NCBI GenBank assembly: GCA_040954595.2
Contig: CM082585.2
Coordinates: 8,201,404-8,265,403 of the forward strand
Reading direction: 5' to 3'
Source of the DNA: Balanoglossus misakiensis
Lineage: Eukaryota > Animalia > Hemichordata
Length of the DNA: 64,000 nucleotides
Part shown: positions 1-64,000 of the stretch, one piece after another
Layout: each line of letters opens with the position of its first letter
Numbering within the stretch: the first letter of the stretch is position 1
Translations under genes and position numbers: made by a program
The notes under the pieces: model-generated
The model's input: only the letters and a program-made list of their open reading frames with translations
Databases searched by the model: none
What the model was told of the DNA's origin: nothing

Positions 1-151
1 TCTCATTCTCCCCTGTCCAAGAGTAATTTCATGTATTGAAAATCACATTATGTACAGGTCAGATAAAATGCACAAAAGTTAAAAGACTATACATATTACT
101 CATACAAGGCTATAACACTATGTGAACTGAATATGCTGCAATAATTGGAGT

Positions 152-198
<47 letters not shown>
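152..198. repeat. (GACA)n microsatellite, about 12 units
   Basis: Perfect GACA tandem run in an ATP11 intron. Confidence 0.95.
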
Positions 199-252
199 CT
201 CAACAGTGGTTAATTAGGCCCAACGTGTGACCAAAGGGGCTAAAAATCTCAC

Positions 253-3200
253 CTGGACAACACCAACAATCAAGAAATAAAAGTTGGCAATTCTTCTAAA
301 TTGTTCAAATAAGTTCTTTGGCACAAAGTTCCATAATGTGTACTGAAAAAAACAACACAAAAATAATCATCAACTTCAATGACTATATTTACAAAACACA
401 CCAGAAATTCACAATTTTATGATTCATTTAGATATACTGTAGCAATTTTACATTGCAATAAATGGCGAGACTGCACTAAATGTACGGATTATGAGATGTC
501 AATGTTTATGGGAAATTTTTACGACGCATTTATAGACGTGTGTTGCTTGGTAACAAGAAATCCTACCATACTAACACTGAGATGTTTCGGTGCATCAGAG
601 GTTGACAAATAATTCCCAACGAGACAGTTTTATGTTATTTTCCAACAAAATACGTCTGTTGCTATTGACAGCACCATTTCAGTGTGAAGGTTTTTGAGAC
701 CCCCCCCCCCCCCCATCAAGCATTTTGTTTGTAATTTACACATTTATATGTCGTATTATGACATGCAGACACAAATCAGTAACGTGGTCAACTGGCCACT
801 GTGATAGCCAAGTCCTGGAAGTGAATCTGCCCAGTGTCTCTGGATTGAGTCCCTGACAGAGAATTACTCATTCTGTCCCCTGGGGCGAGCGATTCCCTTT
901 TAACCAAGACAACACCCTCAAATACATTTACGACAATTTATCAGACTCATTCTTCAGTGCAAAATATTTATAGACGGATATTGATTTTCTCCGTAGAGGA
1001 GTTATATCAGACTCTATATATAATAAGCCCCATTAGTGGAAATTGTTCAAATTGACAAGATCTGGTAAACGACCCACGTTCAATCGACTCACTGTTACAT
1101 ACTATAAAAGACATTATTACACCTAACACCCGATATGCCACTGAAATAACAATGAAATGGAGATAGGATTTTTTTGTAATTAGAGCATTCAGACATCACT
1201 TGTACAATAGACTTCTGAAAAGCTGCTGCTAATACGAACGTAAGCTCATTTAGAGTCCATCTACGTCAATGAGTGAATGTTCAGCCGTTGACATCTCCTC
1301 AGATTCTTACTGCGATACAATCACGGCAGCATTGGATCTGTTTGGAGAGTTCGCTGTCTTGGGGTATGAGAGACCTCGTTACGATGTCAATTCAGAACGC
1401 GGCTGTAAGTGGAAAAAGCTCACTCACCTTGGAAGTGGTTATACGGTTGGTCGGGAATCTTTGCTGCACGTAGCCCTCGCTGGCCGGTGGTACTTTATTG
1501 TTGACGAAAACGGTGCGTTGTTCCGGTAGCGGAGGCGAGGAACAACCCTGGTGAAAGAGACACAAGAAGAAAAGGGGGAAAATTGAGCGAAATTACTCTA
1601 CAAGGACAATTTCTGTGTATTAATTTCATTTTACTAATAGTAGGACTATAGCATTGACTGTTTTCATTAACAACATAGAAATTACACACATCCAATATCT
1701 AAAATATATTTAATATTATTGACAGCATTCTTTTCAAGACCTTTGAGACTTAATTCAAATTCTATTTGAAGCAAAAGGAAAGGCTACACTGCCAAGTTCA
1801 GTTTTTTAAGTTATCCAGACTTAGTATTAAGAACGTGACGACTCAACTCTAGCGAGACTTATAATGTTTAACAAGTTGATCTGACAGCCAGCTAATACCA
1901 TTAGTCCCAGAAAGACACACACACACACACCCTACATGCATTAGCAGTGTACTCCAGGTAATTGGATGTAATTCATTAAAGCCGGGTCCACTTTTGCAAA
2001 CAATTGTAGTATTGATTACCTTCTCAGAACCAGAAGCTTCCATGCTGATGTATAATTCGCCTGATACATCCTCTGTCACAAAAGCATTAATTGACCAGCA
2101 TTGTTGTCACTTTCACTATTACCGGTAAAATCCTAATGTTATGTTTACAATGGAATGTTAAAAACACTGCAGTATAGACATGCTACCTGCATCTAAGGTA
2201 AAGAAATAGTCTCCAAGGAATGTAGTATAACAATTCTTTCACTTTTGGTCTTCGCCCAATAACATCACAGACCCACGATGGACCCATGTGTCAATCACAT
2301 GCACCTCCAGAAATAAACGTATGTGGATAACTATAACAATCACAGCTATTACGTCTACATGTATCAGTGTCCGGTCTTTTATAATGGCATAATGGCAGTG
2401 TACAGCTACTTTGCTTTAATTAATAATAAAAGCAATTTTCATCCCTGCTTCTGTAAATATCGATATACCCACGCAACTGTTACGTGTGCATGTACTCTGG
2501 CCCATTACATGTATGATCTCCGGATTCATCAAACGTTCATTGCCCTTGACATGATGCCTACATACTAGGTTTTAGCTCGTGTATACTCAACTTGCAATGA
2601 TCTGGTCTGAAACTTGCAAATTACACAAGAAAGCGAGCCAGTTTCCTTCCTGTTTCAAGTCAAAAAGAAAAATACTTCTGCAATTTTACAGAACGATGTC
2701 TCTTCAAATGAACTTCATGGGTACACTGGGGAAAGATCTGACATCTCACCCACAATTCCCTTTTTTCTGAAAACTGACCCGTGACCAGTTAATTTACACA
2801 TACATGTATCTTGATTTATTGCCAACTTTTGCTTTCACTGGCCTTTGCACACCATTCTTCTGTACGGTGGTCGAGTTAAACTGCATTCAGGTCAACATGA
2901 TGAAGTGGGTTTAGATTCACACAAGCATGGTGTGAGTATGCGACAGTAATCACGATTTCCTAGCACGGAACATGCCTTAAAACAGTTACAAACCGTTCGC
3001 AAGCATCTGTGGCCTGACCTTCGCGTGTGTCAACAATATTTTTACGTGACTACGCAGGATCGAGACATTGGAAAGGCAGACCAAAAGCGTTATCACTGTA
3101 CAGACCAATTGGATCACACTAAAACCAGGACATATTAATATATCCATCAATTATCTACATATCCTTATTTGTGTGGGTGTTTTTTTTTAGAAACCTTCAG

Positions 3201-6200
3201 CTGTCCACCCTTCCCCTGTAACTACTGCACTGACGCTGATAAATGTGTGCCACTGTCCATGTCACACCCACTGAACCAACACCATCATTCACTGACTCAT
3301 CAGGCTCGCGGATTCACCTAAACAACACTGGCTCATGACCCTGAAACTTGCGCCCGCCTTCTGCGCTAATCAACAGGTTCTCGTAAGCTGCGCTCATCAG
3401 CAAACCACAAAACAGAGGCAAAAATATTGTCAGTTGCCGGGACGTCGCCAATCTGTGTGACCTTTGACCCAGGCGTGGCCATCAATTACAACATATCTCT
3501 CCTTCTCCAATGATGTTGCCCCAAAACCTGAATCGGCAGTTGTCCTAGAGCCGTTATTACAGTATATTTATGTCGGCAAAACTATAATCCCAGCCTCAAC
3601 AATGTATTAAGAAATTATCAAATTATGGATACGCAAAACGGCGTAGTGTTCAGATGAATGACAACCCCAGATGCAGTCAGGGAAAGTCAAATGACGTAAA
3701 TTGACTTTCTGCATGATTCATAAATCATAAATAAAAGGAATGATACATCGTCGGCTGATCACTTCACCATTACCATGACGATATCCCCAGATCCATTTAG
3801 ATCTTCGTATCGCATATATGATAGTTTGATAATGTTGTATAATAATCACTTTATCTGTACCGACGGCTAATAAAACAACATTATGTCTTGTATTATGATC
3901 CCAAGAGAGCTTTCGTCGGCAAATGGTTTGGAACTGCACTACGTTGGAAAATTCAATACATGTCTTGTGAGAAGTAAAAATCCTGATAGAAATCATTGCA
4001 TCAATAGGTTTTTATGTCTGCAAATGTGAACAGGAAAGCAGAGGACAGCCTTCTGTAAACACAATGCACATATCACTTTCACCTTTCGTATTTTGACGAA
4101 ATTTATTAGAAAACACGGCTAAGTGAAAAAACGCTTCTGATAAAGGCTTTGAGGGTATCAGTCAGAACGGCTCCATCACTCGCGACTGGGCATTAAAGGG
4201 GGTCAAAGGTCAACTCCCAAATAAGGCCTCTGTCGCCTGACTGACTGAGTCACCCGTCACGAGAAGCACACTCACTGCGATGGATGATACAGCTGGGTCG
4301 CCATGGCAACAGCCAACTTAGATGGCGATTACCGTGACCGATGCTAAAATAGTTGACTGTTAATCAAAAGCAAACAAGAGCAGAGACAAAATTAATGATC
4401 TGTGAAAGAGTGTAACAGTCCTAATGAGGCTCAACTGCCCAATGGAACAGAAAATGGAAGATAATTAGTATTTGACTAAAACAAGTAAAAGCATGGTAAT
4501 TTAGCCGAGCCATTTTATCATTTCCCAGTCATTTTCTTTACAATAATCTATTGATATCACACTGGTTAAGTGGATAAAAACAATTTTATTGAGGTGTAAT
4601 CCCTTGTTCTATAGTACAGATACAAGAGCTACGACTTTTATTATGATAATTTTTAAAACAGGCCAAAACATGTGTGAAAATGCAGACATTAAAATTCTTT
4701 GGATATAAAAAGAACTGCATTCCATGTGATGGTTTCTGAATTAAAATAGCATTTTTGCCGTTTAAAAATATTTCACACAGCTCTTTCCTAAATGTCTATT
4801 AGAGAACAATAGCAGGCTTTAGTTCAGATGGCAGTATTAGCTACAAGCAGACCAATCCGACAATAATTTCATTATGGAGAGATAAAGATGGTTTTTAAAC
4901 ACTAATTAAGGCCCTTTTAGTTCCCAGTTCCCTTTCAACTCTAATGTCTTTTTATGAGTAAGAATGCCGGTATCTGCTTCGAACCAGATGTGCTGCTAGA
5001 CTCAATCGCAAACACTCTGATAACTTGCATGAAATGGTTGCCCCGACCACCGACAAGACAGCCATAATATCATGTTATATACCCTTAGACTGTCCTGTCT
5101 GTGCCCTTACAACAATCCACACACATATTGTCAGCTGTGTTTTTGCTAGGGCTTAGGAACACAGGTAAATGTTTAGTGATCTCTAATAATATAGTTGCTG
5201 TACTAGACTACAGGTATATGTCTGCAGGGCAACTGAGAACCCAAGTATAGGACAACCAGGGGTATCGACCTCACAAAACACTCATGTACATGTACAGTAT
5301 GTACATATGTACAGGTAGTTAAATACAAAGAAACAGCCATTACCAATTATCATGCAGAGTAAGGAATAATATTCAAAACTATTCAGTGATTATCTACAGA
5401 TTTTAAATAAAGTGGGAAGAACTGGCCATTAAAACATACAGTAGCCCTACATTGTATGCAATGTAATGGAAATTTATTACATACAAAGTCTGCTAATGTG
5501 TAGACTGTGACAATAATATTTACCAGTCCACTCTGAGACTTGTTGCCATGGAGATTGAAATTTCATTTTCAAAGACTCGGATATTTCTGTGTTTTATATA
5601 TAGTTTTAAAATATGATATTATAGAGTTCTTTCAAGTTTCATTTTTCAACTACGTACCATCTCCTGATTAAACAAGAGTACACCTTCTGGTACAGTCACC
5701 CAAAACTTTAAACTGACACCTCACAAATTTCTTGAAATGCAAAGAGGTGACCAACGTTTCTTTCAGTTCTATTTGCATTTTAGATTTGCGTGGCTTGAAT
5801 AACTCATCTCTGTACTTTGAACTAGGGTCGATAGTTTGTGGTTACCTAACAATCGAACACACCAAAGTTGGGAGGATTTTTGGCTATGGTATCTAGATCA
5901 TCAATTATATCATCTGAGGCCTGATTTTTTTTTTCAGTGGGATATATGTGTACTAACGTCTACCTTTTAAGCACGCAACGTAAAATATAAAATGATAGAA
6001 CTGTGAAGTGGTTCCTAGAATTGGTCAGCGCTCAAATATGCGTGGCTGGCTGTGCTAGGCATCACATCGGATGATAAGCAAACCACACCTGTAGCTTTGT
6101 CAATGAATAACCCGGAAACCTACAACGTATATCGTTTCATCGGAACGCCCGAACCCGAATGTACAACGGCCAGCAAACGAAATATCAAACAGTAAAATAT

Positions 6201-6420
6201 CAGACGAGAAGTTGGTTTAATTTCGCAGAAACCCATTCCAAACATCCGATGGCTCCATCTATCATCGTGTGTGATACGTAATTATGTGTGTTAACTACGG
6301 ATGTAAACAATCTATAATCATCAACTTCTCACCGAGTGGACGGTTACTGAGTAATTGTATCCCCATTGATCAATTTGAACTTACCAACGTTTCGGCGACT
6401 CTCCTGAAGTACTTGGACAT
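253..6420 (-). CDS. ATP11B: Phospholipid-transporting P4-ATPase, ATP11A/B/C family; first three coding exons, gene continues beyond the left edge
   Basis: Exons 6420-6385 ([12 protein letters not shown], donor gtaagt), 1547-1428 ([40 protein letters not shown], cag/gtgagt) and 342-253 ([30 protein letters not shown], cag/gtgaga), all phase 0. [26 protein letters not shown] is the P4-ATPase N-terminal/TM1 signature, and the RT.FV.N..P...Y..Q.FP.NRI lead-in is ATP11-type. Probably a pro-ortholog of ATP11A/B/C. Confidence 0.9.
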
Positions 6421-6539
6421 GGTCGTGTTCTCCGAAGCTCTTTACTATCAATTCTCACTACTAATTTCCACGAGTTGGTGTCCCCGCTGTATTTACCGTA
6501 CGTCATTCGCACAGAGCTCGGAGCCGTGTAAACTTTGCT

Positions 6540-6610
6540 ATGCGGCCATGTTGCTTAGTTGGCGATGAGCATTGTGGGTAAATGGACGACACCCGACCAC
6601 GCCCCTAATC
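6540..6610 (-). promoter_or_regulatory. Probable ATP11 promoter
   Basis: CpG-enriched and 120-190 bp upstream of the ATG. Contains YY1-like AACATGGCCGC (minus, ~6542-6552), ZNF143/Staf-like TACCCACAATGC (minus, 6569-6580) and a GC/KLF box CCACGCCCC (~6597-6605). Motif matches only. Confidence 0.55.
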
Positions 6611-6775
6611 ATATGCGATGACGACTAAATCACATACATGTATATTTCGCGAATCGTAAAAAAATCACGCTATATACCATTATCGGGAAATTATGTGTCA
6701 GAATTTCGGAATCGTGAGTACGTATCCAAAATCGATCCAGAGTCGTTGAATGCGATGGTTTCTCTATTTTAGCAT

Positions 6776-6805
6776 AGAATAGAATAGAATACAATACAAT
6801 AGAAT
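6776..6805. repeat. (TAGAA/TACAA)n pentanucleotide repeat
   Basis: tagaat agaatagaat acaatacaat agaat. Confidence 0.8.
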
Positions 6806-9714
6806 AAATTTATATGGTTCATTAAACAGTACTACAAGTTCACATATTTTGATGTAAATCGAAATATTTAGGCTATTAGGCCCTAAAAAATGACGCTGTT
6901 GATCACCTATGCTAATTTATCCACAATTAGCCTACCATCGGAAAATTGAGAGCTAGAAAAGCACAGATTTTCACTTGATGGCCATGAGAAAAAAAATGCG
7001 CCACCACGCGTATATTAGAACACCTAGTGGGCACATGTAAATAACGTTAGAGATGACAGTATTTCTTCATTGTTTACGCGTGTATTTTCCGTTGCCAAGG
7101 CCTTCCTCATATATTAGAATACTAATAAAACGGAAGGGAATATATTGAAACGCTATTAGGCCTACTGAAACGCCCCCACACTGCGGAGGATTTTTTATTT
7201 TCCGGGTAATTTTTTTCAGTGGTCCCCTCTAGTAAATTGAGGAGGAAATCTGTGGTCCCTCCTTAAATTTCCTGTTTTTTTCCACGGTCCCCCCTAAAGG
7301 ATTATGATTTTTTACGTCGTCACAGGGACGGGACATACAATGTGCACTTTTGGTTTCTGCCAGTAGCTTTATTTTATGGCAAGAGAAAAAAATAAGCAGC
7401 ATATTTTGAGAGTTAAAAAGCAAAAACATTTTACATTTTTCTTCTGCGGAGGGTGTTCCAATTCGTGGATGATGTCAGTAAAACGAGGTCTTCATGAAAA
7501 GTTAGTTTCTCGCGTTGAGGGCGCACCCGTGCAGACTTGACGTGTCTGTTTCGTGGTCTGTTTCAGTTTTCAGCAACATTACCTTTGCATCATTACAACT
7601 AAAACGAGTGGAGAGTACTGGCTCAGGTCATAACTGGAGCATGGTTGCCACTGGATACCGACCAAACAAAAATGCGACGACCACACGTGACCCCACACAT
7701 CATCGGACGATGGAAATAAGAGTCACACATTCTGTAGCTAGCCTCCAATTTTCTGTCTGCATTTTGACGATAAACTCATTGTGTCAAGAATCGTACTGTA
7801 TTGTGGGATATTTCACGTCCTATATGTCACACGCCAATTGGGGTTTATAAAACTTGAGATTTCACAGGCACCCGTACTTTTTGGTAGGCCGTATATTAAA
7901 CGTGTATCAGATCAGAGGTGCATTACGCAAGAAACCAGGGCCTTGGAAGAAGGGGGCATGGTACGAATTCTATCAGACACAATGTTTGTATAAAACGGTG
8001 TTACATCTGACTAATTCCATTATCGTTATGTCGATTAATTCACACTGGCACTAGTATTCCTTAGAAATTTATATTTATTAAACTAACTGGTCATTAAAAG
8101 GGAAGGGGAAGGGGGGACTACTGTCCGAACAGCTACCGTATCCATGACACCTAGTGGATTCGACTTTGCCTAACGATCACTAGAGGGCGCTGAAAGATTG
8201 GGATAATGTCTGAACAACAGACAAAAAGATGTGTAGCCTGAGAGTTTACACAATTCTCAAGTGAAAACAACTTAAGAGATTTGTAGGAAAGTAAACCGAT
8301 AGTTGCCCATTAGATTGGTCCCCGGTAGAGCATATAGGAGGGGGTCTCTTCAAAAGCCCGTGTGGGTTCATCGGTATTTACGACCCAAAAAAGTACAACT
8401 CATTTGCGAAGTTGCCCCCATAACTTCTTTAAGTCTTACATTTTTCCATTTGTCCGTGACAATAGAGAGACATTTTCCGTCTCGTGTGATCTAGGGGACA
8501 GGTTAACAGCGGTGCTCCCTTGAGAATTGGTCAGCAAAAAAGCAAACACCTTTAGACGATGGGTGGAATGTGTCCGTTGCGTGCAGACAATACTGATATC
8601 CAACTGGTTCGGGTAAACAGCCAGACTTGGCAAGATAATGCGACAGGGGAAAAGTTCGAAGCCTTTTACAAGTCAATAATGTCCCAGAAGTGCAAACTCT
8701 TGCTTTCAAAGATACAAGGACGGCCTGATCTTGCTGTTGAAGCAATGGTATAATCAGTCGACGTCTGGAATGACAAAGCGGACTCATTTGTCACACAAAT
8801 GTACGGCATGTGGGTTTTTGGTGGTCAAAATTTGTCCCACGATAGTGGTAGTACCTCTGTAAAACCACCTTAGACATTTCTTACATACACCACATGAAAA
8901 TGTGATGTGCTTCTAAAACTTGCTGTATATACAGTGAATGTGAGGGTTGGAACAAGTACGCTCTCTGCAGCTTATCAGTAGGCGCCGGGTTACAAATCAC
9001 GTAATCCATTGTTCAACGTTACTGAATTATATCTGGAACCGTATCAAGTAAACCCTGCCATTACATTTAGTGTTTCTATGAGCAACAGTCTGCATCATTG
9101 AAAGGCCGGTTTGGTTCACAGAGTTGCGTGTTTCTTTCATGTGTCAGTTTCCAGACACGCAAAAAACGGTCAGTGTCCCATCTCATACATTAAGTTATCG
9201 TTCTTAGAATCCCTTGGTGGAAAATTATGTTCACCATTGTCATGCAGTACTTTAAGTAGAAATTCAACCACGAAAACCCATCGGGAGTGAAATCTACTGA
9301 ACAACAGAGGTCACTACAGGTCACCTGTCAGTCACTGTACCAAGTCGTGTCAACAACCACAGCTCACTTGAAAAGCGAGAGAAAAAAACCTGCTCATGCT
9401 TTCTGTAAACAAACACACGTTGTGGGAAGCCTGGTGATACTTGTAGAGTCACAGTCACTTTTCGAACCAGTGCAATGTTGACGTTTCAAGAAATCACTAT
9501 CAGAGCGACAGCAGCTGCAACTTTAGAATGATTTTTCAGATCTGAAATATTACTTTTTTTACCAATGCAAGACTAGAGAGATTTTCGCATAGACGCCCTT
9601 TGGATAAAGCGTAAACATTTTGGACAAATATACAGCTGTCTGCGATATGAGTCTCGGCAAATGGTTTAACCATGGACAACTTTTCTTGAACCGTTGTGGA
9701 AGTTGTCGATGATA

Positions 9715-9774
9715 GAACGCAGACGAGGAAATCTGAACGCAGACGACGAAATTTGAACGCAGACGACTAAATTT
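9715..9774. repeat. 3 x 20-bp tandem repeat
   Basis: gaacgcagacgaggaaatct / gaacgcagacgacgaaattt / gaacgcagacgactaaattt. Confidence 0.9.
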
Positions 9775-12399
9775 GTCTGATATTAGAATAATCGCAGGAG
9801 GGACTGCGGAATCAGTAACTTTTCGGCGGTCACGTGAACATCGACGCTAAAGCTGAGCGATCTGTTTCTAGTGTGAAAACGGGAGAAGTTGCGACAACAG
9901 AAGAAGACAGCGTTACCTTAATTGTTTGCAGAGAAATCACTGCAATATTATTATGGGTTAAACGCGGGCGGTGTTCACGATAAATAAACTTCACAACGGC
10001 CCTTTTTCACTAACTTATAGTCCATTTTTGACGTTTTTGCCTGCGGCGAAAATACCGCATCCAGAGTAATGCACCGGTCACGCATCACGAATCCAACAAT
10101 GGGGGTAATTTACAAAGTTAAACACGCTCTATATTTGGTAAACTTTTTATGCCTGAAATTGGTCGAGTGTTTAATTATTAAAGAGGCAAAGTCTCCCATT
10201 TTGCCACAACATGCACGGCCGTTAATTAATAAAAAATCTTCGAAAACAGTTTGTCATGAAATAAGCTTGTATAGGTAATCTTTCTCGCAAACTCACAGAC
10301 CGCATTCAGTTATGTTGATCACCCCTATAACAACCGTTTCACAACTACTTGTGAACTCAGTGTAAAAATGTCTGAAAATTATCACTTAAATAATACTTCT
10401 GTCTCCAGCTTACATCCATCGAATGCAAAGTTATAGGCTGTCTTCTTTTAAAATATAACGGATATATAGAGACTTTTACTTTCAATTGAAAATGGGAATC
10501 GGTTTAAAGCGGTCCTATACTAGTATTTGCGTAGATGTTTTTAGAGCGAAACCAATCTTTGTGCTTTGAGAATATATCCTATGACAACCACCCGACAATT
10601 GCAAATAGCAACCCAGAGAAATGCAACAAATTAAATGAAATCATCACTGCGGAACAATACAAACAGTCATGACAAATGATTGCGTGATTTGGTCGACTAA
10701 ACACATACCACACACATACGCACCAAATTAAGATTTCTACGAGGTGCGCATATAAACTTAGGATCATCGGATCGACATTGAACTATTTTTGACAGAATCT
10801 CTCAGGTGAATAAAATGTTAGCTTGTTTGTTTGGCAGTTTACAAATCGCTGTGCCACCAGATTTCTATTGATACGTCTGGTGTACAATTGTACATTCATA
10901 ACTTGTAATAAAACATTTAATTGTGCAGCAATATAATCCGTGCGTATCCAATAGAAACCAAAAGTACCTGTGGAAGTCGCGCATATATTAGTTTCCTCGC
11001 TTTTAACTTTAAAAAGTGACCCTACACGTACACTTAACGAAATTTTGAAATCGGACTTATTTTTACGTGATCTCGCGTGTTGTCTGGTAAATCCAGCCCC
11101 AATAACGATCGATGGATCGTTTACTTTTTTATGCGCAGTCATTTCAGACCGTCTTTTAGCAGTCATAACACACGCCATAAAGGGTGACAACAAAAAGACA
11201 AAGCCCTCCGGGGTCAAACGATGATGACCTCTCTCAACAATAACTGGACTCTGACGTTGGTAACCTCTTTTTTTAAGGCTACTGCGGATTTAAGGTGATA
11301 TATTGGAGGTCACTGAACTAAGCTGGTACGCTGTGTTAGCGAGGTGTCTGGCAGCCAACCGATCATTACACTTTTCTTTGGGAAAGAATCATCAGCAAAT
11401 CACGATCATTTAGTGGGCTCGCAGTCCAAAATATGATTCGATTCGCGTTCCAAGTATAATAAGAAAACGAACGATGTTAATACCCGACAAAGTTTCTGGT
11501 TTCAAGCTTTCATTGTGCATTGATTACTAGGGTTACCAGTAAATTCAATAGGGGCTTAGGGGTAGCTACCCAACGAGGCATTCGATGGCATTTTGCCAAT
11601 GCGACTTGTGAAGAAAAAACATAATCAACAGCCGCGTGAACTCGTCTGCTCTCACATGAATCTTTTGCCGCCAAAACAACCACAGATCGTAGTGGGAGAA
11701 ACAAATATTCGGCGAATTACGTGGGCATTGCAGGAATCGAGTCACCCCCATTTCCACAACTGCCCTGCAATGTACATGATGTAAACGATACGCCAATTTG
11801 CAGGTCATAGGTCGGGCTAGATGCCCAAGGTCATATGAGGTCACGCTTGCTGTTTAAGGGTGTGGAGCATGTCTCCATGTTTAAGCCATCTGCTTGAGAG
11901 ATTGCATAAGTGGCCACTTTGAAGTTGATTGAAGGCAAGGTTTGTGGGAATTTGGTTGGTAGGGGAAAGTTTTAATATCCACATATACATTGTCGGTATA
12001 CGCGGGTCAAGGTAATTTAATACTGTATATATGATATGCATACCACAGACTAGAGTTAGTTAAAACTAGTAAGCGACCTTCAAATAAAGGTTACTCTCAA
12101 AACAGGAGAAGCGCGCGTCGACAGGTCCCCCCAAAACGCCATCGTTTGACGAAAACCTCTTCTGTATTGACCATAGCTGTCATTATGCTAAACGTCGGGT
12201 GCATTTTAAATTTCTGCGAGCTGACAAGTTCTTTTTGTTAAGTTGGTACGTCTGGCGTGGTTGGGTACTACGCATGCGTTGGAGCATTACATTCCGGTGA
12301 GCCTATAGTGTGTCAGTTGACGTGCCCACACGCTCACATGTCGCTCCATCTAGCCGCTCAGTAATTTCCCATACCAAGGCGTTCACACGGCTTCAAAAA

Positions 12400-12560
12400 T
12401 CGCCCAGCTGTCTAACAGCTTTCGCTACCATCTCCTTCATTGGCGGCACCGCAAGGCTTGGCTGCAATTGATGCAAGTTGAAGACAGTTTGTGGCTCATC
12501 GGCAGGTAACGTGTTAAGAACTGTTTCTCTCTTAACAATGTGATCAAATATATGTATGCC
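12400..12560 (-). mobile_element. Possible degenerate non-LTR retrotransposon (RTE/L2-like) ORF2 fragment
   Basis: The minus-strand peptide TVLNTLPADEPQTVFNLHQLQPSLAVPPMKEMVAKAVRQL resembles the pre-RT linker of LINE ORF2 (..LLN....L..PPT..EV.KAI.QL). The expected KAPG.D motif is absent. Recognised from memory only. Confidence 0.3.
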
Positions 12561-12853
12561 CTGTGCGCCAGGCATTGAGTCTGACCTGACGTGTGTACGA
12601 TTTCAGGACACCAATCAAGTCCACGATTGACGCCGTTTCCCCGAAAATATATGATCAAATGTATACTAAGTAACCAATATGTTGCTATTTGAGATTGAGA
12701 ATTTGTTACATTTGAAGGCTGACGCGTGGCGTTTTTTTTTCTCGTTTTTTAAGTCTACATATACATGTACGGCGCGGCGAGCGGCGATGGAAATCGGCAG
12801 ACGCTAATTTGCATACAGACATCAAATGGTGACGAGACGAAAGCTCGACTTAA

Positions 12854-13947
12854 AGGCGGAACTCCCGTATAAAAGCGCGAGAGCATGCGAGAGTTGGCAT
12901 AATGGTGGGAGATTCAAACTCACTAACAACAGAACGGACGTTGTCCATAATAGACAGTAAATTTAGGTCTACCGATGATTTTTTTGTCTCTAAATTCAAA
13001 AAGGAGTGCATGAGTTTATTTAGCACGAAATCCGCGGTTTCTGGTGCAATACAATTTGAAAATACTTTCGAAAACCGAAGATGAAATCATTTTGTCGCCG
13101 AGATATGACCGGTATATCGGTACGATGTTCAGTTTGAATCTGCGTGATTGACATATTATGCAAATCGAAGTTGGGCACCATTGATACGTAGTGGCGTGAT
13201 TGCAAAGTGTGCGAGACCTGACAATGGGGATATGATCGTACCAAATTTATCACACATGAACATGCACACATCCATAAAATCGGTAGTTCTCTTCTTGGAA
13301 ATTGTGTTGGTCCTGAAAAGGACCGTTTGTATTTGTGTACCAACCGTACAAAGTGAAGAAGGGAAAGCCTCATCAGTGCAATTTATGCCCAACCTACGAA
13401 ACACCGGGTAAATTCGGGTAGAGACCACGGACTAGCCAAGACTGCCTATGTGTGGTTACACATTGCGAACAAAAACAAAATTCACAGGAGTTGACCGAAT
13501 CTCCGGAAGCCGATGTGCTCATGGACACGGTGTTTACTTCGACGGCTGCTGCATCCGACAGACCGGCAGTGTCCCCCGCATCAAACTCGCCGGTAGCCGA
13601 TACCACGCACGGTACTAACCCCCGCGGTCGCAGCAGGTGAACTTATGTGCCCCCGCTGGTCGATGACCGAAAGCTCGGCAGAGAAAATTGCCAGTGCTTT
13701 CTCCTGCTCTTCAGTGACCGCTATCTTGATAATTCGTGTCGACATGATAGATTCAGCTGACAACACGTTCCGCGGGTGCCTAAGAACTAGCTGGATCGCG
13801 TAAGTATAGAAATGTGTTTGCTTTTGGCGGGCGCGGGATGCCCATTTGAGGTCAATTGTTGTAACAATATATAGTGGCGTCAGAGCTTTAGCCACGCCTA
13901 CATTTTATTGATTTTTGCTCGGTAGGGCCCTACCGAGCGTTCCGCCT
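12854..13947. mobile_element. Kolobok-like non-autonomous DNA transposon (1094 bp) with degenerate cargo ORFs
   Basis: TTAA on both flanks (12850-12853, 13948-13951). Terminal inverted repeats AGGCGGAACtcccg / AGGCGGAACgctcg (9 bp perfect, 12/14 overall). TTAA duplication with RR..YY termini is the Kolobok signature, whereas piggyBac begins CCY. The interior is CpG-rich and intronless, with two convergent broken ORFs and no transposase recognised. Confidence 0.75.
13373..13745 (-). pseudogene. Disrupted Cys-rich small-protein gene inside the transposon (possibly P2X7 C-terminal/KolX-like)
   Basis: Reads MSTRIIKIAVTEEQEKALAIF..., then after a frameshift ...NSCEFCFCSQCVTTHRQSWL-VRGLYPNLPGVS*VGHKLH*. 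It has an in-frame TAG and an apparent internal deletion. Family assignment is from memory. Confidence 0.4.
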
Positions 13948-14099
13948 TTAAGCACACACCCACGAAACCAAATGAGGCCCCAAAACGCACAAACAGTATT
14001 TATTACCAAATGACATTTCTTTAGGACGCGACATTTAGATATAAACGCTGCGCTGAAGGTCACAGAGAGTGTGATTAAGGTCTGATCATGTTCATTTCA

Positions 14100-14480
14100 C
14101 GCGGACGGGAGTGGGGATCGAAAAATGCCGGTATTAACGTGTGCGTCAGTCAGTCAGTGTGGCCCGGCCCTTCAAACTCGAGTGGGAGATCAAGGTCTGT
14201 TTTTGCGCGGTCAGAGTAAAAAAAACGGCGATTTCGCATGAATCTCGCGGAGATTTGCCATTTCCGATCGAAAACTGTGGTCGATTTCTCCGCGCGCGCG
14301 TATTTCATCAGGCGTCTGAAACGCGTTCTTCGTGTACGTATGCGCGCAAACGCTATGCAGTGGTAACGGACCGGTTGATGGGTTAGTGTATCTACATATT
14401 AGATTAGTTTATTGTTGTTAATTAGTAATCGGGCCGTCTGCCAAATGGCGGCACCCAGTTCATGTGAGGACAGCTCCGTG
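14100..14480. promoter_or_regulatory. CpG-rich promoter-like region, candidate distal MBNL promoter
   Basis: High CpG density, a TCAGT Inr-like triplet (gtcagtcagtcagt ~14146-14159) and YY1 consensus CAAATGGCGGC at 14442-14452. MBNL exon 34033 has an acceptor and so needs an upstream first exon; this assignment is inferred. Confidence 0.35.
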
Positions 14481-15560
14481 CGGGCTTATGTAATACAAGA
14501 CAATAGAAGCCATATGCGTAGGCTGGTTGCTAGATGACATCACACCGCGGACTTTGTTAATAGGTGACCTCACATGCCCTCACACAGTCACTCATAACGC
14601 TCGTCGCGGCGATTGCCAGCGAGACATGTAACCATTTGGCGAACACTGTAGCAAAGTGAAACCCATCGGCGAATTAGTCCATATCTACCTTTGAAAGCGA
14701 CATTAGAGCGTCTAATGGCCTCCGCGTTTGCAACATTGAAATCGAATCGTGTGAAAATCATTGTTCTGCCCGGCAAACGTGATGACCGGCATTGCGCACC
14801 CAGACTGGCCATGTGCCGAGATTCCGCACAGTAGAATTTTATGGATGATTTTTTAAAGCGATGTTGGATTGGCCCAGAGGAGAGAAAAAAGAGTTCACCA
14901 ATAATAAACTCCGGTATGCAGACTGGTGTTTTTAATTTGTGTCACTCCGGAGCATTTTTTTCCGCATGTCCTGGGGAGTTTCAACCGGCTCGTAGATTCC
15001 ATCTGGGGTCAAAGAACCCCCCAGCTTGTAGTCTTTGCCACACCCACCCGGCCGGCCCATCCATGGGCCCGGCAATGTTAGCCAATGACACAACACAATC
15101 GCCTGCATTGTTCCGTAGTATTTACCCCATACCTGGCAATGCCAGTATCTTAATAATCCCCCATTCACCCTGCCTGCCTGTTAGGACTTTGTCCTTATTG
15201 TGTGAAGCACTGCACATTATGCAAATCTCTATCTGTGGGCGAGAGTGACAGACTGTCTGTGTACATTTCACTGGCTGAAGACTACAGCTACCCTCACTTT
15301 GGATATACATGTATACATTTATATATACATTATAGTATCACTTGACAGATTAATAAGAGTTTGGTAGTCAACAGAAGTTGTTAAAAGTCAACTGTATTGT
15401 CCATACAAACATGACTACTCCTATAGGCAGGTTTTTAGACCTGCTGTAAAAATAGTTTCATCTTTTAACAACATGCCTGATATAATTGGTCAGTCTCTAT
15501 CACACTGCCTCAAAAATAGAGTTCGAAATAAACTGTTATTTATAGCCATATTTTAATTTT

Positions 15561-16130
15561 CTATAGTGTGCTTTTTCCAATTGAATTTTGTTTCTGTTTT
15601 ATCTCCTTGTATGTATTTTGGGTTGAAAGATGGATAATAAGTAGCTCTGGGTTACAGGTTGTGGGATAGAAGTTGCCCTGTGACGTGGTGAGGGTTTGTA
15701 GAGATATAGGTTTTGAGAGATGATACTGGTCTACTTTGGGGTGAATCGAGGTCAGTGAGAGGTCGCCTGAGGTGATGGAATTTATGGGGACCATAAGTGC
15801 GGCTATATCTTCAAGGTTGTCTGTTGTAAGTTCCCTGTTTGGTGGAAGGAACTCCTCTTTTTTGGAGGTTTTTGTGTCTGCGGATTTGTTGCCGGTTGTT
15901 AAAGTACCTGGTGGTGCTCAACAAGTAGTTCTTGTGTCTCTGTTTGTGCTTGTGCGTGTAGTTGTTAGGGTTTTCATGCAACTGAATTGTTTGTTGTGCG
16001 AGTGGTTGTGGGTTTTATGAGATAGACCTGCTCTGTGTAGAAACAGTGGATAGGATAGGATGGCCATTGTAAGGAGATCAGCTTGTAATAATGTTAATAA
16101 TATATTGCACGGGATCGATAAAACTGGCAA
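15561..16130 (-). mobile_element. Probable Penelope-like retroelement relic (ORF N-terminal region)
   Basis: About 190 codons in one frame, interrupted by a single TGA (15918-15920), with strong A/C skew. The peptide YHLSKPISLQTLTTSQGNFYPTTCNPELLIIHL resembles the Penelope/Neptune pre-RT motif (NLS..LS.....L.KGLNF.PT). Not database-verified. Confidence 0.4.
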
Positions 16131-19100
16131 GTGTTGTATATCTCAGGTAACTAAGAAACAGCAGGTGAACAAGAGGAATAAACCAACCCTGTATTGTTTG
16201 ATCTAGTTTGCAGATTATATTATTATCTTGGGTGTGATTTCCCATTTCTGATTACTATGCGCTACTGAAAACACCAACAAACACGATGTAATACTAGGAA
16301 TTTAACATTTTGACTATTTCCTGTTTGGAGTACTGCTGTATGAGACAACGTCTCACATGTTGCTTTGAACTGATTGCAGATGTAATTAAGATAATCACTG
16401 TTTATAAAAAATGATCCGATATTTCTGAGCTGTCGATTTGACTCAGTTCAGAAGGTTTTCAAGATTGATGAAAAGAAATGTGTGTTGCTAGGTTACAGCG
16501 ACCAGGTCCTGGAAGGCAATGATTTGAGCTGTGAAATTTTCAACATGTATATCCTGAAATAGGGTTCAGTTTTCAAGTTTCAAGGAATTGTGTGTTTTTT
16601 TCCGGTTGTTTGATGATCTCAATCTCTTTATTCATTAAAATAAAGGGGATTACTTTCCGGTTGAACAGATGATTTGTGAACAGACTAATTCTGTTTCATG
16701 GAAACTTGGGAACTTTTTTTCACAAGTTTTGGCCACACTGATAGGGACGTGTGCATTCTACGAAGAAATGAATGCAGTCTATCATTATGCATTGTGCAGT
16801 ACCTTTTAAAAAGTGCTGCACTATTGTCAATACACAGAGGCACTGTACCCCCAAAATGTTCGGGTCAAAATTACGCATTCAAGTCATGCTTTGTGATGTA
16901 ATGGGACTACACATCCTTAGTAACAAGGCCTTATACAGACAGAAATGTTGACAGCTATTCAATTCAAACTTTGACCTCAGCGACCCCGGGAGTGATCGCA
17001 CCAACTATAGCTGGGGCTTTTTTGGCGGCTGTGCGAGACCGAAAAAAACAACAACAGGCTGGGCTGGTCTCTTCTGCCCCGTGCGCGCCATTTTGTTTTA
17101 GAACTACCTATTCCCGAATCCCCACCGATTCTGTCGTTTTAATTCTAGAAACCAATTTTTCCAGGAAAACCATACAAGTTTAAATCGTATAATCACAAAT
17201 GTAGGTTTTTCGGTGTGTTTTTTATCTGGCAATCTGGATGACGATACATCAGACAGAATTTTAGAGTGGCGGGCACATAAGGGCATTCATCTAGGATTTA
17301 AAGTCACTCACAATGTGCAGTGTTGGGTCAAAGTATGTACACTGAGGAATTTCAATTCTAGAGGGCCAATTATCAAAAGGATAGATCAGACGATTGCGCA
17401 TGTTTGTGAAATGTTAGGCGTCTTCGAGTCAGTTTTTTTTTCCTATTTGTCCTCAGCAAATCTATTTAATTCCACCCACACAGAAACACGTGTGCACCGT
17501 CTCTGCAGTTGTTGAAGAGAAATGATAAGTCATGTCTAATTGCTAGATTCGGGCAACTATGATGTCATCCAATGCACACATGAAATTTGCATGCCGGCGT
17601 GCGTTTCGTAAAAAATCCACTTTTTTTAGTCGCGCCTAAGGGCGTTTCAGGTCGCTGAAATGAAAAATGGAGTTTTTTGCTGTGTGAAAATTATGAGGAA
17701 CCATCAGGAGGGAAGCAAGGAAGGAAGAGTTTCTGTAAAGTATTTTTGTGCAATCGGTACACATGGATGTGAAACCAAGTGGGTAATGAAACTTCGACCG
17801 AATGTATGTCCGTTTTACCAGGAAGTTGCATTTTGTTGAATTAACAGAAGATTACAGAAAAAACAAGTTTCACTTCATGTGTGGTAGGGACGTCATGCGC
17901 TCTTCGAGACAAGGAAATCTGTCAGCTGATTATCTGTGTTTGGTTTCAATCAATCAATCAAAATTCAAAGTCCATGCGACGAACTTTGCAGTAATCACTC
18001 ATTGATTATATTTGCCTGGGCCTGAATTTACGAAATAAAATAAAAATGAAGGCAGGAGTGTGATAGTAAAAAGAACTTGAGTGGGTTATAAAACGACATA
18101 AATTTTGTGGTCAGTGTGGAGTTCCAGTCTCGTGAGGCAGTGCAGAGGCGTTCATTGATAATACAAGTCAGCAAGGCAAAGTCTCCTTTAGAATTACTAA
18201 GTAATTTGTCTAGACATTCCATCCACTCTGCCTAGCAAAAAAAAAATACTTGCCGAGAAAAGAAAACGCTCATTAGAGTGTAAATTTCACCTTGAAATGG
18301 ACAAGGTATGCAGAATATTCTGTAATACCGTGTCTGGACAGCCCCTTGTTGCAGTGGAAGGAGTTGGCATGGTTTGTTTTTAGAATACACCATCATCTTT
18401 TAAAATGCAGTGTCTGTTAAGTAGTCATAATTGCGTTACGGTAGACATAGCATTTAAACTTAGCTCCCTCCTTACAGCCACAATTCATGTCTCAACATGC
18501 CCAGGTTGTCATAACTCACTCTCCCATTCTAAACCCATGGCGGATAATTGAAATAAAAAAAAAAAACGTCTCTGTTTGAACACCGGTGTGTGTGATTTTG
18601 TTCCGTTGCTGTATACAACGAAGCACATTCAGTGACAGTAAAATTGTCCTTCCTTAGAAGGAGCTCATCAGTATGCGCAAGAGTCTGCCACAACGTCATG
18701 TTTTGCGGTGGAAGGTATTAAAAATAACACCGGCCAATAGCAGGCAACTTCGACGGATCCTCGGCTAATAGGCACACCTTTTTTTTCGCTGGCTGTGCAC
18801 AATTTCGCCGCATCCAGCCATCAATTCTGGTAAATGAATCGGAAAACAGTGTGAGCTGATAAAAGACTCTGAAAGGGTACAGGTTGATAAATGAATTGGA
18901 AAGAGTGGGAGGTGATCAGAGTTTAGGACTGTGTCTCGCCAGCAAGAACTTAACTCGCTAGTGATGTCGGTGTAGTTTACAAAATCAGTTAAATTTGGGA
19001 ATGAGCAATGCAACTCATGGAAGTTGACTGCATAAATGCACTCCCCAAAACAAGGAAGAAGGCAAAAAAATTCATCTGTTGGCAGGCAGAAGCTGTCAAA

Positions 19101-22100
19101 AAAATTGCAAAGTGGTTATGAGGTCACAAAATGTCAGTGTCCCATCCCGATGCTAAAATTAGAATGCTGGCAATATTAATATTTAAGTAAACTGGCATCA
19201 AAAATAAGTTGATTGTAATTTAAACTGTATTTCTGCTTTCCCTGTATTATCAACATCTCGTTGTGTTTGATAATTATGTCATGTCACAGCTGAGAAAAAT
19301 TCAGCACTGACACACCTTGGCATTTGCATGGTTACCATTTACAGATGGGATGCATTCACTGGGCAAAGATCATTGAGAACTAATATATATACCGGCTTAA
19401 AGAATGGATATCTGATTGCATCGTTTGGATTGAGGAAATAAAAACTGAAAATGATAAATCCAAATTGATATCTTTTTGTGAATAACCAGACTGCTTGATG
19501 TGATAACACAAGGTATCGGTTTCGGATATTGACACATTACAATTCTATGATTAGATTTATGCGAGAATCAATTTCCTATACTGAGTCAAATCCGACTCGA
19601 ACAGGGCAGTCAACAGCTCTTTATTCTGCCATTCAATACATGAATATTTAATTGTCTGTAGCAGGCATGGCTGCATTTTAAGACCAGGCAGACAGACGGG
19701 GAAGGCATGTTCCAAACACACGATACACCGAACACATCAAATTATCTCTTTTATTAATCATGTACTAAGCTCAGAGCTTTATTTGCCAGATTTAATCATC
19801 ACATTTAAAGTTTTATTAGTAGCGTACAAAAGTTTTCACATTTTTATGATTTTTGTGGCAATTTTTAAATTTCATTTTACTCTGGCCATTTTGAATTGTA
19901 AATTTTGTTCACAAATGCGGAGAGAAATAAAGAGAGTGGTACTAAAAGACGGCACATTTATGAAGCTTTCATGACGTTATCTGAAATGATGACTTAGTTG
20001 TCATCCTTGAACCTATGAGGCCCTGGGACAACACGTGCATGTAACTGAGCCAATTGCACAAAAAGAGTGTCGGGGGTATTTGCTATTACTTGTGAACCAA
20101 CCATTTACTTGTGATCAATGTATAAGTATACACATCCCCTGTGTGAGAAATTTGAAATTCCTATCTTTGTGGCATACCAAGCTGTCTGAGTTTATGCAAT
20201 CCATTTTCGTGCTTCTCTCGACTAATACAGTATGTGGCCATTTTGATTTTTGCAGAAACCACAAAACCCAGTCCTCTGTTATAGCAGGAGGAACAAAATT
20301 TCTCACATGCATATATTATCTCCATGAATTTGACAGGAGGCAAAACTGTGAGGTGACAAAAGGCAAAGTCAAGTTTCTGTAAAGAAAAGTGTGAATTCAG
20401 GACAGAATGAGTTCACAGTGGTTGATGTCTGATTTCAAATTGTCCACTTGGACAGTCTAGACTTTCCCTGGCTTGTTCAGGGTAATTTCTTGGTGTACAA
20501 ATGAATTCATCGTCTCGATAAGTGTCCTGCAGGTCCAGAAGAACCGTTGATGAATTGAAAGATTGTCTTGGGGTGGGCGACATAATTTGCATATAGGGAA
20601 GTTTGCCAGTTTTGGTCAGTGATTTATAAGTCCTATACGTATATACCCATTACTATGTTAAACTGCTTCTGCGGTGTTAAACAATTTCTGTTTTGAGAAA
20701 AACGTTTCTTTCCCACAATGAGGGTGTATATAAATTCACGTACGACAATGCAGTCACATGGTTACTGGGGTCCCATACAATCCGAACTGACTCTGGTGTT
20801 TGTCTGGTGGGATGTGAGGATGCATTGTTATATTATGGCGTGTTCTGCTTCCTTATGCATGCGTTTCGATGATTTCATTTTACGTGCAAGTATGTCCGAC
20901 CTTTCGCGAACTTTGTCACTGATTCAGGAAGGCCGGCGATAAATATTTGTTTGTTTTTTAAGAAAAGCGGTGGTCAGTTTTGAGTGCAGCTCAAAGGCTA
21001 TAGTGCTGTACTGTGAACGGCTGTGAACCAGTTTATCAGTTCATCCTGGCCAAAAGATATCAGGTGGAGGGGGGGGGGGGGTTATCAGCAGTGACTCAAT
21101 GATTGACAGCTAGGGGTTATTTCCTGCCAAATTACACAACTGGGCAGTCAGGCCCGTCGACCACTTGATATACGAGACCCTGACCTATATGTTTATACTT
21201 GAAACGGTGCATATTTGTGCAGACTGGAACTAAAGATTCATAGATTACGAGTTTCTAAATAAGTGGACGGAATTTTTTTAAGTCTGTGCAGGATAAACTT
21301 ATATAGAAGATTCCTCGTGCATTTGGTTACATTGACTGACTGACTGAATTGATTTATGTCGGAAAGTCAACCTAGAAACTGTGGTCTGCATCGTCAGATG
21401 TTAAATTTAACAGTAGAGTGAGATCTTAAACGAAGAAAATGGACTAATAATAAGATGATCAGGCAAATTATTGGAAGCTCACAGACAGGTACGATCAAAT
21501 GAAGTCAGGCGTGGTTAAGGTCAGGGGTCATGCAGCCATACCGAAACAACCTAGCAGTTTCCCGCCTTTATTGTCTTGGACGGTTGAAAGATCCGAACGA
21601 GGCTTAAATTTGCCCTCACTCAGAAAGTTCACCACGTGTGTCTGGTGACAGATTTAGAGACACATCCAACTGTTGAGTGCTTCCTGCAAAGCACATGTAT
21701 TTGCGGCGTTTGAAAATTATCGCCTGTCGTAGGGTGTACGACAAATTGTAATAAAAAGAGACCTGTGTTGGGACCTGGTGTTCGTGAGGTGGTTCAGCAT
21801 GAGTGCCATGCGGGCAAGCACATGTGGCCATGTTGGTGTAAACACGCACTCAACGCGTTATCCAAATCAATAGGCACTAGCTGCCATCAATGAAACTGAC
21901 ATACGTGTCAGGTTTCGTAGACTGTCATACAACGCGCTTTGCACAAAGAACAGAAACCAAATGTTTACGCTGTGTGAGAAAGCAGTAATCAGTCTGTCTT
22001 CAGTGTTATTATACAGTCCAAATTACTTTGATGTTCATTTACAGAAAATGGCATATTGCAAATAATTAGACCATGACTTGTCGCAAAGCAAGCTAACATA

Positions 22101-25100
22101 CATTGCAGTTAATGATGATCCTCTGGATAGAAGCAAAATGCAAATTTAGCTTGGGAATTAACTTTGCACCACATCAAACTATACACCTGTGTAGTTTCTG
22201 AGAATAGTTGATGTATAGAAAGGTGTCAAATTGGGCGTTTTCTATAACAGGACTTTTAGTGAATAACTTTCAAATACAGACAGGCCTTACTTTACATCAG
22301 AAAAAGTATTGGCTTCTTGCAGTATGTGTGGTCTGTATTACTCTCGTTCCTACGATGAAATGTAAATATGAATAAATTCTGGCTGCGACCTCTAAACACT
22401 GCTTTATTTTCTCAGAAAACTGTCTTTTAACCCGACTCCCGCGTGGCCGCATCCGACTCAAGACTATAACTAGGCCCCAGTCATGGAGGACGCTGGAACT
22501 GAGTGCCCCCGTGCAAAGTTGATTTCAAATGCAGCAGACATGGCCGTATCAAATGAACATCGCAAGCTGCTCCCTCTAATGACTCAAAAGTCATTAAAAA
22601 CCCAGACGTTCTGAGCCGCAACAAGACACTGCTCGCATTTAGATCAAGGGCTTGCGTTTCTCGACAGACGATGCACGACGTGATACCCAAAACGAAAATG
22701 ACCACGAGATGACACCTGTGAGATAAAGCACGCGACAGACCTGTGGAAAACCACATTTGCATAAAGAACAGATACGGCGCTGTGATTGGCGGCTGTGATG
22801 ACCCCAGCACGTGACCTTCATTTGCAAGTCTGCTGGTTTTTTGCGCTAAGATTACTGTTTGCTCAGTAATGGCATGACAATGGATTTTATAGACAACTGA
22901 CTGAAAAGCTCGTGCCTCTGTTAGAATTAAATCCAAAATTACTTAAGAAAAAAATGTCCACCCCCAAAAATGGTACTTAGTGGTAGACTAAACAACTGTG
23001 TCTTTTATACCTTGCTAGTCACAACACAACTGCTAAAGGCCACATAAGTCTGTTATTATTTTTTCAGTGGGGATATATGAAAGAAAAATAAACGGTGGGA
23101 TTCTTGCATTGGAATTCGAATTGATGTATTTGATTGACACTTGGTGAAATTATTGCTAATTAGCATAACTAAAATATTTGTATTTAGTCTGACCTAATTC
23201 AATCCTGCAAATAGCAGGCATTTTATGTAAATCCCTGCAGATTTTATCAGCATAGAATATTGATGTGCACACGAGGGTTGAATTCTGAGTGCCGATTTCC
23301 ATGGCAACTAAATAACTGATTGATCCACATGTATAGACAAGTAGATCATGTATTTAAGAAAAAAAACAGCCTAATCTGCATATGCTCTTACCGGACCAAT
23401 CACAGTAATTTGACACTGATTACCAAGGCGACGTGTTGGCGAGGTTTTAGAAAGTCCACTCACCTGCTTTCTGGGGCTCTCTTCTTGAGTGCTCTTCTGG
23501 TTTGTAGAAATATTATCCTTATATACACTTGGTGACACCCACTTTTCCTGCAGTGTAACCTGTGGAGGGATATTATTTATGTTTCAATACAGATGCTTCA
23601 CGTTTCTATATGGCAAATGAAAGGTTTACAGTTCCAGAGGCAGACAGGTGGGGCACATCTAAAAAAAGCTGTGATACCATGTTGCATGCGTGCATGTGTG
23701 CAAACAGACTAAATTTAAACGTTTAATAGCTGGAGTTATAATCAGCACTCTACAATTTTAGGTATTGAATTTGCAGAGGAACACAAATCTGTGAAGGTGC
23801 TCGTTTCATGGAATACACACGTGACAGTGTTGTAGCATGAAAGCAGATAGGTTACTGTGTGAAATCAAGTGTTACATTGTGGAATTGTGACTGTGAAGAT
23901 ATGAATCACATCAGGTAAATTGCCGCAATTACCGTAACTTAATTGGAAAAGATAAACAGTGCCAGCTGATCAATATGAACAAAGCAATCTGATGGATTTC
24001 ATAAAAATCTGGTTACTAGTGTCATTAATTTCATTTTTTTAAATCCCTCTGGCGTACAGGTTACAGTCGGTAATTAAGCTAAATTGAATTAACAGAGAAC
24101 TAATAAAACCGGTTGCCATTTTTTTTGTGTCCGTCAGTGTACATGTTTCCTGGGTAGGAAATTTAGCAAAATATGAAGTGAGGTAATGCCAACAAAGATG
24201 ACATTTACTGAGCTTGTTCACTTCCCAGACAGTGCCTGCACCAATAGCGATGTGATTGTCTGTTGTCCTGGCAACGGTGACCGTCTCCAAGCACGAACAG
24301 GTTGTCAGTTCCACATCGACACGTAGGTTTCAACAGATCGGCTTTGAAATTTTACAGGGTAGCATGCAGGCTGAACACTTTATGTAAATTCCTTCCTGAT
24401 TCACAAATTCAGGATGTAAAATTTAACAGACATTTTATGAATGCAATATGTAATGCGCACGCCCAGTATCGGTCGGGTACTTAAAGGACAAATGACCTCA
24501 TTCCGATTGAAGTCTTCCCATTTTTCCCACTTTTTCCGTCTCTATCAAGGTCAGGGAGTACTCTATATGTCTGCTTGGGAAGCAGTAAGTGCTATGATGC
24601 TACATTTCATGGTGGATTTCCTTTCCAAATATGACAACCATGGATACGTACATGTAATTAGATATCATCTTGTTTTGCATATTTGCGACCGTGAAGATGA
24701 CACTTATCTGTTGAAAGCTTGCATTTAAGTGCGCCGGAAATTTATTACGGGATGTATTAATTTTCTTTTGCCTGCAGGAATTTTAAAATTTTGTAGCTGA
24801 TTTTATCAAAGATAAGAAGCAATGGGGAAGCTTTCATTTTTATCGTACAAAATATCTTGTTGAAATGCCATAAAGGGGAAGTGAAAAAGGCTATAAATTT
24901 GCTGTGTTGAAATAACTTCAACAGATATGAAAATTGAGCTGAGAACTAAATATATGTAAATCATACCAGCGGAACAAAACTGGAAATTTTGCTGTATTAA
25001 AGTAGTTCATCGTCCAATCAGAAGCTCCAAAAAAATTAATCAATTTGGAAACTATAGTTAAATATTAATAAATAGTGAATTGTTTTCATTGTTAGGATTT

Positions 25101-28100
25101 TGCGGTATAATAATTGATATCTTCTGATTCAATATGATATGGGGCAGTCACAGAATATTACCACAATGACCCCTGACCCCAAATACCTTTTGTATGACCC
25201 ATGCATGATCTCTGACCTTAAATACCTTCATACGATCTCTGAATGCTTTTCAGTCAGGAAGTATTCACCAAACATTCTCAAGCATATTTTAAAAATTACA
25301 CTGTGCAAACAGTAATTTTATTTCAGTATATCATAATCAGTTTTATGATAAAGGCACAAATTAAGACTGTAAAGTAAGGAGATGGCTACTAAATTACTTA
25401 AAAATATTATAGTCTATTCTAGTGATTTGTTTATTTTTGATGTGTCAGATGGTATATTGGCAAAATATGTTTCAAATTATAATAGGTCAGTTTATTAAAT
25501 ACCATAACATGAATTTTACAACATTGTTGTGTATGTCTGATTTGGAATGTGACAGCACTGATTTTGTTTCAAAATGTCTACATGTTGAGACTAGTTTAGT
25601 ATTAAATGGATCTTTGTTAAGGGGTTGACATTGGGGACCCTGACAAAAGATGTGGCTGGGAGTTCTAGAAAGACCTTGCATTTGATGTGACCTACTGGGT
25701 GGGTGGTTATAACGATCGATGGACAGACAAAATCAATGTTGCAGAGATTCACAACGAGCGCCAGGCAACCCAGAGATGAGTCTGTGATGATTCCGGCAAT
25801 TATCATAACCCGCGTCATTTACCTCAAGTTGCAAATCTCCAAATGTCTACTTCCAAGTGTGTTTATAAAATGATTGCTAATTTCAGGTCTGGGTGCAAAA
25901 CCTTATTCTGTACCGTACATTCAAAAAGCTGCAATATGAACCAGAACTTGGGGGTTGATGTTTAATGAGATCACAGAGTGAACACATGCCTGCAAGTCGT
26001 AGATAACATTCAGGTGACAGCATAGTGAAAGTCGCCATGGCAACGGTCAGTCATGTCTAACTCAAGGCTAAATCTGTCTGACATTAAAATTTATTTTGCG
26101 ACTTTTCAGATGACATTATTTCAATGAATGCAAATTTGGGCATTGGTAATGGGGGGGGGGGGGTAACATGCTTCTGTATAATTAATTAAGCCCCACCTAT
26201 AGTGCCACATTCTTGTAATGCACCGCGTGATGGAAACATGTAGAACACTTCCCAGTAGACGGGTTTAATGAATATGCAGGCTCCTGTCTGCATACTGAAT
26301 GACACTGGAATATTGGATCTGGAACTGTTGTAACAAGGTTGCAACAGAATGTGGTGTGAACAATCCCAAAAGGATACATCTTAACTAAAATATGACAAGT
26401 CCTGTTACTCACGGTGTTTTTTTAATTTTTTTGTCATAGTTATGTTTTCAATGTCAATTCACAGTACTGTCTGCATGCGTCCCACTTTGGTTTTCTGTCT
26501 TAAATTAGACACAGTTGGAATATTACATTTGACAATTAGCACACCTGTCACGGAGGGCATATTGCAACTTTTATGACCGTAAAAGCTGCCGTGCATATCG
26601 GTGACCTTTGTAGGTTTTTGTGCAGAAAGACAGTTCATTATAAGCAAAAACGTCTTAGACTAGATCTGACATACGGATTAACAAAAGACATTTCAGTACC
26701 AGTTGTAGCTGCAAGGGAAAGAGGGTTTCACTATTGAACTTGATATGAAGCGTGAAAAACTTGGGAGATCTTGACCTATATACATATTTTATGAATGATC
26801 CACTCTCATATGTATGAAGTTGTGGAGGGATATTGCTTTGTATTAAGGTGGTTCTGCACATGTTAAAACTGCACATCTTCTCAAAGCTTTATTTCTCACA
26901 AGGACATCATTGAAATCCCTACAATGTTAATTTTTTGGAAATTAATTAGAAATATACTAAGCAGCGTCATTTGCATAAACATAAAGTAAGAGTGCCATGT
27001 GCAAACGTCAACATTTGCTTAAAAGGAGAGGTTTTGACGGTCAGTTAAAGATTTTCAGGGAAAGTGTGAAATTTGACCAAAATTGCTCTGTAACATTCGA
27101 TGCCCCCTCACAGTATGGATTATTTTTATCACAGACAGATTTACTTCTGTTTAAGGGCGTAGTCTCAAGACATTGGGCTGTATATTTATGGCAATGACCT
27201 TGACTCATGTTTCCCAGCTGCTGCGACCTCACTTTTGAACAAATTGACATTGAACTTGTTTAAAGATGTGTATTTTAAGTGTAAGAGCCTTGGGAGTCCA
27301 CGGGCTGTCGACGCAAAACGTAACAGGTTCTCTAATTCTTCTGCAATGGCGTGTAAGGATTATATAAAGATAACACAGGTCAGTATCACATTTCATTTTA
27401 ATTTGATCAAATTGACTGATGAAATGAAAGTGTTCATGCAAATAATGTAAGCCAAAACAGATCAGCAAGCAGGGAATTAGCATGTCTAAATCATGGCATT
27501 GCTTCTCAGCTTACTGTTTGATTAGCAGCAATTTTTTTGCAAAAAAAATGGGTTGTTTGGGGTTGTCATAGCTATCATGCAGTCCCTGCAATTTAATATC
27601 ATCTCTTCACAGTAAATCAAGTGAGGAATCTTTCTAATACTCATTTTAATTGCTCTCGCGAGCGCCACAACGCGCAATTAATTATTAACACAGACGAACA
27701 AGCACTGTATTGGATTCGAAACACAAGTGATGCACATACTACGGCGAGTGTGATTCACTTGTTGCCTTTGTTCAACTGTCAATTTAATTGCGCAGGAAAT
27801 TAGAGAGTGGAGGAAAGTCCACGGGGTTGGACAATCTGAAATGTCGACTGCATCAATCGCAGGTCGTCAGTTGGTTGCTAGGGACTCCGTGTACAATTTT
27901 ACAACCTGTCTGAAGGATTTACCCGATTACTGGTTATACACGCGATTCCTTGAGATTCTCATAAACTTTACTTGTCGAGAGGAACGGGTGATTGATCGTA
28001 GCATTCACAGGCAAGCAGTAACTCGGGTGACCCTTGACCCCAGTGTTCATGTATTCTCTTTCATTTCTAACGTAAAAATATTCGCCCTTTTCAGCTCACC

Positions 28101-31100
28101 ATGGTTACCAATTCCATTCAACAAGTTTATATTAATCTCGTGAACAGAACAAATTCCTTGCTTTTTGTCCAAATGTATGAAACTGAAACGGCTTAGAATC
28201 TGAGGCACTTGGGCTTAACTGTGTTAAAATAACATAACGACCATGAAATGAATGAATTAATATAAATATTTGGCGAGCTACACTGCTCTGTCATTCTCAA
28301 ATATATTTAGTTCACGCCTTTACAAAAATTACATTGAAGTGTTTGTATAACCAGTGTTTTTGTCACATAATTTCATTTTTTATTGACGTGAGTACAAAAG
28401 AAGTGATGTACCTGTTGAAACTACGTCATGACTGTGAACCTTAATACTTCCCAAGAGATCACATTATAAGCTTTCTAAAATTGGTGTTTACGTTGCTATA
28501 TTGAATACTGTCAGAATTGGGGATTATGAATGACTTGATGAGGCATTTGTCATTGAGAAGAAAAGGTAATTCCAAGTGTTATCACAGTCTCAATATTCAT
28601 GATCAAATTAAAATTCGAACTTGAATTGCATAATAGACTCAGTTTACACCTGTACTACGAGTATATTTCACTCTATGAAAAATTATTGTAGTCTGCATGA
28701 GTCGCCATTAAACCAGCAGGAATTTGCAAGGAATTTTCTCAACAGCCTTCACACATGGAACAGCTAGTGTAAACCTTGAATTACCACAGAGATGCATTAT
28801 GTTGAACCAACATGATACTCTATTACCACCAACATCGTTATGACGCGCGAGTCGTTAATGTTGAATTTTAGAACGCGTAAAAATCTGTGAACATCATAGA
28901 ACTTGGCTTATTATTCCTGAAGACGCCTTCGTGGTTTGCATTTTACACACGATTATGAATATTTATGACATGAGTCAGGGCTCATGCATTTCAAACCTGA
29001 TATAAAAATTGACGTAATTGTCAGTGTATGTCTGCGACCTGACGTCTGTCATCTTGTGGGGTCAGAGATGTAAGTATATGCATATTTCAGTCAGATATCT
29101 CTCAAACATTTTGTGAATTTAAAACAGTTACAGATGAACCGTTCACATTTCGCGTATGCGTGCACGCACACACACACACACATGCACAGAGAGAGACAGA
29201 CATACACACATGGCTAAGCTGGATTCTAAAACGCGATCTTAGTTTTGTACATTTCAACATCTAAATGAAATGTTTCGACGATATTCTTGATTAAATTATA
29301 AGTTAACAGCTCGAAGGGAAGACACGTGCAGTGGGTGGCAGATGTTGGCATATACGTACAGACCACATGATCAGAATATGAAATAAACGTAACTCATCAA
29401 TATTCATAATCGGGTATAGGTAACATTATTAAGTGTACTTAAATAGCATGTCAAATATACAATCGCATGGTCAGGATGTGGTATTTTATGCCCGAGTCTA
29501 CACACATGCAAACAATATCTGTGGTTTCAATTCAGTATCTTTTTCATCAAACAGTCACGACAGGGGAAATCATAGCTTTTTCAAAACAGTTAAATATTCA
29601 GTTTTTCATTTCCGGTTGTTATTAGATTATTGTTTGATAAGCTGATACTGTCTGCTTGATAAAGGTATAATAACTTGTAATTGCAAATATGGCTATCTTG
29701 TTAGCAACTTCATCCATAATACAAACAGATTGGACGAGAACATTGGATTTTTGTGAAATAATGAAAAAAATACTATTTAGTATGAAAATTTATTGCTGAG
29801 GATGAGTGTAATACAAATGCAGACAGCATAATGAGACGACAATCGTGGGTTTATGCATTTCCAAGGATTTGACAGAGTCTGTTTTATCTTGTACCCAGTT
29901 CACCAGCATCTATGCTGGAGGATAGGTCAAGTCGGGTCAGACACTTCAGGCCCCCTAGCTTACTGGAGACCTTCAGCCGGTCTGGAGGTGCCGGTAACAC
30001 ATATAAATGGTATGAATTTTGATCTGCGCAGCGATCTATCACGCGCAGGAAAACCGATTACAGTATTTGCAAACTGATACGTTCCTTAGCTCATAGTGGT
30101 CTGTTTTCTTGTGAGAATGTATTTTTTTTTTTAATTTTGACATCTGCGACAATAACCCCACACGAAGATATGTTGAGTGTGGATTGGATATCATTAAACG
30201 GGAAATGGTATAAACATGAAGCGAAAAAACGCCTCCAGGCATTTTGAGTCAGTGTTCAGATTGATGGTTTATACGGTGTTTTAAGCAGTTTCATTTTTGG
30301 GCTCAAAGAAGAGGAAATGATGATTTGTAGTGCAAGGTCTGTTGATCTTTTGTTTGATTGCACGCAATATTTTATTATAAACAGTCATTCAAAAAAGGAT
30401 TTTGAAACTCTCTCTCCATCAACATGTGTGTGCAGTTTCATCACAATTGATAAGACAATTGCAGGTGTTATGAATTATATGATTCTTTTGTGAATTATAT
30501 AGTACTCGCGCGCAAGACAAAATTGCGCTGAACATTTCGGTCACAAAAGACAAGAGGAGTGTCTTAGAGCGCTGGTTAAAAAAATCTCCTGCCAACATTC
30601 TTTCGTCTAGGCTGGTATGTGTATGGGGAGACGTGGACATACTCAAGTTATAACTAAGCAATGTATACTTGAACATTAGACAATTCAACTGGCGTGATTG
30701 ACAGCTCGATTGATATCTGCATTGCGGTACCATGGTTGTTCTCGTTGAATATTCAGTGATATACCTGGTGACGTGTCTTTGCTCACGTTGGCATCATGTC
30801 ACAAAAAAAAAACTAATTCTGTACGTGCGATAAACTCTGAGCTCCTATATGGGCGGAGGTCACCTTTAAGCTCTTAAAATTCACCATGGACTGGATTTGT
30901 TTGTAAAAAATAGCGGTTTGCATATGGCAAGTGCCACTGCTTATGATTTATTAACAGGAATTTGATTTGTTTCAAGCAATGTCTACATCTCGTAGAGTTC
31001 ATCTGTATGACAGGTAATTAGGGAGAGTTTTGGAAGGATACATATTTGAATGATTTTTGACAATAAAGCGATATTCGGTAATCCACCTAAGGTGTAAAAT

Positions 31101-34032
31101 TCGGCTTTTAGGTGAGACAGGTAGAGACAGACACAAGCAGCTAGTAATCGACTTGTCTGGTTACCGTGGAAACCCTCATCAATCAATACACTTGGTTACC
31201 ACGGCGGCCGAAATTTCACGGCTCTCTGAAATAAGCGCCGTTGCCTCTTGATGCGCAAGTCTTCGAGATTCTAGAACGTTTCTGCCAAACCCGGTCCAAA
31301 TTGGGAGTACATAAAACGGGAGTTTAAGTAGCCAGTCTTTACAATAAAAAAAATGAGGCTAGCTATCTGTGGCATGTGCGTTTGCCTGTTTCTTTATTCA
31401 GAGCACACACGAAACTGTTGGTGTCGGAATGACATCATGTCTGGTTTTCCCAACCACCTCACAATACACACTTTATTCTTTGTTGCCATGGAAACTTTTT
31501 TTTCTCACATCTCAATGGAGAGTTATGTGGTTTCAACAGACAGGTGAGTCTGCCCCAAAACCAGTCATCGACACATCTCCCAGAACACCTATTCCTTATT
31601 TAGGTCAACAGTAACATAGACGATTTGGAATCTTTTGATTGATCGCAATCTGAAAATAGTTTGTCTATGGATCCCATTGTCTTAATTCTGCTTGTACTGT
31701 TACTGCTGCTGCAACTTGCACTGAATATGAGAAGGGTGTTTTGTTGCGTCTGGTCAACCAATCAAAACATCTGGAATCTGAGAGGCGTTATTTATGACTG
31801 AAGTCTGCACACTTGACATTGCATGAGGTCACCAAAGGTCAAGTTGTCTGTCATCTCGAGAAAAAAATAAGGTCAGCCTTTGTGGGGGAATGCATAGATG
31901 CTGTGCTATATGCAGTCTTGTTTCACAATATTGGTAATCTGAATTCGCAACATGTGTATGTATATGACCGCCGGTGAATATGGCATTATTTGATTGAATG
32001 TGGACATCAGTCTCAGAGTAACATAGCTTATCAAACTAGTCTTTTGCATGCTGTTGAGCATTGTTAAGACTGTCAGATGATAAAATACTGCCTGCAAGGT
32101 AGATCTCCGGAAATGATAAAAATCACTGATTTAATATCGAGGCCTTTCTTGATTCATTACAAACCCTATCAAGATTTTTTTTATCACCCTGATAATTCGA
32201 TAACATTAGTATGTGCTAGCATAATGGATATTTTCCACATTTCCATGAACTGACGGACAAATTTGATCAGACATAAAATATCTTTAAATTTCGATTTTTT
32301 TTGTGGGCCACTGAAAGATGTCTGTGTTCAGAAGTATAATATGGTTTCTAGGGAACACATGGAAAAGCATCATCAACAGACATAATACCAAATCACTGAT
32401 GAAGCCATAATATCACAGACAGGGATGAATGTCAAATGATCCCTGTCAGCCATACTAAATAATTACATAGGTGATTGATCATGCTTGTCATTACTAGATG
32501 TATAAACTTTTCCCCACTTTTGTTTAATTATACATTGGATGGATTACTAGCAATACAATAATGCCCTCTCATTGACAGAACCTAAAAAATAAACTTCCTC
32601 AGAACACATCATCAAGTGTTTAAATTTTTTATTATATGTAGTTCTGGCGGCAGGTCATAGCAGATGAAACCAGTCATAATGGAGATTGAGGGATTTCAGG
32701 GAAAAGTGTTTCATGTAGTGTTTTCAATTTTGCAATAGTAGGTCTTCTGTTAGATTGGTTTATACTTATCATGGTGGTGCACGGTACCAATGATTTTTGT
32801 TGTGTTTTGGTACTTTTTAAAGATTTTTATCGATTTATCTTCGAAGAGAGAAGCCAGAATGTTTTCATTAATTTTTAACAATATTTTAGTTTTAAGGTCA
32901 TGACTGGATTTTTTTCTGGATTTTGAAGGGTGAAGACAGCCATAGCAGAGATTTCATCTGCTTCTCGTCTGGTCTTCAAGCACAGGAGATTGTTTCCGGA
33001 TTGACACTGCTTGATGCGAAAATTTGCCGCTTTGCCAATCGACCCCCGCTCCAAATTTCACATTTCGGGACTGATATATGAATAGTCTGTTTGCGTCAGA
33101 AGTGATATTTTACACCGGCACTGCCCCCACAGTGTTGTTTTAAACAAGGCAGCATGTGGCATTGAGGAGAGTACGTGCTCAGCTTGCGTTGCCGAGAGGC
33201 AATGAGGAGAGAGAGAGAGAGAGTGGGGAATGAAACGTGTCTGGATTTGGCAGCAGGAGTATAAATGTCTGGTTGATCTGTCTGCATATGTACATTCAGA
33301 CAGTCCGTGTTTTGACAATAAATACACGGCACAATAGAAAGTGACATTGAATCTGGTATTACTGCATTTGCGCCTACAAAGAATAACCTTGGTGGGCGTG
33401 GGTTGATTACTGTTGGCTTTGATAGAACATTAACATGCACTATTAAATCCTGGGGGCCGAGTTGGCCAATTTTCGTGACAGCTGCGAAAATCAAACAGAA
33501 ATATGTCGGAATATACAAAACAATATGTTGCGGTGTGCATGAGCACGACATGGTGAAAACTACACCCTAATGGAAAACAGACCAAACGAATGATTTGGCA
33601 GGGAAGGTTCTTTAACGGTGAAATATTCAAATAAACGGCTGTCCTTGTATGAGTGGCCCTGAAGGGAGACGTCACCTTTCACATGCAGATCGCTCAGACA
33701 AAATCTAAATATATACCTGTGATTTGGTGGGGTAGTATGTATGTCAGCTGTTCTCGCAGTTGCGATTGTTGTTAATGTACTATGCGACATACCCGGAAAA
33801 TGGGACAATTTTGCCTGGATTAGGGGAAAAATATTAGAAACATGAAGATAAAATGTGAGTCAGTGTGTTTTATATTTTTCAAGGTTAATTCCAGTGGCAG
33901 TGCACACTGTATGTACCTGAACTGAAACGTGGGAGGGGTTATATAGCCAAGCAAGAACTATACCTGCCACTGTTATTTTTGATAGAAAGACACTATTAAT
34001 TTTATGTCTTTCTCTTTTTTCTTATTCCGCAG

Positions 34033-34408
34033 GTTGCAAGCAAAGCCATTGTGAGGTGCTAATAGTTTAGAGTGAAGCAGTACCCAGATTTGAGTTCTCC
34101 CCCTGGTATGCAGTTTTACTAAGTGCTCCTACATTTCAGTCGTATACGTCTTATAAACGTATAAACCAGTCAGCCAGAATTCATGAATGACTTGTGACGA
34201 GACAATAAGCAATATTCACTGTTCTTTTTTCAAAGTACTCCAGCAAGCCACAATAGCAGCAGTTCCGATTCCCTTTTGACTTGGCTGGGCAGTCCAATTT
34301 TTCCACTACTTGGGCTCTTTACGCTTGCCGGCTGAAGCTCTATGCTAGCTCCATCGCCGCTTATATAAGTACTGGTTTTTAGGATATATCACACACAAAA
34401 ATTTTATT
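34033..34408 (+). other. MBNL: MBNL 5'UTR part of the first coding exon (exon 34033-34567)
   Basis: Strong polypyrimidine tract and ccgcag acceptor ending at 34032. Several short uORFs precede the ATG at 34409. Confidence 0.7.
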
Positions 34409-37400
34409 ATGGCACTGCGGGACAATCGATGGTTGACACTTGAAGTTTGCCGAGAGTTCCAGCGTGGAACATGTACGAGGCCCGACACTGAGTGCAAGTT
34501 TGCCCATCCATCCAAATCCGTCACAGTAGAAAACGGTCGAGTTACTGCTTGCTTTGATTCGCTTAAGGTATGTATAACATCGTCCCAAACCCAGGTTTAA
34601 GCTCTGACTGCATGGTCAAGTCTTAATTAACTTTTTTTTTTCTTTGCTGCAATCATTGTATTATTTTTTTTATTTTTTTCTCATTGTTCGAACGCTTTGA
34701 CTGACCTGGCTCATTGCATGCATGTCCTAAATGTGCAGCAATGCTTCTGTATACAGCTGAGGTGATAAAAATACCAAAAAAGAAATCCATAATTTTATGC
34801 ACGTATATGGATAACTGTCCAGAATTTGCCATCTATTTCTAAAAAAAATAAATATTGGTACAATGCAGCTACTGCTAAAATCTACACAACCACAGAATAT
34901 TACAATGTCTGTTGCCATAACATCACATTTCTGTTGCAGCTGTCGGTTCTCACAAGTAACTGGTTAAAAAGTCCACCTTGACTTCTGATTTCTTGCCAAA
35001 TATAGCACTGTGGCAACAAAGCAAGTCTCGGTTTCCACAGTAACATGTATATTGGTTTTTTCGACCGCCATTAAAGATGGATGCCTTCTAAGAATGCAAG
35101 AGAATTTCTTGGAAACCTACACTGATCAACTTTCAGTCTTTCTGGTGAAAAACATCTCTGCAAATGTTTTCACAGTTTTTCAGCACAATGATGCGGATTG
35201 CTTGCAGAGTGTAAATTATTTCACAAATGTTTGTTTTGTCATAGTTGGATGAACTATTAATTGATTGTGAAGTACAGACTAAAGCAAATAGTGGTAGATA
35301 GGTGGTGATATATGGTAAACTCCTCTCTTAATATCAGAATTTAGAAACTTCAACCATGGATTTGAAGATGAGAAATGGGTTGAAAGTTATAATATTATGA
35401 AATTAGCACAGTGTATCTGTAAAACTTCAAAAATAAAAATTCTTACTAAGAATAGGTAACGTACAGTACTTCTGGTGTTTGTTCTTTTGAGGTTTGTTAA
35501 AAAATTCAAATGTTCATAGAAGACTTAGCTCGAAGTGTACTCATTGGTGTAAGTCGATCAATGTACTTTTAAAATGAAAAAAATTCCTAGAATCTGAATC
35601 GCAATGTCAAATTTCCAACCTTCTTCATCATAGCTTGCGGTGTTACTGTTTAATCATGATATCTGATCATATTGTTAATGATCCCATGTCGTAGGTCAAG
35701 TTGAGCCTGTTTGCATTGTATTAAAAAATCCACAGTGTGCCCTTGTTGTTGCTATGTTTAGAATTTGTGAAGGGAGGATGTTCGTGACCTGATAGTGATA
35801 TTCAAAAAGGTCACGCCATTATTTGGGGCTGTCTAGCTTTGAGGCCTTAATATAAACAACAATAAATACCCCCAAAATAGCACCATAGTTTCCCTGAGGA
35901 AATTTAAACACATATCAAAGTAACATATTATTTGAAATTACAAACAGTCCATTCGCTGAAAATTTGATACACGCTGATTTTCTGGGAAAAAAGGGTGTTT
36001 TTTGCTCAAGGCAATCTTGTTAAACGCTTACTTTACCGCCAGTCAGGCAAATAGTTCTCAAGCAGGCAAATCACTCTCTAGACTTTCATTTTTTTCTCTC
36101 TTTAGACTACACAAGAGTGTCTGGCTGAGAAAAGCTTAAAATAGAAAAAACAGCATCGCCGTTATTTCCCTCCGTCATTTATCACAGTGTTAATGGTGCG
36201 AAAGACTACCAAACATCACATGACATGCCAGAGATTTGGTCATTTGCATAAAATCCTGATCAGGCAAAGTAACTGAAGAAGTACAGGCATTGACTCAGAG
36301 AGATGCTATTTGCAGTCAGACAACTTGGCAACCCATTTGAATGTCTGGGCCTCAAGAACGTTGAACTGTTAACACGCTGGACTTATTTAAACTATTTGCG
36401 ATTCAGACATTCCCGTTATATTTCAGTATCAGTTAACGGTGGATTTTCTTCTAGTGGTTTACTTTGTGCTGTCTGGGGCGAGAGCACTAAGGATATAGCT
36501 CTGCATTTCTAGTACACGGTAGTTCCTTCGGCGAGTCTGGTGAGATGACTGACAGCAGTCGTGCATTAATAGCCTCAAATATTCGACACAACCGCTCTGA
36601 GATTAATTTGTTTTAAGAGGTCATCCATGTGACTTTTTGTAATAATTTTGACGGTAACCACTTTTTTGAAAGGTGCTGAATTTGACAAGAATTACAAAGT
36701 GTTCATCATTTCAGTGAAGGAAAGCATAATCGGTATAAAATATAATCTGTAAATTAGTGTAGAAGTCAGATAGTACATAATTTGCAGTCATCAAATATTT
36801 TGTAAATGGAAATGTTTAATATATTAGAGAAGGGATGATCCTGACATTTAATTAATGTAGACCTAACCAAACTCTCTTTCATGCAGTCATCTCCAAATAT
36901 CATAATACAAACATAAATGAGCATCTATCTTGTAAGAAATACAAAGCCAACAAATCGATGTCTGTTTAACTTCTCTCACACATTATTTCCTTATTTTTTC
37001 TTTGCCCTTCATTTTTGTTTTCGAATTTTCGCCCGCAGGGTAAGTGCACCCGTGAAAATTGTAAATATTTACATCCGCCGGCGCATCTGAAGAGCCAACT
37101 GGAGATTAATGGACGCAACAATCTAGCGGCTCAAAAGATGTTACAACAGTTACCGTTCCAACCCCTGGTGCACGGGCCGATGACAACACACGTGGTAAGT
37201 GGCACTGACCATCCCCGAGTCTACTGGCCACCATTACATACTCTGGTACAAGGGCCAGTCACATCGCAGGGGGTAAGTGGTACTACACTAGATACAAACG
37301 CCTCGCAGCTCTGCCATGCCAGCAGCCTTCGCTTGCAATATAAAGACCAGCTGCCAATAAATACTAAAAGAAAGGCAAGTAGTTCGGACGGGGGAGGGGG

Positions 37401-40400
37401 ATTTATACATTCCCCATTTTGGCCAGTGTTGTGGGCTTGCGAGACAGGGAAGCTTAGTAAAGGTATTTTGTTAAAATCGGCAGCTTGTTTCGGCCACGCA
37501 TTGCAGTGATTGTTGCAGATCATGTTGGCTTGGTGTGGGTGCAGGGTTTTGGGCCAGTGTAGTCACATCAACCAGTGAAGGCCACGGTTACGGGTGGAGC
37601 AGTGATCGGATGTTTCAATTCATTTTGCCAGCTATGGGCTGGATACAACACAAGGCTACGCCTGGAATTATTGCCTCGAATTTCCTTTTGTTCACTCTGG
37701 GTAGTTCACAGGTCATATTTGGTTTCATAATAGCAAGTTAAGATTATTCTTGACTTCAAGCAAGACTGTTTTAAAACAGCTCTAAAGCCACGTAATTTTG
37801 AGTTCAGTGGCAGGGTTTGGGGCTATATTGCTGGTAACATCAGCAAAACAAGATGACATTTTGTGATTTGGGTCCAAGTTCATGTCTAAGTACAGTTACC
37901 ATGTGTGTTTATTTGTGGTGTTGCTAGGTCTGCTTTGTGTGCAGCTTAGATTCACAGAGTGTCTGTTTGTGTCTGCATAAAGTGTTTGGAACAAGCCCTT
38001 ACTGTTTTGTTTTTGTGTTTTTTTGTTTTGTTTAAAAGCAGGAATTGGAAAGGCACCTGGGGTGGTCACCTTGGTTGATGGGGTCGGGGGTGGGTGTGAA
38101 TTTTAATTTGCTTTGCTGATATAAATGCTTGAAATTTTACGATAGATATGATATTTTGAGTGATATGTGTACAGATCATGACCAGTTTTGTGAGATTTAC
38201 CTGTGTTGGGAGTGTTACAGAAACAGTCATCTTGGTTGAATTTGCAAGATATTCCGATTAGTGTGGAATTATTAAGTTATACTTTCATTCCTCAGACAAT
38301 ATTTGGCCTTGTCTGTGGAATTATGACACAAAATAATTGGCCATCACTTTCATGCCCTTGACATGATCACAAACCACTGACAAAGCACATTTGTCCATTT
38401 TACATTCTTCCAGAATCCACAGTTTGTGAACTCGCCACCCGTGACAACTTTCAATCCATATCTCGCCCACACACCAACTTTGCCCAATGACAACCTACCG
38501 TTGAACGTTCCTGGCCTGGTCCCCACTCCACCAATCATGCCGCAGCAGAAACTGCAAAGAAACGACAGACTTGAGGTAAGTGAACAGAAATCTGATGAGT
38601 CGCTTTGAAGGATTACAATCACTCTCGTTTCATTTCAGTTTTCAGAATAATTACAGGTATAACCCAAAGTCTTGTATAAGGCAGTAATGATGGACAAAAA
38701 TTGAGGCCATCTTTTCTGAAAATCATCATGCATGGTCACATTAAAGGTATACAGTCACCTCCAATTTACATACGCCCATATATGGCTGAAATGGAGTATT
38801 TGAGCGTTCTAAAGAACATATAGTGGCGCTCTATTTTTCGCATGTGCCAACCACTGAAAATCAGTGATTGGCTAGATCTTAATTTGCCATGGTAACTACA
38901 GCTAATTTTCCATAGGTGACCCGTATACCTTTAAATTGACCATGTAGGTTTTGCTTGGTAAAAATACTAGTATAATGAATGAATGCTATGGGTTTTTTCC
39001 ATCCTGAATATTGCATGGAAAAGAGCCTGATTGTGATTAAACGAGTATTTCACGCTTTCACTTCTCCGCACAGGTCTGCCGCGAGTTCCAGCGCGGCAAC
39101 TGCACTCGCGGCGAGAACGACTGCAAGTTTGCCCACCCGGGGGAGCACGTGACCATCGACACCACGGAGAACAGCGTCACCGTCTGCATGGACTACATCA
39201 AGGGGCGCTGCTCCCGCGACAAGTGCAAATACTTCCACCCACCACCGCACTTACAGGCACGCATCAAAGCTGCTCAGCATCAGGCTTCGCAGGCGTCGGC
39301 CGCCGCCGCAGCTGCGGCCATGGTATGTACCGAATAAAAACCCGGCACTCGTATCTCGTTTTCGTTTGCATCTTATACTAGTCTCCATTCGTTTTGAAAC
39401 AGAAAATGAGATCAGGAAACGACGACCAAAATCTTGCATGTGATTGTCGTGTTTCATGAGATTTTTATATATTTCTCATATCATGTGTTAACCATTTCAA
39501 ATCACTAGTAGACTAGACTAGATGTCAATTTGCTCATCATCTCATGCCTTTTTTATATAATTTTTGTTTAAAATTTTAAAATTTTATTTTGGTTGCGGTT
39601 AACAAATGCTGAGCTCGCGTAATCGTGCATAAAAATGTTTCTATACTCTATCAAAGTGTCTCTGTCTGTCTCTTAAATGCTAGCTGCTTTGCTGCTCTGC
39701 TGTCATCTTCATCTGACTTTCACACAAAATATAAAAACCCTCCCGTCCAACAAAATTTAATGTTGAATGTCATAGATTTTCTTCACTTGGTACACCAGTG
39801 TAACTATATGGTAAATTGTTGTCAATAAGGAATGCGAACGGCTGATGAAAACCTTGCAAAATCAACAATAAGCATTTAGCAAATTTAAATAAAGTTCCAC
39901 TGGGATAAATGTCCTACTTTGTAAGATAAATATGACAATTTTGATCATTTGCTATATGATAAAGGTTATTTCCACCCTCAATAAAATTTACCTTATTGGT
40001 TACAGTTTTTCAATAGGACTGATTTATTGTAACAAAGTGTAACAAGCACTGTTATAACATGTATCACAATGTGGTACAATGTAACACACTGGTATACAAT
40101 GCAACTGTTACTGTACAATATAACTGTATTGTACAACATAATAGTGTTATGCAATGTTACAGTTAACATGTAACAATGTGATACAGTGTAACCATATAAT
40201 ATACAATGTAACACTGTGTTACTATGTGGTATTATACAGTGTACATCTGTAGCAAGTTGTTACACAATGTTACAATATCAATTGTGAAACATTGGTGTAC
40301 ATGAATAACCACACACAATTTGTTTTCTGTCAATAACTCAAACATGTTTTGATTTTTGGCCACGATGTGAAAGTTTGGATGTTGCCTATAGCTTTGTCTG

Positions 40401-43400
40401 TCTTCACACTAAAAAAACTAACCAAAAAACTAACACCCTAAAAAAAGCATCATCCGTGCAAATATGAGTTGCCCTGCTTCCGAAACTTTCAAAACCATCA
40501 TTTCATTTAAAATCTTAATGTTTGCATTTAAATCTTGACATTCTCACTCGTGATTTGCAGATATGTATCGCCATGGCGATAGTATATCTCAAATCCAATG
40601 TCATTGTTGAGTGTTTCAGTTTGCTTTTTTATTTTCAAATCATTAATTTGTGTGTATGTTGTTGACTAGTTAGCTTGTTTTTTAAGTTGCTGGTTGAATG
40701 AATATAATTTCCAGTGTTTGTTGTTAATTGACTTTCTCTGTCTTCTTTAGTTCAAGCACCGCTGTTGTTTTTAATGCATGTATTATAACGGGTAGTGTTT
40801 TGACTGGTTGGCTTGAAGTGGAACAGTGCACCGTTGAATACTAGCGTATACTGTTTTAGTAGACGAATCATACAGTCAAGTAAAAATCTATCTGTGTATA
40901 TATGTATATATCTCAACGGAAATCACCAACCAACCGATAATTTAGTTGGCTTTTTTTCTGGGGATGAGTGGAGAGCAATGCATGTACGGCTTGTCAAAAA
41001 CTGCCACGCCCACACAGATGGATATTTCTGATCGTTTGAAAAAAAAGAAAAAAACCAAAATCCAATGCTTATACACTCTTCACTTTGTTTCTCATTGACA
41101 TAAACACCATTGGGAAGCAGGTAAATTCTATACATCACCAACAAAATTTGACCACTGTTCTTGCCTTTCTTCAAATGTTAAAACATTACCTGATTGCACA
41201 CAAATGTCTGTACTATAACTTGCTTTGTAAAAAAAGAGAAAATGAACTTGATTACATGTTTATATTACATTGCGTTGTTTGATGAGAAAGGCAAGAATGT
41301 GTTGTAAAGCGGCCTTGAAAAGGTGACTCTGCATGCCTGGTTTCAGGAATATATAGAACACCTAGCTTTGAATGAGCAGGCCGTTACATTTTTTTATTTT
41401 TTCTCTTTTTTTTTAAAACTTCGATATCACAATCAAGCTGTTTATATTTACATGTTGGGCAATGCATTGTTCTTTCTCTGATATAGGCTTTGACTGTTCA
41501 CCACAGACACCATTGATTGCATGACTGTTCACTTACATCCTCCCTTTTGCTCTTTTTTTGTTTCCCATGATGCATTGCTGTGCTTGCTGTTTATGTTAAT
41601 GACTCTGCCTGTCCCATGCTGCAATCCCATTGGCCCATTGCCATCATGTGCTACGCATACTAATAAGCTTCCGACCACGCCTGATAAGAGCAACAAGAAG
41701 CGAGCCAGAGACCCTGCCGATGAGATTATACTGGTACTGACTTGTCCTTGCTTATGTACATTTCATACCTGATTAGATTTGGAGAAAGAGAGAGAAAAAA
41801 TTAATCAAATTGACATGATATGAATTGATGAATTTTGACTATATGATGAAAAAATCAGTGATTTCATTTTGATTTGTTTGTAGAAGTTTTGTAGAAGTAG
41901 ATTAATTATTAATTGATTTCATTTTTGATTGAGACACGTTTTCAATGTTGAAGTATCATGATAGCCAAGCTGAGAGGCAGCCAAATATTTTATGATATCG
42001 TCACAGGGCTGTGTGATAAAATCTATTATAACATGGCTGCATGATCAGATGATATTACACATATATAGCATGGCAGCCTAATAAAATTCATATTCCGCGT
42101 ACATGTAAAATTTATACTGCATGGTAGTCAGATAAAACTCTATGTTCTATTGTTGTCTGATAAACTTTGTTACATGTGGAACAATTTATATGTGCTTCAC
42201 AATGAAACTGATAAAATGGCTGCCTTATATCAGATTAGAAAGCGAGAAAAATATTTTGAGTGATTTTTGAGAAAAACAAATGATTGTTTTAATTAAATTC
42301 CTTTGCCATATTTTTGTATTTCTGTAGGCACTTCCTGGTATGATACCACTGAAGAAAGGTCCTGGGGCAATGTTTCAAGGTGCTAACGCGTATCAACAAG
42401 CCTTGGCTAATTTTCAATTTACACACCAACCTTCACACTTTGTACAATCACCATGTAAGTGTGTGTATACAGAACGATATCAGACAACATAATCAGTATG
42501 TTTTGGGTTGAGTATTTGTCAGGAAATTTAGGTCTATCACAGTTCTATCATTAGACGTTCTATCATGCAGGTTTTTCAATTACAAATGGCAAATTTGTCT
42601 GCAGTTAACGACTGCATGTATCAAATTCAAAATGGCCAGTACACTCAGGGATATATGTCCATCTGTGGGGAACACTTATAATTATTGGTTTTCTCTTTAA
42701 CCAGGATAATGAACGCGTATGTTTCTTGTTTAGTTTTTAAGTTCCATACAAACATCAAAAACTGACAAGATGTTCTCTTTTCTGAAATGAATCCATGTTT
42801 GTGTGTAATGATCAGATTCTTTTTCAGATCTTAGGTGAATTTTTTCTCAAACTGGGTGTCTCAAATTCACAGTCCTTTCACCCCGTTTCCCTGAAAGTGG
42901 TTTCAACCACACGTGATTGGAAACGGTAGAAGAACATATGTTTGTATCGCAATGTATGTTCATATTAGAGACATACTGAATGTGTCTGAACTTTACACCA
43001 AATTGATAATCACATATAAATGATATTGCATCAATTAACTCTCATCGACACAGTTAGTATTTGATGAATGGATGGGGGAACATTCATTGGAACTTGTATT
43101 GTTTTGAATCGACTGACATTGAACAATGTCAAAAAGGTCATCTTTTAAATTTTAATTCAGATGACAATGTATCCGATTCATTTGAAGTATACAGCCATGT
43201 TGATAATGTTAAGACTGCTAGAGCATTGATAAAAGTGGCAGATCATTAAAACCAACCAGATTACACCTTGAAGACAATCCCTTAACCCCCAACTTCAGAC
43301 TTGCGACAGACGTGCAAGGTCTGACGTACATGCACGCTTCGTAGAAAGAAAAATCACCACAACCTTGAGGTAATTCTGTAAATTGGTTTACGCCCTGCTG

Positions 43401-45432
43401 CGACTAAAATGATCTCCGACGATTCCAATGCTCTAACAGTTCACTGTTACAGTAGTGTTTTTCTTGACCAGTAAGTGTGCGTCTTTCTAATTTTTGCTTT
43501 TTTCTCTTTTTTTTATTTCATGATCATCTGGCTGGGTACCTGCTTGCCATTGATATATTTGCATGTTGCTGGCAAACGTTGGTTGTTGCTTGCGTCTGCT
43601 GTACGTTGTTGCTCCCTGCCTATATTATAGTTCCCATGATGGCCCCCATCCCTACTGCTGGTGCTCAGGCTGCTAGTGTGCCATACTACAATGCACAGCA
43701 TCAGGTAGAAAATTCATAGTTTCATTTTACGTTGATTTTTCTTATTACTCTAGTTACGATTTGTTGTCAGTTGATCGCAGCCGACCAGCTGGTACGGACA
43801 ATTTGCATATAAGTCATCAGTTACACCTGGCTTTACAGTGAGACAGGAGTTTCACCTTGAGGTTAATTCTGTCCCCACCTGGTTGGCTATTTACTGGTGA
43901 TGCTATGTCAGTATTGGTTCCTTTCTGAAGAATCGGAATAAATCTAACCATAAGCAAATTACAATGAATTAAATTTGTGACACGAGTATGCATAATTCAT
44001 GACCATGGAAATGATTAAATTTGAGTTTGACTACACATTCTAGTGTACTCTACAGTCATTTTTGACTGTCATGTCCCATAATCCTTTGCAGCCCTGAGGG
44101 TCAAACGGGCCCAAAAAGGAGACCAATTTGAAACGGTGTTTGTTTCGACCAATTAGAGAGGACGCTTCCTTGTGCGCTGCAGCCCGCATTTTGCAATTGC
44201 TAGTTCGCAGTTGTACTGCTGCTGCTGCTGTAAAATTCAATATGGCTGCCGAAGCCTAACCTGGTGGGAACACTGCAAAGCATTGTGGGATATTTAAATC
44301 TGCATGACAAAGGTTTTTTATGTCTGGTTATTAAATTTGGTTATTCTAGTTTAGATATACAGACTTGATTGCGTCACTTTGTTTGTTTGCCTTCAAATGC
44401 TGACTAAATGAAAATTCCATCTCATTTTTTCAGTTGGCAGAAACTTTGCCTGTATGTCGTGACTTCAAGGCGGGAAATTGTAAGCGGCCAAACTGTCGTT
44501 ACGTACATTTAACTGAAGGTGAGTCTGGTTAGAGTGAGCAGTTTACAATGCAACCGGGCTTCCAGACTTTGTGATGTGGTGTCAGCTAAAACGCCAAACC
44601 AAATTGACTAATTTGAGGTTTATTTATAGCACATCTGAGATGAATTTGTGCGAATTTTCATTGCGAACATCATTTAGGAAGGAACATGGAGAGGGTACTT
44701 GATTGGCACGCCATTCAAGCCTGCATTATCACTTCACAACTTGCATGGAAAAAAAAATGCATGCAGTGAAATACATTAGGACTCTGTCATCTAAACCGTC
44801 AAATATGACGATATGAGCTGTGATCAGTACCGGCCGAACATTAAAACAATTCAGCTTTGTTTTAATCATCAAGTGGAGAACCCTGCCTGCATGTGAGCTG
44901 TTTTTCGTTGTGTAAATCATGATACAGATGGACTTGACGAGTACACACGATCTGTCTGCTTTTAGCTTAGCACTGTATTAACAATCGTTATTGTAATCTC
45001 TTCCATATAGATTATGTAGAAGTTATAGATGGTAAAGTGACTCTTTGCCGTTATGCGGCACAAGGCAGGTGTACACGACCCAAGTGTAAATTCTATCATT
45101 TACCAACAGTTCACAGTGGTGCAAGCGTTCCAACTTCGATACCAGTTCCAGTCGTCACAATGACGGTGTAAATTCCTTCGTCTGATTTTACTCTTTTTTT
45201 TTCCTGTCTATGAATCAATGCATTTTTTCTATTCAACAGTGTCCTTTTTTATTTCTTTTTTTTCTTTTTTTCTATGTACATGGCAGATCATGTAGAAGTA
45301 GTTGATGGTAAAGTGACTGTGTGCCGCGATGCTGCAAAAGGCAAGTGCACCCGCCCCCTCTGCAAATATTACCACATCCCAGTCCATTTGTTGGCTCTAC
45401 AAGCTGCTGAATTGAATCGGCCCGGGTGCTAG
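34409..45432 (+). CDS. MBNL: Muscleblind-like RNA-binding splicing regulator with six CCCH zinc fingers (~407 aa with all cassette exons and terminal exon B)
   Basis: Exons: 34409-34567 ([33 protein letters not shown]...VTACFDSLK); 37039-37194 ([29 protein letters not shown]...); 38414-38575 (...[11 protein letters not shown]); 39074-39322 ([21 protein letters not shown]...[32 protein letters not shown]...AAAAAAAM); 41668-41733; 42328-42454 (...YQQALANFQ...); 43631-43704; 44434-44518 (ZnF5); then 45011-45171 or 45287-45432 (ZnF6). All junctions are GT-AG with consistent phases. [13 protein letters not shown] and LEINGRNNL are diagnostic for MBNL. Confidence 0.96.
38745..38930 (+). mobile_element. 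Kolobok-type MITE, copy 1 (186 bp), in an MBNL intron
   Basis: TTAA|AGGTATACAGTCACCT ... AGGTGACCCGTATACCT|TTAA; homologous to 50249-50435. Confidence 0.9.
40025..40280. repeat. Degenerate low-complexity TGTAACA/TGTTACA-type repeat
   Basis: Recurrent tgtaaca, tgtacaa, tgttaca and tacaatg units. Confidence 0.6.
41507..41667 (+). promoter_or_regulatory. MBNL autoregulatory intronic splicing element (AG-exclusion zone, distant pyrimidine tract, YGCY cluster)
   Basis: No AG from 41507 to 41665. The pyrimidine tract is at ~41536-41566, followed by about 8 YGCY motifs up to the acceptor. Confidence 0.85.
41668..41733 (+). CDS. MBNL: MBNL 66-nt cassette exon with basic NLS-like motif (counterpart of vertebrate MBNL1 54-nt exon 5)
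   Basis: [22 protein letters not shown], phase 0/0, with an AAG acceptor (ctaataag) and donor CTG|gtactg. It lies between the poly-Ala-Met exon and the YQQALAN exon. Confidence 0.85.
43476..43630 (+). promoter_or_regulatory. Second AG-free, YGCY-rich 3' splice-site element upstream of the 74-nt MBNL exon
   Basis: No AG from 43476 to 43628. Branch-like tttctaat at ~43484-43491, then a U-rich tract, then tgcttgcc, ttgctg, ttgcttgcg, ctgctg and ttgctccctgcc. Confidence 0.7.
44434..44518 (+). CDS. MBNL: MBNL exon encoding a fifth CCCH finger
   Basis: ttttttcag|[28 protein letters not shown](G)|gtgagt; spacing C-x7-C-x4-C-x3-H; in frame with exon 43631-43704. Confidence 0.88.
45011..45171 (+). 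CDS. MBNL: MBNL alternative terminal exon A (ZnF6a)
   Basis: ccatatag|[53 protein letters not shown]; phase 1, intact CCCH. Confidence 0.75.
45287..45432 (+). CDS. MBNL: MBNL alternative terminal exon B (ZnF6b)
   Basis: Long U tract, then ggcag|[48 protein letters not shown]; phase 1, intact CCCH. Confidence 0.85.
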
Positions 45433-45452
45433 GCTAGTCTGCCTTATATACC

Positions 45453-45480
45453 GCCAAGCCAAGCCAAGCCAAGCCAAGCC
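45453..45480 (+). repeat. (GCCAA)5 repeat at the start of the MBNL 3'UTR
   Basis: gccaagccaagccaagccaagccaagcc. Confidence 0.9.
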
Positions 45481-48400
45481 TGTGCTCACAGCTGTGGGGA
45501 AATATCGGCATGTTCGCAGAGTGATGTTTTACATTGCAGCTTCTATACGCTTGCCATGCTGAACGAGAGGGACGCTTTGCTTAGCATGGCTTTATATTCG
45601 CTACACTTCAAGGGGATTTTTCGTTTTCATTTTCATTTTTTTAAACTGTCTTTTTCTCTTTACAGTTTAAAAAAAAACAAAATTTCAGTACATGGAGAAA
45701 TAGTGAGAGCACTTGTATGTTTTCTCTTCAACATAAGTTTGACTTAGATTTTTTTGAAAAATTTAAATGATTCATCTAACAAGCTAGTTAAAACTAGCGT
45801 TTTTTTGTGTGTATTTAGCCGTCTGATATAATAAGACTTATTTGCCTCTCAAAAGAGACACATTGAAATGAGTACGTTCCTCTTCTGTGACTTTTTTTTA
45901 CAATATTATTTTAGGATGTAAAAGTTATTTTGAAAGTTAGAGAATTTTATAATGTTTTATTTGTTTATTGATGTATTTTCTCGGACTTACCTTGAGATGA
46001 GACCGGAGGGAGGGTCAAAACGGTTACCGCGGTAACCACGGACAATGATGACATGCGACCTGCCATAGTGGGTGTGAGCCACAAGGGTTTCACCCGAAGT
46101 AGAACCTAAAACACAAAAGATAAAAAAGTACATCATTTTGACATAGTGTAGCTATTAACTGCCATCGATCACAGATATAAAAGTTCTCAAGGCTACTTGA
46201 AGAACAGAATCAACGACGTACTTAAAAAAAATTACTGCATGAAAAAAAATAATTGGATGGCATGGCTGCCTTAACTTTCATGTTGTCATGGCAACTCGTC
46301 ATAGCATGAATGAAATCTATCAATGCTGCGATTTTTCAAAAAAAATGCATAGTGCTGCATTATGCTTTTTAAATGTTTTTTGGAAGAAAAAAATAATAAT
46401 GATGAAGTTTTTAAGATTAAGTCAATTTACAATTAAATTGTAATCATTTAACCAGAGATGGTGGAAAACTGATTAACAATATTGAACATTTTTCAAATAT
46501 GTGATTTACAATGGAGGGAATATAGCTAGTACTATATTATAATTGTGCACAAGTAGTGTTCTTTTTACTCCGAAAGCTTATTAAATAATTGCATGAGTAA
46601 CAACTGGGGACTGCTGTTTTTATTGCTGAAAGACAACTCCACAGATTTTTTCCCCTCAACATAATTTTAGAAACAGAATTTCTCATATTTTGAAAAATGT
46701 AACAATATAGAGAGGTGTATGTTTTTATATAGCTTAATAACAGACAATATTTGATTCAATTAATTTGCTGTGCATCTTTTTTTTGGTCTCCAAGACATCT
46801 TTTCTTCTTCCATAAATGAATATTCAAACATTACAAGGTTTTTTCAGAATCCAGTTTATGTAGTAGTGTACATGTAAATTAAACCACTGCTGTTAGTCTT
46901 TGTTTGGAGTGACTGCTTTTGCGAAATGTGGGCCTGCCTCGAAAAATAACAGAATGTCAAGTGGCACTGAAGAGCTCAAAGCTTATGGTGTATGCTTCTT
47001 CACAGATGAATATTTATATATTGGTCCGAGATAAGGAGATATTATGAGAAAAAAATGATTTCAAAAGAAATGCTTATTGAAATTTTGAACGTGGACACTT
47101 TGTGATATGCTTTTGTCCATAAAAGCAATAGCAGAATATCCTGAGAGCAGTTATTAACAAACAAATAATAACACTGTATGCTTATTGTCATGTATCTTTG
47201 TTTGTTTCCACTGTCTTTCTATTCATGAACACTTAAAATTTTGAGAAAACATAAAAAAAATAATGGAATTTTTTTCTTGAATTCTCTCTGAAGGGTGCTT
47301 TGAGACAGAATACGATTGTAAATGTCTTCGGCTGGGCTGCACGTGCGCACGTACAGGGCTCCGTAGTCATGGCGTCATTGTGACCGCGCAAAAAGTCTTT
47401 AAAAACCGCTCCTGTGTTGTGCCAAAATATAAATTGTCACGTCAAGGCTTTTTCTAAGTTGACTCCCTCGAGCGAGTATCGTAGGTGCCACCCAGCCGAT
47501 GACAGACTTCTATAGAGGTTAATACTGATGCACCATTACACAATTTATAACCACCAGTAACCGTAGCAACCAGTTATTCAACGATGTGTGTTTTTTGACC
47601 ATTTTATTACAGTAGGATTATACTAGTCACGTTTGGATTTAGGGTGCATCATATTACCATCAGATTTACAAACACCTTGACTTTAGACTTAAGGATTAAG
47701 GATTAATAATATAATTATTAAGTAGTGGATTATGGTGTCTGGTCTGTAGTGCTGCATTCTATGTAGGTTATAATACAAAGCCATTACGAAAAAAAAAATT
47801 ACTCCAAAAAAGTGTAGACGTGTGTATCTATCTATCTATCTGGGAGATTTCAATGCTCACCGAAAAACAGTCACTGCTAAAATAGTATCAGTAGTTTTCT
47901 AGATGTCCGTATTTTGCTGCATTTTTGTGTCCGATTCTTGTCAGAAAAAAAAAATTGAAATCTCAAACACCTGCTTAGCGATGGTAGTTCACCCAATCAC
48001 AATGCTGCAAAACGTCATTGATAGTAGCTGACTTTAACCAACAAACTATGTATTTAAAAAAATACCACACGAGTACTACAGTATATAAGCATCAACTCAG
48101 TCAGTGTATTTTTTGACATCATATGACGAAAAACGAGTCTATCCTGTAGCATATGACTCTAAAAATCAGTCGGCTTTTCTTGTGTGCATTCATTTCTATG
48201 TACTCTGAATAACCAGACAATAAAAGGCAGAGTATCTATAATCAAGAATTGTTGTCTTGCTCCTCTTTTTGTTCCTTCAAGTCCCAATAGATGCCACACA
48301 TACATTTGCATCCTTTGCATGGGTTTACTTTCAAACTTAGATTGGTTCCTAATGTGGTATACACAAACTTTCCTCATTCAAGCCTAGCCACATTTCGTCT

Positions 48401-50248
48401 CATCAAAAAACTTCCAACTCAGTGTTGAGGGAATTCCCTTACAAGCAAGGTGCAGCAGTATCCATGTTGAAATATTAAACCATCACAAACTATTTTCGAA
48501 TGTCCTATAACTCGAAAACTCATAGAACAATATGACATTGATTTGGGGCAACATGTGAAGCAAACACACAAATTCACAAAAGAACCAAAAAAACTTGGAA
48601 CCATTACCACACCTGCTCAAATCTGGAATGAAACTTCAGTCACACATAGGAATACATGCATGTCTGTGGTCATTTCACACACATGGGTTTATTTGTACAG
48701 TAGTGCATTCAAATTTCACCCAGTAGAATGCTGCGGAAAATTAGAACCAGATGCAGACAGACAGACAGTATAGTGCATTGACCAGACTGTCAAACACAAA
48801 ATACCTTCAATATACATTATTTAGACCTCAACCTTTATACACAATCATGCATGTGACTGACACATACATGCAAATACAATTATAGTTATTTTTTATGATA
48901 TTCACTCAATTCTCTTAAAGACTACACATTAGATGTATAGCGAACAACTAATAATTTTTTGGATCAACTCATCATTCTGAGGTCTTGCCGTGCAGAACAA
49001 ATTATGAGCACAGGAATAAACTCAAAGAATGCAGATATATCCGTTTCAGTGGAAAATTATTTGAAAGTTGAAATTCTATTGTTACCCTTAGCTGGGTAGC
49101 ATAATGCTATGAATAGCAGCGTTTGAGAGAGAATTCCGTGAGTATATATATGTGCTTGTTTAGCACCATATGGTTTCCACTCACACTGCGCAAGTGGCTT
49201 GCACAGCAGTTCCTAAATTGTGACATCATTATTTGAACTAACTTTTTTCAAATTAAGAGGTTTATGGAAGTGAATTATGTGTGGTGGCTTATTTGCCGGG
49301 GGAAAGAGCGTTCTGAAGGAAACAACTTCACATTCTGATCACTGTTTGTGATTAATGGCGTAGAAAGCGTGGGCAAGTGGTCATTTTGCGACTGAGTGGT
49401 TTAAAGTGTGGATCAAAAGAGTTCCTGATGTGTTTGGGTCAATTGCCAAAAGCTAAAAGTCACCCACATCTCAAGATCTGTTCAGATTTGCATTTGGGAC
49501 ACAAATCTTGAGTCACCGCAACACCTCCTACTTTTTACTTGACAAACCTTTCTAAGAATGCACTGCACTCCAGTGCCAATGTCATATATTGGTTAGGTTA
49601 GACCAGTAGACTATGGAAATGGGGAATTGTGATAGGGTTGGAAGGGTATGGTTGGCCCCAAATCCTACCAAGTTGATATTCATTCCTATTACCCCTCACC
49701 CCCAATATCCTAGTGTATGAATCCAACTGTAGCAATGAAAACAACGGGAATAAACCAAATTGGTATTAGTGGAAGGTAAGGATTAAAAAATTTAGCTTCA
49801 GGAGATGAGAATGTGCACACTACCGCAAACATGCAGATAACATTGAAATTTCAGTGTTTTGTGATGTGGTACATGTGGATAATCCACTGTTTCCTGGTGA
49901 AACCTATATACCCGTACCATATGTCTGGTATGACAAAGTGTACTTTGGGGCATGTGAATAACCGGTGACCTTCAAAGCAATTTCCCTGCCAGGCAAGCCA
50001 AGGCAGGCCAGTCCAAGGTAACAGCTGTGACCCCTGTGTCGATCACTGCACAAAAGGATTTTTAACCACGGAAAATATCCGGTACAGATGCACAACTGTA
50101 CATACATCACTGAATGTGCGGGTTCACCCATGCATCATGCAAACACGTCCGAGCACCAACCGCACGCCATGATCTGCCCCCACCTAAACATGTTAGTGTA
50201 AATACATCTTGGCCCATGCAAGCGTATGTATGTCACATAGAGTTTTAA

Positions 50249-50435
50249 AGGTATACAGTCACCTATGGAAAATTAGCTACAGTTACCATGGTAAACTTGA
50301 GATCTAGCCAATCACGGATTTTAAGTGGGTGGAACACGCGAAAAAAAGAGCGCCACCATATGTTCTTTAGAACGCTCAAATACGCCATTTCGGCCATATA
50401 TAGGCGTATGTAAATTGTAGGTGACTTGTATACCT
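50249..50435 (-). mobile_element. Kolobok-type MITE, copy 2 (187 bp), inverted relative to copy 1
   Basis: TTAA|AGGTATACAGTCACCT ... AGGTGACTTGTATACCT|TTAA. Its reverse complement aligns end to end with 38745-38930 (e.g. gtatttgagcgttctaaagaacatat, gtgattggctagatct). Confidence 0.9.
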
Positions 50436-53400
50436 TTAATGGCACAGCTGATGTTCAGGCACAGAGCTCAGATGGTCTCTCTTACGCGGCGAAATTATAG
50501 GATTGTTTCCTACTGGCAAGGTTTATAGTTTGGAAATTCCTCAGGGACAGCACAGCAGTGAGACAAGTGCCATTCCATTTAGCGTTCATCAAGACGGAGA
50601 CTTGGCCAACGCCGGAATGATTCATTTTCATGAGAGATGTCGACAGAATGAACACTTTTCCACATCAGACTCTGCGCCGTCTTGTCGCACATCAATTGAC
50701 ACTTGCCACCAGGAATCCATTGATCAAAGTACCTTTAATCAGACGAGCTTCACATAACAGTGAATCATCCCTGAAATATTTAAGAGCATCTATGAAATTT
50801 CATACCATTGCAATGCACATAATAAACTCCAAAAGTGTATACATGCAGGCAGTTTGACAACGTGACCTTGAACATGATCTGTATGAAACATCCAGTGTAA
50901 GCCTCGGCTGTCTGGTCATGTTTAAAACATATTCGTTTTAACCAAGACCCCCGGTCAAGGTTGAAATGATACACCACAGAGAGAATTAAATCTGGTCTGT
51001 CTACATGCTTGAAAGTGTTTGACTTGGAGGCGACACAAGAAACTGTGAGGTTTTTTCCTAGTCTGTGCCCAAAATCAACTGTAAGCTGTCTGGGTCCACC
51101 AGGGCGAGCTTTAATGACACAAATACGCCCACGGCACACAGACACACACACGTACATGCAGACTAAGACATAAATTCCCTCTACATGTGGACACAATATC
51201 CATCAGATTGTTGTCACTGACACAGTTTTTCCACATTAAATTCGAGTCGACTTAAAAACTACTCAAAGCAGACAGACATAAGCGGTCCATTCTGAAATGC
51301 CATTTGCGTATTAGCTAAATTTAGCTATAAGGCCCCGTCTGGCTTTGTGAATTATACAGCCACATATGTCAGGTTTGGGGGTAGTGTACATAACTGGCAG
51401 ATCATTGACACCAGCGGGGATATTTCAATGCATTCACATAACATGGGGGCTGACTCAAAAAGGAAATATGACAAATTGGTTGCGGATATTTTTTTTGTAA
51501 TCACGACCCTACGGCAGACAAACATGTTCTCCTCTTTCAATTTCTACGCAGGGGGTGCCACCCACATCACTAAAACTGCACCCCTTGTGAGATCAGTTCT
51601 CAGTATATTCACAGATCCACTTTCGGGTCGTTGACTTAATGTATGCGTGGCTTTGAGGTCGTGACCTGAATGCACATGTGTGTGCGCATTGCTGGCTGGC
51701 AGAGTGGTTATCATGCTTTATGCATACTAATAGGGTCACACACACACGCAGGCAATCAGGAAAGAGATTTATGCTTCGGTCCTGGCACGGAATGACAATC
51801 ACGCAAGAAAGAGGTTATTGTGTCTATTGCATCATTCCTGAAAAGATCAAATGGATGACGTATCTGAGCTGAGACGTTAAAATTAAGTACGTTCTTCTAA
51901 GAAATGGGCTAAACTTGAACAGCCAATCAGAAGAGCGTGCGTGTATCAGGAAGAATGGTCATTGACATATATATTTATCATAAAGAAATTTAATTTGTAA
52001 ACAACACTCCGAACATGGAGTGTGTCATCTAGACAGGGCGATCAGGCGATACACCCTCCACTGACATGTTGGCACCCCCTGGCAAGTTGTAAAGGGGGGA
52101 CCAGTGCATGACCATACAATTGAAAAGTGGGATCTGAACCCAGCTTGTCTTGTATGACAGATTAGTGATTTTATTTGACGAATCACAGCTGTACTGCAAT
52201 TTTCTCACACATCCGTGTAGAAACTGTGAATAAACAATAAAATACTGAAACTATTGCCTCCTTTTGTAAACTTTGGTATCTCCTTACAAGAAAGGATACC
52301 GTTGTTTTGAAATCAATGTCCCTTATATCAAAACCCTTTCTTCAGATATTTTTCATTTCATAATTCAGGACTGCTTATATATAATATGTGCAGTCTGCAC
52401 TATCCACTAAGCTAAATGCTTTTTAAAAACTTGCCCGGGTTCAATGATAATTGCAAATTTTAGGGACTTTAGGCAGTGGCGCCCTCAACGCCCAGATTTT
52501 TTTACTGAAATGTCTTTGATTTTGCAGAAAAATGGGTGCAGACAAGTCGAAGCCCAGAAGCAAATGCGAGGGATAACATTTTCTCACGATAAAATGGTTC
52601 ACTACTGGTGTAGTTGACCACCAATCCAGCTATCAAATACTTCAATAGGGCACCACTTTTTGATGTTGGAGCTTGAATAAGGAACAATGCCTTTGTTTGT
52701 CATAGAGTATGCGGCTCTTTGAATACAATAGTCATTGGTGACCCCTAACAGCAAAGGTCAAATACAAAGAAATGTCTATTTTGAACTCAAACAAAAAGTT
52801 TTTCCAATAGAATTTTGACATGGGTGTAATCTACACGCGTTCACACTGTGGGTGTTTTTTGTCATATAAAAACTAGGATCTCATATTACCCTTAATAAAT
52901 GGTAAATGTCTGTTTAAAATTGTTCTAACAGACAGACAAACAAATAGGTACAAATAAATAATATCAGATTTTATTGAAAAGAAATAAATCGGAAAAGAAA
53001 TAATTCAGTTGCAAAAAAAAGTATTCAGTAAGTAAAGTAAATAATAATCGGAAAATGAAAAGAAAAATACAGAAATTTCTGGAGTAACATTTGTACTTTC
53101 TGTGAATAAACATAAAATGTGTTTATAAATCTTTCTCTGCATTGAGTCATTAACAAGGATTATATTTAAAAGTCAACCTTTCACCTATTTTAATTACTAG
53201 TAAGTTGTGTTATAATTATTCAAATGTTATTCCGAAACCCACTATTAAATTAACATACTGGGTGTTTAAAATTATAAATGACAAAATTAATTTCATTTTA
53301 ACAGATTGCAGAAAAGTACATTTCACCCTAATGTTACTTTTAAGGATCTCCGGCTAGTGATTCAAAATATCAAGACATTCACAGTCTTTCATAAACTGCA

Positions 53401-54323
53401 TAGAACCCAGACAAAGCCAAAAGGTCACTCAAAATATCACACCACGATCTGTGTTGGCTCGAGTCCATGATGAAGACCCAGATCTAGAACATTACAAAAC
53501 CTATTCACTACAATCAGTGTGCCCTGGCCTTGGCCGCCCCCAGACTGACCACAATAACAATGACTCTGACCTACTTTATTGTTAAGTTTCACATGCAGCT
53601 GTGTTAAATGGGGTGAACTTGGGGACAAGGCTAAAGTCTGGTTAAAACCTGTCTGACATGTGGACTCGGATGCTGTGACTGGGACCTTGATTCAATTGTT
53701 AGAAAGGGACTACTGGTACATGTACTTTGTCTGCCTAGGTACTATACTGCAGTGTTGTCCCTGGACAACTAAAAGGAGTCTCCCATCCCAGTCACTCGCT
53801 TTTTACTTTGGGAAAGTAGTTACTCATTATCATAACAGTTTCATTATTATGAACATTAGCCATGTCGCAGTCAGTAAGGCAGTGAAGATACAATCTTGTA
53901 AAATTTGCCCTGAGATATATAAAACTATTTGTATCCAATTATAATTGCAATGGTGCCATGGTGACGTGGAATACAGTGGTCATTGTAGGCAAGCAAGTTA
54001 TTACCAGTAAATATTACCACTACTGATGGTGCAAAATGTTGTGCTTTCTTTGAAATGCAATGAGAAATTATTTTACATGTCTACTCAAAATTCGACCATG
54101 CTGCAAAGGTGGACAGATGTATCACTGAATGGAAAGGTTTGGAGGACCATCATTTTTATGGAAATCTGTCCCTGTGGTATGTACTACCTTAACACAAGAC
54201 AGGTTGTATTGGCAGTGGACACCTAAATAACAAGGAACAAGTTGCATGCACTTAAACATCTAGGGCTACTCACTTCAGGTGGCAATAGAAAGACCACTAA
54301 CAACTGATGAAAATTGTTTCTCT

Positions 54324-55861
54324 TTAGTCTTTCTCCCACCAGAGTTTCTCCATTTCTTGCACGTCTCCTCGGTGGGTCTGTTCAATGATGTTGGTCACTA
54401 AGTTTTTGATTTCACGGTGTACGTCTTCTATGCTCTGGCTGGCATCTATCGTCTGATAGGGGAGAGAAATTGAAATCATCTGTCAGATCAATCCTAAAAA
54501 GAACATTTTAGTGAGATTAGTCTCAGTGGGAACGTGATCTTGTGGCTTGGGCTGTCTTGTGAAACTGTACTGGATCATTGATATTGAACACCTATTGCCT
54601 GGCCATGAGGGCCATAGCAGCCGTTTATTACCCCCGAGGGCCTGTGAGTTACCAGAATCATATGCTTTTTCCCCGAGGCCGTACTTTATATAATAGTTCT
54701 ACCACTTGCCTTCCAGTCTTGGCCATGTAACTTTGTGTAATTCTCAGCCACTTTCTTTTGGAAATCTGTCTGTTCGTAGCGTTCTCCACCAAACTCCGCT
54801 CTTTTGGCTGCCTCTTCAGCGCTGAGGTTCAGATAAAGGACAAGGTCTGGTTTGGGTAGCCCTCTTTCTGGCTGTTTACACCATTCTACGCTCAACCCCT
54901 GTTATTACCAAAAAGATGATGCATTTCAGGGTTATTTCAACCAGGCAGGTAAATCTTCAATAATAAATTAGAAAGACTCACACTTAGCAATCCTTATAAC
55001 AAATGGCTATTTCTTTCACACTGGCTATATTAATTTTACAATAGTGTAGTGTTGGACAAGCGACTCACCTTTTTGGCAGCAGTAAACGCAACTCCCGAGA
55101 ATGAATATCGATCTACAATCAGTGTTGTACCATTTTCCATCAGTGATTTCATCCTTGGACTGCAGAGAAAATTAGTGGGGAGAGAGGGTTTGTTAATTTC
55201 ACTAATGTTAAAGCACTTATCATCACACATTTTACAGCAACTTTTTAATGTTGATTTCAACATCAAACTTTGACACTTACACGAGCTCCCATCTATTTGC
55301 AGCAAACAGAAGGTGTACAGCATGATCTTCTAGTTCACACCGCTTTTCTAAGTAATCACTGACAACTTTACCAATGGCAGTTGTTCGATCTGTCAAAAGT
55401 CAATAAAGGAGAAAATAAAATACAATGTTAATGGTACAAAGACAGATCACATGTTCTTTTCCAGTTTGCTAATTCATGACCATCAATTGGTTGGCTAAGA
55501 GTAATGGTTAGCCAATTGGCACCATTCTTTGTTCAGCCTTTGCTATTGTCTTTGTATTCGTATCACGGTATGCTAATGAGATGTGAGGTGTTAATTTTGC
55601 TGACCTCAGCTGACCATTGATGGCCTACGGGTTCTTAGGGACAAGTGTGAGCAATGCTTGGCCGCAACATCAGCTTCCTAAACTGAAGAAGCGATAGAGA
55701 CAAGACACTTTCATACCCGGAAATCGCAAAAACTCCACTTTCCGTCCATCTCCTCTCAGCGAGTCGACGAGTTTCTGACACTGCGTGGTCTTTCCGGATC
55801 TGTCGCAGCCTTCTAGAACAACCAGTGCACCTCTAGTCTTGCTAATGACCCTCGATGACAT
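54324..55861 (-). CDS. DTYMK: Thymidylate kinase (dTMP kinase), 5 exons
   Basis: Exons 55861-55717 (RGALVVLEGCDRSGKTTQ P-loop), 55389-55281 (DRTTAIG...HLLFAANRWEL), 55159-55069 (LIVDRYSFSGVAFT), 54898-54710 (GLPKPDLVLYL...FGGERYE; GC donor) and 54452-54324 (TIDASQSIEDVH...WEKD*). Phases are consistent. Confidence 0.97.
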
Positions 55862-56781
55862 GTTAGCTACTATAATAAAAGTGAAGAAACAAATACAAGG
55901 CTTGTCGATTTCACCGGCACCGATCAGCTGTTACATTCGAATATTGCGCGCAAGTCATCTGACCCGAGCTGACCCATCGAACCACGTGACCACAGGCTCG
56001 TACTTAAAATTTAGTATTCAATTCACATCATGAGAATGCTCACCTCTCTAGACTAGAAAACCTTTCGTGTAGTGCCCACTTGTCCTCCTACCCAATTGAA
56101 CCAGACTTTTACTGTTTCTTCTATGTTTTCAGATTCAGTCACGTGGAGGGCGCTTTTGGCACTCGAGTGGCAGTGCTTAAGAGCGCCCTCACTGGACGAT
56201 CTTCAGTCTAAACTTGGTGAAGTGGGTTAGACCTAGAAAAGGGTCATAAATTTAATTTAAGTCTTTTGAGTTGAGATGTCTTAAAAGGTTGATAACCAAT
56301 ACACCATAACCAGAGTTGTTCATCAAATAAAAAAAAATAATGTCCATTTTTCTGCAAACGAGATTTCTTGTAGTTTATTTATGGAAAACAATACGGTAAC
56401 ACTCAAAACACCAACAGATTAAATTACATTTGCATTCTATACTACATGTATTAATATATTCTCATAATATATATATTTTTTTTGTATTATATTATATTCC
56501 TATTCTCTTCCATTGAATTGTGTTTTGGATTTCACAAAAAGGCCTAGTTTAACAATTTTACTAATCTGACATGATTGCCATTTATAATGATCACCATTTT
56601 ATGATACCATGCACGTCATTTTCCCCGTGGAACTTTTACCGATTTTTCAAGCAAGATTTCAGATTCCAAGACTTTCCATAAAAGAGTGACACATATGCTA
56701 CAGGTTTGAGTGATAATTATGGAGTAATTTTCAAAAAAGCTCAACATACTAGGCGTCGTCGAAAGAGCACGAAGCCTGTGA

Positions 56782-58042
56782 CTATTTCAATTTTTTGTAT
56801 TTTACCGAGAGATGCTTTGATAGTGGTGTTTTGCTTGTTTCCATGTAAAGTTCTTGTTCCAGTTGATCAGGAGCAACCAGCTTGAAATCACGAACAATCT
56901 GCAAAAGAAAGTTGGAGAGTTATTTGCTTTTCTTTTATGAAAGTGTAATTGAGTATTTCATACTTTAAGTGCCAGCGAGAGCAAAGAGTAAGATTGGATC
57001 TCAACAGCGGAGATATTGAGTTCATACCTTCCGAACTGCTGGTTCTGATCCAAATGACATCCTACCAATTGTATGAGACTCCAAATGAATACTTGAATCA
57101 GTGAACTCCCCCTCAGACAGCTCCACAATACCTGAACAGGCAAGAAGAAAACTCGGTGATTGTTGCATGCCCAAGGGGAAACCATCCAAATACATGCAAA
57201 CATGTTTTGATGAAGGAAAAATCATGTGAGAAAAACAGACACCAAACAGTGTTTTCTATGGCAAGATTGTACCTCTAAAGAGAGAACTGGGGGTGAAAGG
57301 GTTAAGGTTTATCAATTCTCACCGAAATTATGAGATGCCAGGTAGGCAACTCGTGATGTTCCCGGTTTAATGCGGACATGTCCACTTTCCTTATGCAGTG
57401 GTTTGCCACCAATAAAGGCGTTTACACTGGAAAGAAATTAATCAAAGTATTGAGAGCTTATTGGTCAGATCAACACTTTCTGTAAGTACAAATCTATAGA
57501 AGTATATTCCTACACCATCCAATACAGGTCTCATGTCAATCAAGCCAGCTTACCTGAAGTTTAGGACTGGCTGTCCAACATGGCTGAATTCAAGCAAATC
57601 ATCATATTGGAATGTTTCAATGGTCGGGTATAGTCCTACGGCTGACTCAGCTTGCCATTTCCCCAGTAACCATGACAATGGTTTGATGACATCATGTATG
57701 GGTGCTTCTGTTGAAATGGACATAACTGATAAGTGAAGCTATCTGATTGGAAAGCTTTTTACTGTGGCTTATTGGGCTGACAGACAGTAGTTTACAAGCT
57801 ATTTTTGAAGGAGCCTATTTATATTCACAATACGGATGACACATGAGGTGCAGCATATCATAATTATGTACACATAGTGATCCCCCTATTTCCCAGTGAA
57901 CACATCCAACCTTAGTGCCAATATGCAAGCACTGTATAATCGTTGTAAGTCGAACAATGGATTATTTGAATGGTGAACTTTGACCTGTATTTATAGATAA
58001 ATGCTAAAAATAACAGCCACGCCTACCTGTCTCTGTACTCAT
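56782..58042 (-). CDS. THAP4: Nitrobindin (heme beta-barrel, peroxynitrite isomerase), THAP4 C-terminal-domain ortholog without a THAP finger; missed by the ORF track
   Basis: Exons 58042-58027 (MSTET), 57707-57554 (EAPIHDVIKPLSWLLGKWQAESAVGLYPTIETFQYDDLLEFSHVGQPVLNF), 57426-57323 (SVNAFIGGKPLHKESGHVRIKPGTSRVAYLASHNF), 57131-57028 (GIVELSEGEF...IGRMSFGSEPAVRK) and 56898-56782 (IVRDFKL...TPLSKHLSVKYKKLK*). PLSWLLG.W, YPT, H.GQP.LNF, P.H.E.G and the C-terminal His are nitrobindin motifs. Confidence 0.93.
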
Positions 58043-59149
58043 GGTGTTACACTTTAATCCGTTGCACAATCCGGGACATCTGTGGCAAGGAAATAATATC
58101 AGTCAGGCTATCCTATATTCACTGACTCACTATACAACATTAAGGTAGGTTTCATACAATTTACTAACACTGGGTAACAATAGTTCCAATGTGGTATGGT
58201 AGATTGGTACTACCGGTACCTAAAATAATAAATTTTTGGTTGTGTTTCTGTGGCCGTTTCTCATTATTGTCACTTCTCTTGTTTTGAAATTTGAACTGTC
58301 AATACTTCTTATCTGTTTGCACCAGGTCGACATAGCTCTGTGACTCAGTTTATGTACCATATCGGTACTTCTGTTCGGGTAAAGTGAAACTTATGTCTTA
58401 TGATCATATTCACAGCCATAGTTCAGAGAAATTTCTGTGTTATATTGTATCAGAATTGGCGAATGCATTTCCTCTACAAGCACTGCCAACCAGTTCACAG
58501 CAGCTGTGGCCATAAATGCATATCAATCACACTCATCCACCTACAAACAGTAGACAAGTTCAGCCAGCTCAGGCAAACAATAAACTAGGCCAGAGATTAT
58601 GCCTGGCACCACTTTACTATGGCAACCAGTTGACGAAGACACCAATAAAGAATGTGTACCACTACTATGTTCACAGTAAAAAATGTTATACTTGGCATAA
58701 TTGATAAATCACACACTTTGACCCAGCGTCATGTGGAGTATTCATGACAACTGGGTCAAAGTTGAGCCCAGGTCAGTTGAATCTCATGAAAAAGGGTGCA
58801 GGGTGTAAATAATTAAAATATTCATAATCCTGAGGCTGAGACAGTTAAACTCACAGCTGACTTTTTTCTCTCTCTCACTCTCATTACAGATCAAGCGATG
58901 CGATTGCTAAAATGATTCAAAAGTTACATCATTGAAAAGAACGTGACATTTAGTTGGTTGACCAATGACCTGAGTGATTTCTGGGGTAGCAGACGAATCA
59001 GAATGGCGCATATGCATTACTGGCACCCGCATGTCACCCCAGATTGCTACATCGACTTGCTGCAAGGTACTAGTAAGTTTTAATTTTAACTTCACGAATC
59101 AACACTACATATTTCATCACGCCAAAATACTTTCGCGCTGTGAATTACT

Positions 59150-59330
59150 CACTCAATTTCCTTCCTGTTCCACGTCCCCAAAATATTGAGCGTCGACTTG
59201 TTATTCGTTACGTTATTTGCGATTGGTAATTCCCGAGTATGAATGGAACTTTCTTCCAATTAGAACTTGTGATACAAATCTGAAATGGACATGCGCACTT
59301 GAAATGTTGTTGTTGGCTTCTCATCACAAA
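59150..59330. promoter_or_regulatory. Bidirectional promoter between nitrobindin/THAP4 (minus) and ATG4B (plus)
   Basis: A minus-strand donor gtgagt at 59152-59147 marks a probable non-coding first exon. The ATG4B ATG is at 59331. Contains an NRF1-like CATGCGCA (~59290) and CCAAT motifs. Confidence 0.6.
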
Positions 59331-62300
59331 ATGGACGACGTTATGAGTAATACGGGTAAGTGAATGAGTTCGAGTAAACGAGTGAAATGTTCGCTCATAA
59401 AACTAATATGGCAGAAATCGTCAGTTGCATTTGACGTGAACGCCAAAGGGGCTGACTTGCCGTGATCTGATGTATCTGATTTCTTGTATAGTAGTTCACC
59501 ACACCGGGTTTCACGTATCGATGTGATGACCGATTCATGATCACAGCTGACGATGGCATTTTAATATTCCTGACTCACGTTTGTATTGAAACAGACATGG
59601 GCAGGGCTCCGGCCGTCGTTGTTATTGCTCTGGGTCAGAAAGAGCCACAAATACACACAGTTAATGCTAGATGGTCTATTCTATTGTAGCCATGCTCGAT
59701 TTGCGTTGGCGAAAGTGTTGCTATTATTATGGTGAATGAGATTGGCCAGGACTCTCTGGGTTTCACTTCCTGTTGATTTGACGCGGGGCGTTGTTGTCCA
59801 TGATGTCAACCAAATTTGTATACAGTGTATTGTTACCCAGTCTCGTGACCATTAGAGCAGACCGAAAGCGCTCCTGTGGTATGCAGTCGACGCACTTGGA
59901 AGAATCTCTATAGTTCTTACGCAGCTTTCAATTTTGGTGTTGACTGTCTGTCTCAACTCATTTCATAGTCATCATGCATGACCGTCTACCTGGTCTACTA
60001 TGTTGAACGGACTTTATAATCCTCTAGATTTCCACAATATGTTTTTGGATCCGGCGGTTATTGTGAGCAGTAAGCGAGTCCAAGCACATACAGGTACAAG
60101 AGACATGTTTTTCTTCACATTGGAGAGATGTGTATAAACTTTTGTTCAGTAAACAATCCATGTAAATATAGTGACTAGCATTGGTTGTACCAAACTTGTG
60201 GTAATCAAATTATATTCACTGACAACACCAGGACTTTTGGCTGAAGGGGTGATGATGTCAAGGTCACTTAAGGTCACTCCATTCAAACTTCCGGCTGTAC
60301 AATTGAGCTGGTTGTAGTAGTTCTGTGTTTGTTGACTCTGGAGTCTGACCTTCATGTTTAGGAACTTCAAAATAACCTTGAAAGGAATCCTGTTTGTCCT
60401 TGTAATAGAGGTGTTTACGTTTATAATAGTTGTTTACATACTGTCTGCACCCAATCTTTCTGGTTGGTGTATTGCCGTTGTCAAAAACTGGGATGAAACC
60501 AATTTCAGTTCTGTTTTGAGATCAAATGAAATTTTATGTTTATTCTGCAGCGTGTGCCACTTACGAAAGTTCAACGCTAGAATTCGAAGATTTTCCGCGC
60601 ATTGATGAAGACGTGTGGATACTTGGGAAAAAATACAATTTGTCACAGAATCGCAATGAACTACACGAGGACATTAGATCGAGATTATGGATTACATACA
60701 GGAAAAACTTCACTGCCATAGGTGAGAAAATGTAAATTGCAGAGATTTGGTTCTTTGAAAAAGAAAATTCTTGTTGTACCATTTTCAGTTTGATACTACT
60801 CATATCAATGTATTAACTAATGATGATAAATGTTTCTGGTATATTATAGGAGGTACTGGGCCAACCAGTGATACTGGATGGGGTTGTATGCTTCGATGCG
60901 GACAGATGATACTAGCGCATGCGTTAATCTGCAGACATCTACACAGAGGTACTGTAACAATTGATTGGGCTGCTGTATGTCATGTGATGTCAGCCAAGCC
61001 AATGAAAGCATGGTACATTGTATATTCATTCCATGATTTAGTGAGAGTGGCATCATATAGTGTCAAAACTTGACGCTATCATCTTGAAAATTCTGTTTCT
61101 TTTGCTCTTTAGATTGGCGATGGAAATCCAAGGAAATCAATAGTGATGTATACAATAGGATACTCAAGTCGTTTCTCGACAGGAAAGACAGTTGTTATTC
61201 TATTCATCAGATAGGTAAGTTTACCAGTCTTTGCGAGGTGTTTGTTTGACTACTAACATGCAATGCTGTTATTTTGTTTCATATTATGCCTTAAAGTTGC
61301 AACTATCAGAAGAACGATTTCTTAGAATCGATACAGTGTTCATATAGAACATTTTTGTCATTTCAGCTCAAATGGGTGTAAGTGAAGGCAAAGGTATAGG
61401 ACAGTGGTATGGCCCAAACACTGTAGCGCAAGTTTTACGGAAGTTGTCACTGTTTGATGACTGGAGTAACATAGCTATACACATTGCAATGGATAACACT
61501 ATCGTAGTTGATGATATTAGTAAGTATTAGAAATTATGTTTATGTTTATGGGTCATGTTTGTCAATGCATGTGTTTAAAACCCAACAGCCGTGAATTCAG
61601 GCAGTTGTGGTGCCACTGTACGAATGATGCAGTTACCTAATTATTATCATCAACTTTTCTCAATCCCTGTTTTTGTAGAGTATAAATCCCCATTTCCATT
61701 AAATGGGAGCAACAGTAACACTGGCGCTACTTTTCTCTCTTTCACTTTCAGGAAAGTTATGCACATGTACAACAGGAAAGGGAAAAGACAACGCAGCCTC
61801 TGCAGCCAGTAATGCAGCTACAAATGTCACATCACCGTGGCAACCACTAGTATTATTTATTCCGCTGAGGCTAGGCTTAAGTGAAATAAATCCACTTTAC
61901 ATCGATACAGTCAAAAAATGTTTTACAATTAAGCAGTCTATCGGAATGATAGGAGGCAAACCGAACCATGCACATTATTTTATTGGGTATTACAGTAAGT
62001 ACTTTCTAAATTTTATTGTGATTAAAAAAAAAAAATTGAAGAGTGATATAGTATTGCCCATTTGTACATTGACTGAAACTTAACATTTGCTTACCTAGTA
62101 TTTTACTTGAATGTTTCAGAGGATACATTAGTCTATTTAGATCCACACACAACTCAACCAGCAGTAGATGTAAACAAGTGGGGAAGTGTTCCAGACAGCA
62201 GTTATCATACCAAAGAACCATGTCGTATGAACGTTATGCATCTTGACCCATCGATAGCTTTGGTAAGTATCATTTAACTCAACCAACGAAATGCACATAT

Positions 62301-63008
62301 CCTGTTAAGGGGTTCCTGACTATTCTGAATCCTATTTGCCTGGAGATGTACAGGTTTAACTTTTGCATGATATCACATGAACTGTCAGTTGTTGATAATT
62401 ATTGTTGTGATGTCATTTTATGTCCTCAGGGTTTCTTTTGTAAAGACGAAGAAGACTTTGTTGATCTCTGTAAGAGTATTAGCATGGTACGTAGGAATTC
62501 ATACTGTATAGTTATAATTCTACCAAATCAATTATATAATCATACATAGAAATTTTAGCAAAACAAATATTAAAATGTAATACTGCTATGATTTAGAACG
62601 AGCGTTGATTTGTTATTTCTCTCTTTTTATAGTTGGTCGTGGAGGGACAGGAACGCCCCATGTTTGAGATCACAGAAGAAAGGCCACATCACTGGCCTCC
62701 ATTTCAGCCATCCAGCAGAGTGTCTGACAGACCACTAGGTATGACATCTTGAGATTTCTTTGACTGCTGCGGTATTTGTGAGTAGGTGGTGATGTGGTGG
62801 TCTCATGATAGAGGCACAACCTCAGACCGGCGTGTAAAATTCTCAGAGGAATGCACAGATTTCCGATGGCTAATAACACAGCCTGTTTGATTTCTTAACT
62901 ATCTGAACTATCTTTGTGGTTCACACAGGGGCTGTGGAGTTGACGTACGATGTCCCGGACGACAAGGACATCAAGTACGATACAGACGAGGAATTCGAGC
63001 TCTTATGA
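59331..63008 (+). CDS. ATG4B: Autophagy cysteine protease ATG4 (ATG4A/B class), 10 exons
   Basis: Exons 59331-59355, 60551-60721, 60850-60948 (GGTGPTSDTGWGCMLRCGQM, catalytic Cys), 61113-61214, 61367-61519 (GQWYGPNTVAQ), 61752-61994 (PLRLG...GGKPNHAHYFIG), 62120-62262 (YLDPH catalytic Asp/His; LDPSIAL), 62430-62486, 62633-62738 and 62929-63008 (ends DTDEEFELL*, a C-terminal LIR). All GT-AG with consistent phases. Confidence 0.97.
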
Positions 63009-64000
63009 TGAAACAAGGCGGACTAGGTCCCGTCAACACTTCGCGGTATTATACACATTTACATTTACCACCGAGGGATGTGAACTAAGAGATGTACTCG
63101 TGTTCGACAGCGTTTGATGTTCAAAGTCATTGCCAAGATCTGTGAGCCAATATCGTCACCTGTGCCAAGCTGTGGTTTTGCAACAGTGTGTTTTTCGCTG
63201 ACCTGAGGGGCGTCCAGTATTTTAGATGTTTCCACCTTGACTTTGGTATTAAGTGTTGCGAGACTTCTGAAAAGTCCAAGACGTTTTTGCTTCAATCTTT
63301 CAGATGCCAGGTGTAAGAATCGATGAACTGTCAGATGTTGTGAAATGTACGCTGTGTGTCCGGTGGCAAATTTCCATGTATATTAAAATCTCAAGCTGCC
63401 ATTGTTAGTGGGCTGTTTGTGTCTTTTAGCTCGGACCCTTTCTGGAAATGTTTCTGCACACATCAGTGTTGCTTTTGTTATTGAAACTCTGTTCCAAAGT
63501 TGATTGGATAATGAAGCTCTTCGTCTCGGTTACGTGGGAAAATCTTCTGGCAATGTCGCATGATTTGAGGAAAACTATTGCTTAGTTAATGGAACACTGT
63601 ATGAAATTTCTTAGTTACATCACACTATAACTGACTCCACATAACTTATGCATGTATTGTTTAATGGGTTGCATGAGAAATTCTAAATTTCGTCACATGT
63701 AAGTTTACTATGTGCATCACAATAAGCTAGCCCCCAGCCACTGTAAAAATACAGGCCAACCAGTAAAACACAATTAATGACCTAATTCAGTTGAACATTG
63801 ACTCGGTTCGGTTCATTCACTTTTTCACCAATAAATGTATGCATTGACAATCACAAAATAGCCTCCACGACCCCTACTTAAAATATTTTAGCTTTGATGC
63901 CCCAATTCCCCAAATAATAGTCTTTTAAAAGTGATTGTGAAGACAATATTTAACAGCACATTTACTTTATGTTTTCCTTTTCTTTTCGATTTCCAGCTCG

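Follow-up and report, generated by a model that had tools for sequence, protein, structure and literature searches.

The end of one intron in the muscleblind gene of the acorn worm Balanoglossus misakiensis is probably the orthologue of the silencer that precedes exon 5 of vertebrate MBNL1, and Muscleblind likely represses its own KKR-containing exon through it. We give this reading, which is drawn from sequence comparison, a probability of roughly 80%. The silencer was likely inherited from the bilaterian ancestor and would predate the split of the main animal groups. The window analyzed here is a stretch of 64,000 nt (contig CM082585.2 of assembly GCA_040954595.2, positions 8,201,404 to 8,265,403 of the forward strand). 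An initial annotation of this DNA had inferred a non-coding splicing switch older than vertebrates. Homology to a jawed-vertebrate locus and to published human primers supports a switch of pre-vertebrate origin, and the alignment of three lophotrochozoan loci points to an age even greater than the one proposed.

The muscleblind gene occupies positions 34409-45432 on the forward strand. A ten-exon model translates without stops and is identical to three Ptychodera flava isoforms at 397 of 411, 375 of 389 and 370 of 384 residues. In a tree built from a short alignment of 72 columns, from which the Xenia, Trichoplax and Styela rows were left out, the window is sister to Ptychodera. Its gene thus belongs to an enteropneust hemichordate, an invertebrate of the Ambulacraria. 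The exon upstream of the intron (39074-39322, + strand) has AG/GT boundaries and codes for zinc fingers 3-4 and a polyalanine stretch; this zinc finger exon is 99% identical to that of P. flava and 98% identical to that of Glandiceps talaboti. The cassette exon lies between it and the exon bearing the second basic motif of the gene (42328-42454, + strand), where PLKKG stands in place of PKR. Elsewhere in the gene, two alternative terminal exons (45011-45171 and 45287-45432) each complete zinc finger 6 and match isoforms X7 and X8 of P. flava. The zinc finger 2 exon is followed by a donor-like sequence that occurs again some 80 nt further on, within an open frame (37195-37280); this second copy is possibly an alternative donor.

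We recovered the landmarks that the initial annotation had listed for the intron end. The AG-free zone has exactly the claimed length of 159 nt (41507-41665, + strand), is flanked by AGs at 41505-41506 and 41666-41667, and is the longest such zone on the forward strand of the whole window. Matches to the yTnAy consensus within 41513-41536 (+ strand) place candidate distant branch adenosines at 41516, 41531 and 41535, which are 152, 137 and 133 nt upstream of the exon (-152, -137 and -133). The polypyrimidine tract is displaced as claimed (41538-41563, + strand), with its best 20-nt pyrimidine window at -128, compared with -24 to -60 at seven other acceptors of the gene. One further acceptor, at 43631, also has a distant tract (-133). 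Eight YGCY motifs fall within 41548-41652, in line with the approximate count given earlier; at least eight are found in 12 of 6388 120-nt tiles of the window, at three places. ACTAAT adjoins a weak AAG acceptor (41659-41667, + strand), and the 66-nt in-frame cassette exon that follows (41668-41733, + strand) contains KKR, is orthologous to vertebrate MBNL1 exon 5 and ends at the donor CTG/GTACTG (41734-41739, + strand).

Within the zone we distinguished three conserved blocks. Block 1 (CCCATGATGCA; 41564-41574, + strand) follows the pattern CCCAYSATGC, block 2 (41581-41601, + strand) contains TGCTTGCTGTT and tandem YGCY motifs, and block 3 spans 41623-41652 (+ strand). A central YGCY at 41617-41620 (+ strand) corresponds in position to the site that dominates in human (del3/3M). 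Further upstream, TGCATG is present at 41518-41523 (+ strand), with its GCATG at -149. TGCATG is an Rbfox-type motif, and the ACTAAT beside the acceptor is a STAR/SF1-type motif. The Rbfox name is also used in PMC10773944.

We compared the window with 80 animal muscleblind loci collected by a protein-based scan. The vertebrate DNA in this set is one locus, L004, which falls in the jawed-vertebrate clade (support 96/90) and has a 54-nt exon and an AAG acceptor. Judged by its peptide, L004 is presumably a fish MBNL2. The last 104 intron bases of the window and the last 96 of L004 share 79 identities. This pairwise, acceptor-anchored alignment is significant: its local score of 83 compares with 23 ± 4 for dinucleotide-preserving shuffles, and none of 1000 shuffles reached it. 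Block 3 is identical to L004 at 29 of 30 positions, with an E value of 2.7e-5 when the whole window is searched against the 80 loci. That search returned 107 matches, eight of them non-exonic. The best three of the eight lie within the intron-end element, which is the strongest non-exonic match of the window, and the other five are AT-rich.

The similarity to L004 has limits on the other side of the acceptor. The initial annotation had described the exon peptide as diverged. This holds for the exon DNA, where the local score against L004 (16) is no better than chance and was reached by 120 of 1000 shuffles, but the homology of the peptide is still recognizable through amphioxus and lamprey. 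The intron downstream of the donor shows a marginal alignment with L004 (13 of 500 shuffles) and no alignment with the lophotrochozoan loci L008, L010 and L022 (159-268 of 500 shuffles).

Human letters were available as the MBNL1 minigene primers printed in PMC5082313. Primer 4M-forward matches 41630-41649 in block 3 with two mismatches (1 of 100 shuffles), both ends of 3M-reverse match 41566-41588 with a spacer of 6 nt versus 4 nt (0 of 100 shuffles), and the 12 bases at the start of 3M-forward match the adjoining 41589-41600 (1 of 100 shuffles). Published human sequence thus matches three adjacent blocks of the window. Read by eye, the primers also have the same YGCY-N10-TGGCC spacing at the central site as the window. 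Together with the L004 alignment, the primers identify the YGCY array between tract and acceptor as homologous to the vertebrate silencer. An AAG acceptor for human MBNL1 exon 5 is stated in print (PMC7901844). As described in the literature (PMC5082313, PMC7901844), the human and mouse MBNL1 silencer in intron 4 resembles the acorn-worm intron end in following the zinc finger 3-4 exon and in having a distant tract, an AG-free zone, an AAG acceptor, a YGCY array, identical blocks in the same order, the same central-site spacing and an in-frame basic exon. The two differ in exon length (66 nt in the acorn worm, 54 nt in human and mouse), in about 14 extra bases between blocks 2 and 3, in the second basic motif (KK rather than KR), and in a third zinc-finger pair in the acorn-worm gene.

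The element can also be aligned outside the deuterostomes. Loci L008, L022 and L010 (the last bivalve-like) fall in a lophotrochozoan clade (support 100/98). Alignments of L022, L008 and L010 with the window lie in the same place and score 78, 53 and 39, and 0 of 1000 shuffles reached each of these; in a second shuffle run, the score of L010 was reached once in 500. Aligned directly with L004, loci L008, L022 and L010 give modest scores of 36, 31 and 35 (1, 9 and 0 of 500 shuffles). Since the direct vertebrate-lophotrochozoan scores are low and those with the window are higher, the acorn worm serves as a bridge between the two. The element is therefore alignable between a vertebrate and non-deuterostomes, at the same position and in the same orientation in orthologous genes, by region-level shuffle tests rather than genome-wide E values. 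The protostome matches span 30-45 nt.

The window, L004, L008, L010 and L022 each have an AG-free zone of 143-238 nt with 8-13 YGCY motifs. We derived block and spacing patterns from these five sequences themselves, so the counts that follow describe rather than test the similarity: CCCAYSATGC (block 1) is present in all five and has seven matches in 530 kb on both strands, five of them at the element position; TGCTTGCTGTT (block 2) is likewise present in all five, with five of its six matches in 530 kb at the element position; and YGCY-N10-TGGCC stands at -51, -55, -53 and -53 in the window, L004, L008 and L022. The bivalve-like locus L010 lacks both block 3 and this central-site spacing. The AAG acceptor is common to the window and L004, and the protostome loci have TAG. 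CTAAT or CTATT occurs at most 20 nt from the acceptor in the window and in 10 of 12 loci, the exceptions being two coral loci. The CTG/GTA donor is invariant in the window and seven aligned loci, from vertebrate to coral. GCATG recurs upstream at -149 in the window, -183 in L004, -165 in L008, -219 in L010, -170 in L022 and -155 in two coral loci, a recurrence that is no more than suggestive for so common a motif (0.28 per 230 nt).

A KR exon was seen in 13 of the 80 loci, of which nine were shuffle-tested, three are near-copies of L044 that were tested by motif, and one, L017, was inspected by eye and shows the exon but no trace of the element. Five of the nine shuffle-tested loci gave no significant alignment with the window, namely the coral loci L018 and L029 (44 and 166 of 1000 shuffles) and the pancrustacean loci L044, L048 and L072 (301-514 of 1000 shuffles). 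These pancrustacean and coral loci retain AG-free zones of 72-117 nt, YGCY motifs and the CTG/GTA donor. The layout shared with corals comprises the KR exon, the AG-free YGCY zone, the upstream GCATG and the donor. In the two loci of the coral clade, a 45-nt KR exon (L018 11874-11918, L029 12000-12044) occupies the equivalent place behind a 117-nt AG-free zone with 11-12 YGCY motifs and GCATG at -155; the donor is CTG/GTA, and in coral proteins KK is the basic motif that follows.

The remaining 67 loci end too early, resemble spliced transcripts or represent a divergent paralogue that lacks the exon (mapping covered 25 loci). Many loci among L026-L075 are near-identical and contain a divergent muscleblind paralogue like P0227, and no KR exon was found in this paralogue group. 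A profile of the five elements detected no further locus, the next matches having E values of 0.5 or worse, and an exact 21-nt pattern had no match in metagenome contigs. The only match to a 19-nt pattern in prokaryote genomes, in bacterial contig L081, shows no further similarity and was rejected as chance.

Protein and gene models suggest that the exon is widespread and can be skipped. In P. flava isoform X4, the 22-residue insert has the identical peptide; isoforms X7 and X8 lack exactly that exon in the database protein models. Gene models contain a homologous exon peptide in deuterostomes (amphioxus, four echinoderm classes, lamprey, hagfish and jawed vertebrates) and in other phyla (molluscs, an annelid, chelicerates, crustaceans and corals). 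Included and skipped forms both exist among database gene models of Ptychodera, amphioxus, a crinoid, lamprey, oyster, abalone and scallop. Ambulacrarians and corals have KK rather than KR as their second basic motif. This difference may be the reason why a double-KR screen reported Ambulacraria as an exception. The localization step may also differ in the acorn worm, where KK forms the second half of the nuclear signal.

The mammalian system suggests how the element could work. The YGCY motifs bound by MBNL1 occupy a region of 90 nt, downstream of a branch point at -141 and upstream of a weak AAG, and MBNL1 represses its own 54-nt exon, so that part of the nuclear signal is lost (PMC7901844). 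Loss of the central human YGCY shifts the half-maximal MBNL1 dose from 0.19 to 1.6-1.7, and the 4M and del4 changes have no effect on the dose response (PMC5082313). Muscleblind proteins from fly, worm, Ciona and Trichoplax repress a human exon-5 minigene (PMC5041496). The C. elegans case is similar to ours: exon 7 of mbl-1 is a KR exon that is skipped through repression by its own protein, MBL-1, and FOX-1 helps via an upstream GCAUG (PMC10773944). By analogy with the vertebrate and C. elegans work, repression of the exon by Muscleblind is likely in the acorn worm as well. The spliceosome would assemble some 130-150 nt ahead of the exon, at the distant branch point and pyrimidine tract, and would have to cross the AG-free YGCY array to reach the weak acceptor. 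When nuclear Muscleblind is abundant, it would bind the array and cause the exon to be skipped. The skipped form, without half of the nuclear signal, would shift toward the cytoplasm and so exert negative feedback on nuclear activity. Retained TGCATG and ACTAAT could let Rbfox- and STAR/SF1-type proteins tune the exon.

Block 3 contains a human YGCY the mutation of which (4M) has no effect, and MBNL binding alone therefore does not explain the conserved letters. The conserved non-YGCY bases, the upstream GCATG and ACTAAT suggest co-regulators. The same observations can be taken further: the element could be orthologous to the vertebrate silencer and still be read mainly by Rbfox, STAR/QKI or SF1, or be needed as DNA, with Muscleblind feedback in a minor role. 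Many of the conserved bases are indeed non-YGCY, TGCATG and ACTAAT recur across phyla, and both the co-repression of the equivalent C. elegans exon by FOX-1 (PMC10773944) and the silent human 4M and del4 changes (PMC5082313) fit such a model. We nevertheless consider it unlikely. Eight YGCY motifs in 105 nt put the array in the top 0.2% of tiles, and YGCY arrays persist even where alignment is gone. The spacing of the dominant human site is retained, and strand and position relative to the acceptor are fixed in all loci.

A switch based on RNA structure is less probable again. A helix between blocks 1 and 3 (CAUGAUG paired to CAUCAUG) could place the YGCY array in a loop; with the intron end folded alone, the pair probability is 0.9 for both the window and L004, but it drops to 0.2-0.4 when flanks are included. 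The helix is not favored in L008, L010 or L022, and no compensatory change distinguishes the window from L004. In favor of a structure, the first YGCY cluster of the human element is protected in SHAPE probing in the absence of MBNL1 (PMC7901844). The consensus fold of four sequences reaches -1.5 kcal/mol only and does not contain the helix, and shuffled sequences fold better than the region does (z +1.4). The folding and covariation analysis proposed with the initial annotation thus yielded neither a stable consensus fold nor covariation among four to five sequences. Rfam had no match at the element and one match elsewhere (E 0.69).

Convergence of YGCY-rich, pyrimidine-rich silencers, rather than descent, could be argued from the low complexity of YGCY repeats, from protostome matches of 30-45 nt and from block patterns that were drawn from the compared sequences. 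We hold this to be very improbable, as dinucleotide-preserving shuffles never attained the scores of the window with L004, L022, L008 or L010 (0 of 1000), and the blocks are collinear, include non-YGCY bases and precede an orthologous exon. The gene's second YGCY-rich AG-free zone, moreover, has no DNA match in the 80 loci. Least credible of all, and already largely refuted, is that the stretch is hidden coding sequence extending the exon upstream or vertebrate contamination of the assembly: the exon frame is open upstream to 41494 in the window, but L008, L010, L022 and L044 have stop codons in frame immediately ahead of the exon, gaps relative to L004 are not multiples of three, the nearest upstream AGs are out of frame, and the flanking exons are of acorn-worm type.

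Earlier surveys of conserved DNA offer comparisons. Matsunami and Saitou described one intronic conserved non-coding sequence (CNS) common to the MBNL1 and MBNL2 paralogues (PMC3595034); it is treated as vertebrate-specific in that study and is not among the three with amphioxus similarity. Judged by the exon coordinates, this CNS is presumably the exon-5 silencer element. Alignable non-coding DNA between vertebrates and protostomes is very rare, the transphyletic conserved elements of Frith and Ni (2023, PMC10735318) amounting to 25 segments. Those segments resemble ours in being non-coding, alignable from vertebrate to protostome and fixed in place within a regulator gene, and differ in kind, comprising promoters, enhancers, three segments from 3'-UTRs and one from a Coe intron. 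Neither the main text nor a term search of the supplement places MBNL among the 25, and none is described there as a splice-site silencer (PMC10735318).

The vertebrate element and its loop, the nematode loop and the exon across most bilaterians are already published. Since the C. elegans mbl-1 exon 7 loop is in print (PMC10773944), a pre-vertebrate autoregulatory loop is not in itself new. That paper reports the KR exon pair across bilaterians and names Ambulacraria as the exception, and its comparisons cover exon peptides between phyla and introns within the genus Caenorhabditis; in our data, an ambulacrarian has the exon together with a vertebrate-like intron end. We found no account of the exon in Ambulacraria, the reported exception, in the literature searched, and none of letter-level conservation of the element outside vertebrates, a search outside of which lay the 6,533 deuterostome elements of PMC4729200. 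The element fills the clade given as the exception in PMC10773944 and dates a disease-relevant human silencer. We judge it slightly better than an even chance that an alignable splice-site silencer has been kept since the bilaterian ancestor, with its layout already present in corals, as a transphyletic non-coding element that works at the level of splicing, not transcription, and the invariant non-YGCY bases of which are marks of co-regulators. If so, those bases would mark co-regulators of a human exon that is mis-spliced in myotonic dystrophy. The loci also constitute a natural mutagenesis series, in which some bases of a human ultraconserved element are retained by other phyla (blocks 1-2 and the spacing of the central site) and others are not. 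This offers a handle on why ultraconserved elements stay invariant despite the modest effects of single deletions.

The acorn-worm gene contains further YGCY-rich zones. In the region 43476-43704, a second long AG-free zone (153 nt) has its tract at -133, seven YGCY motifs in 130 nt and GCATG at 43561, and it precedes a 74-nt exon. Skipping of this exon would shift the frame and lead to a stop at residue 316, ahead of the third zinc-finger pair, and the exon is likely a second regulated exon of the muscleblind gene. A third YGCY-dense stretch (44131-44280) belongs to the intron that precedes the zinc finger 5 exon. Directly after the cassette donor, lophotrochozoan and pancrustacean loci have in common a motif ending in YGCTTTGCATGT (L008 9045-9065, L022 15746-15766, L044 7499-7520 and L072 3291-3312), to which the window has a partial match only. 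In L008 and L022, this motif begins with a second copy of the block 1 pattern.

What the first reader, a model, noticed from the sequence alone, without database searches (positions are those of the whole stretch)
44434..45432. Muscleblind with a third zinc-finger pair (six CCCH fingers)
Seen in the sequence: beyond the region that forms the vertebrate low-complexity C-terminus, the gene continues in frame into ZnF5 ([18 protein letters not shown]), a DH/YVEV.DGKVT linker resembling the ZnF1-2 linker (VTVENGRVT), and ZnF6. Established: vertebrate MBNL1-3 have two pairs with x7-x6-x3 then x7-x4-x3 spacing. This third pair has x4 spacing in both fingers. Inference: it is a third RNA-binding module, either ancestral and lost in vertebrates or lineage-specific. 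I recall a six-finger muscleblind in placozoans but cannot verify that here.
Basis: partly seen in the sequence, partly recalled or inferred. Interest (0 to 1): 0.85.

Follow-up and report, generated by a model that had tools for sequence, protein, structure and literature searches.

The report
Ancient third finger pair of muscleblind
This acorn-worm gene for the splicing regulator muscleblind encodes a third pair of zinc fingers, predicted to bind RNA, that is also found in sponges, corals, insects, hagfish and land plants and so is likely an ancient part that jawed vertebrates lost, and here the last finger exists as two alternative exons.

Summary
Confirmed. The window holds the muscleblind gene of an acorn worm (97% identical to Ptychodera flava models). 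Eight GT-AG exons run in frame into ZnF5, then into one of two duplicated last exons, ZnF6A or ZnF6B. All 10 P. flava isoform models carry the third pair (5 with 6A, 5 with 6B). The pair is not lineage-specific: it occurs in a sponge, corals, protostomes, echinoderms, amphioxus, tunicates and hagfish, so the loss is in jawed vertebrates, not all vertebrates. Six-finger relatives also occur in streptophyte algae and land plants; their third pair groups with the animal one (99/94 and 100/96 support), although a 2016 paper states that plants lack muscleblind. The predicted fold matches MBNL tandem fingers and keeps the RNA-stacking aromatics, so YGCY binding is likely but untested. ZnF6A, with Tyr replacing a nearly invariant Asp, is shared by hemichordates and echinoderms. 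A 74-nt frame-shifting exon behind a long AG-free stretch likely switches the pair on or off, as in fly Mbl. Extra fingers were seen before in fly isoforms but treated as a divergent second pair. No RNA reads were available.

The parts
34409..34567 (+). Coding part of the first coding exon: start codon, LEV box, ZnF1 and start of ZnF2
   Evidence: matches P. flava isoform models
37039..37194 (+). Exon completing ZnF2, KxQL/NGR motif
38414..38575 (+). Linker exon between pairs 1 and 2
39074..39322 (+). Exon coding pair 2 (ZnF3, ZnF4) and Ala-rich helix
41505..41667 (+). Longest AG-free stretch of the window (161 nt), YGCY-rich, ahead of the KR exon
41668..41733 (+). 66-nt cassette exon with KR motif (counterpart of the autoregulated nuclear-signal exon); absent from 4 of 10 P. 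flava isoform models
   Evidence: PMC10773944 passages
42328..42454 (+). Exon following the KR exon; has KK where other bilaterians have the second KR
43474..43630 (+). Second-longest AG-free stretch of the window (155 nt), YGCY-rich, ahead of the 74-nt exon
43631..43704 (+). 74-nt exon that sets the frame for pair 3 and codes the start of its conserved N-terminal extension; skipping it would stop translation at 44460-44462
   Evidence: skipping is inferred, all 10 P. flava models include it
44434..44518 (+). ZnF5 exon (85 nt; finger 44455-44508, x7-x4-x3)
45011..45171 (+). Alternative last exon 6A: linker, ZnF6A (45046-45099, Tyr type), Pro/Val/Thr-rich tail, stop; shared with other hemichordates and echinoderms
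45287..45432 (+). Alternative last exon 6B: linker, ZnF6B (45322-45375, ancestral Asp type), tail predicted as a helix, stop
45433..45632 (+). Start of the shared 3' untranslated region: 9 YGCY motifs in 200 nt and a (GCCAA) x5.6 repeat

Best explanation
The gene is a muscleblind gene whose C-terminal exons encode a third tandem CCCH pair; this pair is likely an ancient module that jawed vertebrates lost, is predicted to fold like MBNL1's pairs, and likely binds GC steps in YGCY RNA so that one protein can hold up to three RNA sites. Shown: the exons, frame, finger spacing, and the pair's presence from sponge to hagfish and in streptophyte plants. Inferred: (1) RNA binding, from the fold and the kept stacking aromatics and arginines; (2) splicing control of the pair, because skipping the 74-nt exon or the 85-nt ZnF5 exon shifts the frame to a near stop and leaves a four-finger protein, as exon AE3 does in fly mbl; (3) a choice between two acceptors 276 nt apart gives ZnF6A or ZnF6B. 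6B is the ancestral form. 6A is a tandem duplicate that likely arose before hemichordates and echinoderms split; its Asp-to-Tyr change and different tail would alter the affinity or preference of the sixth finger.
For: Open frame and canonical splice sites. 10 of 10 P. flava models carry pair 3, 5 with each last exon. A conserved Y-x4-Q-x2-[DE] extension runs across the 43704/44434 junction in bilaterian relatives (13 proteins shown). Pair 3 in Sycon, Stylophora, Ciona, Myxine, Drosophila simulans, Trichinella, Strongylocentrotus, amphioxus, spiders, sea spider, grasshopper, damselfly, tapeworms. All 33 pair-3 rows of 89 fall on one side of a branch at 99/94; all 19 of 67 at 100/96 under a mixture model. 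AlphaFold model pLDDT 91.8; the 10 Foldseek matches with E<=0.001 are all MBNL1/2 pairs, rmsd 1.6 A to RNA-bound 3d2s. The aromatic equivalent to F202/Y236 (PMC3880588, PMC9780971 passages) is Tyr in ZnF5, Phe in 6A, Tyr in 6B. The two longest of 3504 AG-to-AG gaps in the window lie directly before the KR exon and the 74-nt exon. Four-finger isoform models without pair 3 exist in Pocillopora, Ciona, a spider and hagfish. Fly AE3 frame switch adds two fingers (PMC9352392 passages). The 7 6A-type exons group at 93/92 among 28; Tyr occurs in 5 of 89 second fingers, all 6A, where 82 have Asp.
Against: No reads were laid, so junctions and isoform ratios rest on gene models. All 10 P. flava models include both the 74-nt and the ZnF5 exon, so skipping is not seen in this lineage. 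YGCY counts before the two exons (8 each per 200 nt) are in the top 1% of window tiles but not above dinucleotide shuffles (P 0.59 and 0.22). The stop made by skipping the 74-nt exon lies 56 nt before the last junction, so the product may be degraded instead of translated. Only one of five single-domain models was confident (91.8, 70.4, 43.5, 41.5, 41.3). Most non-hemichordate pair-3 tails lack the P-x-H-L helix start that follows pairs 1 and 2, and that helix is needed for RNA binding by ZnF1-2. Absence in jawed vertebrates rests on reviews and on no named jawed-vertebrate hit, and the same search also missed hagfish because of cluster representatives. No single echinoderm genome was shown to hold both last exons.
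Confidence: 0.72

Rival explanations
1. Pair 3 is real and ancient but works mainly as a protein-contact, dimerisation or low-specificity RNA module, not as a third YGCY reader.
For: ZnF5 has x4 (27 of 33) or x5 (6 of 33) spacing where pairs 1 and 2 mostly have x6; most tails lack the post-finger helix start; Oddo et al. saw no obvious link between finger number and splicing strength; fly MBL-C and MBL-O/P act alike on circRNA production.
Against: Stacking aromatics are kept in 31 of 33 first and 33 of 33 second fingers of pair 3; fold equals the RNA-bound MBNL1 pair; the 6B tail is predicted helical, residues 391-401.
Confidence: 0.2
2. The plant six-finger proteins resemble animal muscleblind through horizontal transfer or convergence, not through descent from a shared eukaryotic ancestor.
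For: No named fungal, chlorophyte or unicellular holozoan relative among the 120 listed of 194 hits; plant pairs 1 and 2 group with each other (94/84, 98/95), not with animal pairs 1 and 2; only 67-68 columns.
Against: Pair 3 of the worm is 64% identical to Closterium pair 3 but 52% and 50% to its own pairs 1 and 2; same order of three pairs, P-x-H-L after pairs 1 and 2 and a KR motif between pairs 2 and 3; spread from Mesostigma to monocots.
Confidence: 0.25
3. 6A and 6B are consecutive exons of a seven-finger protein, or 6A is a decaying duplicate.
For: Two phase-compatible GT sites lie after the 6A finger (45116, 45119); Mesostigma has a tandem seventh finger; a Saccoglossus model splices the first 18 codons of 6A onto 6B.
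Against: Those donors are poor matches to consensus; 0 of 10 P. flava models has seven fingers; the 6A finger and the end of its tail are conserved in starfish and brittle star, where 6A ends the protein.
Confidence: 0.05
4. The third pair is a hemichordate-specific duplication of pair 1 or 2, or belongs to a separate transcription unit.
For: Linker length resembles pair 1; some database records hold pair 3 alone.
Against: Own branch across all animals sampled; contiguous six-finger models in many phyla; stand-alone records are short or partial gene models.
Confidence: 0.02

Closest known systems
Jawed-vertebrate MBNL1-3 (two tandem CCCH pairs; PDB 3d2s, 3d2n, 5u6h; reviews PMC4176163, PMC11837677, passages read)
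   Same: Pairs 1 and 2 with x7-x6-x3 / x7-x4-x3 spacing, exon layout, KR cassette exon; pair 3 has the same predicted fold and stacking aromatics.
   Different: A third pair with x4/x4 spacing and a conserved N-terminal extension follows; two alternative ZnF6 exons; MBNL1-3 are described with four fingers only.
Drosophila Mbl isoforms MblF (Irion 2012, PMC3315501, passages) and MBL-O/P (Pamudurti 2022, PMC9352392, passages)
   Same: A frame-changing exon (AE3) adds two more zinc fingers at the C-terminus. Irion gives MblF's second motif only 32% identity to human pair 2; D. simulans pair 3 is 37% identical to jawed-vertebrate pair 2 and 61% to the worm's pair 3, so that motif is likely pair 3.
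   Different: Those papers count one or two pairs per protein and do not name a distinct third pair in the passages read; no duplicated ZnF6 exon is described; pair 2 is often skipped in fly.
Ciona and Trichoplax MBL tested by Oddo et al. 2016 (PMC5041496; abstract, part 1 and passages read, figures not held)
   Same: The paper used Ciona 'Zinc-finger X1'; records of that name hold six fingers, so a six-finger MBL was likely already shown to regulate YGCY-dependent splicing in mouse cells.
   Different: The text only says finger number varies, does not test pair 3 alone, and states that plants lack any protein resembling MBL.
Public gene models of Ptychodera flava 'muscleblind-like protein' isoforms X1-X10
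   Same: Same exons, both last exons, 97% identity.
   Different: Automatic annotation only; no analysis of the third pair or of the 6A/6B choice.
Streptophyte six-finger CCCH proteins (Marchantia record named 'muscleblind'; monocot 'zinc finger CCCH domain-containing protein 28')
   Same: Three tandem pairs in the same order; pair 3 groups with animal pair 3.
   Different: Pairs 1 and 2 do not group pair by pair with the animal ones; ZnF5 mostly x5; function not known from any paper found.

Membership tests
Muscleblind / MBNL family | Tandem CCCH pairs with x7-x6-x3 then x7-x4-x3 spacing (pairs 1 and 2) | tested here: met
   spacing as stated in PMC4176163
Muscleblind / MBNL family | LEV box before ZnF1 and KxQL/NGR motif after ZnF2 | tested here: met
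   both present in the translated model; motifs from PMC5041496
Muscleblind / MBNL family | Nearest named relatives are muscleblind proteins | tested here: met
   (97% to P. flava models); PDB hits all MBNL1/2, 6 of 6
Muscleblind / MBNL family | Alternatively spliced KR exon next to a second KR motif (bipartite nuclear signal) | tested here: inconclusive
   first KR exon present and absent from 4 of 10 P. flava models; next exon has KK, in line with the Ambulacraria exception in PMC10773944; localisation untested
Muscleblind / MBNL family | Binds YGCY RNA and regulates splicing | not testable with these tools
   inferred from fold and residues only
Jawed-vertebrate MBNL1-3 architecture | Exactly two finger pairs and a finger-free C-terminus | tested here: not met
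   three pairs; not filed under this architecture
MBNL-type tandem zinc-finger domain (for pair 3) | Compact two-finger fold joined by a beta-sheet linker | tested here: met
   predicted model; top 10 Foldseek matches are MBNL pairs, rmsd 1.6-2.3 A for the crystal structures
MBNL-type tandem zinc-finger domain (for pair 3) | Aromatic residue between last Cys and His that stacks on the GC step (F36, Y68, F202, Y236) | tested here: met
   Tyr, Phe, Tyr in ZnF5, 6A, 6B; role from PMC3880588
MBNL-type tandem zinc-finger domain (for pair 3) | Helix after the second finger | tested here: inconclusive
   predicted for 6B, residues 391-401; 6A not modelled; P-x-H-L start absent from 6A and most other pair-3 tails
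Copy of pair 1 or pair 2 (for pair 3) | x6 spacing in the first finger and nesting within pair 1 or pair 2 in a tree | tested here: not met
   0 of 33 pair-3 first fingers have x6; separate branch

The most novel reading that the evidence does not exclude
Muscleblind is not an animal invention: a protein with the pair-3 module was already present in the common ancestor of animals and streptophyte plants, and pair 3 is older than the split of pairs 1 and 2. Jawed vertebrates lost it after parting from hagfish, possibly leaving a frame-shifted remnant as their last exon, so human MBNL1-3 are truncated forms. In hemichordates and echinoderms a duplicated last exon swaps in a sixth finger with a changed RNA pocket, giving a splice-controlled specificity switch.
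Probability: 0.35. Interest if true: 0.85.

Novelty: new variant of a known kind. Interest (0 to 1): 0.62.

Why it matters
MBNL proteins are central to myotonic dystrophy, and the reviews read describe the family as animal-only with one or two finger pairs. The data here say the ancestral animal protein had three pairs, that the jawed-vertebrate four-finger form is a reduction, that the 'divergent second pair' of fly MblF and MBL-O/P is likely a different ancient module, and that plants keep a relative. This changes how invertebrate disease models and cross-species rescues are read, supplies a natural third RNA-binding pair for valency and engineering tests, and makes two questions directly testable: what pair 3 binds, and whether Marchantia or moss use an MBNL-like splicing regulator. 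The 6A/6B pair is a natural near-isogenic test of one conserved pocket residue.

Tried and rejected
No RNA holder was listed for 43500-45700, so no reads were laid; this is no evidence either way. No whole genome is held for the window. Trichoplax finger number: not in the text passages of PMC5041496, and supplementary files 2 and 3 (2 of 9 opened) are pictures without sequence text. Park et al. 2017 is not held, so the role of the acidic residue changed in 6A could not be read; passages of PMC9780971 and PMC3880588 do not state it. YGCY enrichment against dinucleotide shuffles failed for 12 of 13 regions tested; only the 200 nt after the 6B stop reached P=0.023, uncorrected. Pair-by-pair orthology of plant and animal pairs 1 and 2 was not recovered. 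Two ESM Atlas look-ups gave only muscleblind-like and streptophyte CCCH clusters and did not settle taxonomy. Ten paper searches (muscleblind with 'six zinc fingers', Trichoplax, amphioxus, 'three pairs', plant and protist names, Marchantia, cnidarian plus sponge, Drosophila isoforms; MBNL with hagfish or lamprey) gave no paper naming a third pair, a duplicated ZnF6 exon or a plant muscleblind; the library lacks most subscription papers, and listings were read only by title and abstract start unless cited. Rejected: lineage-specific duplication, separate gene, seven-finger protein.
Full report
Observation. A six-frame scan finds six MBL-type CCCH motifs inside single + strand frames, plus ZnF2, which is split by an intron. 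ZnF5 is at 44455-44508 and two ZnF6 copies are at 45046-45099 and 45322-45375, all x7-x4-x3. Ten coding exons were delimited, every internal one with AG and GT ends: 34409-34567, 37039-37194, 38414-38575, 39074-39322, 41668-41733, 42328-42454, 43631-43704, 44434-44518, then 45011-45171 (6A) or 45287-45432 (6B). Either path is stop-free and gives six fingers. The products are 97% identical to Ptychodera flava models and 87% to Glandiceps talaboti, so the organism is an enteropneust hemichordate close to P. flava. No RNA run was listed and no genome is held.

Is it one transcript? All 10 P. flava isoform models (X1-X10) carry pair 3; 5 end in 6A and 5 in 6B; none has seven fingers; 4 lack the KR exon and 2 lack pair 1. 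These are gene models, not reads that I saw. Independent support: an extension of the form Y-x4-Q-x2-[DE]-x-LP-x-C, seen in most of 13 bilaterian proteins printed, runs across the 43704/44434 junction. No AATAAA or ATTAAA lies between the 6A stop and 46432, so 6A and 6B are best read as two acceptors of one terminal exon, 276 nt apart.

Distribution of pair 3. The 6B exon found 49 proteins among 58 candidates; 15 of the 49 have six fingers and 42 have both fingers of pair 3. Named taxa: hemichordates, amphioxus, spiders, sea spider, orthopterans, odonates, cockroaches, a nematode, tapeworms; no vertebrate. A profile of 8 pair-3 stretches found 1980 representatives, 150 listed. I named 10 of them by cluster: Stylophora and Pocillopora (six fingers), Ciona (six), Sycon (six), Myxine, Drosophila simulans and Trichinella (pairs 1 and 3), Strongylocentrotus, Closterium (six), Mesostigma (seven), one unnamed. 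The hagfish cluster holds a full six-finger isoform (P0280) and an independent assembled record with the same pair (P0283). Jawed-vertebrate MBNL1-3 are described with four fingers (PMC4176163, PMC11837677, passages). The loss therefore maps to jawed vertebrates. Caveat: I could not search shark, gar or lamprey genomes, and one search missed hagfish because only cluster representatives are searched.

Plants. A profile of six streptophyte pair-3 stretches found 194 proteins among 4560 candidates, 120 listed. Named six-finger proteins occur in Klebsormidium, Closterium, Marchantia (named 'muscleblind' by its source), Calypogeia, Selaginella, Ceratopteris, a record labelled Gb_26006 (Ginkgo by my reading of the label), maize, oil palm and Puccinellia; partial ones in Riccia, Diphasiastrum, Cryptomeria, Taxus and Lolium. 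No fungal, chlorophyte or holozoan protist name was among the 120. Oddo et al. write that plants lack any protein resembling MBL (PMC5041496).

Trees. 89 pairs from 35 proteins, LG+G4: all 33 pair-3 rows (25 animal, 8 plant) lie on one side of a 99/94 branch against 56 pair-1 and pair-2 rows (bootstrap not fully settled). 67 pairs from 24 proteins, LG+C20: all 19 pair-3 rows at 100/96. The worm's pair 3 core is 64% identical to Closterium pair 3, 52% and 50% to its own pairs 1 and 2. Against a simple story: plant pairs 1 and 2 group with each other (94/84; 98/95), so the three-pair layout may have arisen twice from a two-module ancestor, and only 67-68 columns are available. Rows were chosen by me for taxon spread; other CCCH families were not included as outgroup apart from four unnamed proteins.

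How pair 3 likely works. AlphaFold gave the isolated pair pLDDT 91.8 in the best of five models; all 10 Foldseek matches at E<=0.001 are MBNL1/2 pairs, with rmsd 1.6 A to the RNA-bound structure 3d2s. In a full-length model all three pairs have pLDDT about 90 or more, separated by low-confidence linkers, and the 6B tail forms a helix like those after ZnF2 and ZnF4. The aromatic that stacks on the GC step in MBNL1 (F36, Y68, F202, Y236) is kept in ZnF5, 6A and 6B, and in 31 of 33 first and 33 of 33 second fingers of pair 3. I infer a third YGCY-reading unit that adds valency. Against: the x4 spacing of ZnF5, and most pair-3 tails lack the helix start that ZnF1-2 needs for binding.

Splicing control. 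The 74-nt and 85-nt exons are not multiples of three. Skipping the first gives a stop at 44460-44462, 56 nt before the last junction; skipping the second gives a stop after two codons in either last exon. The only two AG-to-AG gaps of 150 nt or more among 3504 in the window (161 and 155 nt) end at the acceptors of the KR exon and of the 74-nt exon; both zones hold 8 YGCY per 200 nt, top 1% of tiles but not above dinucleotide shuffles. In fly, including exon AE3 changes the frame and adds two fingers (PMC9352392, passages). Four-finger models lacking pair 3 exist in Pocillopora, Ciona, a spider and Eptatretus; the Ciona and Eptatretus ones end as expected from skipping the ZnF5 exon (my reading of the ends). 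No P. flava model shows skipping. I ran these two tests after reading earlier AI notes of this scan, which are leads, not support.

The duplicated ZnF6 exon. 6A and 6B share 71 of 96 bases (second codon positions 29 of 32, third 18 of 32). The 6A exon found 9 proteins among 12 candidates: Ptychodera, Glandiceps, Saccoglossus (first part only), Acanthaster, Amphiura, one unnamed. The 7 6A-type rows group at 93/92 among 28 ZnF6 rows over 33 columns, and share a tail ending in a PVV-type motif. 6A has Tyr two residues after the first Cys, where 82 of 89 second fingers have Asp. Asp-type exons also occur in echinoderms (Strongylocentrotus, P0162), but I could not show both in one echinoderm genome. 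The simplest reading is a duplication in the ambulacrarian ancestor. What the Tyr does is not known; the structural paper that might say was not held.

What is known. Irion 2012 notes a poorly conserved second motif in fly MblF, 32% identical to human pair 2 (passages); D. simulans pair 3 is 37% identical to jawed-vertebrate pair 2 and 61% to the worm's pair 3, so MblF and MBL-O/P likely carry pair 3. Oddo 2016 tested Ciona 'Zinc-finger X1', and records of that name have six fingers; its Figure 1A, which I could not see, may draw them. Verbeeren 2023 describes the family as having one or two pairs and lists Ambulacraria as lacking the double KR (passages), which fits the KK seen here. PMC4978528, PMC11524483, PMC5888374, PMC12433705 and PMC9296551 were searched for passages and added nothing on a third pair. 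Ten library searches found no paper naming a third pair, the duplicated exon or a plant muscleblind; subscription papers and image supplements may hold such statements.

Verdict. The feature is real and already present in automatic annotations and, unrecognised, in fly and Ciona work. What appears new is its identity as a distinct ancient module, its retention in hagfish, its presence in streptophyte plants and the ambulacrarian 6A/6B alternative. New variant of a known kind; interest 0.62.

Noticed in passing
window 41505-41733: 66-nt KR cassette exon behind the window's longest AG-free stretch; counterpart of the autoregulated nuclear-signal exon, although the second KR is KK here, the Ambulacraria exception of PMC10773944.
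   Followed up: partly
window 45061-45070: A GC-type donor inside exon 6A (after 45064, phase 1) would join the first 54 nt of 6A to 6B and lengthen the ZnF5-6 linker by 18 residues; a Saccoglossus model (P0002) has exactly this form.
   Followed up: partly
window 37195-37272: In-frame 78-nt extension of the second coding exon to a second GTAAGT donor; matches the 26-residue difference between P. flava isoforms X1 and X4.
   Followed up: partly
window 34031-34567: The first coding exon has a candidate acceptor at 34031-34032, so it is likely an internal exon with a long 5' UTR part, like the circle-forming fly exon 2; two P. flava models lack pair 1.
   Followed up: no
window 45433-45632: YGCY cluster (9 in 200 nt, P=0.023 uncorrected) and a (GCCAA) x5.6 repeat just after the 6B stop; possible self-binding site in the 3' UTR.
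   Followed up: partly
P0217 C-terminus versus P0280 residues 361-367: An unnamed jawed-vertebrate-type MBNL ends in a D-x3-I-C-R motif, with the spacing seen at the start of hagfish ZnF5; the jawed-vertebrate last exon may be a frame-shifted remnant of a pair-3 exon. One sequence only; the frame argument rests on recall of human MBNL1.
   Followed up: partly
P0126 (Mesostigma): Seventh finger is a tandem copy of the sixth, a parallel to the 6A/6B duplication.
   Followed up: no
P0281, P0282 (Myxine): Models fuse muscleblind up to ZnF5 with a C2H2 zinc-finger array; probably read-through or annotation joins.
   Followed up: no
P0033 (UniRef, Liphistius): A record named as a spider toxin is a 120-residue muscleblind pair-3 fragment; likely a mislabel from a venom-gland transcriptome.
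   Followed up: partly
P0061, P0063 (Branchiostoma): Five-finger isoform models stop after ZnF5 with a different tail, apparently reading into the intron.
   Followed up: no
window 44051-44250: Intronic YGCY and CTG-rich patch (8 per 200 nt) between the 74-nt exon and the ZnF5 exon; not above shuffles (P=0.15).
   Followed up: partly

Follow-up and report, generated by a model that had tools for sequence, protein, structure and literature searches.

The muscleblind gene of Balanoglossus misakiensis carried in our window (the whole 64,000-nucleotide stretch of DNA analyzed) encodes six CCCH zinc fingers, and its sixth finger is present in two adjacent, intact copies that we call A and B. Our preferred reading, which we consider moderately probable, is that this six-finger Muscleblind joins one finger-5 donor to the acceptor of either copy, so that the resulting proteins are predicted to bind RNA differently through the third finger pair. 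Splicing of the finger-5 donor to the proximal acceptor would give form A, with B remaining in the 3′ UTR, and splicing to the distal acceptor would skip A and give form B. The duplicated finger itself is real, ancient, and lineage-wide; it is present in RefSeq as unnamed isoforms and is apparently undescribed.

Matches to PF22628 in six stretches of the closest database protein indicated that the fingers form three tandem pairs and that the duplicated finger is indeed finger 6, as the initial annotation had proposed. The best database matches to the gene were Ptychodera flava muscleblind-like isoforms. Upstream of the duplicated segments lie eight coding exons (34409-44518; these and all features below are on the forward, +, strand), which were 79 to 100% identical to P. 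flava isoforms per tblastn segment. The first seven, delimited by isoform alignment, comprise an exon for ZnF1 and the first part of ZnF2 (34409..34567), an exon with two donors that encodes the rest of ZnF2 (37039..37272, also located by repeat search), a linker exon (38414..38575), an exon for ZnF3 and ZnF4 (39074..39322, also located by ORF translation), an optional 66-nt exon with a KKR motif that is missing in some RefSeq isoforms (41668..41733), an exon between the second and third finger pairs (42328..42454), and an exon ahead of ZnF5 (43631..43704). The eighth (44434..44518) encodes ZnF5, is common to both forms, and ends at a phase-1 donor serving both copies of finger 6.

Several features identify the gene product as a Muscleblind protein. 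The first two finger pairs of the closest database protein resembled MBNL1/2 structures (PDB 5U6H, 3D2N, 3D2Q/3D2S, and 2E5S; E values of 5e-47 to 1e-35). An RD/KWL-LEV box and a KxQL/NGR motif, which are named for Muscleblind proteins beside the first finger pair (PMC5041496), were present around the first pair in both the window translations and the alignment. In addition, the window exons have the reported Muscleblind arrangement, in which an intron splits the first pair and one exon holds the second pair (PMC3315501). By homology only, the window protein would be expected to bind YGCY RNA and to regulate splicing. Elsewhere in the gene, we observed another internal duplication at 37152-37284, where a 55-nt repeat recurs 78 nt apart and both copies terminate in GTAAGT, giving donors after 37194 and 37272; use of the latter yields a longer form with 26 extra residues, which appears in four RefSeq isoforms of P. 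flava. A degenerate AC-rich tandem repeat with inverted arms on its flanks lies in the intron that follows the second finger pair (40025-40277). No Rfam families were found within positions 33000-50000 of the window.

The two copies of finger 6 are contained in a 97-nt direct repeat (45009-45105 and 45285-45381; 75% identical with 276-nt spacing), which is the largest repeat family within positions 36000-50000. Copy A (45011..45171) follows a proximal acceptor AG at 45009-45010, encodes a derived, CRY-type finger with a Pro/Val/Thr-rich tail, ends in a TAA stop at 45169-45171, and matches P. flava isoforms X1, X3, X4, X7, and X9. Copy B (45287..45432) follows a distal acceptor AG at 45285-45286, encodes an ancestral, CRD-type finger, ends in a TAG stop at 45430-45432, and corresponds to RefSeq isoforms X2, X5, X6, X8, and X10, with 47 of 48 residues identical to X8. 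With either copy attached to the donor after 44518, the frame stayed open through an intact C-x7-C-x4-C-x3-H finger and a copy-specific tail up to that copy's stop. The copies are thus adjacent, homologous, both in phase 1, and each equipped with an acceptor, features expected of tandem-duplicated 3′ exons. These direct-repeat and frame analyses bear out the initial annotation in describing two paralogous phase-1 segments 276 bp apart, each with its own acceptor, intact CCCH motif, distinct tail, and stop.

Over 32 aligned codons, A and B had 13 identical codons, 9 synonymous differences, and 10 nonsynonymous differences (dN of 0.20 and dS of 1.34 by NG86; 0.24 and 0.99 by LWL85). The 40 nt preceding each acceptor agreed at just 14 positions, which argues that the duplication is old. 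The earlier claim that synonymous differences argue for selection found modest support from these counts alone, and it is conservation across species that upholds selection itself. We conclude that selection on both copies is supported.

We analyzed the sequence around the two acceptors for features governing their use. Neither AATAAA nor ATTAAA, the canonical polyadenylation signals searched for, was found between the A stop (45171) and B (45287), and no GT[AG]AG donor was found in the spacer (45172..45286), which comprises the 3′ UTR of the A form and the U-rich tract of acceptor B and includes an extra AG ending at 45239. A pair of alternative last exons, each with a 3′ end of its own, was considered and is not supported, as the proximal copy lacks a canonical polyadenylation signal. 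With neither a polyadenylation signal nor a strong donor between the copies, A and B are likely two acceptors in one last exon, which fits the initial suggestion that both forms can share one 3′ UTR. By motif scan, this shared 3′ UTR would extend over 45433..46437, its putative 3′ end being set by the first downstream ATTAAA (46432), and further ATTAAA/AATAAA-type candidates lie at 46580, 46878, and 48219. On this arrangement, A transcripts would carry B in their 3′ UTR with no downstream junction to trigger decay.

Pyrimidine content before the acceptors was comparable (12 of 17 positions for A and 11 of 17 for B). Acceptor choice may be regulated, and RBFOX is a candidate repressor of the proximal acceptor, given that C. 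elegans FOX-1 represses an mbl-1 exon via an upstream GCAUG (PMC10773944). The 492-nt intron before A (44519..45010) contains three TGCATG motifs (44742, 44758, and 44888), compared with 0.4 expected (reached in 0 of 300 shuffles), in what was one of 65 motif-by-region counts. TGCATG was also enriched across the whole gene (20 in 34400-46500 versus 7.0 expected, 0 of 60 shuffles; 6 on the opposite strand and no excess in the flanks), and the three intronic motifs therefore need not act on acceptor choice. No enrichment of YGCY was seen in the upstream intron (4 versus 5.8 expected); the motif was absent from the spacer and mildly raised just past the B stop (9 versus 4.8 expected, 9 of 300 shuffles). 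Long-range pairing that would loop out A, as in the competing-structure control of pip and PGRP-LC, did not exceed shuffled sequence: the best intron-spacer duplex (-20.6 kcal/mol) was equaled by 19 of 60 shuffles, and the longest exact intron-spacer complement, 11 nt and mostly a run of A, was reached in 16 of 500 shuffles. Read-through of the finger-5 donor (44519-44845) reaches a stop four codons on, with an ATTAAA following at 44840, and a five-finger form made in this way is possible. Five-finger endings are annotated among the listed proteins of amphioxus (17 of 47) and crinoids (3 of 20) and in none of the 10 P. flava isoforms.

To compare the two fingers across species, we used an alignment of finger 6 with 28 rows, eight of them of the A type, and 32 columns. 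All eight A rows had the pattern C-R-Y-x-x-Q-x-R, K or R preceding the third cysteine, and a net charge of +5, whereas all 20 non-A rows had C-R-D and a net charge of +4. A thus has four fixed nonancestral residues (Y, Q, R, and K/R, each in 8 of 8 rows). The second position after the first cysteine, occupied by Y in every A row, was acidic (D or E) in 461 of 516 distinct fingers, some of them from proteins other than Muscleblind. Fingers 1 to 5 all have an aromatic residue no more than three positions from the first cysteine; 19 of the 20 non-A sixth fingers have none there, and A supplies one. B, the type carried by corals, protostomes, and amphioxus, is the ancestral copy and A the derived copy, a polarity that the initial annotation had missed.

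Counting from the cysteines, the A/B changes fall at the equivalents of MBNL1 D223, K226, R228, K233, and Y236, with the position of the tyrosine side chain in A taken from sequence register only. MBNL1 Y236 intercalates a GC step (PMC3880588), and M222, Y224, and K226 hold RNA in simulations (PMC9780971). Several of the differing positions are therefore equivalents of MBNL1 ZnF4 residues reported to touch RNA, as the initial annotation had anticipated in calling them likely RNA-contacting. The change at the Y236 equivalent, from Y to F, is conservative and is absent from crinoid A, and our literature search turned up no account of what MBNL1 D223 does. According to NMR work cited in PMC12969270, RNA is bound solely by the second finger of a pair, the position that finger 6 occupies in its own pair. 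The swap of an acidic residue for tyrosine and the net charge of +5 rather than +4 lead us to predict that A and B differ in RNA binding, with form A showing either tighter binding or a relaxed base preference, in addition to its different conserved tail. The proposal in the initial annotation that splicing tunes the RNA specificity of this factor is partly supported, a difference in specificity being predicted. Since MBNL1 splicing activity is dominated by the first pair (PMC13044900), a change in the third pair may have small effects.

The same residues could be interpreted in the opposite direction, with A a weakened or repurposed finger whose pair stays folded but no longer reads GC steps, leaving the third pair dialed down or used as a protein-contact surface. 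A lacks the acidic residue seen in most fingers, and the annotated five-finger endings of amphioxus and crinoids imply that reducing the third pair is a used option. However, A retains the intercalating aromatic residue and the invariant arginine and gains both positive charge and an aromatic residue, and we regard this interpretation as doubtful.

A slightly stronger rival, although still an unlikely one, places the selected difference mainly in the tails, through localization or partner binding, with the finger changes secondary. A tails terminate in a comparable hydrophobic motif of the P-V-V-T/N type across acorn worms, brittle star, sea star, sea cucumber, and crinoids; with the two tails unlike and that of A conserved, selection may have acted in part beyond the finger. 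Conservation of the B tail was observed between Ptychodera and Saccoglossus, and membrane docking has been reported for the MBNL1 C-terminal tail (PMC12969270). Furthermore, Ambulacraria are reported to be the sole bilaterian group without the double KR localization motif (PMC10773944). The optional exon at 41668-41733 has KKR and the next exon at 42328-42454 has KKG where amphioxus and arthropods have KR, and this KKG agrees with the reported absence in Ambulacraria, the clade with the duplicated finger. On the other hand, a new tail needs no finger copy with four fixed nonancestral residues, and the B tails of hemichordates are unlike those of echinoderms.

A tree of the 28 aligned sixth fingers, rooted on corals, addressed the age of the duplication. 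The eight A rows formed a single clade (95/96) on a stem branch of 0.52, and the B rows were unresolved among outgroup fingers in the same tree. Identity over 29 core residues was 21 to 27 between A fingers of different species and 21 to 24 between B fingers of different species, compared with 16 to 21 between A and B within a species; A of the window matched brittle-star A at 27 residues and its neighboring B at 21. A separate hemichordate duplication was rejected, as forcing hemichordate A and B together gave a p-AU of 0.022. Forcing crinoid A and B together, as for a crinoid-only duplication, gave a p-AU of 0.057 in this 32-column tree and was not rejected. Because A forms one clade and its motif, among named proteins, is confined to hemichordates and echinoderms, the exon appears to have been duplicated once before these phyla split, with both copies retained. 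The simplest reading would thus be a single duplication in the stem of hemichordates and echinoderms, whose common ancestor lived more than 500 million years ago.

After this duplication, A appears to have changed fast and then to have stayed almost fixed. This pattern bears on the idea that A and B do not differ biochemically and that both were retained because each is the copy spliced in some tissues. The 21 of 29 core residues common to A and B and the conservative nature of several changes are consistent with such a partition of expression, but the long A stem branch, after which radical changes became nearly fixed, fits changed function better than drift, making equivalence improbable. 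Under our preferred reading, a more ambitious version may be proposed only tentatively: hemichordates and echinoderms would have kept, over half a billion years, a splice switch in their single Muscleblind protein, with the A finger bringing a new RNA motif preference through tyrosine as a stacking residue missing from the ancestral sixth finger, and RBFOX-controlled acceptor choice would redirect targets between tissues.

Both endings were found in RefSeq models, which are predictions, of Ptychodera flava and of four echinoderms: the brittle star Amphiura, the sea cucumber Apostichopus, and the crinoids Antedon and Anneissia. Among the proteins listed for each species, five ended in A and five in B for Ptychodera (of 10), 3 in A, one of them from a non-RefSeq model, and 16 in B for Apostichopus (of 19), 8 in A, 1 in B, and 1 otherwise for Antedon (of 10), and 6 in A, 2 in B, and 2 otherwise for Anneissia (of 10). 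Amphiura had at least 18 A and at least 3 B endings among 21 matches listed at two loci, one cluster being represented by its best 15 of 24. Only A endings were seen among the listed proteins of Glandiceps (5 of 5) and Acanthaster (2 of 2). Only B endings were seen among those of Saccoglossus (2 of 2, one of which is a chimera beginning with A) and in the sole sea urchin protein examined, and the 47 listed Branchiostoma proteins had 30 B endings, 17 others, and no A. The initial annotation held that an exon A degenerate or absent in close relatives would count against it; A was instead intact in seven named hemichordate or echinoderm species, together with B in the RefSeq models of five.

The A motif occurred in 50 of the 370 proteins compared, of which 47 were named, all from hemichordates or echinoderms, and 3 were unnamed. 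A profile search of 1.84 billion representatives yielded no further A-type finger among the best 150 of 397 matches. The B-type finger was found in corals, protostomes, and amphioxus, and a metagenome scan recovered one locus, L001, with a spliced-looking protostome-type transcript that has B only.

As the endings in these five species are taken from predicted models (XP_070539095-107 in P. flava), we weighed whether one copy is not truly spliced and the isoforms are annotation artifacts. The P. flava A and B models form five pairs, one for each upstream variant, and this pairing may be an enumeration by the annotation pipeline. In Saccoglossus, A is seen only as its first 18 to 19 residues, in XP_077862515.1, in which the first part of A runs into complete B at the site equivalent to CAAG|GCAGGT (window 45061-45070). 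This fusion may be an annotation artifact or may mark a genuine donor inside the segment, use of which would add length to the linker joining fingers 5 and 6; in either case, a chimeric model implies that annotation is imperfect at this gene. Nevertheless, an exon out of use would not stay intact and conserved from phylum to phylum as both copies have, and we give this explanation almost no credence.

The third finger pair is not particular to these phyla, as we also found it in corals, amphioxus, tunicates, arthropods, molluscs, flatworms, basal nematodes, and a green alga. Muscleblind proteins are described as having one or two finger pairs (PMC10773944 and PMC13044900). Isoform X1 of Ciona has six fingers; a Ciona "X1" was used in PMC5041496, where finger number is said to vary. 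A divergent extra pair is mentioned for fly MblF (PMC3315501), and the six fingers of a tephritid fly protein suggest that this is the third pair. The third pair is therefore probably not wholly new to print. The green algal protein, from Closterium, carries six fingers of the Muscleblind kind, the sixth being of the CRD type, which suggests that the three-pair layout is older than animals. In L001, the main frame at 1383-1713 ends in GHPPSVPRF and a stop, and fingers 5 and 6, the latter intact, are encoded by the same bases in a second frame. Similar PRF tails are found in scorpion, spider, and tick isoforms, so four-finger protostome forms may come from second-frame reading of the finger-5 exon. 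A sequence from a spider, labeled a toxin by its source database, is probably a misannotated fragment of a Muscleblind third pair.

Compared with known systems, the window gene resembles MBNL1-3 in its first two finger pairs, the flanking boxes, the optional KR exon, and extensive alternative splicing of its own transcript. Vertebrate MBNLs, however, have neither the third pair nor the duplicated last finger, which is likely chosen by acceptor, and their known isoform changes affect localization, linker, or pair number and not the sequence of one finger. In Drosophila mbl, splicing likewise changes finger content, and isoforms rescue targets unequally (Irion 2012, PMC3315501), but whole pairs are put in or left out, and the available excerpts describe no paralogous one-finger swap. 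The RefSeq isoforms of Ptychodera flava, Amphiura, Apostichopus, Antedon, and Anneissia have the same two endings as automatic isoform numbers only. Our search of a largely open-access literature yielded nothing on a duplication of a Muscleblind finger exon, on how old it is, or on what it does.

Tandem-duplicated alternative exons are known in DNA-binding factors, including the forkhead exons of FoxP1/FoxP and the 3′ zinc-finger exons of lola, fruitless, and mod(mdg4). Duplicated exons that are used singly are widespread, and terminal examples occur in Drosophila pip and PGRP-LC (PMC9013439). In these systems, an exon is duplicated, one copy is used per protein, and recognition residues are changed; the window gene has the duplicated exon and the changed residues and would likewise use one copy per protein. 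Those genes encode DNA-binding factors, enzymes, or receptors and mostly use cassette exons or last exons that each have a separate 3′ end, whereas the window gene encodes an RNA-binding splicing regulator in which half of a back-to-back finger pair would be exchanged, apparently by two acceptors within a single last exon.

Muscleblind proteins, the factor that is lost in myotonic dystrophy, are central regulators of splicing, and the share of each finger in their specificity is only partly settled. Two natural versions of one finger with few fixed differences in an otherwise identical protein offer a ready test of CCCH-finger RNA preference, and the gene draws attention to the third pair of corals, protostomes, amphioxus, and tunicates, which is left out of current reviews. 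The duplicated finger is also a molecular character common to hemichordates and echinoderms. If the splice switch is true, a splicing factor in these animals would be recoding its own specificity, and it would do so by exon duplication where vertebrates have three paralogous genes.
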